Part shown: positions 1 through 49,827 of the stretch, piece by piece
How the letters are laid out: each line of letters starts with the position of its first letter
How positions within the stretch are numbered: the stretch's first letter is position 1
NCBI GenBank assembly: GCA_023245195.1
Contig: JAHFKU010000002.1
Coordinates: forward strand, 1 to 49,827
Reading direction: 5' to 3'
Source of the DNA: Candidatus Staskawiczbacteria bacterium
Lineage (GTDB): Bacteria > Patescibacteriota > Minisyncoccia > Minisyncoccales > Staskawiczbacteraceae
Length of the DNA stretch: 49,827 bases
Program-made: the position numbers and the translations under genes
The notes under the pieces: generated by a model
Databases searched by the model: none
The model's input: the letters and a program-made list of their open reading frames with translations, nothing else
What the model was told of the DNA's origin: nothing

Positions 1-1
1 C

Positions 2-265
2 CAGTGGCAACTCTTTTTGTTGTTTGGAATCATTTTAGGTTTGCTTAATTATTTTGTAAAACCGATTTTAAACACCATTACCCTGCAGCTAAGAATCATC
101 ACCCTGGGACTCTTCGGCTTTGTGATCAACATGGCGCTCGTCTGGGTTATCGATTATATGTTTCGCGAGTTAAGCGTGCCATTTTTCTATCCTTTGCTGT
201 GGACCACGCTCATTATTTGGGTTTTAAACCTTGTTCTGGAAAATTCCGTATTTAAAAATAAATAG
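2..265 (+). CDS. DUF360 / holin-4-like small membrane protein, 5'-truncated by window edge
   Basis: Frame is open from nt 2 to the stop at 265. The product is hydrophobic and multi-helix (LGLFGFVINMALVWVID...), resembling the YvlD/DUF360 family. Confidence 0.45.
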   Translation, partial: QWQLFLLFGIILGLLNYFVKPILNTITLQLRIITLGLFGFVINMALVWVIDYMFRELSVPFFYPLLWTTLIIWVLNLVLENSVFKNK

Positions 266-368
266 CGATCCAAATCTACAAATTACATCAAAATGATCCT
301 AATACGTAGTGTTGCGTTATTCGGATAATTCGGATGCACATTCGGATCATTCGGATCGTATATCATAA

Positions 369-596
369 ATGAACCTTCATCAAATTCTATTTTTTGTCCA
401 AGTTGCCATTTCGGTTATTTTGATTATTCTAATTGCCATTCAGCAACGAGGAGCTGCTTTGGGCGCCGGTTTTGGAGGCAGCGGAGGCGGAGAATTTTAC
501 TCATCACGCCGCGGAATACAAAAAAAGATATACTATGCTACAATAGCCATATCCGCCCTCTTTATTATTTTAGGAATTCTAAACCTCCTCATATAG
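369..596 (+). CDS. secG: preprotein translocase subunit SecG
   Basis: 75 aa with two TM helices flanking a Gly-rich loop (QQRGAALGAGFGGSGGGEFYSSRRG), the typical SecG layout. Confidence 0.75.
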   Translation: MNLHQILFFVQVAISVILIILIAIQQRGAALGAGFGGSGGGEFYSSRRGIQKKIYYATIAISALFIILGILNLLI

Positions 597-694
597 TTAT
601 GCTACGAAATACGAATAGCATACGAATATACGAATGAAAAACGTCGTGCTAATTCGTATATTCGTAAATATTCGTATTTCGTAGCCAAATTAAT

Positions 695-2710
695 TTGAAA
701 TTTCCCAGTTTTTCCCAATGGAAACAAATTTTTAAAATACTTAAAAGAGGAGAAAAAATTACTCTTTTAGTTTTTTCCGTATTATTGGTCGCTTCTCTCG
801 CTTTCTTATCCGTACAGTTTTACCTCAATCGCACCACCATCGTTCCAGCCTTTGGCGGAACCTATACAGAAGGCGTTGTGGGCCAGCCCAGGTTTATCAA
901 TCCCATTTATGGAGAAACCAATGATGTTGACAGAACCTTAATTGACCTAATATTTTCAGGCCTGATGACCTATGACAAAAACGGAAACATCATTAATGAC
1001 CTGGCAGACAGTTATGATATTTCTGGTGATGGCAAAACCTACACCTTCACCTTAAAAGATGCCACCTGGCATGACGGCAAACCGCTCACTTCAGACGACG
1101 TATTATTTACCATAAAAACCATACAAAATTCGGATTATAAAAGCCCTCTTCGAGCTAGTTGGATAGATGTCGAAACAGAAAAAATATCTGACAAATCTTT
1201 CACCTTCACCCTAAAACAACCCTATAATTCTTTTCTTGAAAACTGTACCTTAAAAATCCTTCCCAAGCACATTTGGGAAAATATCTCGCCGGAAAACTTT
1301 ATTCTTTCATCGTATAATCTCCAGCCGATCGGTTCGGGCCCTTTTATTTTTAAAAATCTTAACCAAACCAATACCGGTTTTATAGAAACATTACAATTAG
1401 ATTCAAACCGCAAGTATTATCACAAGACCTCTTTCATTGCCTCAATAACGTTTAAATTTTTCCAAAAGGCAGAAGATTTGGTAAAAGCCGCGAATTCCCG
1501 GTCTATCCAAGGGTTTAACCTAGCTTCTTTTGATAAAACCCAGCTTGATGTAGAAAAAGAAATCAAGCAAGGCTGGTCCAAAAATGAAAAGTTTTCGGTA
1601 TATTCTTTTTCATTGCCAAGATACTTTGCCGTATTTTTTAACAACCAAAAGCCCTCTCTCTTTTTTGATCAAAATATAAGAAACGCCATGAATGATGCGG
1701 TCAATAAAGAAGAGTTAGTGCAAAAAATAAGCACGTACGCTGGAGATAATATTACTGCCATTGATTCTCCTATTTTGCCTGACTTTTATGGGTTTGAAAA
1801 ACCAACCGCCCCGAAATTTGACACCAAGCAAGCAAACGCCCTATTAGACAAAGCGGGATTTAAAGAAAATGGTTCAGCCCCGCTGGTTGTTGGTGGAGCG
1901 GGCCCGCGAGAAAAAACAACCACCAAAAAACCGGCCTTCCAATTTAAAAGCTACCTTAAAATTGGAAGCAAGGGAACTGAAGTAACCCAGCTTCAAGGGT
2001 GCTTGGCTCATTTGCCAAATAGCAATTTTGGCGATCTGTTAAAAAATGAAACTAATGGAACTTATGGCAAGGGCACTGAAAATGCGGTTACTGAATTCCA
2101 AAAGCAATACTTGCCTGATCAAAAACCAACCGGCGAAACTGGAACCGGAACCAGAAAAAAACTTAATGAACTATGCGCCGCGCCGACGCAAAATTCACAG
2201 CTCCTGCAATTTACCCTAGTTACTATCAATCAGCCCCAATTGTTGCAAGTTGCAAATTTACTGAAAGATTACTGGGCCGTGGTAGGTGTCAGCGTTGATA
2301 TTAAAGCCTTAAGCATTACCGAATTAAAACCCATTATTAAAAACAGAGACTACGACGCCCTACTTTACGGAGAAACTTTGGGAATGAAACCGGACCTCTA
2401 CCCTTTTTGGTATTCATCGCAAAAACAAGATCCGGGCCTTAACCTTTCCCTATATGAGAACAAAGATGTCGATAAATTATTGAAAGATTCCCGGCAGGTA
2501 CTAGACGAAAATAAAAAGAAGCAAGATTTGGAAAAAATACAAAACACTATTTTAAATGATGCCCCTGCCCTCTTTTTATACAGCCCTGACTATGTGTATT
2601 GGGCATCGCAATTGGTGGAAGGAATAAATACCACAAAAATCGCCGACCCTTCAAAACGGTTTATTAATATTAACAATTGGTACATTAGTACAAAACGTGT
2701 ATGGAAATAA
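695..2710 (+). CDS. ABC-type peptide/nickel substrate-binding protein (SBP family 5) with inserted peptidoglycan-binding-like domain
   Basis: 671 aa with an N-terminal signal anchor and SBP_bac_5-like sequence throughout. An internal segment (GSKGTEVTQLQGCL...GKGTENAVTEFQKQYL...GETGTGTRKKL) resembles PG_binding_1. TTG start is uncertain. Confidence 0.75.
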   Translation: MKFPSFSQWKQIFKILKRGEKITLLVFSVLLVASLAFLSVQFYLNRTTIVPAFGGTYTEGVVGQPRFINPIYGETNDVDRTLIDLIFSGLMTYDKNGNIINDLADSYDISGDGKTYTFTLKDATWHDGKPLTSDDVLFTIKTIQNSDYKSPLRASWIDVETEKISDKSFTFTLKQPYNSFLENCTLKILPKHIWENISPENFILSSYNLQPIGSGPFIFKNLNQTNTGFIETLQLDSNRKYYHKTSFIASITFKFFQKAEDLVKAANSRSIQGFNLASFDKTQLDVEKEIKQGWSKNEKFSVYSFSLPRYFAVFFNNQKPSLFFDQNIRNAMNDAVNKEELVQKISTYAGDNITAIDSPILPDFYGFEKPTAPKFDTKQANALLDKAGFKENGSAPLVVGGAGPREKTTTKKPAFQFKSYLKIGSKGTEVTQLQGCLAHLPNSNFGDLLKNETNGTYGKGTENAVTEFQKQYLPDQKPTGETGTGTRKKLNELCAAPTQNSQLLQFTLVTINQPQLLQVANLLKDYWAVVGVSVDIKALSITELKPIIKNRDYDALLYGETLGMKPDLYPFWYSSQKQDPGLNLSLYENKDVDKLLKDSRQVLDENKKKQDLEKIQNTILNDAPALFLYSPDYVYWASQLVEGINTTKIADPSKRFININNWYISTKRVWK

Positions 2711-3303
2711 ATAATATAGACTTAACAAAATTAACACCAGACAAACGCTATTTAAAAGAAATGGAACATGTGGTTTATGACCAAGAATGGTTTAAAACTG
2801 CTGAAAATTTTGAGTTGTATGATATGTACCGAAAAATTAAGGTAGAAAATGGATTGAGATATGATGTCACTATTATTCATCCTAGAATGTTTGCAAATGA
2901 ATTTGCAAAAACCAAAGGACATATTCATGCCGGTTTTTATGGTGAAGTGTATATGGTTTTAGAAGGAGAAGGATTTTATCTTGCTCAAAAGGGAGACGAA
3001 GATAATATTGAAGACGTTGTGGTTACACACGGAAAAAAAGGAGACGTAATCGTAATTCCAGCCGGATATGGCCACGTCACTATAAATCCTTCAAACCAAG
3101 AGTTAAAAACTGCCAATTGGGTAGCTGAAAGTGATAAAGGAAACTTTGAACCTTTTGAAAGAAATCAAGGAGCATGCTACTACTACACCACAGCAGGCTG
3201 GGTAAAAAATCCAAACTACAAACAAGTTCCTGAATTAAGATTCCAAGAACCATTAAAAGAAGTTCCAACAGATTTAGAATTTTTAAAAGTCCCGAAAACA
3301 TAG
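2701..3303 (+). CDS. cupin-type glucose-6-phosphate isomerase (archaeal cPGI-like)
   Basis: 200 aa with a cupin metal motif (TKGHIHAGFYGEVYMVLEGEG ... IPAGYGHVTINP), as in the PF06560 family. Overlaps the upstream gene by 10 nt. Confidence 0.65.
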   Translation: MEINNIDLTKLTPDKRYLKEMEHVVYDQEWFKTAENFELYDMYRKIKVENGLRYDVTIIHPRMFANEFAKTKGHIHAGFYGEVYMVLEGEGFYLAQKGDEDNIEDVVVTHGKKGDVIVIPAGYGHVTINPSNQELKTANWVAESDKGNFEPFERNQGACYYYTTAGWVKNPNYKQVPELRFQEPLKEVPTDLEFLKVPKT

Positions 3304-3362
3304 TTTTCGCGGATCCTCGCATAAATTTAATGTCGTTAAATTTATCAGGACTAAATAAAAAA

Positions 3363-3444
3363 GCCCGGGTGGCGAAATTGGCAACCGCATACGCTTCAGG
3401 TGCGTACGCCGCAAGGCTTGCAGGTTCGACTCCTGTCCCGGGCA
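3363..3444 (+). tRNA. tRNA-Leu (anticodon CAG), type II
   Basis: Hand-folded cloverleaf: acceptor GCCCGGG/CCCGGGC, anticodon stem TACGC/GCGTA with loop TTCAGGT, long variable arm, T-loop TTCGACT. Confidence 0.85.
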
Positions 3445-3450
3445 CAAAAG

Positions 3451-3525
3451 GCTCCCATCGTTCAATGGACAGGACACAAGCCTCCGAAGTTTGAAATCCA
3501 GGTTCGACTCCTGGTGGGGGCACCA
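3451..3525 (+). tRNA. tRNA-Arg (anticodon CCG), CCA encoded
   Basis: Acceptor GCTCCCA/TGGGGGC (one G-U), anticodon stem CAAGC/GTTTG with loop CTCCGAA, T-arm CCAGG-TTCGACT-CCTGG, then ACCA. Confidence 0.85.
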
Positions 3526-3681
3526 GAAGGCGAACCTTTTTACCCCGTTTAGGAAAATATTAAAAACCGGCAAGACGCGAGAATTGCGGGCTTGACCCGA
3601 ATTCCCGTCTCAGGGTTTTTAAAGCTGGGGGTCGGGGTAAAAAGTAAAGGTTCTAGCGAAGCGGACTCCTGGTGGGGGCAC
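3526..3681. repeat. tRNA-linked repeat L1: hairpin module bounded by an 18-bp direct repeat of the tRNA-Arg 3' end
   Basis: GACTCCTGGTGGGGGCAC occurs at 3506-3523 (inside the tRNA) and again at 3664-3681. Between them lies a 56-nt core (about 3564-3619) identical to the reverse complement of 42185-42240. Confidence 0.7.
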
Positions 3682-3767
3682 AAAATTCAACTCAAAGTGA
3701 ATATAAAAATTAACTCAAAGAAATTCGCATACGTGAACTCAAAAACGTAGCGATAAAAAAATAAACT

Positions 3768-3895
3768 GGAGTATTCACGAATATACCAATACGATCAAAT
3801 ATACAAATGTTACAAATATACGAATACACACACCACGATTTGTATATTCGTAAAATTCGTATATTAATTTAGATTTGTATATTCGTGATTACTCC
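3768..3895. repeat. Palindromic intergenic element, GGAGTA(A/T)TCACGAATATAC family, copy A
   Basis: Termini GGAGTATTCACGAATATAC ... GTATATTCGTGATTACTCC are inverted repeats. Arms are built from CNAATAT(A) words. Ends 15 nt before the RNase J start. Confidence 0.8.
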
Positions 3896-3909
3896 TAAAT
3901 AAAAACATC

Positions 3910-5673
3910 ATGCAAAAACCAAGAAGAAATTATAACCCGCGCCAAACCGCCCGCAAAACTGCGCCCGGCTTTGGCGAACCAAAATTAGAATTAACACCGG
4001 CCAAGCCCAACACCCTGCGCATCATTCCCTTGGGAGGATGCGAAGAAGTTGGTCGCAACATGACGGTCTTTGAATATAATCAAGACATTGTGGTTTTAGA
4101 TATGGGCCTGCAGTTCCCCGAAGAAGACATGCCGGGAATTGATTATGTTATTCCCAATACGGAATATTTAAAAGGCAAAGAAAAAAATATCAAAGCAGTC
4201 ATCTTTTCCCACGGCCACTTAGACCACATTGGAGCCGCGCCGATTTTACTGAAAAAATTAAACTATCCGCAGGTTATCGGCCGACCTTTAACCATGGAAA
4301 TGATCAAACACCGGATGGAAGACTTTGAAAAAGGCAGCAGCAAAAAATTAAAGACCCTTTATATAAAAGACTTGAAAGACAAGGTTTCTTTGGGCGCGTT
4401 TGCCTTGTCGTTTTTCCAAATTGACCACGCTATCATGGACGCCGTCGGAGTGATTTTAGAAACCCCGGTAGCCAGCATTTTGCACCCGGGTGATTGGACC
4501 ATCGAAAAAGACCCCATTGGCCGAGACGTCATCCATTACAATCATTTAGCTAATGTTAAACGCCCGACCATTTTAATGCTAGAAGCTTTAGGAGCCGTTA
4601 ACACCAAGACTCCAGTAACCGAGCAAGAAATGATCGGCAATATCAATAAACTCATCGGGCAAGCGCCCGGCCGCACGATTATTGCCACCTTTTCCAGCCA
4701 AATCGAAAGAATCAAGCAAATTTTGGAATTTGCCAACCACGCCGGAAAAAAGGTAGCGCTTGACGGGTTTTCCATGAAACTTAACATAGAACTGGCCACC
4801 AAATTAGGATATGTAAATATTCCAAAAGGCGTTATTATTCCGGTAGATAAAATAGCAGATTATCCGGACAATAAAGTAATTATTATTTGCACCGGGGCCC
4901 AAGGCGAAGAAATGGCCGCTCTGCCAAGAATTATTGCCGGAAACCACAAATACATTACCATTAAAAAAGAAGACACGATTATCTTTTCTTCTTCAGTCAT
5001 TCCAGGAAATGAACGAACCGTCCAGCGCGTTAAAGATAATATTTACCGTTTATCTGACAACGTTTATCACAACGACATTATGAACGTGCACGCTTCTGGA
5101 CATACTAACATTGAAGGCATCAAGCAAATGCTAGCCGAAGTAAAGCCGGATTACTTTATTCCAGTGTATGGCAACCATTTTATGTTAAAAGAATGCGCCC
5201 GAATCGCCTATGGAATGGGAATCTTAAAACACAAAGTGTTTGTGCCTGATAACGGATCTATTATTGTTTTTGACCAGCAAAAAGGCGAAATACTGAAAGA
5301 AAAAGTGCCAACCAATTATGTCTTTGTTGACGGGCTGGGCGTGGGAGATGTAGGAGAAATAGTTCTGCGCGACCGCCAAATGCTGGCCCAAGACGGCATG
5401 TTTATGATTGTAGCCGTCATAGACCGCCAAACCGGACAAGTCAAAGGCTCACCCGATATTATTTCCCGCGGATTTGTGTATTTGCGAGAATCAAAAGACT
5501 TGCTCGCCCAAACCCGCAAGAAAGTGATTGAAATTGTAGGGAAATCAGCAGGCCATGGCAAAACCGAAAATTGGTCTTATGTAAAAGATGAAATACGCAA
5601 TAAAGTCGGGGATTTCTTGTTTGTCAAAACAGAAAGAAGGCCGATGATTTTGCCAGTGGTAATAGAGGTATAA
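3910..5673 (+). CDS. rnj: ribonuclease J (metallo-beta-lactamase / beta-CASP)
   Basis: 587 aa with the HGHLDHIG motif and RNase J-like layout through to the C-terminal domain. Confidence 0.85.
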   Translation: MQKPRRNYNPRQTARKTAPGFGEPKLELTPAKPNTLRIIPLGGCEEVGRNMTVFEYNQDIVVLDMGLQFPEEDMPGIDYVIPNTEYLKGKEKNIKAVIFSHGHLDHIGAAPILLKKLNYPQVIGRPLTMEMIKHRMEDFEKGSSKKLKTLYIKDLKDKVSLGAFALSFFQIDHAIMDAVGVILETPVASILHPGDWTIEKDPIGRDVIHYNHLANVKRPTILMLEALGAVNTKTPVTEQEMIGNINKLIGQAPGRTIIATFSSQIERIKQILEFANHAGKKVALDGFSMKLNIELATKLGYVNIPKGVIIPVDKIADYPDNKVIIICTGAQGEEMAALPRIIAGNHKYITIKKEDTIIFSSSVIPGNERTVQRVKDNIYRLSDNVYHNDIMNVHASGHTNIEGIKQMLAEVKPDYFIPVYGNHFMLKECARIAYGMGILKHKVFVPDNGSIIVFDQQKGEILKEKVPTNYVFVDGLGVGDVGEIVLRDRQMLAQDGMFMIVAVIDRQTGQVKGSPDIISRGFVYLRESKDLLAQTRKKVIEIVGKSAGHGKTENWSYVKDEIRNKVGDFLFVKTERRPMILPVVIEV

Positions 5674-5773
5674 ATTTCTAATTTTCAATTTTAAATTTTT
5701 ATTAAATTTCTAATTAACTAATTTTCAAACATTACGATTTGTTTAGAAATTAGAAATTAGAAATTAGAAATTA
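5673..5773. repeat. Imperfect intergenic inverted repeat ending in (TAGAAAT)x4
   Basis: Four exact tandem TAGAAAT units at 5744-5771 face ATTTCTA-containing words at 5674-5712. The element ends 2 nt before the trpS ATG. Confidence 0.7.
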
Positions 5774-6784
5774 ATGAGGATAGTATCTGGCATTCAGCCA
5801 ACCAGCCAACTTCATATTGGAAATTATTTGGGAGCCATTAAGCAGTGGATTCCCTTGCAAGAAAAAAATGAGTGCGTGTTTTTCGTTGCTGATTTACATG
5901 CGTTAACCATCCCCTACGACCCCGAAAAACTGCAACAGGCGATCAAGGAAACCGTTATCGCCTATATTGCCGCCGGCTTAGATCCAGAAAAATCCATTAT
6001 TTTTGTTCAATCACAGGTTAAAGAACATGCAGAATTGGGTTGGCTGTTAAATACGATTTGCCCCATCGGTGAATTGCAGCGAATGACCCAGTACAAAGAT
6101 AAGTCAAAAAAATTTAAGGAAAATATCAATGCCGGGCTATTAGATTATCCTGTACTGCAAGCCGCGGACGTATTATTATACAAGGGCGAAGCCGTGCCTG
6201 TTGGCAAAGACCAAGAACAGCACGTTGAATTAATCAGAAGCTTAGCTAAAAAATTCAACCAAAAGTTTGCTTCGCCCGCCAGTAGCCTTGGCGGAGGCGG
6301 GGGCATAACCTTTAAAGAACCTGCTTCATTAATATTGAAAGAAGGAGGGAAAATCATGAGTTTGACGGATCCCAAAAAGAAAATGTCAAAATCGGACGAT
6401 CCTAAAAGCTGTATTTTCTTATTTGATTCACCCGAAGATATCACTAAAAAAATCATGTCGGCTGAAACCGATTCGGGAAAAGAAGTAAGATATAACATTA
6501 CCAAAAAACCAGGGATTTCAAATCTTTTAACCATATATAGTTTATTAACCGGTAAAACCACCCAGCAAATAGAAAAAGAATTTACGGGCAAAGGCTATGG
6601 CGAATTTAAAAAATCACTAGCAGAAGTTACTGTGCAATATTTAGAACCATTCCGCCGAAAACAAAAAGAACTGGCAACGCGCGAAGTTTACTTACAAGAA
6701 ATTCTAAGAAAAGGAGCCGGTCGCGCTTTAACCATCGCGCAAGAAACGATGAAGGAGGTAAAACAAAAAATGGGATTAAGTTAA
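5774..6784 (+). CDS. trpS: tryptophan--tRNA ligase
   Basis: 336 aa with class I motifs HIGNYLG and KMSKS. Carries a short Gly-rich insertion (ASPASSLGGGGG). Confidence 0.9.
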   Translation: MRIVSGIQPTSQLHIGNYLGAIKQWIPLQEKNECVFFVADLHALTIPYDPEKLQQAIKETVIAYIAAGLDPEKSIIFVQSQVKEHAELGWLLNTICPIGELQRMTQYKDKSKKFKENINAGLLDYPVLQAADVLLYKGEAVPVGKDQEQHVELIRSLAKKFNQKFASPASSLGGGGGITFKEPASLILKEGGKIMSLTDPKKKMSKSDDPKSCIFLFDSPEDITKKIMSAETDSGKEVRYNITKKPGISNLLTIYSLLTGKTTQQIEKEFTGKGYGEFKKSLAEVTVQYLEPFRRKQKELATREVYLQEILRKGAGRALTIAQETMKEVKQKMGLS

Positions 6785-6787
6785 ACA

Positions 6788-6828
6788 CCACAAAAACAGC
6801 CTCGCAAATGAGGCTGTTTTTGTGGTTT
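6788..6828. terminator. Bidirectional intrinsic terminator
   Basis: 16-bp perfect stem CCACAAAAACAGCCTC/GAGGCTGTTTTTGTGG with loop GCAAAT and T/A runs on both sides. Lies between convergent genes. Confidence 0.8.
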
Positions 6829-6842
6829 AAAGACAATCAATA

Positions 6843-7103
6843 CTAAAAAACTTGCAACTTATCAATCTCTGACACCTCTTCAATAGATAACACTTTGTTC
6901 TTTTTTAAAGCGTTGTTATGAATTTCCAACACCTTTTTCTGCCTTTTTCCTTGTTCATTTCCAATTTCTTTTTCTTGTAAAAGTAAACTCAATTTTTCCA
7001 TTATTTCATCTTGCCCTTCCAATATCTCATTTTTAAATTCAAGAACATCATCTTTGGTGGCAAACACTCCACTTAATTTTTCTATATCTTTATTGTTAAT
7101 CAT
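6843..7103 (-). CDS. small coiled-coil protein, unknown function
   Basis: 86 aa, charged heptad-like sequence. Preceded by a promoter nearly identical to the one at 37284-37311. Confidence 0.55.
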   Translation of the reverse strand: MINNKDIEKLSGVFATKDDVLEFKNEILEGQDEIMEKLSLLLQEKEIGNEQGKRQKKVLEIHNNALKKNKVLSIEEVSEIDKLQVF

Positions 7104-7109
7104 ACTCCA

Positions 7110-7137
7110 ATTATATTCTTTTAACTAAGTGTGTCAA
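7110..7137 (-). promoter_or_regulatory. sigma70-like promoter (TTGACA-N16-TATAAT), very short leader
   Basis: Minus strand reads TTGACACACTTAGTTAAAAGAATATAATTGGAGTATG. The -10 ends 6 nt before the ATG. Confidence 0.6.
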
Positions 7138-7469
7138 ATTTCGTACATTTTTTTCTTGATTTCTTCTAATTGGCTAATGACCGCTGGATCAGTGATTTTT
7201 GAAAATCGAGGGAAAGTCTTACCATCTTTTGTGACATCCCCCATCCACATTTCCAAGGGCCGTAGGTCAAACAATTTTCCAGCTTTGTAAACCGAAGCTT
7301 CGTACAAAGGCCGATATACTACCATGTTGGCATCTTCAGGACGACAATCATCTTCTGTATGACAACCGACGCCGACCACTTCATAAGCATAATTATTTAC
7401 TAAACCATTTGGGTCATGCTTATAGTGGTAATAAAATCCGTTTTTAGGAACTTGAGTTGGAATTTTCAT
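7134..7469 (-). CDS. DUF1653 domain protein
   Basis: 111 aa. YYHYKHDP...YEVVGVGCHTED...VVYRPLY...RPLEMW matches the DUF1653 pattern. 4-nt ATGA overlap with the upstream gene. Confidence 0.6.
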   Translation of the reverse strand: MKIPTQVPKNGFYYHYKHDPNGLVNNYAYEVVGVGCHTEDDCRPEDANMVVYRPLYEASVYKAGKLFDLRPLEMWMGDVTKDGKTFPRFSKITDPAVISQLEEIKKKMYEI

Positions 7470-8788
7470 GAATTAATACATTCGCTCAACTCTTGCTTTT
7501 TTTGTTCCAATAAATCTTGAGTGTTTGCTTCAATAGTTAATTTCAGTAACGGCTCGGTGTTTGAGGGCCGCAAGTTAAACCACCAATCTTGGTATTCAAC
7601 CGTAATACCATCCAAAAAATCTTGCTTTCCATCAGCGTATTTTTCTTTTACTTTTTGTAAAACCGCATCTTGATCACTTATTTTAAAAGTAAGCTGCAGG
7701 GGCTTGGCATATATTGTCAGCTCTTTTACTATTTCTGAAACTGGCTTGTTTTCCGTAGAAATAATTTGGAGCAACGTCAAAAAAGCAATCATGCCAGAAT
7801 CACAGTAAAAATAATCGGCAAAACAGTAATGAGCCGATAGTTCCCCTCCCATGACACCATTATTTTTCATCAATCCTTCGCGCACATTTACAAAGCCGAC
7901 TTGAGTCCGAACTGGCATACCCCCCCACTCTTTCACAAACTCTGGCACTGACCGCGAACAAATCAAATTATAAGCAATTCCAGTGCCTGGCTTTTTTGCC
8001 AAAAAATGTTTCGCCAAAAGCAATAATACAATATCTGCCGAAACCATCGCACCTTGTTCATCAACCAAAAATATCCGGTCAGCATCGCCATCAAACATGA
8101 ATCCGAAATCGGCCTTTTCTTTTATTATAACATCGGCAATTTGGCTTGAAGCGCCTTCTTCCAAAGGATTCGGGCTGTGATTGGGAAAATTACCATCAGG
8201 CTTAAAATTCAACGGCAAAATCGTTATCTGCAACTTATCTTCAAGCTCTAATATCACATTTCCCATAACGCCGTTTGAAGCATCAATTGCCACCGTAAAG
8301 GGTTTTATATTCCCAGAAAACTTCAACACGAAAGACAGATAGTCTGGCCAAATATTCAATTCTTTTATTGGCGTATCGTTTTCAGTAATAGCTTCATCTT
8401 TAGCTAAATATAACAAATCTTTTCCCCGCACCCAGGCAATATCTTCGCCCTTGCGTGTCATCATTTTAAACCCATTATAGTCTTTTGGATTGTGGCTGGC
8501 GGTAATCATAATGCCCGCATCGAAGTTATATGAAGCCACCGCAAAATAAATCCCTTCAGTGGGAGTTTGGCCGATGCTAGTCACTTGAGCGCCTTCGGCC
8601 AAAAGACCCTGCACCACAGCCTTAAATAAAGCAGGAGAGGATAGGCGGGCATCATGGCCAACTACCACATTTTTAGCACCAGTAAGTTTAATAAAAGCTC
8701 GGCCAACGGCCAAAGCCGCATTTTCATTTAATTCTGAAGGGTAAATTCCCCGCACATCGTAAGATTTAAAAATAGATGGATTCAACAT
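7466..8788 (-). CDS. phosphomannomutase / phosphoglucomutase
   Basis: 440 aa with active-site TASHNP, metal loop FDGDADR, and PGM/PMM four-domain length. Confidence 0.85.
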   Translation of the reverse strand: MLNPSIFKSYDVRGIYPSELNENAALAVGRAFIKLTGAKNVVVGHDARLSSPALFKAVVQGLLAEGAQVTSIGQTPTEGIYFAVASYNFDAGIMITASHNPKDYNGFKMMTRKGEDIAWVRGKDLLYLAKDEAITENDTPIKELNIWPDYLSFVLKFSGNIKPFTVAIDASNGVMGNVILELEDKLQITILPLNFKPDGNFPNHSPNPLEEGASSQIADVIIKEKADFGFMFDGDADRIFLVDEQGAMVSADIVLLLLAKHFLAKKPGTGIAYNLICSRSVPEFVKEWGGMPVRTQVGFVNVREGLMKNNGVMGGELSAHYCFADYFYCDSGMIAFLTLLQIISTENKPVSEIVKELTIYAKPLQLTFKISDQDAVLQKVKEKYADGKQDFLDGITVEYQDWWFNLRPSNTEPLLKLTIEANTQDLLEQKKQELSECINS

Positions 8789-8935
8789 ATCAATAATTGT
8801 AGTTATAAAAAAATAAAAAGTAAATAGAACATGGCGCCGTAGAACATTGACTTCTATCTATAACATACTATGATGAGCTTAATCCAGGCAATGGGTCTGG
8901 AAACATGCCTCGCACCTTGAAAAAGGAGCAGAAAC

Positions 8936-9319
8936 ATGCCATTGCGAACAAAGGTAGTAATATTTGAGCCTAACAAAAAAAACCAAGATTTTTTGCACAA
9001 ACAACTAGACGCACTAGAAATTATCTTTACAGATTCTATCGAAGAAACCCAGACAAAACTCGTTGATGATGACGATGGAACAATTTGCGCTATTGCCATT
9101 ACGGTTCCCGAACCGATACAAATTTTAAAAATCCTGCCCGAAGTCGAAAGAATGAGAAGCAGTTTCCTGGGGCCCCTGATAGCCTTTCATAAATTTCAAG
9201 GCACGCGGAGGGCATTAAGAGAAGCCGGATGCGACCACGAATGTGATACGCAAGATCTGCCCCAAAACTTATTAGAAACACTCGGCCTATGCAGCCAAAT
9301 AGACAGCGCCAGCTTTTAA
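8936..9319 (+). CDS. hypothetical protein, possibly degenerate receiver-like (CheY-fold) domain
   Basis: 127 aa with AAAGGAG 7 nt upstream of the ATG. Alternating beta/alpha pattern (KVVIFEPN..., AIAITVPEP, PLIAF) but the canonical acidic pocket is not conserved. Confidence 0.35.
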   Translation: MPLRTKVVIFEPNKKNQDFLHKQLDALEIIFTDSIEETQTKLVDDDDGTICAIAITVPEPIQILKILPEVERMRSSFLGPLIAFHKFQGTRRALREAGCDHECDTQDLPQNLLETLGLCSQIDSASF

Positions 9320-9399
9320 CAAAAGGGCTGGCCATTTTTTTACCAAAAACCTGAAACGTGCCTTATATGAGGAATTTCGAGATTCGCCCCTAAAAACGG

Positions 9400-9427
9400 T
9401 TGCTTTTTATAAAGATTCTGCTATAAT
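9400..9427 (+). promoter_or_regulatory. candidate sigma70 promoter of rpsF-ssb-rpsR (TTGCTT-N16-TATAAT)
   Basis: Motifs read directly. This placement puts palindrome copy B in the rpsF 5' UTR. Confidence 0.5.
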
Positions 9428-9431
9428 CTAA

Positions 9432-9564
9432 GGAGTAATCACGAATATACAAATCTGGGACAATATACGAATTTTACGAATATACTAATCACGACGGTTC
9501 GTCCGTATTCGTATATTGGTAACATTTGTATATTTGACCGTATTTGTATATTAGTGACTACTCC
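9432..9564. repeat. Palindromic intergenic element, GGAGTAATCACGAATATAC family, copy B
   Basis: GGAGTAATCACGAATATAC ... GTATATTAGTGACTACTCC. The loop region contains CACGACGG. Ends 3 nt before the rpsF ATG. Confidence 0.8.
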
Positions 9565-9567
9565 ACT

Positions 9568-10020
9568 ATGAAACCATACGAATTAACCTATATTATATCT
9601 TCGGCCCAAAAGTCTGATGATGCAGAAAACCTCAAAAAAGAGGTTGAAGTTTTTGTGCAAGAAAAAGGCGGGGTCATTGTAAAATCAGAAAAAACCGTTC
9701 CTCAAAGCCTGGCTTACCCTATTAAAAAACAGAGTTCCGGTTTTTTTGTGACCTTGGAATTTCAGGGAGAAGAAAAAGAAATCAAGCCCCTGCAAGAAAA
9801 ATTAGAAAAGAATCAAAATATCTTGCGCCATTTTCTTATCATCAAAAAACCGGCCAAGCAAATGAAAGAACGAAGAACCAGAAGGCCGATGATGGCAGAA
9901 TCAAGAATGAAAGCAAAGCCTGAAACCAGCAGTGTCTATAAAGAAAAATTCAAAAAAGAGGAATCAGAAGTTAGCTTAAAAGATATTGATAAAAAGCTGG
10001 ACGAAATCCTTTCAGAATAA
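9568..10020 (+). CDS. rpsF: 30S ribosomal protein S6 with charged C-terminal extension
   Basis: MKPYELTYII... is S6-like. I prefer the ATG at 9568 because the tracked TTG at 9544 lies inside the palindrome. Confidence 0.85.
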   Translation: MKPYELTYIISSAQKSDDAENLKKEVEVFVQEKGGVIVKSEKTVPQSLAYPIKKQSSGFFVTLEFQGEEKEIKPLQEKLEKNQNILRHFLIIKKPAKQMKERRTRRPMMAESRMKAKPETSSVYKEKFKKEESEVSLKDIDKKLDEILSE

Positions 10021-10023
10021 CGC

Positions 10024-10106
10024 GATACTAATATGCTAATTCCATACCAATGATACTAATACGTTTTTATTCGTATGATTGGTATGCACATTTGTAGATT
10101 AGTATC
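10024..10106. repeat. Imperfect intergenic palindrome (GATACTAAT / CATACCAAT words)
   Basis: GATACTAAT...CATACCAAT...//...ATTGGTATG...ATTAGTATC arms lie between rpsF and ssb. Confidence 0.65.
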
Positions 10107-10112
10107 TCATTT

Positions 10113-10637
10113 ATGAATCTAAACAAAGCCTTTGTATTGGGCAACGTTACCAAAGATCCTGAAGTAAGGGCGATGCCTTCAGGGCAGCAAGTGGTTAATT
10201 TTTCCATAGCCACTAACCGATTTTATACCGACCAAGCCGGACAGAAAAAACAAGACGCCGAATTCCATAACATTGTAGCTTTTGGCAAGTTGGCTGATAC
10301 CATTTCAAAATACGTCAATAAAGGATCGTTAATTCTTATTGAAGGAAGGATAAAAACCCGGAATTGGGATAATTCTGCCGGCGTCAAACAATACAAAACA
10401 GAAATTATTGCTGAAAACCTGCAATTAGGGCCGAGGATGCAAGGAGGAACTAGCACCGGCGGACAATACCAAAAACCCTACCAAGCCCCGGCACGAAATG
10501 CCGCAACTACCGTAAAGAGCGAAGAAATCCCGATTATTGAAGAAAATACCCCGGTTAATTTTGCCAGCGAAGATCCAAAGAGCTTTACCAACGAAGAAAG
10601 GTCAGACGAGATAGATGTAAAAGACATCCCCTTTTGA
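10113..10637 (+). CDS. ssb: single-stranded DNA-binding protein
   Basis: OB-fold N-terminus (NKAFVLGNVTKDPEVR...), a Gly/Gln-rich linker, and an acidic tail ending DIPF. Confidence 0.9.
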   Translation: MNLNKAFVLGNVTKDPEVRAMPSGQQVVNFSIATNRFYTDQAGQKKQDAEFHNIVAFGKLADTISKYVNKGSLILIEGRIKTRNWDNSAGVKQYKTEIIAENLQLGPRMQGGTSTGGQYQKPYQAPARNAATTVKSEEIPIIEENTPVNFASEDPKSFTNEERSDEIDVKDIPF

Positions 10638-10660
10638 AATTATCAAGCGCAATGAATTTA

Positions 10661-10720
10661 CCAAGCACTCAATGCGTTGAGTACTCGGTGATAATTTATT
10701 CGCTTCGCTCATAAATTATC
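10661..10720 (+). promoter_or_regulatory. Double hairpin abutting the rpsR start codon; paralog of 36235-36287
   Basis: GCACTCAATGCGTTGAGTACTCGGTGATAATTTAT matches 36241-36275 with 2 mismatches. The second hairpin GATAATTTAT...ATAAATTATC ends at -1 of the ATG. Confidence 0.6.
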
Positions 10721-10918
10721 ATGTTCTGTCACTTTTGCCAAAAAAATATTGACTCGGTAGATTATAAAGACATTGAACTGTTAGCTAAGTTTATTTCCGG
10801 TTTTTATAAAATAAAGCCCCGCAAAAAAACGGGTTTGTGTTCGCATCACCAAAAAAAAATTTCAACTGCTATTAAAAGAGCACGTCAAATGGCGATGTTG
10901 CCGTATACGCCGCGCTAA
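10721..10918 (+). CDS. rpsR: 30S ribosomal protein S18
   Basis: 65 aa. ...DYKDIELLAKFIS...KIKPRKKTGLCSHHQKKISTAIKRARQMAMLPY is S18-like. Confidence 0.9.
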   Translation: MFCHFCQKNIDSVDYKDIELLAKFISGFYKIKPRKKTGLCSHHQKKISTAIKRARQMAMLPYTPR

Positions 10919-10970
10919 GCGCGGCAATTGGGACGCTAAGCGTCCCGCCGACCAATTAACTTTTGACACA

Positions 10971-11010
10971 AAAAAATAGCCGCGGCCCTCGGGCCGCGGC
11001 TATTTTTTTA
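10971..11010. terminator. Bidirectional intrinsic terminator
   Basis: AAAAAATAGCCGCGGCCC-TC-GGGCCGCGGCTATTTTTTT, a GC-rich 13-bp stem flanked by A and T runs. Confidence 0.85.
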
Positions 11011-11199
11011 TTTTTCAATTCTTTCCCGCCCCTCTCTGCCGGGATCTTTAAATCCCTCCGCCTCCATGCGCGCAATTTCTTCTTCTGATAATGGCTTTGG
11101 CTTCATACCTGCAGAACGAAGTTTTAACTCATCCGGCCTTCGAGGTTCTTGATCTTTTTTTTCTGGCTCTGATTCTGGCACTCTTTCTCCTATTGGCAT
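11008..11199 (-). CDS. hypothetical highly charged small protein
   Basis: 63 aa ORF downstream of recA on the same strand, ending at the terminator. No recognisable family and no clear SD. Confidence 0.35.
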   Translation of the reverse strand: MPIGERVPESEPEKKDQEPRRPDELKLRSAGMKPKPLSEEEIARMEAEGFKDPGREGRERIEK

Positions 11200-11284
11200 A
11201 TATTATAATCTTCAATTTTCAATTATCAATTTTCAATAACGCCACTGTTAATTGATAATATAAGAATTGATTGATAGTTATAAA

Positions 11285-12322
11285 CTATTTTTCAACTTCC
11301 GCTTCCGCCGGCGCTACGCCCACGGTCATGGCTTCTTCTTTTATTTTTTCTATCGCTTCAGGATGTTCTTTTAAAAATGCTTTTGCCGTTTCTGTGCCAA
11401 CGCCCATTTTTTCGCCATTTAACATAAACGTATTTCCGGTTTGTTTAATAACCCCCGACAACAAACCTGCGCGCAAGGCATCCCCGGATTTTGAAATTCC
11501 TTCGTTGTAATAAATATCAAATTCGGCAATCCGAAACGGCGCCGCCACTTTGTTTTTCACCACCTTGGCTTTTACCCTATTGCCAATAATTTCATCTCCC
11601 GATTTTATCTGGGCCGTTCGCGATAAATTAATCCTCACTGAAGCGTAAAATTTCAAGGCCAATCCCCCAGGCGTGGTTTCTGGATTGCCAAAGACCATAC
11701 CGATTTTCATCCTGGTTTGGTTAATAAAAATAATCATGGTGTTTGATTTGGCCGCAATACTGGAAAGCTTTCGACACGCTTGGGACATCATTCTAGCCTG
11801 CAAACCCATATGTTGATCGCCAATTTCGCCTTCAATTTCGCGTTGGGGAGTCAAAGCCGCTACCGAATCCACTACTACTACATCCACATTTTCGCTTTTT
11901 ACCAACGTTTCCACAATCTGCAAAGCTTGCTCGCCCGAAGATGGTTGTGAAATTAATAGATCAGCGGTGTTAACCCCAAGACGCTTGGCATAATCCGGAT
12001 CCATGGCATGCTCCGCATCAATATAGGCGCACACTCCGCCTTTTTTTTGCGCTTCAGCCACAATGTGCAGCGACAACGTGGTTTTTCCGCTTGACTCTGC
12101 CCCATAAATTTCAATAATTCTACCCCGCGGCATTCCGCCAACGCCCAAGGCCAAATCCATAGCAATTGACCCAGTAGGAATCACATCTACGTTCACCTTG
12201 CTGGTTTCCGAAAGCTTCATAATTGACCCCTCACCAAACCGTTCTTTGATTTCGTTGATAGCCGAAGTCAAAGCTTTGTCTTGCTTGGTTTCCTCCACCT
12301 TTTTTGGTTCCTTTTTTCCCAT
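11285..12322 (-). CDS. recA: recombinase RecA
   Basis: 345 aa with Walker [11 protein letters not shown] and RecA core conserved throughout. Confidence 0.95.
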
Positions 12323-12360
12323 AAACTTTTTTGATTAATAATATTTATTTTTGCAAATCA

Positions 12361-12477
12361 CTATAAAACTATTCCAAACCACATCCCCAAACCAAAAGCG
12401 ATGAAAAACGTTCCCACGTATAACACGATTGCCAGTGCTATCGAATACCAGGTTACCTTATTAAATTCTATTTTCAT
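12361..12477 (-). CDS. possible 38-aa single-pass membrane peptide
   Basis: Minus-strand ATG...TAG ORF (MKIEFNKVTWYSIALAIVLYVGTFFIAFGLGMWFGIVL), below the ORF-track cutoff and upstream of recA. No homology evidence. Confidence 0.25.
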   Translation of the reverse strand: MKIEFNKVTWYSIALAIVLYVGTFFIAFGLGMWFGIVL

Positions 12478-12657
12478 GTGTTTAAAATTTTAGATTGTCC
12501 CGATCAAAATTTGATCTAAATTTTGATACGGGATCCCGTATGAATTTATTTTTATAAATTCATCGGGGCTTCGGCGCGCCTCGCAATGACGGCGTCGTAT
12601 CCGCGTAAATCCGCGTTGCTATCTGCGCAAATCCGCGTATTTTTGTTTACAAAAATG

Positions 12658-14892
12658 TTAAACTTTCGTCCATTCTCCATCTTCCTTAGGCAATTCCTCT
12701 GACTCATCCAGTCCTCCGCCTTCAATATCGGCTAATGCCGCTTTGGGCGCGTCTCCATACACTTCTCGGGGCTTGGCGCCATCGGCCGCACCCACAATGC
12801 CCTTGTCTTCGAGCATGTCAATTAAGCGCGCCGCGCGAGAATAGCCAATGCGCAACCTCCGCTGTAAAAACGAAGCTGAAGCTTTCTTGGTTTCAAGCAC
12901 GATTCTTTTAACATCTTCAAAGAGCGGATCATCATCGCCAAAAAACACATCTCCGCCGCCTTTTTCCGCGCCTTCTTGCTGGGATTCCAGCGTATCTTTT
13001 AAGCTGGCAATCAGAGCAGATTGAGGCTCATCCACCACCTTGGCTTGTTCATCCAGCCAATCGGTTACTTTTTTGACTTCTTTTTCAGAAACATACGGCC
13101 CCTGGACCCGGGTAATCCGGGAACTTTTTGATGACAAAAATAACATATCGCCAAGCCCCAACAATTTTTCAGCTCCCGAAGTATCAATAACCGTGCGCGA
13201 ATCAATCTGGCTAGCTACCTGGAAACTTATCCTCGAACTAATATTAGCCTTAATTAAACCCGTAATAACTTCAACCGAAGGCCTCTGCGTTGCCAGCACC
13301 AAGTGAATCCCCGTGGCCCGGGCCATTTGGGCCAATCTTACAATTCCCGCTTCCAATTCTTTGCCTTTGGCGGCCATCAAATCTGCCAATTCATCAACCA
13401 CCAGCACAATGTAAGGCAACACCTTGCCATCGGTAATAACCGCTTTATTTGAATTATAGCTTTTAATATTTCGGGCGGAAATTTCAGAAAACACTTCGAA
13501 TCTACGTTCCATTTCTTTAGCCAGCCACTGCAGGGCATTAATGGTTTTCTGGGCGTCATTAATGACTGGGCATAATAAATGCGGAATATTGTTGTAATTT
13601 TGGAATTCCACCCGCTTGGGGTCCACCATGATCAGGCGCAAATGCTCTGGCGTGCTTTTATACAGCATGCTTAAAATAAGGGCGTTTAAAAAAATGGTTT
13701 TTCCGGTTCCTGTCGCTCCGGCTACCAGCATGTGGGGCTGTTCTTCCAAGGCAGTATAGGTAGGAGAACCCGAAACATCTTTTCCCAGTGCAATATATAA
13801 AGGCGACTCGGCAGTTTGATAATTTTGATCGGCAATTAAATTGCGAAGCACCACCGTGGCCCGTATTTTATTTGGCACCTCAATTCCAACCAGCGATTTG
13901 CCCGGAATCGGCGCTTCAATCCTAATGGGATGGGCCGCCAAGGCTAGCGCCAAGTTATTTGAAAGGGTAGTAATTTTTGAAAGCTTCACCCCTTCAGCGG
14001 GCTTGAAGGCATACTGGGTTACCGCCGGGCCCACATTAACTTCGGCCATTTCCACCGGTATGCCAAAATTTTCTAGCGTCTTTTTAATGATCAATGAATT
14101 TTCTTTAATGTTTCCGCTGGTCGGAACCGTTTCATTCTTATTTAGCAAATCAATCGGCGGCAACGCGTACTTGCCTTTTTGGGTGGGCTGGGAAGCATTG
14201 ACGATCATCGGAACCCTTTCTTTTCCCTTATCATTCTCAACTTTTTTAAACAAAGAAACTTTTGGCTGCAATTTCGGTTCAGGCCGTTCCGGTTCAACTC
14301 CTTTTATCCTGAAATTGGGCGCATCCGAACTTTTAAGCACCTCTTTTTGAACCGGTTCTTCCTTTTCGCGGTTAAATTCGGCCCAAATAAACTGCAAAAA
14401 GATAAACAATCCGATAACAATAACCGCCGCAAAAATGATATTAGCAACTAACAGCCCGAACGACCCGACCAATAATTTTGCCAGCAAAAATCCGATCCAG
14501 CCACCTTTCATAGCGGTTAGATCGTGGGCCCCAAAAACTCCGGCAATGCCAATCAGAGAAACCACGATAGCAATTAAAAGCGACAAGCCCTTCACTTTTT
14601 TCTTGGTGGTTTTAAGAAACATTACTCCTCCTAAAACTAAAAACAAGGGAAGCGTAAAAATGGCATCCCCCGTTAAAAAGGTTGAAACACGAGTAAAAAT
14701 CTGGCCCACCTGCCCTGCCTTGCCCAAAAATCCCAGTACCACAATAATGGCCGCCACAAACATCAAAATAGCCTTAATCCATCGCTTGGTCTGCGAAGTT
14801 AAAAGGTATTCTTTCTTTTTTTCCCTTTGACCGCCGGAGCCTTGGCGAAGGCGGTTTTCATTTTCTTTTTCTAGTTTATCTCTTTTAGCCAT
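12658..14892 (-). CDS. ftsK: DNA translocase FtsK/SpoIIIE
   Basis: 744 aa with N-terminal TM helices, Walker A GATGTGKT, the VVDELADLM motif and a C-terminal gamma wHTH-like domain. Confidence 0.9.
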   Translation of the reverse strand: MAKRDKLEKENENRLRQGSGGQREKKKEYLLTSQTKRWIKAILMFVAAIIVVLGFLGKAGQVGQIFTRVSTFLTGDAIFTLPLFLVLGGVMFLKTTKKKVKGLSLLIAIVVSLIGIAGVFGAHDLTAMKGGWIGFLLAKLLVGSFGLLVANIIFAAVIVIGLFIFLQFIWAEFNREKEEPVQKEVLKSSDAPNFRIKGVEPERPEPKLQPKVSLFKKVENDKGKERVPMIVNASQPTQKGKYALPPIDLLNKNETVPTSGNIKENSLIIKKTLENFGIPVEMAEVNVGPAVTQYAFKPAEGVKLSKITTLSNNLALALAAHPIRIEAPIPGKSLVGIEVPNKIRATVVLRNLIADQNYQTAESPLYIALGKDVSGSPTYTALEEQPHMLVAGATGTGKTIFLNALILSMLYKSTPEHLRLIMVDPKRVEFQNYNNIPHLLCPVINDAQKTINALQWLAKEMERRFEVFSEISARNIKSYNSNKAVITDGKVLPYIVLVVDELADLMAAKGKELEAGIVRLAQMARATGIHLVLATQRPSVEVITGLIKANISSRISFQVASQIDSRTVIDTSGAEKLLGLGDMLFLSSKSSRITRVQGPYVSEKEVKKVTDWLDEQAKVVDEPQSALIASLKDTLESQQEGAEKGGGDVFFGDDDPLFEDVKRIVLETKKASASFLQRRLRIGYSRAARLIDMLEDKGIVGAADGAKPREVYGDAPKAALADIEGGGLDESEELPKEDGEWTKV

Positions 14893-14999
14893 ATTAATTC
14901 AGTAATTGTACCATTTGTTTTGGGAATTATTCAAGTGGGGAAATGTAATAAAAAAGGCCGCGTTCGCTTAAAGCTACTAACGGCTATGAAAAAATTGCG

Positions 15000-15443
15000 T
15001 TACTGGTTGACACAATTCTTTTTGTTTTTGCGGTACTTTTGCAGGAGATCCCAGAGACTAATGGTTTTAGGCATCTTGAAAAGAACAAAGCTATAAGACT
15101 TATTAATCGACCTTTCATCCAGAATGACATCTTCGAAGGTTTCATATAGAATGTAGTGGATTTTGCCTGCAAACTCCTCGCTATCAATATTCCAAACCAG
15201 AACATCACCGATGGTTTTATCATTATCACCGGCGGCGAAAAGGCGCCCATCCAGAAGATGATCTCCTTCCTCGTCTATTAATTGTAGAAAATAGTCCGTA
15301 AAGGTTTCTTCCCCCAATTCCATCGTAAGACCGAGGGCATCAAGTGAGAGGCGCGATACCCGCGCTCTGCTAGATCCTTGATCGGACTTATGAAGATAGT
15401 GCTTCAGAAATGGAAAATCGCGGACAATCTGCTTCATAGACAT
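15000..15443 (-). CDS. hypothetical protein
   Basis: I prefer the ATG at 15443 (MSMKQIV...), which is preceded by AAGGAG. No recognisable domain. Locally richer in G+C by eye. Confidence 0.45.
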   Translation of the reverse strand: MSMKQIVRDFPFLKHYLHKSDQGSSRARVSRLSLDALGLTMELGEETFTDYFLQLIDEEGDHLLDGRLFAAGDNDKTIGDVLVWNIDSEEFAGKIHYILYETFEDVILDERSINKSYSFVLFKMPKTISLWDLLQKYRKNKKNCVNQ

Positions 15444-15621
15444 AAGGTCTCCTTGTAGCATCTCGCTACAAAAGGGTGAGCCAGCGTCTCGCTATAGGCT
15501 CAGAAAAGAACTACCTCGAAACACTCGAGGATACAAGTGCATTATATTATAAATTTTAATTATGTCAACATCCCCGGCCTGAAGGCCGGGGCTTGCGGCC
15601 AAGGGAAGTCAAATTTCAAAA

Positions 15622-15673
15622 ATGAAAAAGTAGTATGTTTTTAAAAGCTTTTAAAAACATACTACTTTTTCAT
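15622..15673. repeat. Perfect 52-nt palindrome centred on AAGCTT
   Basis: ATGAAAAAGTAGTATGTTTTTAAAAG / CTTTTAAAAACATACTACTTTTTCAT are exact reverse complements. Confidence 0.9.
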
Positions 15674-15677
15674 ACGT

Positions 15678-15709
15678 AAAAAATGGCCCGACTTTCGGGC
15701 CAATTTTTT
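15678..15709 (-). terminator. Intrinsic terminator downstream of rpoC
   Basis: Minus strand reads GGCCCGAAAGTCGGGCC followed by ATTTTTT. Confidence 0.8.
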
Positions 15710-15753
15710 ATTCGTGATTCGTGTTGATTCGTTTTGCAATTCGGGTTCATTCG

Positions 15754-18700
15754 TTATTTGCTTTTATGAAACCCTGTTCCCACCGGAATAATCTTTCCGA
15801 TAATCACATTTTCTTTCAAACCTCTTAAATAATCCACCTTGCCTTCAAGCGAAGCTTTAATCAAAACCCGTGAAGTCTGTTGGAAAGAAGCGGCTGATAA
15901 GAAACTTTCAGAAGCCAGCGCCACTTCAGAAATTCCCAATAGAATCTGGGCGCCCATTGGCACGGCTTTTTTCAAATCTTTCAGGCGTTCTATTTCTTCA
16001 GCAAACACCGACCATTCAACAATCTCTCCCTTGACCCACAAAGAATCTCCCTCTTCTTTAATTCTGATTCTTGAAAACATCTTTTGAATAATGATTTCAA
16101 CGTGTTTGTCATGAATATCAACTCCCTGAGAAGCATAAATCCTTTGGACTTCCCGCAAAATATACTTTTGAGTTTCTTCCAAGCCCGATGCTTTATACAA
16201 TTTCTTTAAATCCAAATTTCCTCCGCACAGCGGCTGGTTTTCTTTGACTTCATCCCCCACTTTTACCAACATGGCAATTCTAGGAGGAATCTGGTAATCA
16301 ACGGTTAACTCTTTGCTCTTAGCCTTTTTACCGGCTTCTCCATAAGGTTTTATGGTTACGATTTTCTTTTCTTCGTCAATCTTAACCACTTCTCCTTCTG
16401 AAAGTGACATAACGGCTTCTCCCTTAGGAGCCCGTGACTCAAAAATTTCTTCAATTCTCGGCAAACCTTGAGTGATGTCGCCGGCTCCGGCCACTCCTCC
16501 CAAGTGGTGGGTTCTTAAAGTAAGCTGGGTTCCCGGTTCTCCAATGGCCTGGGCGGCTACGACTCCCACGGCTTCTCCAAGTTTTATGACCTGGTTTCGG
16601 CCCAAATCCCAACCATAGCATTTTTGGCAGACCCCCCGGATGCTCTTGCAGGCCAAGGGGGATCTCACCGCCACTTTTTCAATTTCTTCTTTAACTATTT
16701 GGGCGGCCTGGTGCCAATCGATGGTTTCGCCTTTCTTGACAATAATATTTTTTTCTTTGCCCGCCGTAGCCTTGGCGGAGACTGGGTTATCCTGTTTTGA
16801 AACCACGTCTTCAACCGAAAATCTTCCCACCAGTTTATAGACAAAATTCTGTTCTATGCTGTCGGCATCTTTTCTAAAAACCGTAATTCCCTTTTTGTCA
16901 CCGCAATCTTCTTCTGAAACAATCACATCGTGGGCGACATCAACCAATCGGCGGGTTAAGTATCCGGCAGACGAAGTTCTCAAAGCCGTATCAGCGGTTC
17001 CTTTTCTGGCTCCGTGGGTAGAAATGAAGTATTCCAGCACATTAAATCCTTCGGTAAAAGAAGCTTTCACCGGCAATTCAATAATGTCTCCTGAAGGGTT
17101 ATTTACCAGCCCCTTCATACCGGCCATTTGGACTAATTGTGCCCACGTTCCTCGCGCCCCGGCATTAATAATAGATAATACCGGCCCATCTTCTGGCAGG
17201 GTGGTTTTTAACAATCCTTCCAATTTTGATTTAACCGACTGCCAGATTAAAATTTTCTGGGAAGTCTTTTCTTCGTGCGACAACAGCCCTTTTTCATAGT
17301 GGCTGTCAATTCTTTCTACCTCTTTTTCTGAATCCAAAATCAACTGTTTTTTCTCTTTTGGAACAATCAAGTCATCCATGCCCCAACTAATTCCCGACAA
17401 GGTGCAATACTCAAACCCCATGGTTTTAATTTTATCCAAGGTATCGATGGCAACTTCGCCATGGTATTTTTCAATGATATCGCGGATCATCACTTTTAAA
17501 GATTTATTATCTATCAATTTGCTGACATACGGATAATCTTTTGGCAAGCTGGCGTTTAAAATGAGCCGGCCAACTGAAGTTTCGATGATTTCATGCGCAT
17601 CAGATTTTGGATTTGGAACTTTAATTTTGGTATTTAAATCTAAATATCCGAATTCATGGGCGGTGATGGCTTCTGAATCGCTTGAATACCATGGCACGTC
17701 TTTTTCATTCTTGGGTTCAACTAACCGGGACAAGAAATAACAACCAAGGGCAATGTCTCGGTACGGGCCGATGGCTGGCATACCAGAAGAAGACCTCAAA
17801 AGGTTAAGGCTCGAAAGCATAATTTCCCGGGCTTCTTTTTGCGCTTCTTCAGACAATGGCAAATACACGGCCATTTGGTCGCCGTCAAAGTCAGCGTTAA
17901 ACGCTTCGCAAGCAAACGGATGCAATTTTATCGTATCTCCTTCGGTTAAAACCGGGTGAAAGGCCTGGATTCCCAAGCGATGCAAGGTCGGGGCTCGGTT
18001 TAAAAGCACCAATTTATCTTTTACGATTTCTTCTAAAATCGCCCAAACTTCCGGGATTTTTTCGTCAATTAACCTGGCCGCTCCCCGAATATTATAAGCC
18101 AATTCTTTGTCTAAAATTCTTTTAATCACAAAGGGTTTAAATATTTCTAGGGCTAAATTTTTTGGCAAACCGCACTGCGAAAAATGAAGCTCGGTTCCTA
18201 CAGTAATCACTGATCTACCCGAATAATCCACCCGCTTTCCCAATAAATTCTGCCTGAATCTTCCTTGTTTTCCAGCCAAAATGGCGGCCAACGATTTTAG
18301 CAATCTTTTTCCTCCGGTGGTGGCCGTGGTCGTAACTCCTTTTCTCATTTCGTTATCTATCAATGCGTCTACGGCTTCCTGCAACATTCTTTTTTCGTTT
18401 CTGACAATAACCGAAGGAGCTGAAATTTCCTGCAAATACTTTAATCGGTTATTTCGGTTGATAACACGCCGGTACAAATCATTTAAGTCGCTAGATGCAT
18501 ACCTTCCTCCGTCAAGCTGAACCATCGGCCGCAAATCCGGCGGTAAAATCGGCAGAATATTTACAAACATCCATTCCGGCCTTACTTTGGCTCGCAACAT
18601 TCCCTGGAACATTTTCAATCTCCTCAAAATTTTCTTTTTGGTAATCGGCGGCGCTTCCTCGGCTTCTTTTTGCAATTCATCAGTGGTAATTTGCAAATCC

Positions 18701-19365
18701 ACTTTGGCAAACAAATCCCGGATAACTTCAGCGCCCGTGCCGGCTTCAAACATTTCACCGTATTTAAGCGACAGTTCGTTGTAAGCAACTTCCGACAAAA
18801 TCATCAAAGGCTTAATTGAAAGCACTTCTTCTTTAACTTTTTCGCGGGCCGTTTTTAGTTCGTTTTTGGCGGTATCAGTTGTTTCTTTCTTAACCTTGGT
18901 TTTAAATTCTTGTTCTATTTGGTCTAAAATAGTTTGGCGGGCGGCATCGTTAACTTTGGTAATAATATAGCTTGAAAAATAAATAACTTTTTCAAGTTGC
19001 TGGCTGGATTTATTTAATACGAGCCCCATGCGGCTTGGCACGCCTCGCAAAAACCAAATATGCGAAACCGGAGTGGCCAGCTTAATATGGCCCATTCTCT
19101 CGCGCCGTACACTAGACTTAGTTACCTCAACCCCGCAGCGGTCGCACACGACACCTTTATACCTGATTCTTTTATACTTTCCGCAGGCGCATTCATAGTC
19201 TTTATCCGGCCCGAAAATCCGCTCATCAAAAAGACCGTCCTTTTCAGGCTTTTGGGTTCGGTAGTTAATGGTTTCAGGAGTTACCACTTCACCGTGCGAC
19301 CATGACAAAATCTCTTCAGGAGAAGCGATTTTGATTCGAATTGATTCTAAGTCTACTACTCGCAT
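15754..19365 (-). CDS. rpoC: DNA-directed RNA polymerase subunit beta'
   Basis: 1203 aa with the catalytic NADFDGDQM motif and a zinc-binding CxxC N-terminus. Confidence 0.97.
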   Translation of the reverse strand: MRVVDLESIRIKIASPEEILSWSHGEVVTPETINYRTQKPEKDGLFDERIFGPDKDYECACGKYKRIRYKGVVCDRCGVEVTKSSVRRERMGHIKLATPVSHIWFLRGVPSRMGLVLNKSSQQLEKVIYFSSYIITKVNDAARQTILDQIEQEFKTKVKKETTDTAKNELKTAREKVKEEVLSIKPLMILSEVAYNELSLKYGEMFEAGTGAEVIRDLFAKVDLQITTDELQKEAEEAPPITKKKILRRLKMFQGMLRAKVRPEWMFVNILPILPPDLRPMVQLDGGRYASSDLNDLYRRVINRNNRLKYLQEISAPSVIVRNEKRMLQEAVDALIDNEMRKGVTTTATTGGKRLLKSLAAILAGKQGRFRQNLLGKRVDYSGRSVITVGTELHFSQCGLPKNLALEIFKPFVIKRILDKELAYNIRGAARLIDEKIPEVWAILEEIVKDKLVLLNRAPTLHRLGIQAFHPVLTEGDTIKLHPFACEAFNADFDGDQMAVYLPLSEEAQKEAREIMLSSLNLLRSSSGMPAIGPYRDIALGCYFLSRLVEPKNEKDVPWYSSDSEAITAHEFGYLDLNTKIKVPNPKSDAHEIIETSVGRLILNASLPKDYPYVSKLIDNKSLKVMIRDIIEKYHGEVAIDTLDKIKTMGFEYCTLSGISWGMDDLIVPKEKKQLILDSEKEVERIDSHYEKGLLSHEEKTSQKILIWQSVKSKLEGLLKTTLPEDGPVLSIINAGARGTWAQLVQMAGMKGLVNNPSGDIIELPVKASFTEGFNVLEYFISTHGARKGTADTALRTSSAGYLTRRLVDVAHDVIVSEEDCGDKKGITVFRKDADSIEQNFVYKLVGRFSVEDVVSKQDNPVSAKATAGKEKNIIVKKGETIDWHQAAQIVKEEIEKVAVRSPLACKSIRGVCQKCYGWDLGRNQVIKLGEAVGVVAAQAIGEPGTQLTLRTHHLGGVAGAGDITQGLPRIEEIFESRAPKGEAVMSLSEGEVVKIDEEKKIVTIKPYGEAGKKAKSKELTVDYQIPPRIAMLVKVGDEVKENQPLCGGNLDLKKLYKASGLEETQKYILREVQRIYASQGVDIHDKHVEIIIQKMFSRIRIKEEGDSLWVKGEIVEWSVFAEEIERLKDLKKAVPMGAQILLGISEVALASESFLSAASFQQTSRVLIKASLEGKVDYLRGLKENVIIGKIIPVGTGFHKSK

Positions 19366-19385
19366 GGGTTTGTATTAATTAGTTA

Positions 19386-19802
19386 TTATTTATTTTGTGA
19401 ATTTAAAGGTAGTGTGTCTTTTACAAAGAAGTATTCAATATCACCAACTACTCCCTGAATATCCTGCTTACTAATTTGTAAATCTAACTCAGGATAATTA
19501 TCATCATAGATAAATTTTACTTGAGAACCTGAGATAAAAAATTTACCCGAGACAAGTTTAGCGGTTCCATCCGATTGATTAATTCTATTATGAATAAAAG
19601 TGCCATCTGCATTAAGAATAATATAATGCTCTGCTCCATGAGGTTCAAAATATTTACCAATTATCATATCTGAGTTTTGAAGATTTAAATTTGGTTGAAC
19701 ACTGGTCACCGGAGCTTGAAACTTTGGCACAAGCAAAACTACTCCCGCTAAAGCGATAACAACAATTGCAAGAATAATGATGATTAAAACTTTTTTATCC
19801 AT
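19386..19802 (-). CDS. hypothetical signal-anchored protein encoded between rpoB and rpoC
   Basis: 138 aa with an N-terminal TM helix (VLIIIILAIVVIALAGVVLLV). Its ATG overlaps the rpoB stop (TAATG), and rpoC starts 20 nt downstream. Confidence 0.55.
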   Translation of the reverse strand: MDKKVLIIIILAIVVIALAGVVLLVPKFQAPVTSVQPNLNLQNSDMIIGKYFEPHGAEHYIILNADGTFIHNRINQSDGTAKLVSGKFFISGSQVKFIYDDNYPELDLQISKQDIQGVVGDIEYFFVKDTLPLNSQNK

Positions 19803-22800
19803 TATTTTTTGTCAGTTTTAATTTCGCGGATTTTTTCCTTTACTTCCACCGCCATGCCCAAAGATTTTAATTCAGCCACCAGCAAGTTAAATGAAGCTGG
19901 AATGTTGGGGTTTTTAATCGGTTCGCCCTTCAAAATGCTTTCATAGGTTGTCGCTCTTCCCACCACGTCGTCGGATTTAATCGTCAACATTTCCTGCAAC
20001 GTGTAAGCAGCGCCATAACCTTCCAGCGCCCACACTTCCATTTCTCCAAATCTCTGACCTCCAAATTGGGCTTTTCCTCCCAAAGGCTGCTGGGTAATTA
20101 GCGAATAAGGCCCAATGGATCTTGCATGCACTTTATCATCCACCATGTGGATCAACTTCATAATATACATGTATCCAACGGTAATCGGCTTTGGAAAGGG
20201 CGAACCGGTTTTTCCGTCATACAGCGTAGCCTGGCCTGATTCGGGAAGTCCCGCTTCTTTCAATTCTTTTTTAATATCTTCTTTATTAGCTCCCAATAAT
20301 GAAGGGGAAATGGCCAAATAATTTAATTTTTTAGCGGCCCAGCCCAAGTGGGTTTCGAGCACCTGCCCAAGGTTCATTCGGCTTGGCACTGACAATGGTG
20401 AAATAATCAAGTCAATCGGAGTTCCATCGGCCAAAAATGGCATTTCATCTTCTTTTAAAATTTTTGAAACCACTCCTTTATTTCCGTGGCGCCCAACTAA
20501 TTTATCTCCCACTTTTACGTGGCGCAATTCAGAAATTTCTACCTGGATTTTTTTAATAACGCCGGGTTCTAATTTATGCCCCAAATCGCGCGAGAATATT
20601 TTAACATTGGTGACTTTTCCGTGTTTTCCATGCTCTAATTTAAGCGATGTGTCTTTAACATCCTTGGCTTTATCTCCAAAAATCGCCCTTAGTAATCGTT
20701 CTTCTGGAGTCAGTTCGGCTTCCCCTTTTGGCGAAATCTTACCAACTAAAATGTCATTTGGGCCCACCGAAGCTCCTACTCTAATCACCCCTTCTTCGTC
20801 CAAATCTTTTAATTTTTCTTCTCCGACGTTTGGAATATCTGAAGTCGTAACTTCCGGCCCCAATTTTGTTTCTCTGACATCGCAGGTAAAATCTTCAATG
20901 TGAATAGAAGTAAATTCAAATTCTTTCACCAGTTTTTCTGAAATGGTAATTGAGTCTTCAAAACCGCCTCCGCGAAGCGGCATAATGCACATTAAAATAT
21001 TCCGGCCAAGCGCCAGCCTGCCCTGGTTAATAGAAGCTCCATCGGCCAGGACATCTCCTTTTTTAATTTTTTCACCCTTTTTGACAATCGGTTTTTGGTG
21101 GAAACAAGAATACTGGTTGGTTTTGACAAACGTCTGCAATTCATATTCTTCATCAACTTTCTTGCCGCCAATCATATATTCTACGGCAATTTTTTGAGCA
21201 TCCACTTCTGTGACCACGCCATCAGCGCGAGCCAAAATCACCTGTCCTGAATCGCGGGCTACATTCCGTTCAACTCCCGTTCCAACCAAAGGTGCTTCGG
21301 GCCTTACCAAAGGCACAGCTTGCCGTTGCATGTTAGAACCCATCAAGGCACGCGAAGCATCATCATTTTGTAAAAATGGAATCAATGAAGCGGCAGCAGA
21401 AATAAATTGCTTGCTGGAAACATCGGAATAATCTACCTTAGAAATTTCAACTTCCGAAGGTTCGCCTTTTACCCTGGCTTCAACTTTATTGGGCGGGATT
21501 TCAGGAAGAATTTTGCCTTTATCATCAATCGGCACCGAAGCTGGAACAATCACGTATCGTTCTTCTTCTTGAGCTGAAAGATAATGCACTTCATCGGTTA
21601 TTCTGCCGTTTTTTACTTTAAAATAAGGGGCTTCAATAAATCCATACGGATTTATTTTAGCAAACGAAGCCAGATGTCCTACCAATCCAACATTAGGACC
21701 TTCGGGGGTTTCGATAGGACAAATTCGGCCATAGTGGCTAGGTTGCACGTCTCGCACTTCAAAACCGGCTCTTTCACGGGTTAATCCTCCGGGTCCAGTT
21801 GTAGTTAATCTTCGCTTGTGTTCAAGTTCAGCCAAGGGATTTTCGTTATCCATAAACTGGGAAAACTGCGAAGACGTGAAAAATTCTTTAACCACCGCCA
21901 TCAAAGGCCGTGGATTAATAACCTGAATAGCTGTTAGGGTAGCTGGATCCAGGGTAGACATTTTATCCTTGATAATTCTTTCCATTCGCATCAAGCCAAC
22001 CCTTAATCTGTTTTGCAAGAGTTCGGACAATGTCCTAACCCTTCGGTTTCCTAAGTGATCCACCTGGTCGGGCTTGGCACCCGGAGTATTATTTAATCTG
22101 ATAACCTCTTTGACTACTTCTATTAAATCTTCTATTTTTAGCGTCCTTTCTTCTTTTTCTATTTCTTTGTCTTTTTTGTTTTTATTTAAAATCGGTAGCC
22201 GTTGCCAAGTTTTCCATCGTCCCACTTTCGATAAATCATAACGATCAAAATTAAAAAACATGTTAAAAATCAAATCTTGGGCGGTATCAGGAGTTACCAA
22301 ATCACCCGGCCTTAACCTTCGATAAATTTCTACCAGGGCTTCTTTTTGATCTTTGCAGGTATCACGTTTTAAGGTTTCTTTAATATACTTTACCTCTCCC
22401 GTATCTACATCTTTAAATTCTTTTTCAATTTTTTCTATATTTTCCAAACCCAGTGCCATCAGCAATGTAGTAGCCGGAACCTTTCGTTTGCGATTGATTT
22501 TAACGCCGATAAATCCGGATTCTTCCGTTTCAAATTCCAGCCAGGCCCCTCGGTTTGGAATAATTTTTGCTCCAAATAAATTCCGGCCACGCGAAAGCCT
22601 GGTAGTAAAAAAAGCGCCCGGAGATCTGATTAATTGAGAAACTACAACCCTTTCTACTCCATTGACAATAAAGGTTCCCCGTTCGGTCATATAAGGAAAA
22701 TCAGCCAAAAAGACTTCTTGTTCTTTGACTTCTTTGGTTTTTTTATTGACCAACCTAATTTTGACTCGCAGTGGAACTTCTAAAGAATCATTATTCCTTT

Positions 22801-23032
22801 TTGCTTCCAAGCCGTTTTTGTAGTTTGGCTTGCCAAAATTATAATCCAAAAACCAGAGCTCGAATTCTTTGCCCGTGTGGTCTAAAATTGGAGAAATTTC
22901 AGAAAAGAGTTCTTTAATCCTAACTTCGGTAAAATCATCCCAAGTCTCCCGCTGCATCTGCAAGAGATGGGGAGTTGGAAAGACAAGTTTGGACTTTGAA
23001 AAATTCCTAACTTTTTGCAGTATTTCAGCCAT
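19802..23032 (-). CDS. rpoB: DNA-directed RNA polymerase subunit beta
   Basis: 1076 aa with conserved beta-subunit blocks (e.g. GRHGNKGV, FGGQRFGEMEVWALE). Confidence 0.97.
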   Translation of the reverse strand: MAEILQKVRNFSKSKLVFPTPHLLQMQRETWDDFTEVRIKELFSEISPILDHTGKEFELWFLDYNFGKPNYKNGLEAKRNNDSLEVPLRVKIRLVNKKTKEVKEQEVFLADFPYMTERGTFIVNGVERVVVSQLIRSPGAFFTTRLSRGRNLFGAKIIPNRGAWLEFETEESGFIGVKINRKRKVPATTLLMALGLENIEKIEKEFKDVDTGEVKYIKETLKRDTCKDQKEALVEIYRRLRPGDLVTPDTAQDLIFNMFFNFDRYDLSKVGRWKTWQRLPILNKNKKDKEIEKEERTLKIEDLIEVVKEVIRLNNTPGAKPDQVDHLGNRRVRTLSELLQNRLRVGLMRMERIIKDKMSTLDPATLTAIQVINPRPLMAVVKEFFTSSQFSQFMDNENPLAELEHKRRLTTTGPGGLTRERAGFEVRDVQPSHYGRICPIETPEGPNVGLVGHLASFAKINPYGFIEAPYFKVKNGRITDEVHYLSAQEEERYVIVPASVPIDDKGKILPEIPPNKVEARVKGEPSEVEISKVDYSDVSSKQFISAAASLIPFLQNDDASRALMGSNMQRQAVPLVRPEAPLVGTGVERNVARDSGQVILARADGVVTEVDAQKIAVEYMIGGKKVDEEYELQTFVKTNQYSCFHQKPIVKKGEKIKKGDVLADGASINQGRLALGRNILMCIMPLRGGGFEDSITISEKLVKEFEFTSIHIEDFTCDVRETKLGPEVTTSDIPNVGEEKLKDLDEEGVIRVGASVGPNDILVGKISPKGEAELTPEERLLRAIFGDKAKDVKDTSLKLEHGKHGKVTNVKIFSRDLGHKLEPGVIKKIQVEISELRHVKVGDKLVGRHGNKGVVSKILKEDEMPFLADGTPIDLIISPLSVPSRMNLGQVLETHLGWAAKKLNYLAISPSLLGANKEDIKKELKEAGLPESGQATLYDGKTGSPFPKPITVGYMYIMKLIHMVDDKVHARSIGPYSLITQQPLGGKAQFGGQRFGEMEVWALEGYGAAYTLQEMLTIKSDDVVGRATTYESILKGEPIKNPNIPASFNLLVAELKSLGMAVEVKEKIREIKTDKK

Positions 23033-23038
23033 CGCGTG

Positions 23039-23140
23039 AGAAGCTGGAATCTTGGAGCTGGAAGCTGGAATTGAATAAATGAATTCAGAATTCTAAATTC
23101 CGTATTCTATTCTAGCTTCAAGCTACTAGCTTCTAGATTC
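23039..23140. repeat. Imperfect palindrome of AGCTGGAA / CTAGCTTC words upstream of rpoB
   Basis: GAGAAGCTGGAATCTTGGAGCTGGAAGCTGGAA ... TTCTAGCTTCAAGCTACTAGCTTCTAGATTC arms lie around a GAATTC centre. Arms pair with G-U positions on the plus strand. Confidence 0.65.
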
Positions 23141-23481
23141 AAGTTATTTAAAACACAAAATGCCCTTCGCAATTAGGGCACTAAAAATATATTTGTTATA
23201 AAAACAAAAAATCGGTTTGCATTAAAAATTAACCGTGTTAAGGCTTTCGTTTTTTTATTTAAATCCGAAACTTGTCATTAATCTGGCGTTTTGAAATGTT
23301 GTAATAGGAGAGAACAAAATGGCTACTTCTTTTGTATATTCTCTATCCTATTCCTTTATCAAAAAAATGTCAAGACCTTCGCCTAAGAATTGCCTAAGAA
23401 TTGAGTGGTTCGATCGTCTTAGTTAGTACAGAGGTCGAAAAAAGTGGTTTCATATTATTAACACAATGCAATAAAAATATT

Positions 23482-23898
23482 ATGATAACTATATTAGACA
23501 GCTTCATTCTTTTTTTAATAAGTCCCGTAGGTTTTTTGTTGTCAATTTCTTTGTTGATATACCTTGAATATCTAACCGTTAAAAATATCATCAAAGACCC
23601 GGGCACCAAACGTTTCGCAACCATAATAGCTAATTATATTCATCAGTATCGGTTAAAAAAGATGCCTTTGAATTTATCTGAAAAAGTAGCTCTTGATACC
23701 GTTTCCAGGAGAGAAGATATCGGAACAAAAGAAATTGCCGAAAATGTCGGCATTGCCGTCACGACGACCCGGAAATTAATGAAAGACTTGGCGGATAAAG
23801 GCTATGTGCATCGTAAAATTAATATGAATGATAGGCGGTCATTCAGCTATGCAATCTCCCCCCAATATATGCAAAAAATGAAAAGGCATCACGCTTAA
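23482..23898 (+). CDS. membrane-anchored winged-helix (MarR/TrmB-like) DNA-binding protein
   Basis: ATG at 23482 is preferred. N-terminal hydrophobic helices (ILDSFILFLISPVGFLLSISLLIYL), then a wHTH-like segment (IGTKEIAENVGIAVTTTRKLMKDLADKGYVHRK). Confidence 0.5.
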   Translation: MITILDSFILFLISPVGFLLSISLLIYLEYLTVKNIIKDPGTKRFATIIANYIHQYRLKKMPLNLSEKVALDTVSRREDIGTKEIAENVGIAVTTTRKLMKDLADKGYVHRKINMNDRRSFSYAISPQYMQKMKRHHA

Positions 23899-23930
23899 TG
23901 CCTAATAACACAAAGAATCTTCGCGATTTA

Positions 23931-23972
23931 AAAATACTATCTTTTTTGCAATTGCAAAAAAGATAGTATTTT
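23931..23972. terminator. Perfect 42-nt palindrome centred on CAATTG; likely bidirectional terminator
   Basis: AAAATACTATCTTTTTTGCAA / TTGCAAAAAAGATAGTATTTT lies between convergent genes and is followed by T residues. Confidence 0.7.
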
Positions 23973-24008
23973 TTGGTGCAAAAATATCGTTATCACCGCT
24001 ATCTAAGC

Positions 24009-25157
24009 CTAAGGCAGTACATTCACTTTTAAAGAATCTTCTACCTTCGTGTTTAATTCCACCGGGCCCTGATTTTGCTTTTGTTGGTTGCCTTGATCAT
24101 CATGACTGCCCTTTGTATCGGTGCCGATATTATGTTGCGCTGGAATATTAATAGGAACATTCACGCCAAGACGATTTTTGGCATCTATCAGGTACTTTGA
24201 TTCTTGGACAATTACCGAAGCCCGCCTCAAAGAAGATGCAGAAGATTGGTAATCATTATTGGTTTGAATATGGCGCCTGCCTTCATCAATGTTTTGCTGT
24301 ACTAAATTCAAATTATCTTCTAATTGGGAAACCCCTTGGGGACCGATTTTTGCTTTATTATCTTCTATCAATTTTTTAATGGCCGTGACCGATTTTTCTA
24401 CGGCAGAAATTTTTTCTTGGATGTTTTTTTCATTGTCTTGATTAGAAGTTTGCTTTGAATCTTTTGAAATATTATTTGAAACCGCACCACCCATAGATAT
24501 ATGAGAAGTTATGCTTTCAATATTGCCAACCAAAGGGCCTGAAGCTTGGTGAGGCGTATTTTTATGCAGGCCATCAATGATAATGCCATGAGCCCGAAGC
24601 ATGGCTTCAAAATTAACTGATGCGACTTCCAATTTTTTTTCATCTTCTACTCCGTGCAATTGATTTGCATACAGGGAAACTTTTCGGACACGATCTTGAA
24701 AATCACTATTAAGCTGGGTTTCTTGGCTACCATTAAACCTTCCCTGGATCGTAAGTTTTTCCGCTTCCTGCAGCCTAAGTTCGGCCAGTCGAATATTCAG
24801 GTTTAACTTGGCGGTATCAGAAAAAGCTAATACCTCTTCTATCTTTTCATTAAAACCCACCTTCATCGGGTAAAGAACATCACCAGGAAGCGCAAAAGAA
24901 GCCTTCACGCTAGCAATACCCCCAACTGACAGAAACAGCATGAGGCTAGCAAGCGCCACTGCCGGAATCCGTAATTTAAAGCCATTCATATTGGCAACCA
25001 TAAAACCAAACCAGTTTCTCTGTTGCATATGTTCTTGGGTCAACGGATGCGCTTTCATAAACCGCAAGACTTCCTGATGGATGGCATCTTTTCTTTTTTC
25101 TTCCAAACCGACTTTTTGCGCCGGTTTAAATATTTTTTCTATGGGATCAAGATTCAT
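24009..25157 (-). CDS. anti-sigma-factor-like membrane protein with DUF5667-like extracytoplasmic domain
   Basis: 382 aa with a short cytoplasmic N-terminus, one TM helix, then LPGDVLYPMKVGFNEKIEE...RLAELRLQEAEKL. Overlaps the sigma gene by 11 nt. Confidence 0.6.
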   Translation of the reverse strand: MNLDPIEKIFKPAQKVGLEEKRKDAIHQEVLRFMKAHPLTQEHMQQRNWFGFMVANMNGFKLRIPAVALASLMLFLSVGGIASVKASFALPGDVLYPMKVGFNEKIEEVLAFSDTAKLNLNIRLAELRLQEAEKLTIQGRFNGSQETQLNSDFQDRVRKVSLYANQLHGVEDEKKLEVASVNFEAMLRAHGIIIDGLHKNTPHQASGPLVGNIESITSHISMGGAVSNNISKDSKQTSNQDNEKNIQEKISAVEKSVTAIKKLIEDNKAKIGPQGVSQLEDNLNLVQQNIDEGRRHIQTNNDYQSSASSLRRASVIVQESKYLIDAKNRLGVNVPINIPAQHNIGTDTKGSHDDQGNQQKQNQGPVELNTKVEDSLKVNVLP

Positions 25158-25680
25158 GGTATTTTGTTTTTATGATTTCTCTTAATTTTTTCATGGCGTA
25201 ATTTATTTTCACCGAAACGGCATTGGTGGAAATTCCAAGAATTTTTGCAATTTCTGGGGGAGATAACTGATCAATGTAACGCATGGTAATAACTTGCCGG
25301 TATTTTTCATCTAAATCATCTAAGGTCGCTACGATCTCTTTTATCTCAAAATCATCGATCATGCTGTTTTCTATGCTATGGAGACGTACTGACACCTCCT
25401 TTTCTTTCATATCATCAAAGGCGAGGGCTGTCTTTTTACGGCTATGATCAATAATAAGGTTTAGGGCAACCCTATAAAGGAAGGCTTTAATGCTCTTTAC
25501 TTCCTTTCCCTCGGTAATATACTTCCAAGTCTTAATAAAGGTTTCTTGGGTCAGATCTTCTGCTAAATCCTTATTGTAGACCCTAAAATAACAATGCCGA
25601 TAGATTGCATCGGCATATTGCTGGTAGGCGTCCAAGAATTCCTTTTCTTTGTGATGCTTTTTGGCATTAAAATCCTCCAT
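25147..25680 (-). CDS. ECF-type RNA polymerase sigma-70 family factor
   Basis: 177 aa with region 2 (DLAEDLTQETFIKTW) and the region 4 HTH (LSPPEIAKILGISTNAVSVKINYAMKKL). Confidence 0.85.
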   Translation of the reverse strand: MEDFNAKKHHKEKEFLDAYQQYADAIYRHCYFRVYNKDLAEDLTQETFIKTWKYITEGKEVKSIKAFLYRVALNLIIDHSRKKTALAFDDMKEKEVSVRLHSIENSMIDDFEIKEIVATLDDLDEKYRQVITMRYIDQLSPPEIAKILGISTNAVSVKINYAMKKLREIIKTKYHES

Positions 25681-25856
25681 GGGTTTTGTATATCAAGGAT
25701 ATCATACGACAATACAAACATAAAGCCAAGGTTCACGTTTAAAAGATTTTATGAAGTTGGGCGTCTTAGCTTGTGTACCCCGATAAAAATTAACCTAATT
25801 CCTCCTCCAACCGTCATTTTATATCTTAAAATAACAGGAAAGGGAGAATAAAAACT

Positions 25857-26636
25857 ATGTTTAACTATGTAACACAAAAATTCATCGCTTCGATGCTCGT
25901 CTTAAGCACAATCTTGGCCGGTGCATCATTCATTCCGGCTTTGGCACAAGCAAAAGATAATAACGGCTTGCATATGGGCCTTTCGGCCAACGCCAATGTT
26001 GGAGCACAAGATAATGACAACGAACATGCAAAGGCGCAATTTCATCAAGATACCAATATTGGCCTCGGGGTTTTAAACCTTGAACTGATGCAAACTACCA
26101 GCGGTTCAGATGGCAAAGCCATCAAAGAAGTAATAAAGCCCGCCCAAAACATCTTCAAACAGGCAGTCAAAGATGCAAAAACAGCTTATAAAAATGCTAA
26201 GAAAAATGCTCAAGTCCAGTTTAAAGCTTCTATGAAAGCTGCAACCAGCCAAGCTGATCGGATTGCCGCTATCAAAACTTATTTTGCTAACGTTCTGGCC
26301 GCTTTCAAGGTAAAAACATCTGCCATTGAAACCGCCTTCCAGGCATTTATCAATACGAACTTTACCATTAACCATAAGCCCATCGCCAATGCCCAAACGG
26401 TAAATGTCAACGCCAACTCTTCAGTTAATATTACCTTGAGTGGCAGCGACCCAGAAGGATCTCTGCTTACCTATGTTGTCGTGAATGGCGCTTTGCATGG
26501 AACGCTTTCTGGCACAGCTCCCAACTTGACCTACTCTCCCAATGCCGGTTTTACCGGAAGCGATAGCTTTACCTTTAAGGTTAATGATGGAAGCCTAGAT
26601 AGCACCTTAGCCACTGTTTCGATTATCGTACATTAA
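25857..26636 (+). CDS. secreted protein with C-terminal cadherin-like / bacterial Ig-like domain
   Basis: Signal peptide ending ALAQA, an Ala/Lys-rich helical region, then NHKPIANAQTVNVNANSSVNITLSGSDPEG..LTY.....GTLSG...LTYSPNAGFTGSDSFTFKVNDG. Confidence 0.65.
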   Translation: MFNYVTQKFIASMLVLSTILAGASFIPALAQAKDNNGLHMGLSANANVGAQDNDNEHAKAQFHQDTNIGLGVLNLELMQTTSGSDGKAIKEVIKPAQNIFKQAVKDAKTAYKNAKKNAQVQFKASMKAATSQADRIAAIKTYFANVLAAFKVKTSAIETAFQAFINTNFTINHKPIANAQTVNVNANSSVNITLSGSDPEGSLLTYVVVNGALHGTLSGTAPNLTYSPNAGFTGSDSFTFKVNDGSLDSTLATVSIIVH

Positions 26637-26663
26637 AAATTCAAGAGAAGTTATTAAGCACAC

Positions 26664-26705
26664 AAACAACCACCGGCCCATGCATGGGCCGGTGGTTGTT
26701 TTTGT
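26664..26705. terminator. Intrinsic terminator
   Basis: AAACAACCACCGGCCCA-TGCA-TGGGCCGGTGGTTGTTTTTG. Confidence 0.85.
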
Positions 26706-26778
26706 GAATCGATTACCATAAAATTTCTAAAAAAAGCCCCTCATTACCAGATTTGGTGTGAGGGACAAAAATTATCAA

Positions 26779-27132
26779 TCAAGTTTTGAGTTTTTTCAGT
26801 AATGCGATTCGCTTTAAATGAATCCACTCTTGAAAAACTACTTCGCTGTACTCCCAGCTTTGTTCTTGGAGCCATCTTTTCAGGATAAAGAAAGAACTTT
26901 TTGCTTCGGGACCTAATTCAATGGTTGATAAGAGGAAAGGCGTCTCCTTCAAGGGAATGCCATGTTCTTTGGACAGGCTTTCTAAGCATTCAACACATAG
27001 TTTCCTAAATTTTTTAACAAAGAATTGAGTCGATCCATATAATACTAAAACTTCTAGAACGAAACCAAAAAGATTGCGAATGTCGTTAACAGTAACGGCG
27101 TCACTCTTCTTTTGGCTATTATTTACGAACAT
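26779..27132 (-). CDS. hypothetical protein
   Basis: 117 aa ORF with no recognisable motif. Confidence 0.4.
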   Translation of the reverse strand: MFVNNSQKKSDAVTVNDIRNLFGFVLEVLVLYGSTQFFVKKFRKLCVECLESLSKEHGIPLKETPFLLSTIELGPEAKSSFFILKRWLQEQSWEYSEVVFQEWIHLKRIALLKKLKT

Positions 27133-27185
27133 AAACCAGTCTCCTTTCTAAGGAAATGAGATTAGCCATGATTTCTTAAGAACGG

Positions 27186-27271
27186 CGGAGGGGGTGGGAG
27201 TCGAACCCACATAGCAACTTGCGTCGCTAATGTTTAGCAAACATTTGCACCAACCGTTATGCGCCCCCTCC
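27186..27271 (-). tRNA. tRNA-Ser (anticodon GCT), type II
   Basis: Reverse complement folds with acceptor GGAGGGG/CCCCTCC, anticodon stem AATGT/ACATT with loop TTGCTAA, a long variable arm and T-loop TTCGACT. Confidence 0.85.
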
Positions 27272-27348
27272 AATTGTTTTTAATTCTAACTTTAAAAACC
27301 CATTAAGTCAATTTGATAAATATTTATTATTATGATAAAAACAATCTT

Positions 27349-27433
27349 GGAGGAGTCCTATAGCGGCTATTAGAACGGTCTTGAAAACCGTGACCCTTTA
27401 CAGGGTTCGTGGGTTCGAGTCCCACCTCCTCCG
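27349..27433 (+). tRNA. tRNA-Ser (anticodon TGA), type II
   Basis: Acceptor GGAGGAG/CTCCTCC, anticodon stem ACGGT/ACCGT with loop CTTGAAA, variable arm GACCCTTTACAGGGTTC, T-arm GTGGG-TTCGAGT-CCCAC. Confidence 0.85.
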
Positions 27434-27437
27434 CACC

Positions 27438-27642
27438 AAAAACCCCGCCGTAGCTGTGAATTACCAAACCCCTCGGAGGTATTTTGTCCAAATTTGGAGA
27501 TAGAAATGTGATAGAATTTTTAGGCTTAGCCAAAGGCTCCGCCTGAAAATTATAGCACATTTATAGCCCAAATTTGGACGAAAGACCCCGAAATTGTTTT
27601 ATTATTGGGGTTTGGTAATTTACAGCGCAGTAGCGGGGTTTT
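27438..27642 (+). ncRNA. Long-hairpin element E1 (family E1-E3), in the tRNA-Ser(TGA) trailer; also terminator-like
   Basis: Outer stem AAAACCCCGC...AATTACCAAACCCC / GGGGTTTGGTAATT...GCGGGGTTTT. The core shares GATAGAATTT, AAATTATnGC and GAAAGACCYGAAA blocks and the stem architecture with E2 and E3. A T-run follows. Confidence 0.5.
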
Positions 27643-27665
27643 GTTTTTGAATTTTTTTTAATTCC

Positions 27666-29345
27666 CTACACTCCGGGGCCTTGAGGCGGCATTTGATTTT
27701 GGCCCGGGCCTGGCATTTGATTCTGGCTTTGATTTTGCGGCTGATTTTGTGACTGATTTTGCATTTGTTCTTGATACTTATTTTTGCGGCCTTGAGACCA
27801 AAGAATCGCAATCAAAACAATTAAAAGCGTCACCACAAATACTGCCAAAACAATGATCACGATAATCAACAGCCAATTCTGGCTTTCCGATGGCTGGGTT
27901 GAAACCGGAACAGAAGGCGCTGTGGTAGAAGTATCAATAGGAGTAGTGTTTGTTGGTTCGGGAGCGGGCGTAGTTGAAGCAGGAGATTCGGAATCAAATT
28001 CATAAGCTCCAATATCATCTCCGGCGCCCTTGGGCCTAGCGCTTCCTTCTATATCACTGGCAACCATTACCAGCGTACCCGCATCAACTGCCGGGCTGCC
28101 GTTTACCAAGTGGTAATCATTGGCCGCGGAATTAACAAATAAATCGGCAGCATTGGCAATAAACGAATGTTTATCCTGGCCGGTCTTGGCTTGCCATTGG
28201 GCCAACGTAAGATTGGTGTCGCCCGTATTTTTATCGGCCATGAATATATTCGTAACAATATTGTAGTCGCTCACAAATCCAGAAAGGCTGTCGGCGGAAA
28301 TTTCAATACTGCCATGCCTGCTAGCATCGTTGAGTAAAATATTATTAGTAACTTTGTTGCCCGTGCTTTTATTATCAATATTAATCGGCCATCGAGAACC
28401 TGAAGGCATCAAAATGGTGTTATTGACCACCAAGTTATTTTTAGAAGCCTCAGCGCCATCTTGCATAAAAAGGGCGATGCCGCTTGAGTGATTATTGTAC
28501 AACACATTATTGCGAATGGTTGAATTTTGAACACCATCCAAATTAATCGCAGATCCACCAGCCGTCCCGTTATCATAAATAATATTTCCCTCAATTAGGG
28601 CGTTTTTTATAATACCGTCTCCACCATTGCTAATGTCGGCATTAAGCTGAATACCACCATTAGCATTACTAAACGAAGTGTTATTTTTTACGATCGGATT
28701 ATCAGCGCTGTTAGAAACGTAAATGCCGTGTTCTTGGGAAGAATGAGAAATAATATTATTTTCAACATCAATATTTTGGGCGTGGCTGGTAAAAATGTTC
28801 GACCTTCCAGATCCATCAACATTATTATTGAGAATTTTTCCGCCGATTGATTCGGTATAGCGAATACCCGAGCGGGTTATGGTTCCATCGCTATTTTTAA
28901 TAGTAAAACCTTTAATAGTAATATAATTACAGCCTGGCTCAAAGTTAATGCCATCGGCCGTTTTTTGGTTATGGGAATTAATAATAACTGATCCGGCAGC
29001 AGCGCTAGGGTCGGCCTGAATGGTTATTGGCTGGCTAATAGTGCCGCTAATAACTCCGTAAATTCCCGTTTCGTCCCAGCCAGCAATAAATCCCGCATAA
29101 CTGCCAGATTTTACATTTAGCGTGTCGCCTGGCTTTAATTTACTAACGGCAGCTTGCAGGGTTTTGAAGGGAGCAGAGCTGCTTCCCACGCTAGCATCAC
29201 TGCCAGAAGGACTGACGTAAAAAGTACTGCCAGCGGCGGTTGCCGGCGATAGCAACAAACTGGACACTCCCAGTAAACACATTGTAGCCAATACCAGCAA
29301 ACTTATTTTGGTATTTTTTTTAAAACCGTAAAATCCATGATACAT
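27666..29345 (-). CDS. surface protein: signal peptide, DUF1565-like N-terminus, right-handed parallel beta-helix repeats, Pro/Thr linker, TM anchor, Q/N-rich tail
   Basis: 559 aa. FYVSPSGSD...APFKTLQAAV...PGDT, then many NN(I/V)xxN repeats, a PAPEPTNTTP linker, LLIIVIIVLAVFVVTLLIVLIAIL, and a QNQSQNQPQNQ tail. Confidence 0.75.
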   Translation of the reverse strand: MYHGFYGFKKNTKISLLVLATMCLLGVSSLLLSPATAAGSTFYVSPSGSDASVGSSSAPFKTLQAAVSKLKPGDTLNVKSGSYAGFIAGWDETGIYGVISGTISQPITIQADPSAAAGSVIINSHNQKTADGINFEPGCNYITIKGFTIKNSDGTITRSGIRYTESIGGKILNNNVDGSGRSNIFTSHAQNIDVENNIISHSSQEHGIYVSNSADNPIVKNNTSFSNANGGIQLNADISNGGDGIIKNALIEGNIIYDNGTAGGSAINLDGVQNSTIRNNVLYNNHSSGIALFMQDGAEASKNNLVVNNTILMPSGSRWPINIDNKSTGNKVTNNILLNDASRHGSIEISADSLSGFVSDYNIVTNIFMADKNTGDTNLTLAQWQAKTGQDKHSFIANAADLFVNSAANDYHLVNGSPAVDAGTLVMVASDIEGSARPKGAGDDIGAYEFDSESPASTTPAPEPTNTTPIDTSTTAPSVPVSTQPSESQNWLLIIVIIVLAVFVVTLLIVLIAILWSQGRKNKYQEQMQNQSQNQPQNQSQNQMPGPGQNQMPPQGPGV

Positions 29346-29434
29346 AAAGTTTATACATATACAGATTCGATTTTAAAATACTCGTGATATTTTAAAATGA
29401 ATCTTAACATGCAAAATAAAACAATTATTACATT

Positions 29435-29443
29435 ATTATACCA
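29435..29443 (-). promoter_or_regulatory. extended -10 (TGGTATAAT) for the beta-helix gene
   Basis: Minus strand reads TGGTATAAT about 90 nt upstream of the ATG. An 11-bp inverted repeat (ATTTTAAAATA/TATTTTAAAAT, about 29373-29401) lies in the presumed leader. Confidence 0.45.
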
Positions 29444-29485
29444 CAGAAAAAAATAGTACCATACCAATAATTAAAACCCCATTCA

Positions 29486-29514
29486 TTTACTTTTCATTTC
29501 TTTAGAACTATAAT
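29486..29514 (+). promoter_or_regulatory. candidate promoter TTTACT-N17-TATAAT upstream of E2 / SEC-C gene
   Basis: Motifs and spacing read directly. The -35 is weak. Confidence 0.35.
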
Positions 29515-29554
29515 GAAAATAATTTAGAAAGGTCGTGGAAAAATAAATTTAAAT

Positions 29555-29735
29555 TTTAAACCTTGAATCAGGAAATGCTTTCAGTGGATTTCCTCCAAAT
29601 TTGGAAGGTGAAAATTCGATAGAATTTTGAGTCATAGCCAAAGGCTTCTGGCTCAAAATTATTGCGGATTTTCAACCCAAATTTGGAGGAAAGACCTGAA
29701 ACTTTTTTCCAAGGCATTTCGTGATTTAAGGTTAA
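29555..29735 (+). ncRNA. Long-hairpin element E2 (family E1-E3), 5' leader of the SEC-C mini-protein gene
   Basis: GAAATGC.../...GCATTTC outer stem, CCTCCAAATTTGG/CCAAATTTGGAGG stem, and conserved internal blocks shared with E1 and E3. The core ends 24 nt before the ATG. Confidence 0.5.
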
Positions 29736-29743
29736 TAAAAAAT

Positions 29744-29911
29744 ATGGACGAAGCACAAAAAGCTAAATTAGAAACAAAACCATGTCCAACCTGTGGAGCA
29801 GATAAAATGTATGGTACATGTTGTGGAAAAGAAGAAATGTGTTTTTGCGGATCTGGAAAAATGGCTAAAGATTGCTGCATGATGACACCAGAAGAACACG
29901 CCGCGATGTAA
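29744..29911 (+). CDS. Cys-rich SEC-C motif mini-protein
   Basis: 55 aa from the internal ATG at 29744. CPTCG...GTCCG...CFCGSGKMAKDCC matches the SEC-C metal-binding motif. The upstream part of the tracked ORF covers E2. Confidence 0.6.
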   Translation: MDEAQKAKLETKPCPTCGADKMYGTCCGKEEMCFCGSGKMAKDCCMMTPEEHAAM

Positions 29912-29928
29912 TTCCTTACGTAAACAAC

Positions 29929-29953
29929 AAAAAACCGGCAACGCCGGTTTTTT
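29929..29953 (+). terminator. Intrinsic terminator
   Basis: AAAAACCGGC-AAC-GCCGGTTTTTT. Confidence 0.7.
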
Positions 29954-29993
29954 GTTGCAATCATTCTAAAATAAGATAACATAATAGAAGCAA

Positions 29994-30065
29994 GCTCTCG
30001 TCGTTCAACGGATAGGACGCCAGGTTGCGGACTTGGTGATAGAGGTTCGATTCCTCTCGAGAGCA
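29994..30065 (+). tRNA. tRNA-Arg (anticodon GCG)
   Basis: Acceptor GCTCTCG/CGAGAGC plus A, anticodon stem CCAGG/CTTGG (one G-U) with loop TTGCGGA, T-arm AGAGG-TTCGATT-CCTCT. Confidence 0.75.
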
Positions 30066-30097
30066 CCGTTTCTTTGATCTTTAACAAAGAGGTAAAT

Positions 30098-30634
30098 ATG
30101 GCTAATCACCCAGCGGCAACGCAGGCACGAGTTTTGGGTGAAGATTTTGAAGGATTTTCAAGATTTATTAAAGATTCACATCGATGGCTAGAACGAATAA
30201 AAAAGAAAAGTATTTTCTGGCAATTGGAGGATAGAAAGATTGGAGCGCTTACAATGTGGCCAATGCTTTCTACAGCGGCATTAGGAATTGATGAAAATGT
30301 TAAAAAACTCCATGTATATTTTAACGATTATTCGAAATTAGAATATGCCTTCGGATGCCTGGGACATGAAATTGCCCACACGTTTGGTTTAAACTTTAAA
30401 AAAGATTCTATTACAAAAACATTTGATCAACATTCAGATAAATTTCACTTCAACCCCGATGAATATGGACCTACGATATTTTTCATTGAAGACCTTTGCA
30501 ACGCGTTTGCCAGAAAATGGGTATCCATTAATACCAAAGAAAAAATCAAAAAGGACTGTCAGGAGAGAAACAACATGCTATCGGCCTTCATTTTGTTCAT
30601 TTCTGATGCCAGAGAAAAAGAATATACATTATAA
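30098..30634 (+). CDS. putative zinc metallopeptidase (HExxH; ImmA/IrrE-like)
   Basis: 178 aa from the ATG at 30098, which is preceded by AAAGAGG. The only recognisable feature is the GCLGHEIAHTFG motif. Confidence 0.45.
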   Translation: MANHPAATQARVLGEDFEGFSRFIKDSHRWLERIKKKSIFWQLEDRKIGALTMWPMLSTAALGIDENVKKLHVYFNDYSKLEYAFGCLGHEIAHTFGLNFKKDSITKTFDQHSDKFHFNPDEYGPTIFFIEDLCNAFARKWVSINTKEKIKKDCQERNNMLSAFILFISDAREKEYTL

Positions 30635-30719
30635 ACCAAGGAATCGCTTGGTTTTTTTATTGAATTTAATTTTTAAAAGTTATCCACAGGTTGTTATTTT
30701 TCCTAAGTAAAAACGAGAT

Positions 30720-30748
30720 TTGCATCAAAAAAACAAAAAGAGTAAAAT
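30720..30748 (+). promoter_or_regulatory. candidate promoter TTGCAT-N17-TAAAAT of the nrdA leader
   Basis: Motifs and spacing read directly. The predicted start coincides with the 5' end of E3. Confidence 0.5.
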
Positions 30749-30753
30749 GTAGT

Positions 30754-30930
30754 TACTTTAAATTGCAAAATGCTTTCAAGGAATTTTATTTAAATTTCAC
30801 GGCGAAAATTTGATAGAATTTCAAAATGTAGTTTGCTACATTTTGAAATTATTGCGAATTTGCAGATGAAATTTAAAGAAAAGACCTGAAATTACTTTTC
30901 ATAAGGAGGCATTTTCGATTTAAAGTAAGA
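30754..30930 (+). ncRNA. Long-hairpin element E3 (family E1-E3), 5' leader of nrdA
   Basis: AAAATGC.../...GCATTTT stem, TTTAAATTTCA/TGAAATTTAAA stem, and a 13-bp apical stem TTTCAAAATGTAG/CTACATTTTGAAA. Conserved blocks match E1 and E2. Followed by an AT-rich hairpin plus T-run at 30981-31020. Confidence 0.5.
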
Positions 30931-31072
30931 TTACATAAAAAATAATTCAAAAATCAAAGTTCAAAAATCAAATTTTAGGTATCAAAATTTTCTTTTCGAG
31001 AAAATTTTGATGAATTTTTTAATTTTAAATTGTCATTTTGCATTTTGATATTTGCATTTTGCATTAACTATC

Positions 31073-33913
31073 ATGGATTTAACCATCACAAAACGCGACG
31101 GGACCAAAGTATTATTTAATGCCGATAAAATTAATCGTTCTATAGAACGCGCCGCGTTTGGGATGATTGACCCTATCGCTAAAGTTACTCAAGTAGCTAC
31201 CGATACTAAAGTTACACTGTATGATGGCATCACCACTGAAGAATTAGACCAAGCCACCATTAATGCCGCTGTTCAAAACATAAAAGAAGATGTTGATTAT
31301 GACAAAATTGCCACTCGCCTACTATTAAAGACTGTTTATAAGCACGTCTTGGGCGATTACGAAACTAACGAAGAATTAAAAAAACTCCACAAAGAACATT
31401 TTGCGGACTATGTAAAAAAAGGCGTGGCAGATAACATCCTAGATGAAAGAATGCAAAAAAACTTTGATCTGGAAAAACTGGCCGCTGCCTTAGACATTTC
31501 GCGCGACGAATTATTTATTTACGCCGGACTTTCCAGCCTTTTAGACCGATATTCAGTAAAAGATAAAAACCAGCAAGCTTTTGAAACACCCCAGTATTTA
31601 TTCATGCGCGTGGCCATGGGAAATTCTTATAACGAAGTTGACCCAACCGAATGGGCCATCAAATTTTACGAGAAAATGTCCCAACACGAATACATTGCCG
31701 GTGGGTCAACCAATATCAATGCCGGCACCCCAAATCCCGCCCTTTCAAACTGCTTTTTGCTTGAAATCCATGACGACATGAACCATATTTCAAAATCGGT
31801 GGCCGATGTCATGCTTTTATCTAAAGCTTCCGGTGGGCTAGGCGCTTCTATTACTAAGCTGCGCGCTACCGGATCTCCCCTATCAAGCAACAACACCACT
31901 TCAAGTGGCCCAACCCCTTTTGCAAAAATCATTGACACGGCCATCCGGGCTATCCAACGCGGAGGCAAAAAAAAGGGCGCCCTTTGTTTTTACATGGAAA
32001 ACTGGCACATTGATTTTCCGGAATTTGTTGAATGGAAGCACAATGCCGGCGACGATTATTTAAGAATGCGAACCGCCGACACCGCCGCCTATCTTTCTGA
32101 TGAATTTTTCAAACGAGTTGAGGCCCGCCAAGACTGGTATATGTTTGACCCAAAAGAAACTCCTGATTTAAACGAACTATACGGCAAAGCATTTTCGATC
32201 CGCTATAACGAATATGTCAAAATGGCCGATGAAGGAAAGTTAAGAATGTTTAAAAAAGTCCCGGCCACTGAACAATATCGCCAAATCTTGGTTGCCCTGC
32301 AAACGACCAGCCATCCATGGCTCACTTTTAAAGATCCGATCAATTTACGGGCGCTAAACAACAATACCGGCACGATTCACATGTCAAACCTGTGCACTGA
32401 AATTTGTTTACCTCAAGATAAAGATAATATTGCGGTTTGCAACTTAGCTTCTATTAATATCCCGACCCATTTAAAGAAAAAACAGATTGACTGGCAAAAA
32501 CTGGAAGAATCTGTCAGACTGGCTGTGCGCCAATTAGATAATTTGATAGATATTAATATTTTGCCGGTGCCCGAAGCTAGAAAATCAGATTCTGAAAACC
32601 GCGCTATTGGACTTGGTGTCATGGGATTTTCCGATGCTATTGAACAACTTGGTATTCCCTATGATTCGCCCCATGCCTATGATTTTACCGATAAAATGTT
32701 TGAGTTTATCAGCCATATGGCCATTGATGAATCGGCTAATTTGGCGGCTGAACGCGGAAGTTACAAAAATTTTGCCGGATCAGAATGGTCAAAAGGAAAA
32801 GTGCCGATAGACACTATGGAAAGGTTGGAACTGGAACGCGGAATTGCTATTGATGTTGATAAAAAATCAAAACAAAATTGGCTAGATTGGGAAACCCTGC
32901 GCGCTAAAGTAAAAAACGGCATGAGAAATGCTACGCTTATGGCGGTTGCCCCCAATGCCAACATTGGCCTCGTAGCCGGAACCACTCCGGGCATTGATCC
33001 GCGGTTTGCCCAGGTATTTTCGCGCAATAAAATTTCTGGGAAATATTTAGACATCAACCATAATTTGGTCACTGAATTGAAAAATATGAATTTATGGGAT
33101 ATGGTAAAAGGCAAAATTATTGAATTGCAGGGCGATATTTCAAGCATCCAAGAAATCCCGCCCCATATCCGCGAAATTTATAAAACTTCTTTTTCGGTTT
33201 CGCCGTATGCCTTTGTAGAAGTGGCGGCCCGGGCCCAAAAATGGGTTGATCAAGCATTGTCGCGAAATATGTATTTGGAAGACCGCGATATGGACAAAAC
33301 CATGGACATCTATTTTTCTGCTTGGAAGAAAGGGTTAAAATCAACTTATTATTTGCACATGAAACCACGCCACAGCGCCGAACAAAGCACGGTGGCCGTT
33401 AATAAGTCGGCTAAATTGGGCAAGACGGGGTTTGCGTCCGTCTTTAAGACGGCGCAGATTAACGCGGATGAAACGCGGATTAACGCAGATATGAAAGTTG
33501 AAGTAATATCGGAAGTTGTTAAAGAAGAAGTTATTGAAAAAGAACAGGATCAAATCATTGATTCCGCCTTCGCCGAAATTCCGGCGGACAGATCAGCGGA
33601 CGAAGAGGCGATTTCCACCAAAGGCTTTGGCGCACTCCGGCAAACTGCAACTGAATCCGCCTCAACTCAAAGCTTTGATGAAACAAAGCCAGTAAAAATA
33701 GTTGTAGAACCCTTAAAACAAGTTTCAGAGCCTATTTTTTCAAAAGTGCAAACTCAGTTGTCCCCGTTGCAAAGCAACGAGGGATTCTCGATGAAATCAG
33801 AACCAAATCCAGAAAATAGCCACTACCAGGAAAAAATCATTGACGGAAAAGTATATAAAATCCACATGCCCACCGACCCAGCAGAAAAAAACATGTGCGA
33901 CGGCTGCCAATAA
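31073..33913 (+). CDS. nrdA: ribonucleoside-diphosphate reductase alpha subunit (class I) with ATP-cone and long low-complexity C-terminal extension
   Basis: ATP-cone (ITKRDGTKVLFNADKINRSIERA), catalytic blocks (NLCTEI..., GLGVMGF, STYYLHM) and a terminal CDGCQ. ATG at 31073 is preferred. Confidence 0.9.
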   Translation: MDLTITKRDGTKVLFNADKINRSIERAAFGMIDPIAKVTQVATDTKVTLYDGITTEELDQATINAAVQNIKEDVDYDKIATRLLLKTVYKHVLGDYETNEELKKLHKEHFADYVKKGVADNILDERMQKNFDLEKLAAALDISRDELFIYAGLSSLLDRYSVKDKNQQAFETPQYLFMRVAMGNSYNEVDPTEWAIKFYEKMSQHEYIAGGSTNINAGTPNPALSNCFLLEIHDDMNHISKSVADVMLLSKASGGLGASITKLRATGSPLSSNNTTSSGPTPFAKIIDTAIRAIQRGGKKKGALCFYMENWHIDFPEFVEWKHNAGDDYLRMRTADTAAYLSDEFFKRVEARQDWYMFDPKETPDLNELYGKAFSIRYNEYVKMADEGKLRMFKKVPATEQYRQILVALQTTSHPWLTFKDPINLRALNNNTGTIHMSNLCTEICLPQDKDNIAVCNLASINIPTHLKKKQIDWQKLEESVRLAVRQLDNLIDINILPVPEARKSDSENRAIGLGVMGFSDAIEQLGIPYDSPHAYDFTDKMFEFISHMAIDESANLAAERGSYKNFAGSEWSKGKVPIDTMERLELERGIAIDVDKKSKQNWLDWETLRAKVKNGMRNATLMAVAPNANIGLVAGTTPGIDPRFAQVFSRNKISGKYLDINHNLVTELKNMNLWDMVKGKIIELQGDISSIQEIPPHIREIYKTSFSVSPYAFVEVAARAQKWVDQALSRNMYLEDRDMDKTMDIYFSAWKKGLKSTYYLHMKPRHSAEQSTVAVNKSAKLGKTGFASVFKTAQINADETRINADMKVEVISEVVKEEVIEKEQDQIIDSAFAEIPADRSADEEAISTKGFGALRQTATESASTQSFDETKPVKIVVEPLKQVSEPIFSKVQTQLSPLQSNEGFSMKSEPNPENSHYQEKIIDGKVYKIHMPTDPAEKNMCDGCQ

Positions 33914-33914
33914 A

Positions 33915-34232
33915 ATGAACCCAACAAAATTATCACTAAAATTAGCTGGCTTTCTTGCTCTATTTATCGTTATTAGTGACAACGTTAAATTAGACACATT
34001 AAAATTCGATGAGAATGCAATAAAGGAGAAAAAGTTTGATAATTTAAAATTAGAAAGTCCGAGTCCAAAACTAGAAACCTACCAACCACTAAAATTCTCA
34101 ACTTTAGATATAACAAGAAGGAATTATCCATTAAATTCAGAAAGAGAAGAGGGTGTTAGCGATTATCTTCAAAATTACCAACTATCCGGCAGTCCAGATT
34201 CAAGTATTAGTTTTCGTTTTTTTCAATTCTAA
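33915..34232 (+). CDS. hypothetical signal-anchored protein
   Basis: ATG lies 1 nt after the nrdA stop. MNPTKLSLKLAGFLALFIVISD... The upstream part of the tracked ORF overlaps nrdA out of frame. Confidence 0.4.
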   Translation: MNPTKLSLKLAGFLALFIVISDNVKLDTLKFDENAIKEKKFDNLKLESPSPKLETYQPLKFSTLDITRRNYPLNSEREEGVSDYLQNYQLSGSPDSSISFRFFQF

Positions 34233-34248
34233 GACAACCAAATTAATA

Positions 34249-34390
34249 GATAGATTTTTTGGAGGACTTACCTATGTTGCGCCTCCAGAATGACAGCTCT
34301 CCAGCCCAAGCATATGGAGTTTCTGATAGGAGGGAACGTATGCCCGAGGAATATCGGAGATCGATATAGGTATCGTCCAAAAAATCTATC
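34249..34390 (+). other. G+C-richer structured module closed by a 15-bp perfect inverted repeat; contains a 31-codon ORF (34274-34369)
   Basis: GATAGATTTTTTGGA (34249-34263) pairs with TCCAAAAAATCTATC (34376-34390). A second stem is GGAC..ACCTAT/ATAGGT..GTCC. GGAGG lies 8 nt upstream of the ATG at 34274. Confidence 0.4.
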
Positions 34391-34414
34391 TTCTGAAATA
34401 GACTTATAAGAAAA

Positions 34415-34738
34415 ATGGAAAACCAACAAGAATTACAACAATCAACTCCTATGAAAAAGAGTTTTTGGAGTTGGCCTGGAGGATGGGCTAGCTATGTAGT
34501 TGTTGGTGCAATTTTTTACTATGCTCAAAACTATAATAAATCTGTTATTGATGGGATTATTATTATAGTTGTATCAATATCGTGTGGTTACTCTTATCAT
34601 TATTTCAATTCAAAATCAAAAATTAAAAACGAAACCTTAAAAGCTATCATAACTTTTATTGGCCTTATTCTACTTGGAATGCTTTGTATTTCATTTTTTA
34701 CTAGTTTTGGGGATGTGTTTATAAATAATTTATACTAA
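34415..34738 (+). CDS. hypothetical small membrane protein (about 3 TM)
   Basis: 107 aa with hydrophobic segments. No recognisable family. Confidence 0.45.
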   Translation: MENQQELQQSTPMKKSFWSWPGGWASYVVVGAIFYYAQNYNKSVIDGIIIIVVSISCGYSYHYFNSKSKIKNETLKAIITFIGLILLGMLCISFFTSFGDVFINNLY

Positions 34739-34762
34739 AAATAAATACTTAAAAAAATCAGG

Positions 34763-34810
34763 GCCAATATTAGGAAAAGCCTCTCCAGAGGATATCAATA
34801 TTCACCACAT
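34763..34810 (+). pseudogene. decayed duplicate of the nrdB 5' end
   Basis: GCCAATATTAGGAAAAGCCTCTCCAGAGGATATCAATATTCACCACAT against nrdB 36290-36337 gives 41/48 identical by hand alignment. It would encode PILGKASPEDINIHH. Confidence 0.75.
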
Positions 34811-34862
34811 AAACCATAAAAAATTAATTTGACTTTAATCTTTAACGCAATATAATGATTCC

Positions 34863-35111
34863 ATGACAAAAGCATTGACGGCTAAAATCAAAGGCAAAAA
34901 ACTTCCTATTATCATCCAAAAAGATGAAGATGGTTTTTATGTTGTAGAATGCCCTGTTTTTCGCGGTTGTTATACTCAGGGCAAAACGATTGATGAGGCT
35001 TTAGTAAATATCCGGGAAGTCATTGAACTTTGCTTAGAAGAGAAAGAAAATCAAGAAACATTAGAATCGTATAATCCCCAAGAACTCAGCTTGCACAATA
35101 TTAGTCTTTAG
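34863..35111 (+). CDS. hicB: HicB-family antitoxin (UPF0150)
   Basis: 82 aa. ...IIQKDEDGFYVVECPVFRGCYTQGKTIDEALVNIREVIELCLEE matches the HicB N-terminal fold pattern. Confidence 0.75.
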   Translation: MTKALTAKIKGKKLPIIIQKDEDGFYVVECPVFRGCYTQGKTIDEALVNIREVIELCLEEKENQETLESYNPQELSLHNISL

Positions 35112-35132
35112 AATTAATCTAATTTTCTCTTT

Positions 35133-35357
35133 GTGGCAAAATTACCTTCGGTTTCAGGAAAAACAGCAATAAAAGCTTTTGTAAAGATTGGTTATATTAT
35201 TGCACGGTAGAAAGGAAGCCACATAAGATTACTGCATACAAGCAGGGATCCATTAACTATTCCAAACCACAAGTTACTAGGAAGAGGACTGTTAAGGAAA
35301 TTATTAAGAGACGCTCAATTATCTGTTAATGATTTTGTTAACCTGTTAAAAAATTAG
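35133..35357 (+). pseudogene. hicA: HicA-family toxin interrupted by an in-frame TAG (35208-35210)
   Basis: GTG start. VAKLPSVSGKTAIKAFVKIGYIIAR*KGSHIRLLHTSRDPLTIPNHKLLGRGLLRKLLRDAQLSVNDFVNLLKN. The stop replaces the Q of the conserved RQKGSH motif. Confidence 0.7.
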
Positions 35358-35361
35358 TCAC

Positions 35362-35415
35362 ATCCACATGCCCACCGATCCGCAAGAGAAATTTTTATGT
35401 GATGGATGCCAATAA
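35362..35415 (+). pseudogene. decayed duplicate of the nrdA 3' end
   Basis: ATCCACATGCCCACCGATCCGCAAGAGAAATTTTTATGTGATGGATGCCAATAA would encode IHMPTDPQEKFLCDGCQ*. The true nrdA end at 33860-33913 encodes IHMPTDPAEKNMCDGCQ*. Confidence 0.8.
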
Positions 35416-35481
35416 ATCTAAAAATTAAAAAACTATTTTTAAAAAGGTCTCGTATTAATTAATAATTCAATACTAAATTTT

Positions 35482-35667
35482 ATGGAAAGAGAAAAAATAA
35501 ATCTTGATAACAGCGAGAATTCACCAGATGAAAAGAGCATTTATAAAAAGGAGGAAAGAGAAATACTCAGGACAAGATTAGGCTTACCTATAGACGCAAC
35601 TGATCAAGAAATTAAATCAGCCAAGGAAAATGAGGATTTTCTTTATAATAGAGACAGTAAAGAATAG
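35482..35667 (+). CDS. hypothetical charged small protein
   Basis: 61 aa ORF with no recognisable family. Confidence 0.35.
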   Translation: MEREKINLDNSENSPDEKSIYKKEEREILRTRLGLPIDATDQEIKSAKENEDFLYNRDSKE

Positions 35668-35742
35668 CAAATAAAAATAGATGCCATTAATCGGTTTTTG
35701 TTTTTCAAAAAAATAACTATTGCAGTTTTTATTCATAAAAAT

Positions 35743-36225
35743 ATGCCTTTAGAAAGTGGACCAAGAGAAAGAAATAAAACCGAAGAAAGGGTTACGCAAC
35801 TTGGCAGCCAGCTTCACGATGAATGGCGCGCGACTCGTTACCGGGAAGAATCGAAAGATTACGAACCACAATTAAAGAAAACCGAAGACCAACTTTGGCA
35901 AATGGCCCATGAGGGAAAAACAGAGATCGATATTGCAAATACTAATTACCAGGATCTGCCGGAGGATTGGAAAGGAGAAAATAAAGCTTCTGCAGAGGTG
36001 ACTGTAACGGAAATTGAAAAAGCTGTGCAAGGTGGTGTTGAATTAGATGATGCTTTTGTTGAAAGTGCCAGTTCTATTTTGCACGACAAGTGGCTTGAAA
36101 GAAATGGCAGTTATGCTCCGCCAGAACAACAAAAGCCTTATGCAGAACTTTCAGAAGAAGAAAAGGAAAAAGACAGAGTTATTATTAGAAAAGGTATTGA
36201 AATATATAAAAACAAAAATAATTAA
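35743..36225 (+). CDS. RyR-domain-like protein (two repeats)
   Basis: Two repeats of the pattern LHDEWRATRY...Y / ILHDKWLERNG...PYAELSEEEKEKDR, as in the bacterial RyR domain (PF02026). ATG at 35743 is preferred. Confidence 0.5.
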   Translation: MPLESGPRERNKTEERVTQLGSQLHDEWRATRYREESKDYEPQLKKTEDQLWQMAHEGKTEIDIANTNYQDLPEDWKGENKASAEVTVTEIEKAVQGGVELDDAFVESASSILHDKWLERNGSYAPPEQQKPYAELSEEEKEKDRVIIRKGIEIYKNKNN

Positions 36226-36234
36226 AATAAAAAC

Positions 36235-36287
36235 CACCGAGCACTCAATGTGTTGAGTACTCGGTGAGAATTTATAAATAAATTCTC
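36235..36287 (+). promoter_or_regulatory. Double hairpin abutting the nrdB start codon; paralog of 10661-10720
   Basis: CACCGAGCACTCAA-TGTG-TTGAGTACTCGGTG, then GAGAATTTAT-AA-ATAAATTCTC ending at -1 of the ATG. Confidence 0.6.
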
Positions 36288-37283
36288 ATGCCAATATTAG
36301 GAAAAGCTTCGCCAGAAGACATGAATCTTCACCCCATGCGCTATCAATGGGCTTACGACCTTTACAACCAAGCTGTACGAAATACCTGGTTCCCCCACGA
36401 AATTGCTTTAAAAGAAGACTTGGAAGACTGGAATAAAATGACTGAAGACGAAAGACATGCGGTAAAGTTTACCATGGCTTTTTTTAATCCCGCTGAATTA
36501 ATCGTAAATCGTTCCATTGCCCTTGGCATTTACCCTTATTTAAAATCGCCCGAATGCCATTTGTACTTAGCCAAACAAATGTGGGAAGAAGCCAACCATT
36601 GCGTGGCGTTTGAATATGTTTTGGAAACGTTTCCGTTTGACCGCGAAAAAATATTTAATGTGCATTTAGAAACCCCTTCTATGCAGGCCAAAGAAGCCTA
36701 TGTGATGAAATATTTAAAACGGATGACCGAAGAAAAGCTGGATATAGAAACCCCTGAAGGCAAAAAAGATTTTATCCGTAATTTGGTGGCGACCAATATT
36801 GTCATGGAAGGAATCTGGTTTTATTCGGGCTTTATGGTGGCGCTTTCTTTCAGGCAACGGAATCAACTGCGAAATTTTGGCAGCATGGTTGACTGGGTGT
36901 TGCGCGATGAATCACTGCACTTAAAATTCGGCATCCAGCTTATTCAAACCGCTTTAGAAGAAAATTCAGAATTACTAACCGAAGAATTTGCCAATGAAAT
37001 AAAAAGTATTATCGTAGAAGGCGTAAATATCGAAAACGCTTACAATAAAGATTTGTTCCCCAATGGAATTTTAGGCTTAAATGCTGATTATGTAAACCAA
37101 TATGTGCAGTATGTGGCTGACAGAAGGCTGGCTGAACTGGGCTTACCAAAAGAGTATCATGTTACCAATCCCGCTAAATGGATGAGTACGGCAACGGATG
37201 TGCTGGAACTGGTAAACTTCTTTGAACAGCAAAATACCAAGTATGAAGTAGATTCGGGACATACTCAAAAACCAAAAGTATAA
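36288..37283 (+). CDS. nrdB: ribonucleotide reductase small subunit, class Ic-like (Phe at the radical Tyr position)
   Basis: Ferritin-like ligand motifs PAELIV, EEANH, MEGIWFYSGF and RDESLH. The residue four after the first His is Phe (HCVAF). Confidence 0.85.
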   Translation: MPILGKASPEDMNLHPMRYQWAYDLYNQAVRNTWFPHEIALKEDLEDWNKMTEDERHAVKFTMAFFNPAELIVNRSIALGIYPYLKSPECHLYLAKQMWEEANHCVAFEYVLETFPFDREKIFNVHLETPSMQAKEAYVMKYLKRMTEEKLDIETPEGKKDFIRNLVATNIVMEGIWFYSGFMVALSFRQRNQLRNFGSMVDWVLRDESLHLKFGIQLIQTALEENSELLTEEFANEIKSIIVEGVNIENAYNKDLFPNGILGLNADYVNQYVQYVADRRLAELGLPKEYHVTNPAKWMSTATDVLELVNFFEQQNTKYEVDSGHTQKPKV

Positions 37284-37311
37284 TTGACACACTTACTTAA
37301 AATAATATACT
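37284..37311 (+). promoter_or_regulatory. sigma70-like promoter (TTGACA-N16-TATACT), essentially leaderless
   Basis: TTGACACACTTACTTAAAATAATATACTTAGAACATG gives 31/37 identity with the minus-strand promoter at 7101-7137, with identical spacing to the ATG. Confidence 0.6.
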
Positions 37312-37317
37312 TAGAAC

Positions 37318-37608
37318 ATGCCAAAAGAAAACTCACTTACTAAAAAAGATATCCAAGAGTTACTGGATATACAAACCAAGGACGTAAAAGAATTACTAAA
37401 CAACCAAACGGCTGTTATTTTGGAAGCGGTAGATGAAAAGATTAAAGCGCTTGATGATAAATTCACTCGAAAAATCGATAAACTTACCACCACATTGGAT
37501 AAATTTTTAAAAAGAATGACTGACATGGAAGATGAATTTGAAATGATGAAATACGATTTAAATAAAATGAAAAAGATCATAAGGGAAAAGTTGGGCGTTG
37601 AATTGTAA
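37318..37608 (+). CDS. small coiled-coil protein, unknown function
   Basis: 96 aa, charged heptad-like sequence. Its promoter is shared with 6843..7103. Confidence 0.55.
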   Translation: MPKENSLTKKDIQELLDIQTKDVKELLNNQTAVILEAVDEKIKALDDKFTRKIDKLTTTLDKFLKRMTDMEDEFEMMKYDLNKMKKIIREKLGVEL

Positions 37609-37676
37609 GCTTAATTGCCTTTTTGAAACTTTGTGCTAAACTGAATTTAGCTCATCTTAACTAAAGGAGGAAAAAT

Positions 37677-38072
37677 ATGTCGGAGAGAGAGAAAACCGAA
37701 GAATCAAAACAGAATGAATGGTATAAAAAATACCCCATTGGAGATTTAAATCTTCAGGATTCAGAGGATATTTGGCGAGGTGCTTACCACCATATTTTAG
37801 ACCAATTTTCAAAAATGCTAGAAGAAGAACGTAAACAGAAAATAGAAGCACTAATTCCTCAGATAGATTCATGCATTCTTGACGTACAAGCACATTTTGA
37901 TTCAAAAGAAGAATTCTATTTAGATCAACGTAGTGGCGTTTATGGAGGAAGAGATGCAATTACTGATCCACGCGAGATGCAAGAATTAAAGTATGATATA
38001 TTTAAAATAAGGAATGATATGGATAACATAAAGAATTTTAAAAAATATCTTGAGAAACTTTTAGACTCATAA
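37677..38072 (+). CDS. hypothetical protein
   Basis: 131 aa with a strong SD (AAAGGAGG) 7 nt upstream. No recognisable family. Confidence 0.55.
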   Translation: MSEREKTEESKQNEWYKKYPIGDLNLQDSEDIWRGAYHHILDQFSKMLEEERKQKIEALIPQIDSCILDVQAHFDSKEEFYLDQRSGVYGGRDAITDPREMQELKYDIFKIRNDMDNIKNFKKYLEKLLDS

Positions 38073-38082
38073 CCATATAAAC

Positions 38083-38109
38083 AACTCGACTGAAATTTCG
38101 AGTTTTTTT
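38083..38109 (+). terminator. Intrinsic terminator
   Basis: AACTCGA-CTGAAATT-TCGAGTT followed by TTTTT. Confidence 0.65.
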
Positions 38110-38137
38110 ATTACATAAATTTTGCTACTATATATCC

Positions 38138-40294
38138 ATGATTAAATTATCAACCCCCATAGAAAACGTGCCCAATATTGGCCAGGCTTACCACAAAAAA
38201 CTCAAAAAATTGGGCATCAAAACCGTCCAGGATCTGTTATTTTATTTTCCCCTGCGATACGAAGATTTTTCTAACATCATTCCCATCAGCCAAATAAAAG
38301 TGGGTGAAGTAGTTTGCGTACAAGGCAGAATTATTGCTATAGAAAATACGCAAACCTTCAAAAAATGGATGACCATTACGGAAGTCGAAATTGAAGACGA
38401 AACGGGGAATATAAAAGCGCTGTGGTTTAACCAGCCATTTTTAACTAAATCTTTAAAAGAAGATGATTTTGTGTGCCTAGCCGGAAAAGTGACATTAAGC
38501 AAAAGCGGAGTTTATTTAAATAATCCTGCATTTGAAAAAATCAGTGAAATGTCAGATAACGACGATTTAACGCATACTGGGAGAATTGTCCCGATTTATT
38601 CTGAAACCAAAGGTGTAAGTTCTAAGTGGCTACGCTATATTATAAAACCGCTTTTGGAATATTTTTACGATAAACTTCCTGAAATGCTGCCCGATGAAAT
38701 TATAAAAAAACATAAATTTTTGCCGACTAAAGAAGCGATTTGGCAAATCCATTTTCCCGAATCGTTTGAGCATGCCGATGCCGCCAAAGCCAGATTCAGT
38801 TTTGAAAATTTATTTTTATTACAACTTTCTATTTTAAAACAGCGGGCTCGCCTGCTGCAAAAAACCGCGCCAGTTTGCAAGATGGATGCTAGTTTAATGA
38901 AACAATTTACCGAATCCCTCCCCTTTCAACTAACCGATTCACAGCGCCAGTGCGCCTTTACTATTTTAAAAGATTTGGAAAAATCGGCGCCTATGTCGCG
39001 ACTACTGGAAGGAGATGTCGGGTCGGGTAAAACGGTGGTGGCAACCATGGCGGCTTTAAGCACCATCAAAAACGGTTACCAGGTGGCTTTTATGGCGCCG
39101 ACAGAAATTTTAGCCAGCCAACACTTCAAAGGCATCTCAAAAATGTTGGAAAAGTTTAACGTAACAATTGGTTATTTAACGGGTAAAGAAAGTGTTATTT
39201 TTAAAAACGGAAAAATAACTGAAATTAAAAAGAAAGACTTGCTTTTGGAATTGCAGTTTGGCCAAATTGATATGCTTATTGGCACCCATACCCTGATTTC
39301 AAAAGGGGTGTTGTTTTCAAAATTAGCCCTGGTGGTCTTAGACGAACAACACCGCTTTGGAGTCAATCAACGCGCCCAATTGGTAAAAGATAAAAAGTTA
39401 ATCCCCCATTTATTGAGTATGACTGCGACACCTATTCCAAGAACGCTGGCCTTAACGGTGTACGGTGATTTAGATTTATCTTTGATAAAAGAAATGCCAA
39501 AAAACCGAAAGAAAATAAAAACCCTAATTATTGATTCAGAAGGCAGAAAAGATGCTTATGAATTCATCCGCAAAGAAGTCAAAGAAGGAAAGGGAGTGTT
39601 TGTCATCTGCCCGAAGATCGGCAAAGACGATGAAGAAAATAATCAGACCGCCATAAGCGGATCGTTTAGCGTTTCTAATTACAATCCTACGTTGTTTGGC
39701 GTATCAGAAATGAAAACCGTCAAACAAGAATATGAAAAACTTTCCAAAGAAATTTTTCCGGATCTTCGCATTACCATGCTCCATGGCAAAATGAAAAGCG
39801 ATGAAAAAGAACGGATCATGCAGGATTTTAAAAAAGGTGAAATAGACATTTTGCTTTCCACGTCAGTGGTAGAAGTGGGCGTTGATGTGCCGCGGGCCAC
39901 GGTTATGATGATTGAGGGAGCTGAACGGTTCGGCTTGGCCCAGCTTCATCAGTTTCGTGGAAGAGTGGGCAGAAGCGACATGCAAAGCTATTGTTTTTTA
40001 TTTACCACCGACCCAAGCCAATTAAATAGAAAACGGTTAAAAGCGATGATCGACTGCGATAACGGTTTTGAATTGGCGCAAAAAGACTTGGAAATTCGCG
40101 GACCGGGGCAATTATATGGGGCCCAGCAGTGGGGTCTGCCAGATGTAGCTATGGAAGGAATGCTCAATATATTTTTGGTTGAAAAAACCCGCCAGGCCGC
40201 CAAAGAAATATTAGAAAAAGATCCGGAATTAAGCAATCATGCACTACTTTTAGAAAATTTGAAAAAATTCAAGCAAAAGATACATTTTGAGTAA
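38138..40294 (+). CDS. recG: ATP-dependent DNA helicase RecG
   Basis: 718 aa with a wedge/OB N-terminus, Walker A DVGSGKT, DEQHRFG and the QLHQFRGRVGR motif. Confidence 0.9.
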   Translation: MIKLSTPIENVPNIGQAYHKKLKKLGIKTVQDLLFYFPLRYEDFSNIIPISQIKVGEVVCVQGRIIAIENTQTFKKWMTITEVEIEDETGNIKALWFNQPFLTKSLKEDDFVCLAGKVTLSKSGVYLNNPAFEKISEMSDNDDLTHTGRIVPIYSETKGVSSKWLRYIIKPLLEYFYDKLPEMLPDEIIKKHKFLPTKEAIWQIHFPESFEHADAAKARFSFENLFLLQLSILKQRARLLQKTAPVCKMDASLMKQFTESLPFQLTDSQRQCAFTILKDLEKSAPMSRLLEGDVGSGKTVVATMAALSTIKNGYQVAFMAPTEILASQHFKGISKMLEKFNVTIGYLTGKESVIFKNGKITEIKKKDLLLELQFGQIDMLIGTHTLISKGVLFSKLALVVLDEQHRFGVNQRAQLVKDKKLIPHLLSMTATPIPRTLALTVYGDLDLSLIKEMPKNRKKIKTLIIDSEGRKDAYEFIRKEVKEGKGVFVICPKIGKDDEENNQTAISGSFSVSNYNPTLFGVSEMKTVKQEYEKLSKEIFPDLRITMLHGKMKSDEKERIMQDFKKGEIDILLSTSVVEVGVDVPRATVMMIEGAERFGLAQLHQFRGRVGRSDMQSYCFLFTTDPSQLNRKRLKAMIDCDNGFELAQKDLEIRGPGQLYGAQQWGLPDVAMEGMLNIFLVEKTRQAAKEILEKDPELSNHALLLENLKKFKQKIHFE

Positions 40295-40426
40295 GGAGTA
40301 ATCACGAATATACCAATACGTTCAAATATACCAATATTACCAATATACGAATCTGTCCGGCCGTCGTGATTTGTATATTGGTAATATTTGTATATTGTTT
40401 TAGATTTGTATATTCGTGATTACTCC
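40295..40426. repeat. Palindromic intergenic element, GGAGTAATCACGAATATAC family, copy C
   Basis: Starts 1 nt after the recG stop. GGAGTAATCACGAATATAC ... GTATATTCGTGATTACTCC. The loop contains CCGTCGTGA. Confidence 0.85.
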
Positions 40427-40427
40427 T

Positions 40428-40586
40428 TAACGCCTTTTTTCGGTAACCACAAAACCGTCGCTTCGCTCCTTAGAAACCCACGGTTTCTAACGTCTCCGCT
40501 CACTTCGTTCGCGGGACTGTTTTCCTTCACGGGGAAAAATCCTTTTTCCCCGACCCCCTTCTCGGTTTTGGATAACAGAAAAGCGC
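40428..40586. repeat. tRNA-linked repeat family, copy L3 (downstream of the GT2 gene)
   Basis: Shares CCGTCGCTTCGCTCCTT (40455-40471 = 42167-42183) and the CACGG-GGGGA..TCCCC-GACCC..CTCGGTT module with L2. Ends in a 14-bp hairpin AACAGAAAAGCGCC/GGCGCTTTTCTGTT. Confidence 0.6.
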
Positions 40587-42143
40587 CTAACGGCGCTTTT
40601 CTGTTACCCAAAAACCCATGTATTTGCCCAGCATCAGACGGATTTGGGCGTCTAATGCCGGAAGGGCCCCAAAAATAATTAAGGTAAATGGCAGAAAAAT
40701 CCACTGTGCAAAAACCGATATTCGTTTAAAGCGGCTGACTCCTTTAGGAATTGGGGGCAAAATCAGCGTGCTTAAAATAGCAGAAACCAACATGCCAATT
40801 AAAGAAATGGTCATCACCCGGCCGGTCAAAATCGGCAAGTTAAAAGACAACACGGTAACATTGAAATTTTTCCCTCCAAGAAAAATCGGCAGCCAACCTA
40901 ACACAAAAAGCAGTAGCGATGCCGTTGCCCACGACCAATAGCCATCAACAACCGTATACATGTGCGAAACTTTTTTCCAAAAAGATATTTCATTATTTTG
41001 CAAAAAGCCAAACATAATATAAGGAATTTCGGCCGCACCCCAAGCCCAGCGTTTTTGTTGTTTGTATTGATTTATAATGGTTTTCCAAATGTTGGTTGAT
41101 TCTACCGCATCCATAGAAACCAAATAATACATCGGCACTACCCGATAATCGCCATTATAATAAAGATAGGCCCGCCAAAAAATCCGACTGTCATCGCAGA
41201 CCACATTAAAAGGATATCCGACTTCAAAAAACACTTTTCCTGGAATCGCATGGCTTGAATAGGTCGTCAGTTTTTCCGATCGCTCTTGCTGGATCATCTG
41301 CCAAAAAGTATTTGACGTAGAAACAACCCGGGCGAAAAAAGAAGCCCTCCAAATATTATTGTTATACACGGGAATCGGCTGATAGCTGGCACGAAGCGGA
41401 TTTTTTTCGGTTATATAATACCAAGTCAAACAAGAAAAATACTGAGGATAAATTTTGGTATCAATGTCAAAAGTAGAAATCAACAAATTTTCGTAGGGGA
41501 TTTTCAACGCATCAATGATCTTTTCTTTTACTATCTTGCCCGCATAGGCCACATTAGACCCCTTGCCAGCTATCTCTCCGGCAATGTTATTGGGATGTTG
41601 AACCAGTAAAAATTTTAAAAATACACTGGCATATTTTTTTTCTATGTTTTTTGCCATGGCATAAAATTCCTCGCCGGCTTTTTCTTCTATCGACAGCACA
41701 ACGATGATTCTTTCTTTAGGATAATCCGCTAACATTAAAGATTGAATGCTTTCCTGTATGATCTTTTCTCCTTCTTTATAGGTTGGCAGAATGACCAGGT
41801 GATAAATATCTTTCCAATCCTTGGCCACACCCAAACTCGGCGAAACATTCTTAAACTTCTTTAATTTTTCCAGCCAATCTATTTTCATGTGGCGCTTGAC
41901 CCGGTAATATCCGATAATCTGGTGCAACGAAAAATAAAAAATCCGGAAAAAATAATAGAAACAGTAGCAGATAACAAAAATAGAAATTTGGGCCGGAAAA
42001 AGCCATGAAAAAAGAAAGACTCCTATAAGAGTCCCGCAACTTATCATCCCCGGAATCATTTCAAATAAGCGATACCATTTACGTTCTTTGGGATTTTCAA
42101 TATCGCTAGCTTTGGAAATATTGAGATAGTCGGTTTTTTGCAT
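40587..42143 (-). CDS. processive family-2 glycosyltransferase, integral membrane (cellulose/chitin-synthase-like)
   Basis: 518 aa with N- and C-terminal TM helices, a GT2 core and the Q(Q)KRW motif (QQKRWAWGA). Confidence 0.75.
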   Translation of the reverse strand: MQKTDYLNISKASDIENPKERKWYRLFEMIPGMISCGTLIGVFLFSWLFPAQISIFVICYCFYYFFRIFYFSLHQIIGYYRVKRHMKIDWLEKLKKFKNVSPSLGVAKDWKDIYHLVILPTYKEGEKIIQESIQSLMLADYPKERIIVVLSIEEKAGEEFYAMAKNIEKKYASVFLKFLLVQHPNNIAGEIAGKGSNVAYAGKIVKEKIIDALKIPYENLLISTFDIDTKIYPQYFSCLTWYYITEKNPLRASYQPIPVYNNNIWRASFFARVVSTSNTFWQMIQQERSEKLTTYSSHAIPGKVFFEVGYPFNVVCDDSRIFWRAYLYYNGDYRVVPMYYLVSMDAVESTNIWKTIINQYKQQKRWAWGAAEIPYIMFGFLQNNEISFWKKVSHMYTVVDGYWSWATASLLLFVLGWLPIFLGGKNFNVTVLSFNLPILTGRVMTISLIGMLVSAILSTLILPPIPKGVSRFKRISVFAQWIFLPFTLIIFGALPALDAQIRLMLGKYMGFWVTEKRR

Positions 42144-42341
42144 ATACGTTTATCGGGATGTAGAACCCGTCGCTTCGCTCCTTCAAAACCCTGAGACGGG
42201 AATTCGGGTCAAGCCCGCAATTCTCGCGTCTTGCCGGTTTTGAATAATTTCCTACACGGAGGGGACACCAAGTTTCCCCTCCGACCCACCCCTCGGTTCA
42301 AATCCCGGTGGGGTCAATTTTTTGCAAACAAAAAATTTCTG
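42144..42341. repeat. tRNA-linked repeat family, copy L2 (between tRNA-Glu and the GT2 start)
   Basis: Contains the 56-nt core at 42185-42240, identical to the reverse complement of about 3564-3619. A 21-nt inverted copy of the tRNA-Glu 3' end sits at 42295-42315. Confidence 0.7.
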
Positions 42342-42416
42342 CGACCCCACCGGGATTTGAACCCGGGTTACAAGAGTGAAAATCTTGTGTCCTGGACCAG
42401 ACTAGACGATAGGGTC
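42342..42416 (-). tRNA. tRNA-Glu (anticodon TTC)
   Basis: Reverse complement GACCCTATCGTCTAG...CAAGA-TTTTCAC-TCTTG...GGGTTCAAATCCCGGTGGGGTCG folds as a cloverleaf. Confidence 0.85.
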
Positions 42417-42478
42417 AATAATATTGATATTATGCTTCAAAAATTGAAAAAAAGCAAGATTTAGTATATAAAAGACGT

Positions 42479-43684
42479 ATGAAAATTTTAGCTATAGAAA
42501 CTTCGTGCGATGATACCGGCATAGCAGTGCTTCAAGCTTCAAGCTCTAAGTTTAAAGTTTTGGCGAATGTCGTTTCTTCCCAGCAAATCCATGCAAATTA
42601 TGGCGGGGTTTTCCCTATGATGGCCAAACGAGAACACCAACGCAATTTGGTTCCAGTTTTAGAGCAAGCTCTAAAACTGGCCAAATTGGTAAATCCCGGG
42701 CACAATACTGCGCCCGGCTTCGCTAAATTCAAAATTCCAAATTCAAAATTACAAATTCTAAAAAAAATCCTAGAAAAAGAAAATAATCTCTTTGAAAGTA
42801 CCAAAGAATTTTTAGAAAAATATGAAAAACCGAATGTAGATATTATTGCTGTCACCAATGGCCCTGGACTTGAACCTTGCCTGCACGTGGGAGTAAATTT
42901 TGCCAAGGCGCTTAGTTATTTTTGGGATATTCCAGTGATTCCAGTAAATCATATTGAGGGGCACATACTCGTTAACTTCATGAAACATGAAACATGGAAC
43001 ATGAAACAAATGTTTCCGGCGATTTCTTTGGTTGTTTCCGGCGGGCATACGCAATTAATTTTAGTAAAAAAAATCGGTAATTATGAAATTATCGGAGAAA
43101 CGCGCGATGATGCGGCCGGCGAATGTTTTGATAAAGCCGCTAGAATCTTAGGCTTGGGCTACCCGGGAGGCCCCATTATTTCAAAAATCGCCTCAGAATT
43201 TGCGAGGTCATACCTCGCAAAGGATCCTTTGCGAGGTATGACCTCGCAAATCTTGTTGCCACGGCCCATGATGCATAGTAAAGACTACGATTTTAGTTTT
43301 TCGGGTTTAAAAACCGCTGTTTTATATAAAATACGAGACACTGATCCAAAAATAGCCAAATCCCAAGAATTCATCCAAGAAATGTGTTTTGCCGTTCAAG
43401 ACGCCATTTGCGATGTCTTGATTAAGAAAACTATCAATGCCGCCAAGGCCTATAAAGCTAAAACGATTATTTTGGGCGGCGGCGTTTCGGCCAATCAAGA
43501 ATTACGAAAGCAGTTTGACTATAAGCTAAAAGCTATAAGTTATAAGCTAAATTTGCTGGTTCCACCAGTAAATTTAAGTACTGACAACGGCTTGATGATC
43601 GCCGTTGCGGGGTATTTTAATAGAAATAAAAAAACCTCCTGGAAAAAATTAACCGTTAATGCCAATTTAAGAATTGGAAAATAG
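42479..43684 (+). CDS. tsaD: tRNA N6-adenosine threonylcarbamoyltransferase TsaD with several in-frame repeat insertions
   Basis: MKILAIETSCDDTGIAVL..., HIEGH, GGHTQL, GYPGGP, FSFSGLKT. At 401 aa it is longer than usual. Confidence 0.9.
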   Translation: MKILAIETSCDDTGIAVLQASSSKFKVLANVVSSQQIHANYGGVFPMMAKREHQRNLVPVLEQALKLAKLVNPGHNTAPGFAKFKIPNSKLQILKKILEKENNLFESTKEFLEKYEKPNVDIIAVTNGPGLEPCLHVGVNFAKALSYFWDIPVIPVNHIEGHILVNFMKHETWNMKQMFPAISLVVSGGHTQLILVKKIGNYEIIGETRDDAAGECFDKAARILGLGYPGGPIISKIASEFARSYLAKDPLRGMTSQILLPRPMMHSKDYDFSFSGLKTAVLYKIRDTDPKIAKSQEFIQEMCFAVQDAICDVLIKKTINAAKAYKAKTIILGGGVSANQELRKQFDYKLKAISYKLNLLVPPVNLSTDNGLMIAVAGYFNRNKKTSWKKLTVNANLRIGK

Positions 43685-43864
43685 GCATAGCATATTTTCG
43701 TCGCCGTTTGGTAAGAAAATATGAACTTCATAAAAATATAATTTCAGTAAAAAAATATTTTTAACTTCATTCTATTTTCAATCGTTCATATTTTCTTACC
43801 TTCACTTTGCTAGAAAATAAAAGCCCTGCCATCAAAAAAGATAGTAAGGCACAAAGATGGGTTG

Positions 43865-44134
43865 CTAATTTCTATCTGGAAAATACTCGTTTAAATAAAC
43901 CTCAAGAAAAAATGCCTCACAGAAGGAGTTTATAACTCGCTCTCGAATCTCATGTTTTGATAATCCGCTTTGTCCCATTTGTACAATGGTTTGACGAACC
44001 CGAGAATCTTCCAAAAACACCTTGAGTTCCCTTTTAACCCTTTTTATGAAACTCTTTTTAGTTATTTTGGCTGTTTTCCTTTTCCATTCACTAATGCATA
44101 TTTTTCTTAGAGTTTTTGCGCTCAACTGAACCAT
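43865..44134 (-). CDS. hypothetical protein
   Basis: 89 aa basic ORF with no recognisable family. Confidence 0.35.
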   Translation of the reverse strand: MVQLSAKTLRKICISEWKRKTAKITKKSFIKRVKRELKVFLEDSRVRQTIVQMGQSGLSKHEIRERVINSFCEAFFLEVYLNEYFPDRN

Positions 44135-44273
44135 AGCGTTCTCCTACTATGAATTTTCGAGAGCTGAATGAATTATATAAATTCGGTGCAAGCAAGTCAA
44201 TTGCTGCGCATTGATGAGCTAAAATTGAAGAAAAAAATTGCCTGGCCAAATGAATGGTCAAGCAATAGTATAT

Positions 44274-44534
44274 TTAGTTGCAGATACAAACCGTGATCCG
44301 CTCTGAATCATTACAGATTAAGAGTTGTTCCGGAGTTGTTTGCGCTTCTTCTTGTGTTTGGTAAGGCCCGAAGACGTAAGTCCGATGAAAAAGACAAAAA
44401 TTCTCATCGTCACCTTTGTAGTCCGGCCATAGCTTTTTGATGGCTTCTTCTTTTTTAGCTGCTTGTACAACCGTTCTGGTGTACTGATGCTTTCCAGAAG
44501 CACAGACTTTCTTCCATTTAAACCAGAAAGACAT
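44274..44534 (-). CDS. hypothetical protein
   Basis: 86 aa ORF with GGAGG-like sequence upstream (minus strand ...CAAGGGAGGCTGTCATG). Confidence 0.4.
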   Translation of the reverse strand: MSFWFKWKKVCASGKHQYTRTVVQAAKKEEAIKKLWPDYKGDDENFCLFHRTYVFGPYQTQEEAQTTPEQLLICNDSERITVCICN

Positions 44535-44650
44535 GACAGCCTCCCTTGTGGCTAGTTGTTAAAGGGCAAAAGACAAGAAACAACCCGTTATCTTATTAAC
44601 ATGTAAATAGTAAATTGTAAATGATTTTGGTTAATTTTTTATAGCAAATC

Positions 44651-44684
44651 AAAAAAAATCGCCCTTCGTAAAAACTCAGGGCGA
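44651..44684 (-). terminator. Intrinsic terminator after 44734..45081
   Basis: Minus strand reads TCGCCCT-GAGTTTTTACGA-AGGGCGA followed by TTTTTTTT. Confidence 0.7.
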
Positions 44685-44733
44685 ACTTGGCAGAAGTTAT
44701 CCGTCAACGCGAATTTGAGAGTTGGGGAATAAA

Positions 44734-45081
44734 TCAAGTCTTTTCTCTATCAGGAAAGATGGAAACCACAAAGGGATTTGTATTGCAAAGCTCTGTAACC
44801 CTACCCTTGGTAACTTCTATCCACGTACTTGTGCCATTTCCAGAAAATTGATACCCATTCTCTTGACCAACTTTCACGGTGGTATCATATCCATCCTTTC
44901 TTTTGATTACCACACATTTTTTAAGCTCATTACCTTCTTGATATTCTTCAATAAAAACTTCCAGATGGTCATCCGAAAAAATTTTTTGCATAGAGACCCT
45001 CGCTATTTTAAGGCATAGCTGCCTACGAGTAGGTTGTCCAAGAACTGAATATAAATTATCATTTTTCTTAACTAATGTCAA
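44734..45081 (-). CDS. hypothetical protein
   Basis: 115 aa ORF with its own terminator. No recognisable family. Confidence 0.45.
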   Translation of the reverse strand: MTLVKKNDNLYSVLGQPTRRQLCLKIARVSMQKIFSDDHLEVFIEEYQEGNELKKCVVIKRKDGYDTTVKVGQENGYQFSGNGTSTWIEVTKGRVTELCNTNPFVVSIFPDREKT

Positions 45082-45118
45082 TGTTTACGCCCTCCTGCAA
45101 GTTTGTTAGAATGAACCA

Positions 45119-47344
45119 ATGAAATTAGACGGCCCTTATGATGCGAAACAAGTTGAAGACAAAATCTACAAGCTGTGGGAAGACAGTGGTTTTTTTAACC
45201 CTGATAAACAGGCGCAGACTAACGCAGACTTCACGCAGACTGACGCAGACAAAAAACGAAACCGCGGGGTCAGCGTGAGTCAGCGTAAAGTCCGCGTAAG
45301 TCCGCGACAATCGTTTACGATTGTGATGCCGCCGGCCAATGCCAATGGAAATTTACATGCCGGACACGCCTTGGTAATGACCCTGGAAGATATCATGACC
45401 CGCTATAAACGAATGCAGGGATTTAAAACCTTGTGGCTGCCTGGGCTTGACCACGCCGGATTTGAAACTCAAGTAGTGTATGAAAAAAAACTGGAAAAAG
45501 AAGGCCGAAGCCGGTTTAACATGCAACCGCAAGAACTATATAATGAGATTTTAGAATTTACCCTGGAAAACAAAAAAAACATTGAAAGCCAAATTAAAAA
45601 AATGGGCGCCAGCTGCGATTGGAGCCGGCTGAAATTTACCTTAGACAACGATATCGTTAAAGAGGTGCAGCGCACTTTTAAAAAAATGTATGACGATGGC
45701 CTCATTTACCGTGGCCAGCGTATTGTCAACTGGTGCTCAAAACACCAAACTTCGCTTTCTGATGTAGAAACTGAAAGTAAAGAAAAAAAGGATGCTTTTT
45801 ATTATTTTAAATACGGCCCGTTTACGATTGGAACTGCCCGGCCCGAAACTAAATTTGGCGATAAATATGTGGTTATGCATCCGGATGACAAGAGATATGC
45901 AAATTATAAACATGGTCAAACATTACCATTAGAATGGATCAACGGCCCGATAACCGCCACCATCATTAAAGACAAAGCCATTGATATGGAATTTGGCACG
46001 GGAGTGATGACTATCACCCCATGGCACAGCGATGTAGATTTTGAAATTGCAGAGCGCCACCAATTGGACAGCCAGCAAATTATTGATATGCGCGGCAAAT
46101 TATTGCCAATTGCCGGTGAATTTGCCGGAATGAAAATTACGGAGGCCCGGCCAAAAATTGTAGAAAAATTAAAAGCTAAAGGTTTACTGGAAAAAATTGA
46201 TGAAAATTATGTTCACAACGTGCCGGTTTGCTATAAATGTGAAACCGCCATTGAACCCCAAATTCTGCCCCAATGGTTTGTAAAAATGAAGGACCTCGCC
46301 AAAAAAGCGGCTGACGCCGTAAAAGCCAAAAAAATTATTTTCATTCCAGATAATTACCGAAAAATATTTTTGTATTGGATGGAAAATAGCATTGATTGGA
46401 ATATTTCCCGACAAATTGTTTGGGGAATTCCAATTCCCGCCAAAATTTGCGATACCTGTAATGACGGTTTTCCCGATTTAGAAAACACGCTAACCACTTG
46501 CCCCAAATGCCAAAGCACCCTGCGCGGTGATCCCGATACGTTTGACACCTGGTTTTCCTCCGGACAATGGCCCTTGGTAGCCTTGGGTTATCCTAACTCA
46601 AAAGATTTTAAAACGTTTTACCCAACAACCGTAATGGAATCGGGGTCTGACCTTATTTTTAAATGGATTCCCCGAATGGTCATTTTTGGCCTTTATTTAG
46701 CCAAAAAAGTGCCATTTGGCACCGTTTACTTGCATGGCTTGGTAAACGATGCCAAGGGCCAGAAAATGTCCAAATCAAAGGGAAACGTGATCAATCCTTT
46801 GAATATTACCGAAAAATACGGCACCGATGCCCTGCGCATTGGATTAGTGATGGGCAATACGCCCGGGCAAAGCTTGGCACTGGATGAAAATAAAATAAAA
46901 GGGCATCGTAATTTTGCCAATAAAATTTGGAATGCATCAAGATTCGTACTAACGAATCTTGCGCGGATTGACGCGGATAACTACGCGGATTTGCGCGGAT
47001 CAAAAGTAGTGCTTTCCGCTCATCAAAAACAGCATTTAAAAGAATTAAAGGCGCTCGTTGGAGAAGTTACCAAATTAATGGATAACTACAAATTTTATAT
47101 TGCCGGAGAAAAAATCTACCATTACTTTTGGCACACGTTCTGTGATAAGATTATTGAAGAAGCCAAACCTTTGCTTGCTGATTCAAAGACACGCCAAGCC
47201 ACCCAATACATGTTGCTAGAAATACTTTCCACGTCGTTGAAGCTTCTACACCCTTTCATGCCGTTTATCACCGAAGAAATTTACCAGCAATTACCGCTAA
47301 AAGACAAAAAAGAGTGCTTGATGGTTGCAAAATGGCCGAATTAA
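45119..47344 (+). CDS. valS: valine--tRNA ligase (short form) with in-frame repeat insertions
   Basis: PPANANGNLHAGHA (HIGH region), KMSKSKGN, and CP1 editing-domain blocks. At 741 aa there is no long C-terminal coiled coil. Confidence 0.9.
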   Translation: MKLDGPYDAKQVEDKIYKLWEDSGFFNPDKQAQTNADFTQTDADKKRNRGVSVSQRKVRVSPRQSFTIVMPPANANGNLHAGHALVMTLEDIMTRYKRMQGFKTLWLPGLDHAGFETQVVYEKKLEKEGRSRFNMQPQELYNEILEFTLENKKNIESQIKKMGASCDWSRLKFTLDNDIVKEVQRTFKKMYDDGLIYRGQRIVNWCSKHQTSLSDVETESKEKKDAFYYFKYGPFTIGTARPETKFGDKYVVMHPDDKRYANYKHGQTLPLEWINGPITATIIKDKAIDMEFGTGVMTITPWHSDVDFEIAERHQLDSQQIIDMRGKLLPIAGEFAGMKITEARPKIVEKLKAKGLLEKIDENYVHNVPVCYKCETAIEPQILPQWFVKMKDLAKKAADAVKAKKIIFIPDNYRKIFLYWMENSIDWNISRQIVWGIPIPAKICDTCNDGFPDLENTLTTCPKCQSTLRGDPDTFDTWFSSGQWPLVALGYPNSKDFKTFYPTTVMESGSDLIFKWIPRMVIFGLYLAKKVPFGTVYLHGLVNDAKGQKMSKSKGNVINPLNITEKYGTDALRIGLVMGNTPGQSLALDENKIKGHRNFANKIWNASRFVLTNLARIDADNYADLRGSKVVLSAHQKQHLKELKALVGEVTKLMDNYKFYIAGEKIYHYFWHTFCDKIIEEAKPLLADSKTRQATQYMLLEILSTSLKLLHPFMPFITEEIYQQLPLKDKKECLMVAKWPN

Positions 47345-47346
47345 AA

Positions 47347-47432
47347 ACGAATTAACACAAAATTACGAATGAACACAAATCACGAATTCTCACTTCGTGT
47401 TTATTCGTTAGTCAATTCGTGTTAATTCGTCA
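47347..47432. repeat. Imperfect palindrome of ACGAATTAACAC words (upstream flank of the PrsW gene)
   Basis: ACGAATTAACACAAAATTACGAATGAACAC... // ...GTGTTTATTCGTTAGTCAATTCGTGTTAATTCGT. Confidence 0.7.
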
Positions 47433-47436
47433 CAAA

Positions 47437-48183
47437 ATGGAATACTATCGATTTATCTTATATTTAATTTTTGGAACCCTGCCCAGCTTCATTTGGCTTT
47501 TGTATTACCTCAAAAAAGACCTGCACCCCGAACCAAAAAGAATGATTATTAAAGTTTTTTTAATAGGATGCATTATTACTGTACCCGTCTACCTATTGCA
47601 GGTAAAAATTACCGATTTTTTAAATCAACTGCAAATTTTCCCTTTTTTTACTTACTATCCGCCCCTAGCTGATGTCTTAAAATGGTTTGTAGCCATAGCC
47701 TTCATTGAAGAATTTTTTAAATTCTTGGCGGTTAAAATCGGAGTCTTCCATAGCGGGCAAATTGACGAACCAATAGACCTGATGATTTACATGGTTGTGG
47801 TAGCTTTGGGATTTACGGCGGTTGAAAATATTCTTTACTTATCAGCTCCCTTGGGTAATATCGGCTTTACTGCTATAATTCAAACAACGGTAATTATTAG
47901 CTTTATCAGATTTATAGGCGCTACGCTGCTACATACGCTATGTTCTGCCCTGCTTGGATATTATATAGTGCTGGGAATATCTAAAAGTAAACGAAATATA
48001 TTCTTTTTAATCACGGGATTAGTTTTGGCTTCGGCATTCCATGGCTTGTATGATTTTTCTATCACCGTCTTAAAAGGCCCGCTGAGCTTTATTATCCCCA
48101 CCGCCATTATTATGGTATTATTTACGTTAATGATTGATAATTTTAATAAAGTAAAAAAATTAAAAGGAATTTGTAAAATTTAA
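47437..48183 (+). CDS. PrsW-family intramembrane metalloprotease
   Basis: Multi-TM protein with the EEFFKF and HGLYDF motifs typical of the PrsW family. ATG at 47437 is preferred. Confidence 0.7.
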   Translation: MEYYRFILYLIFGTLPSFIWLLYYLKKDLHPEPKRMIIKVFLIGCIITVPVYLLQVKITDFLNQLQIFPFFTYYPPLADVLKWFVAIAFIEEFFKFLAVKIGVFHSGQIDEPIDLMIYMVVVALGFTAVENILYLSAPLGNIGFTAIIQTTVIISFIRFIGATLLHTLCSALLGYYIVLGISKSKRNIFFLITGLVLASAFHGLYDFSITVLKGPLSFIIPTAIIMVLFTLMIDNFNKVKKLKGICKI

Positions 48184-48290
48184 ATTACGAATTAACGCGA
48201 ATTTCTTAACGAATTAACACGAATCACGAATACTCAAATTTTGTTCGTAATTCGTGTTAATTCGTACGTTTGTGAAAATTCGTTTCAATA
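48184..48290. repeat. Imperfect palindrome of ACGAATTAACAC words (downstream flank of the PrsW gene)
   Basis: ACGAATTAACACGAATCACGAA-loop-TTCGTAATTCGTGTTAATTCGT, plus outer word repeats. Confidence 0.7.
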
Positions 48291-48293
48291 AAC

Positions 48294-48710
48294 ATGGCTA
48301 AAAAAATAAAACTAAAGGCGGAGCAAGAGCCGGTTAAAAAAACTGATGCTCCAGCAACCCAAGAAAAACAAGATATTTTTAATTCTGAAGGCGAATTGGT
48401 GGTAGACGTTTTCGAAACACATTCAGACTTTGTGGTATTGGCAACGATTGCCGGGGTGCAAATAAAAGACCTGGATATTTCGGTTGAAAAAGACATGATG
48501 ATTATCAAAGGCAACCGAGAAAATCCCCATGAAGTTCCCGAAAGAACCTATCTTTACCAAGAGTGCTACTTTGGCCCGTTTTCCCGAAAGATTGTTCTGC
48601 CCGAAAATATTCATACTGAAAAAGCTTTGGCTGAAATGGATAAGGGCATTTTAACCATTAAAATACCAAGAAAAGAAAGTGAGGCAAAAGTAGAGGTGAA
48701 AACAAGCTAA
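48294..48710 (+). CDS. Hsp20 / alpha-crystallin family small heat-shock protein
   Basis: 138 aa with ACD pattern (DVFETHSDFVVLATIAGV...F.R.IVLPENI....A....GILTIKIPRK). Confidence 0.8.
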   Translation: MAKKIKLKAEQEPVKKTDAPATQEKQDIFNSEGELVVDVFETHSDFVVLATIAGVQIKDLDISVEKDMMIIKGNRENPHEVPERTYLYQECYFGPFSRKIVLPENIHTEKALAEMDKGILTIKIPRKESEAKVEVKTS

Positions 48711-48730
48711 TGTTTCGAATTTAATTAAAC

Positions 48731-48770
48731 GAAACCGGCGGCGCCCCGAAGGGCGCCGCCGGTTTTTTTT
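48731..48770. terminator. Strong intrinsic terminator
   Basis: GAAACCGGCGGCGCCC-CGAA-GGGCGCCGCCGGTTTTTTTT. Confidence 0.9.
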
Positions 48771-48771
48771 G

Positions 48772-48855
48772 TGCCGAGGGTGGGACTCGAACCCACAAAC
48801 TCTTGCGAGCGCTAGCTCCTAAGGCTAGTGCGGTTGCCAATTTCGCCACCTCGGC
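48772..48855 (-). tRNA. tRNA-Leu (anticodon TAG), type II
   Basis: Reverse complement folds with acceptor GCCGAGG/CCTCGGC, anticodon stem CTAGC/GCTAG with loop CTTAGGA, a long variable arm and T-loop TTCGAGT. Confidence 0.85.
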
Positions 48856-48962
48856 GTGTTTTTGTAATTTGTAATTTGTTATTTGGGATTTCGTTAGTTA
48901 TATCACACAAATAAAAAAATCCCAACCCGTGGGAAAAAGATACTTAACCAAATAAAAGCTAA

Positions 48963-49289
48963 CTACGCGCCAACAAAAAGAACCGTGCCAATAATCCTTA
49001 CCGCGGAAAAAGCGGCTATCCCCACCACAACTCCGATAATGGTCCACAGAACCGCTTTTCTTGCAGTCGCAAGTTTTGAAGCATCACCTTGAGCAGTTAC
49101 AAATAAAAATCCGGCCCAAACTCCCATCACCACTACCGCCCCAATAAAAACCGGCCAAACAACCAAATTTAATAGCCTGTTTATACTTTCTTTTACATCC
49201 AAGGCCGCCGCAAACAAAACTGCTGGCATTACCAAAAAGAGCGCTGATGTAAATAGAGAAATTAATTTTTTATTCATATTATACTCCAA
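48963..49289 (-). CDS. TrbC/VirB2-like (T4SS-pilin-like) small membrane protein, paralog 3 of 3
   Basis: Signal peptide plus two TM helices around the conserved loop TAQGDASKLATARKAVLWTIIGVVVG. Confidence 0.65.
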   Translation of the reverse strand: MEYNMNKKLISLFTSALFLVMPAVLFAAALDVKESINRLLNLVVWPVFIGAVVVMGVWAGFLFVTAQGDASKLATARKAVLWTIIGVVVGIAAFSAVRIIGTVLFVGA

Positions 49290-49602
49290 GAAACGTTATA
49301 ACGATCAATGGAAGCGAATAGGCCAAAATAGCTACCACCACCCCGATAATTCCCCATAGCAAAGCCTTTCTGGCGGTTGCAATTTTTGAAGTATCTCCTT
49401 CAGCTGTTAAAAATAAAATACCGGCATACACGAATGATACAATGGCGGTGGCAACAAACAAGGTAAACGCCGTACCGAAAATACCGCGGATAGCTTTCAT
49501 AATATCAAGATTATCTCCCGGCAAATCAAAACTTACCGCCAAAGCAACTAGAGGAAATAAGAGATACAGCACTAATCCAGTGATAGCTAATTTTTTAGAC
49601 AT
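49279..49602 (-). CDS. TrbC/VirB2-like (T4SS-pilin-like) small membrane protein, paralog 2 of 3
   Basis: Same architecture, with loop TAEGDTSKIATARKALLWGIIGVVVA. Overlaps the downstream paralog by 11 nt. Confidence 0.65.
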   Translation of the reverse strand: MSKKLAITGLVLYLLFPLVALAVSFDLPGDNLDIMKAIRGIFGTAFTLFVATAIVSFVYAGILFLTAEGDTSKIATARKALLWGIIGVVVAILAYSLPLIVITFLGV

Positions 49603-49608
49603 AGTGTA

Positions 49609-49827
49609 TTAAACTCCAAGTAATCTTAAAAATTCAGGCACAACACCACGCGCCAATAATCCCACAACCACTCCAATAATTCCCCAAAAAAGAGCTGCCC
49701 TTGCTTGCTTGATTTTTTCTGGCTCTCCACGGGCTGATAAAAATAATATACCGGCCACAAAAAACATCACCACCGCAAAAGCGGCAAATAAACCAGCAAC
49801 AACGCCCAAGGCAACATCAATGAATAC
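49609..49827 (-). CDS. TrbC/VirB2-like (T4SS-pilin-like) small membrane protein, paralog 1 of 3, 5'-truncated by window edge
   Basis: Frame stays open to the window end. Loop SARGEPEKIKQARAALFWGIIGVVVG. Confidence 0.6.
   Translation of the reverse strand, partial: VFIDVALGVVAGLFAAFAVVMFFVAGILFLSARGEPEKIKQARAALFWGIIGVVVGLLARGVVPEFLRLLGV

Follow-up and report, generated by a model that had tools for sequence, protein, structure and literature searches.

The window, by which we mean the whole 49.8-kb stretch of DNA analysed, belongs to a Staskawiczbacteria-like (CPR) genome and encodes both subunits of a class I RNR, nrdA and nrdB, separated by a spacer of 2374 nt (Table 1). Pfam agreed with the first-pass annotation on the identity of nrdA, nrdB, hicB and hicA, the last being recognised only when its in-frame TAG was read through. 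By Pfam, NrdA comprised ATP-cone, all-alpha and barrel domains, followed by a variable linker of ~140 aa and a CxxC tail.

Table 1. Features of the nrdA-nrdB region, with positions counted along the window.
Feature	Position	Strand	Remarks
nrdA, class I RNR large subunit	31052..33913	+	Pfam; start of the gene callers at 31073
Functional nrdA 3' end (repeat copy 1)	33860..33913	+	peptide IHMPTDPAEKNMCDGCQ, then stop
Cargo X1, 105-aa orphan ORF	33915..34232	+	hydrophobic N-terminus; called as gene
Long, very stable hairpin between X1 and X2	34240..34400	+	inverted repeat I12; fold z = -5.5
Cargo X2, 107-aa predicted membrane protein	34415..34738	+	
Orphan nrdB leader and 5' fragment	34735..34832	+	core 34763-34810; partly decayed
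Promoter of hicBA cassette	34829..34856	+	near-consensus TTGACT-16-TATAAT
hicB antitoxin gene	34863..35111	+	intact; Pfam PF15919; relatives
hicA toxin pseudogene	35133..35357	+	GTG start; in-frame TAG 35208-35210, Gln in relatives (RQKGSH)
Orphan nrdA 3' end	35362..35415	+	peptide IHMPTDPQEKFLCDGCQ, then stop; intact, coding-like; 4 nt past hicA stop
Cargo Y1, 61-aa acidic orphan ORF	35482..35667	+	
Cargo Y2, 160-aa protein of a widespread CPR family	35743..36225	+	
Terminator-like hairpin (36234-36267), then 22-nt palindrome abutting nrdB ATG	36234..36288		
nrdB, class I RNR small subunit	36288..37283	+	Pfam; second nrdB-head repeat copy at its functional 5' end, 36290-36337
96-aa coiled-coil gene 3' of nrdB	37318..37608	+	

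The ATG of X1 lies 1 nt beyond the nrdA stop and its product had no Pfam match, the hairpin behind it had no Rfam match, and a search for relatives of X2 found none. Homologs of Y2 sit in unrelated contexts elsewhere, and its former label "RyR-like" proved to be weak, as the match to PF02026 (E = 0.014, 16 bits) was below the 27.4-bit cut-off. The terminator-like hairpin in front of nrdB occurs again at 10660-10699.

As claimed in the first-pass annotation, the spacer contains copies of the nrdA tail and the nrdB head, and every part lies at the position given there. The two nrdA tails were identical at 41/54 nt and at 14 of 17 aa plus the stop, and the two nrdB heads at 41/48 nt. Dinucleotide shuffling of the spacer (2000 replicates) gave at best 34/54 and 30/48, and no replicate reached the observed values. 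With profiles of genuine termini (145 tails and 150 heads), the nrdA fragment scored 46.8 bits and the nrdB fragment 34.5 bits, and there was no chance match above 12 bits among 165 loci in six frames. A chance origin of both fragments is thus excluded. The repeat pairs have a nearly equal spacing of 1502 and 1527 nt, and their arms (48-54 nt, 76-85% identical) share exact runs of at most 17-18 nt.

Both fragments had been described as decayed copies, which applied to the nrdB fragment in part and not to the nrdA fragment. In the former (peptide GPILGKASPEDINIHHI) the start codon is lost by a change from ATG to GGG and an in-frame stop is found at 34830-34832; homology reaches ~25-28 nt further upstream, into an nrdB leader that resembles the leader of relatives. 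The orphan nrdA tail, by contrast, had a score equal to the median of functional tails. Six of the nine codons that differ between both tails of the window are synonymous and three nonsynonymous, so the earlier argument that the second copy evolved as coding sequence holds. The two tails differ at 13 positions within the last 42 nt, and random drift from the resident tail failed to reach the score of the orphan (p < 0.001). Compared with the orphan tail of a related locus, L202, 9 of 54 nt differ, 8 of these at third codon positions, with a change from Met to Ile as the sole peptide difference. Across lineages the flanks of the orphan tail were unalignable, while divergence of the tail itself was synonymous or at third positions. 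Orphan tails resembled real tails of other lineages (46/54 nt) no less than they resembled one another (41-45/54 nt). The orphan nrdA tail is therefore undecayed and diverges like coding sequence.

Among relatives, the nrdA-nrdB junction was a genuine, lineage-wide hotspot for toxin-antitoxin (TA) and other small genes. Distant relatives (131) had a median spacer of 54 nt, whereas the median was 666 nt among the closest loci (18), of which only L085 had an empty spacer (20 nt; nrdB 97.5% aa identity). At least 12 different cargos were found at this junction among the closest relatives, including, depending on lineage, HicA/HicB-like proteins, MNT plus HepT, a YafQ/YoeB toxin, a 23S-IVS protein, PDDEXK_3, a pilin-like protein, a coiled-coil family and orphans. 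An empty junction and alternative cargos, both of which had been suggested as a check of the hotspot claim, were thus found. The coiled-coil family is that of the gene 3' of nrdB in the window; it is spacer cargo in L089, L091, L094, L098 and L211, and in L003 one of its members lies between 129-nt repeats of the nrdB 3' end (86%). As noted earlier, no integrase was seen: the larger ORFs and called genes in the window revealed neither an integrase nor a transposase, and none was found in the examined flanks of related loci.

Terminus fragments also recurred in the relatives, mostly singly and sometimes in arrays. Fragments of the nrdB head, ending at codons 8-20, were found in L001/L086, L089 (two), L094, L103, L211 (three) and L212, nrdA-tail fragments in L004, L103, L202/L203 and L212, and nrdB-tail fragments (starting at aa 297-309) in L003, L101, L211 and L212. 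They were present at the next junction, nrdB-recG, as well. Two of the head fragments in L211 were identical at 58/59 positions and could stem from internal duplication instead of separate imports. In L103, in L212 and at nrdB-recG of L212, a head fragment of the downstream gene was followed by a tail fragment of the upstream gene, the same order as in the window.

The hicBA cassette with the nrdA fragment behind it was common to the window and L202/L203 (81% identity to L202 over 554 nt, window positions 34862-35414), and L212 showed the full order of head fragment, hicBA and tail fragment. The joint between hicA and the orphan tail was the same in all of these loci, whereas cargo outside the fragments differed by lineage. 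Because nucleotide divergence of this core across L202/L203 and L212 equals that of nrdB (between-lineage identities of 81-86% for hicB and 79-84% for nrdB), the core of nrdB-head fragment, hicBA and nrdA-tail fragment is an old and probably inherited unit. X and Y are lineage-specific.

With moderate confidence we interpret the spacer as a multi-cassette accessory array that was built in several steps, by "terminal displacement", in an integrase-free and homology-anchored hotspot. Activity of this hotspot across the Staskawiczbacteria-like (CPR) clade is part of the same best explanation and is held with the same moderate confidence. Both fragments would be scars of such displacement. DNA of a related lineage would enter anchored by a long stretch of homology in nrdA or nrdB, and its other end would be joined non-homologously or via a short conserved gene terminus only; because of this one-sided anchoring, neither nrdA nor nrdB would be disrupted, and a short terminus, foreign or displaced, would be left stranded by the resident hicBA. 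If left-anchored and right-anchored events occurred independently on either side of an older resident, the order of head fragment, then tail fragment would follow necessarily. The outer cargos would probably be swapped by ordinary RecA recombination, with nrdA and the nrdB fragment as left arms and the nrdA fragment and nrdB as right arms. Repeated swapping of this kind would keep replacing the orphan tail by functional tail sequence, which would explain why the orphan is still coding-like, although its intactness could have another cause, for example independent recent displacements or some function. RecA and RecG are both encoded within the window; the short arms would be poor RecA substrates.

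One-sided (homology-facilitated illegitimate) joining is an inference, as are cargo exchange through the arms and the order in which events took place. There is precedent in T6SS and Rhs arrays, for which both sequential displacement and homology-facilitated illegitimate recombination were put forward (PMC5361080). Counted against this explanation are that recombination events were not observed directly, that no terminus fragments accompany the hicBA relatives found at dnaG-rpoD and hppA-tig, and that searches for donors of X and Y found none. At the illegitimate joints, no clear case of microhomology was seen.

Integration of a circle with a copy of the junction would lead to the same topology, which also counts against terminal displacement. 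The first-pass annotation had proposed a single Campbell-type event, in which a circle with a foreign nrdA-tail/nrdB-head junction plus hicBA yields A3'-X-B5'frag-hicBA-A3'frag-Y-B5' in one step. The window has exactly the topology of this product, which repeats in L212, L103 and nrdB-recG of L212; simple direct repeats flank cargo elsewhere (nrdA tails around hicBA in L202, the nrdB tails of L003), an empty target allele exists in L085, and an integrase is not required. The core is, however, common to three diverged lineages in which X and Y differ, so that the window needs further events in any case. Moreover, a decayed head fragment stands next to a pristine tail fragment, the fragments of relatives are mostly single, and a search for a circular, plasmid-like or viral donor found none; how a circle came to join an nrdB head to an nrdA tail itself lacks explanation. 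As stated, the single event from one circle is thus unsupported and we regard it as unlikely, yet a Campbell topology is viable for the founding event.

That a site-specific recombinase with its gene elsewhere in the genome acted on the gene termini as att sites, in an integron-like or cis-mobilisable system, appears improbable. The cassettes are small, often promoter-bearing and arrayed between repeated sequence (L089, L211), and the motif TTGACTTT recurs at cassette left ends and is conserved at that of hicBA in L212, L202 and L204. TA cargo is typical of chromosomal integrons. Against these points, no integrase or transposase gene was found in the window or the examined related flanks, and the repeats are gene-derived, with no attC-like palindrome seen at cassette borders. 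Fragment end points also differ from locus to locus, by as many as 12 codons, which speaks against a fixed att site.

We give similarly little credence to direct selection on the orphan nrdA tail, be it as a peptide or HicA extension or as a spare tail that is reused when tail-tail recombination deletes the cassette. Its purely synonymous or third-position divergence between unalignable flanks would fit, as would a 15-codon ATG ORF in the window and L212. In L202/L203, however, ATA replaces this ATG and there is no other start codon, and the frame relative to hicA varies by lineage, with in-frame stops directly upstream in the window and L212. Neither a start codon nor a linkage in frame with hicA is conserved.

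Local tandem duplication of the junction, after which the redundant copies decayed neutrally and cargo was inserted later, is disfavoured already and seems very improbable. It would agree with the near-equal spacing of the repeat pairs and with a head fragment compatible with ~4 random hits, but drift is incompatible with the score of the orphan tail, which is as close to tails of other species as to that of its own genome, and the core is common to other species. A two-strain assembly chimera, for which no supporting point was found, can be dismissed: mis-assembly is excluded because three other samples (ERZ27280176, SRR14366769, ERZ27280116) assemble the mosaic at 100% or 99.99% identity, the structure is identical across four assemblies of different samples, ERZ27296333 has the same gene order, homologous structures exist in other species, and repeats with such short exact runs cannot mislead a k=141 assembler.

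Several known systems resemble this locus in part. Integron arrays carry small cassettes, often TA modules, between repeated sites, and accretion of cis-mobilisable elements at gene 3' ends leaves replacement gene ends duplicated at integration sites. Unlike in these, no integrase, fixed crossover point or attC-like structure was found here. Core-gene-flanked defence hotspots, as outlined for P. aeruginosa (PMC10250203), likewise have core genes on both sides of a fixed site whose accessory content varies; the site described here differs from that account in lying within an operon, on a far smaller scale and with cargo that had no match among PADLOC defence models. Phage elements also target RNR genes, for instance mobE between nrdA and nrdB of T4 and the split nrdA of Aeh1 (PMC2790892, PMC3045599). 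Like the cargo here, T4 mobE is selfish DNA at the nrdA-nrdB position, an element with its own transcription signals, but the T4 and Aeh1 elements, being homing endonucleases, spread through repair of double-strand breaks and leave gene ends unduplicated (PMC2790892, PMC3045599), and in the cargo examined here no gene for an endonuclease was identified.

Neisseria minimal mobile elements are described as alternative small cassettes at one syntenic site, e.g. pheS-pheT (Saunders & Snyder 2002 in PMC1797815; PMC3787668), which lack mobility genes and move when transformed DNA recombines through its homologous flanks (PMC1797815, PMC3787668). The alternative cassettes between conserved genes and the absence of mobility genes are shared with our locus, but those elements are exchanged without duplicated gene ends, whereas here scars divide the site into sub-compartments around a retained TA module. 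Homology-facilitated illegitimate recombination, as reported for naturally transformable bacteria (de Vries & Wackernagel 2002, Prudhomme et al. 2002 in PMC5361080; PMC3240628), similarly places foreign DNA by a conserved gene through a one-sided homologous anchor and a non-homologous join; it was seen in laboratory crosses with microhomology at the joint, whereas here it is read from scars without clear microhomology. In the sequential or C-terminal displacement arrays of polymorphic toxin loci, namely Rhs, CdiA and the effector-immunity clusters of the V. cholerae T6SS (PMC5361080 and Rhs papers cited there), as we propose here, modules enter via a conserved anchor and shift the old 3' end downstream, where it persists as an orphan with part of the conserved region, and serial events build arrays. 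Unlike in those systems, the displaced pieces here come from the housekeeping genes nrdA, nrdB and recG instead of toxins, both 3' and 5' ends are displaced, the orphans measure 18-130 nt without a functional domain or immunity partner, and the cargo consists of TA modules and small orphan genes.

The spacer between nrdA and nrdB of the window measured 2374 nt and was, as the first-pass annotation had described it, a mosaic with stranded gene ends. A copy of the nrdB 5' end (nrdB-head fragment, 41/48 nt identical to the resident sequence), hicB, hicA and a copy of the nrdA 3' end (orphan nrdA tail, 41/54 nt identical) formed a core, with cargo X on its nrdA side and cargo Y on its nrdB side (see table). 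Both identities were far above chance, as 2000 shuffles that preserved the dinucleotides of the spacer gave at best 34/54 and 30/48. Against terminus profiles built from the real ends of relatives (nrdA tails, n=145; nrdB heads, n=150) the orphan tail scored 46.8 bits and the head fragment 34.5 bits, and no spurious match above 12 bits was found in 165 loci searched in six frames. Three further samples assembled the mosaic at 99.99-100% identity and a fourth showed the same gene order, and the longest exact run common to the repeat copies was 17-18 bases. The mosaic is therefore no assembly artefact, and the objection of a mis-assembly fails.

The window belongs to the chromosomal core of a Staskawiczbacteria-like CPR member and encoded RNA polymerase beta and beta', RecA, FtsK, RNase J, SSB, S6, RecG, TsaD and aminoacyl-tRNA synthetases. 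The class I RNR operon was confirmed by PF03477, PF00317 and PF02867 (ATP-cone, all-alpha, barrel) and PF00268 (ferritin-like small subunit), and the C-terminal CxxC tail of nrdA (C..C. before the stop) was kept in 145 relatives. Between the catalytic core and this tail lies a long, low-complexity, poorly conserved linker whose sequence and length vary widely across relatives. The hicB gene was intact, with a HicB-like antitoxin domain (PF15919, E = 1.6e-9, 38.4 bits versus a 27-bit cut-off). PF07927 matched hicA (E = 3.5e-15) only when the in-frame TAG was read as Gln, the residue that relatives encode there (RQKGSH). This TAG was found in all independent assemblies, and hicA was intact in three related loci (L093, L202, L212); the toxin half of HicAB in the window is thus an inactivated pseudogene.

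For the remaining cargo, homologues of X1, X2 and Y1 were not found in about 290 fetched loci, nor those of X2 in GTDB representative genomes. The label "RyR-like" for Y2 is weakly founded, as PF02026 matched 22 residues only and below the gathering score (16.1 versus 27.4 bits, E = 0.014). Y2 is a member of a large CPR-wide family without a Pfam model, with 211 matches at E <= 0.001 and, among the matches listed, identities of 50-80%; its homologues lie in many unrelated contexts, e.g. beside parAB or a nucleoside deoxyribosyltransferase gene. There was no Rfam match in 30400-38200 and no convincing PADLOC match to defence systems. An unusually stable hairpin between the two X ORFs had neither an Rfam match nor a second copy in the fetched loci. 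A terminator-like hairpin just upstream of nrdB recurs after ssb, and the palindrome adjoining the nrdB start codon, with palindromes at the equivalent site in several relatives, may act as an operator or form a hairpin that masks the RBS. Elsewhere in the window, an element of ~135 nt was always intergenic, e.g. directly after the recG stop, and looks MITE-like because of its terminal inverted and internal repeats. Another non-coding repeat of ~110 nt was located near tRNA genes, upstream of nrdA.

Positions of features in the window and in related loci (L numbers)
Feature	Record	Position	Remark
nrdA	window	31052-33913	3' end IHMPTDPAEKNMCDGCQ plus stop, repeat copy 1
nrdA linker	window	33450-33860	aa ~800-935
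X1; X2	window	33915-34232; 34415-34738	
Hairpin between X ORFs	window	34240-34400	~145 nt, -56.9 kcal/mol, z = -5.5
nrdB-head fragment	window	34763-34810	GGG in place of ATG
Near-consensus promoter	window	34829-34856	TTGACT-16-TATAAT, just upstream of hicB
In-frame TAG of hicA	window	35208-35210	
Orphan nrdA tail	window	35362-35415	IHMPTDPQEKFLCDGCQ plus stop
Y1; Y2	window	35482-35667; 35743-36225	Y2 160 aa
Terminator-like hairpin	window	36234-36267	15-bp stem
Second copy of this hairpin	window	10660-10699	92.5% over 40 nt
AT-rich palindrome at nrdB start	window	36265-36288	22 nt, GAGAATTTATAAATAAATTCTC
Palindromes at equivalent site	L091; L096; L097	5971-5998; 2142-2162; 4719-4746	
nrdB start	window	36288	36290-36337 copied in head fragment
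Coiled-coil gene	window	37318-37608	just 3' of nrdB
Palindromic element, three copies	window	3768-3899; 9432-9568; 40295-40430	77-91% identical; terminal inverted repeats GGAGTAATCACGAATATAC, internal TATACGAAT-type repeats
Non-coding repeat	window	27490-27599; 29598-29708	76-78% identical; weaker copy 30837-30898
nrdB-head fragment; nrdA-tail fragment; nrdB	L103	89-129; 409-431; 1018	tail LTCDSCQ plus stop
nrdB-head fragments in array	L211	4307-4372; 5588-5650	58/59 identical to each other
nrdB-recG scars	L212; L003; L101; L211	2691-5286; 8883-9502; 2008-2085; 10029-10103	
hicBA at dnaG-rpoD or hppA-tig	L291; L293	5263-6477; 1140-1692	
hicBA at dnaG-rpoD or hppA-tig	L292; L294		

The comparison covered 160 nrdB loci collected from both genomes and metagenomes. 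In the more distant relatives (n=131, nrdB <89% aa id) the median nrdA-nrdB spacer was 54 nt, with 86 spacers of <=100 nt and 14 of >300 nt. Among the closest loci (nrdB >=89% aa id, n=18) the median was 666 nt, 14 spacers exceeded 300 nt and one was <=100 nt. This single short spacer, 20 nt long, occurred next to an nrdB with 97.5% identity (L085) and thus represents an empty site. The cargo changes between lineages and comprised a HicA/HicB-like pair (L001), MNT and HepT (L003, L089), a YafQ/YoeB-type toxin (L090, L205), a 23S-IVS protein (L002), a PDDEXK_3 nuclease (L038), a pilin-like protein (L044), a coiled-coil family that the window encodes after nrdB (L089, L091, L094, L098, L211), and orphan genes in several loci. 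Neither integrases nor transposases were found in the larger ORFs and called genes of the 49.8-kb window or in the related loci, and in the whole locus set the nrdA tail and the nrdB head rank among the most conserved stretches of both genes. The junction is a hotspot without an integrase, set between strongly conserved gene ends, with an empty allele and many alternative cargos, i.e. differing cargo at one syntenic site without mobility genes, as in core-flanked hotspots and minimal mobile elements. The earlier proposals of a recombination hotspot linked to homology and of a missing integrase were both supported.

The closest relatives of HicB (85-91% aa id) were nearly all encoded at nrdA-nrdB junctions. 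In L204 hicB started 37 nt past the nrdA stop, in L093 and L208 hicBA lay directly upstream of nrdB, and in L211 (same record as L205/L206) it was found mid-way in a 4.6-kb array. L202 and L203 showed the order nrdA, hicBA, nrdA-tail fragment, 245-aa gene and nrdB, and in L212 an nrdB-head fragment, hicBA, an nrdA-tail fragment and a 154-aa gene preceded nrdB. Positions 34862-35414 of the window could be aligned over 554 nt with L202 (81%), across the joint between hicA and the tail fragment, and neither L202 nor L212 had a counterpart to X and Y of the window. Nucleotide identity between these lineages was 81-86% for hicB and similar for nrdB (79-84%), so that hicBA is probably a long-standing resident of the junction and no recent arrival. 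Its retention may be due to addiction or simple linkage. Farther hicBA relatives (82% aa id) occupied other tight core junctions, namely dnaG-rpoD and hppA-tig, where the hicA stop lay 5-6 nt upstream of the next start codon and no terminus fragments were found.

Stranded termini recurred among the relatives. Displaced termini that keep the conserved segment beside the intact gene occurred in the window, L103, L212, L202 and L003, with the same order in L103 as in the window, and L089 and L211 carried serial arrays. Heads of nrdB with leader and ATG lay directly upstream of cargo in L094 (29/31 nt matching), L001/L086, L089 (two fragments) and L211 (three fragments), and L004 retained an 18-nt nrdA-tail remnant (CDGCQ plus stop). 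Two of the L211 heads are nearly identical to each other and distinct from the resident head, and a promoter-like TTGACTTT motif begins within a few bases downstream of both; the hicBA cassettes of the window, L212, L202 and L204 also open with this motif. The 3' end of nrdB was likewise duplicated downstream of the gene in L003, L101, L211 and L212, in L003 over 129 nt (86%) flanking a coiled-coil gene. The nrdB-recG junction of L212 contained first a recG 5' fragment (aa 1-71) and then an nrdB 3' fragment, which is the topology of the window. The nrdB 3' fragments of L003, L101 and L211 were located downstream of inserted genes. Head fragments ended at codons 8, 10, 11, 14, 16, 17 and 20, nrdA-tail fragments comprised 5, 7 or 17 codons and nrdB-tail fragments began at aa 297-309; such variable end points speak against a fixed att core.

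Both fragments of the window had been described as decayed, which was true in part for the nrdB head only. This fragment looks partly decayed (compatible with ~4 random hits), unlike the orphan nrdA tail, which scores as high against the profile as the median functional tail. The two tails of the window differ in nine codons, six of them synonymously and three nonsynonymously, and random substitution starting from the resident tail reached the observed score in 0.07% (6 substitutions) and 0% (13 substitutions) of trials. Since drift cannot give this score, the two tails diverged under purifying selection, i.e. in different functional genes, in line with the earlier claim that the second end evolved as coding sequence. 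Between the orphan tails of the window and L202, 9/54 nt differed, eight at third codon positions, and the sole change in the peptide was Met to Ile; one ends in TAA and the other in TAG, and the adjoining downstream DNA could not be aligned. The orphan tail of L212 differed at positions that also vary in real tails. Orphan tails resembled one another (41-45/54 nt) no more closely than they resembled the real tails of other lineages (up to 46/54). A search for the donor lineage among ~150 real tails and heads, as suggested initially, gave no clear source; the best matches, 46/54 with the L211 tail and 41/48 with the L089 head, did not surpass the window's own copies. Translation of the orphan tail, whether as its own ORF, by -1/+1 frameshift or by hicA readthrough, is unlikely because start codon and frame are not conserved: the L202 tail lacks a start codon, the reading frame with respect to hicA varies between lineages, and in-frame stops directly precede the tail in the window and L212.

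We infer from these gene orders that cargo entered by terminal displacement. Donor DNA from related lineages would be anchored by a long stretch of homology in either nrdA or nrdB, and its opposite end would be joined illegitimately or via the short terminus alone (homology-facilitated illegitimate recombination). A left-anchored event would strand a foreign nrdB head on the right flank of the incoming cargo, a right-anchored event an nrdA tail on its left flank, and both types around hicBA as the older resident would necessarily give X, head fragment, hicBA, tail fragment and Y. Once in place, the fragments could act as inner homology arms, so that X and Y might be exchanged independently; in such exchanges functional sequence would be written over the orphan tail, which would account for its coding-like state. 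The window encodes the recombination proteins RecA and RecG. The joints seen in the present product map to 34810/34811 and 35361/35362, where convincing microhomology was not seen. CATGCC, which the nrdA tail has in common with the start of nrdB, is unsupported as a joint because the fragment homology begins 6 nt farther upstream. A sliding-window mosaic scan of nrdB gave no clear breakpoint at 75-89% identity.

The first-pass annotation had favoured Campbell-type integration, a single crossover with a circle that carries a foreign nrdA-nrdB junction and hicBA. Such an event gives the same topology, is consistent with the two interleaved pairs of direct repeats that flank the insert and with the empty target junction of L085, and could be the founding event. 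On its own, however, it fails to explain a core that is shared between lineages with differing flanks, the unequal decay of a pristine tail and a decayed head fragment, and the many single fragments in relatives, and no carrier was found (IMG/VR contained no hicB relative, and viral nrdB was at most 70% identical). The one-event mechanism was not established. A site-specific, integron-like or cis-mobilisable element is improbable, as no recombinase was found among the larger ORFs and called genes of the window or in related loci, and neither a fixed crossover core nor attC-like sites at every cassette border were seen. A diversity-generating retroelement is dismissed since the window has no reverse transcriptase and the mismatches of the presumed VR/TR pair are third-position or synonymous, of all base types and without adenine bias.

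Beyond terminal displacement it is conceivable, if rather doubtful, that the stranded termini are more than scars and act as functional components of a cassette system without an integrase, serving RecA as portable homology arms. Each arm would be a short copy of an ultra-conserved gene end (nrdA tail, nrdB head or tail, recG head), and with their help RecA would insert TA and other cassettes, swap them and stack them between lineages of the CPR. Repeated overwriting by real tails, or periodic reuse as the real tail, would keep the orphan tail functional. If true, this would amount to an "integron without an integrase" inside an essential operon.

Members of the CPR/Patescibacteria have tiny genomes, and little is known about their routes of gene gain and loss. 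Junctions of essential genes within operons (nrdA-nrdB, nrdB-recG) serve here as a clade-wide depot for TA and orphan genes without visible mobile-element machinery, and scars like those of polymorphic toxins, i.e. displaced 5' and 3' ends, occur in housekeeping genes. The 54-nt orphan end that evolves as coding DNA offers a testable handle on the rate of recombinational rewriting. For annotation, short nrd "pseudo-starts" and "pseudo-ends" in these genomes should be regarded as real, and in assembly quality control such mosaics are not necessarily chimeras.

We found this locus described nowhere in the literature searched. The minimal mobile elements of Neisseria are alternative cassettes that lie between conserved genes and are transferred through homologous recombination (PMC1797815). 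Selfish DNA is known to target RNR genes, and mobE of phage T4 occupies the nrdA-nrdB gap (PMC2790892), the same position as the cargo of the window. Closest in kind are the displacement arrays found at Rhs, CDI and T6SS loci. In contrast to these arrays, the displaced ends described here belong to housekeeping genes and include both 5' and 3' ends. The locus further differs from known systems in that its scars divide the site into parts around a TA module, that one orphan stays coding-like, and that the host is a CPR bacterium.
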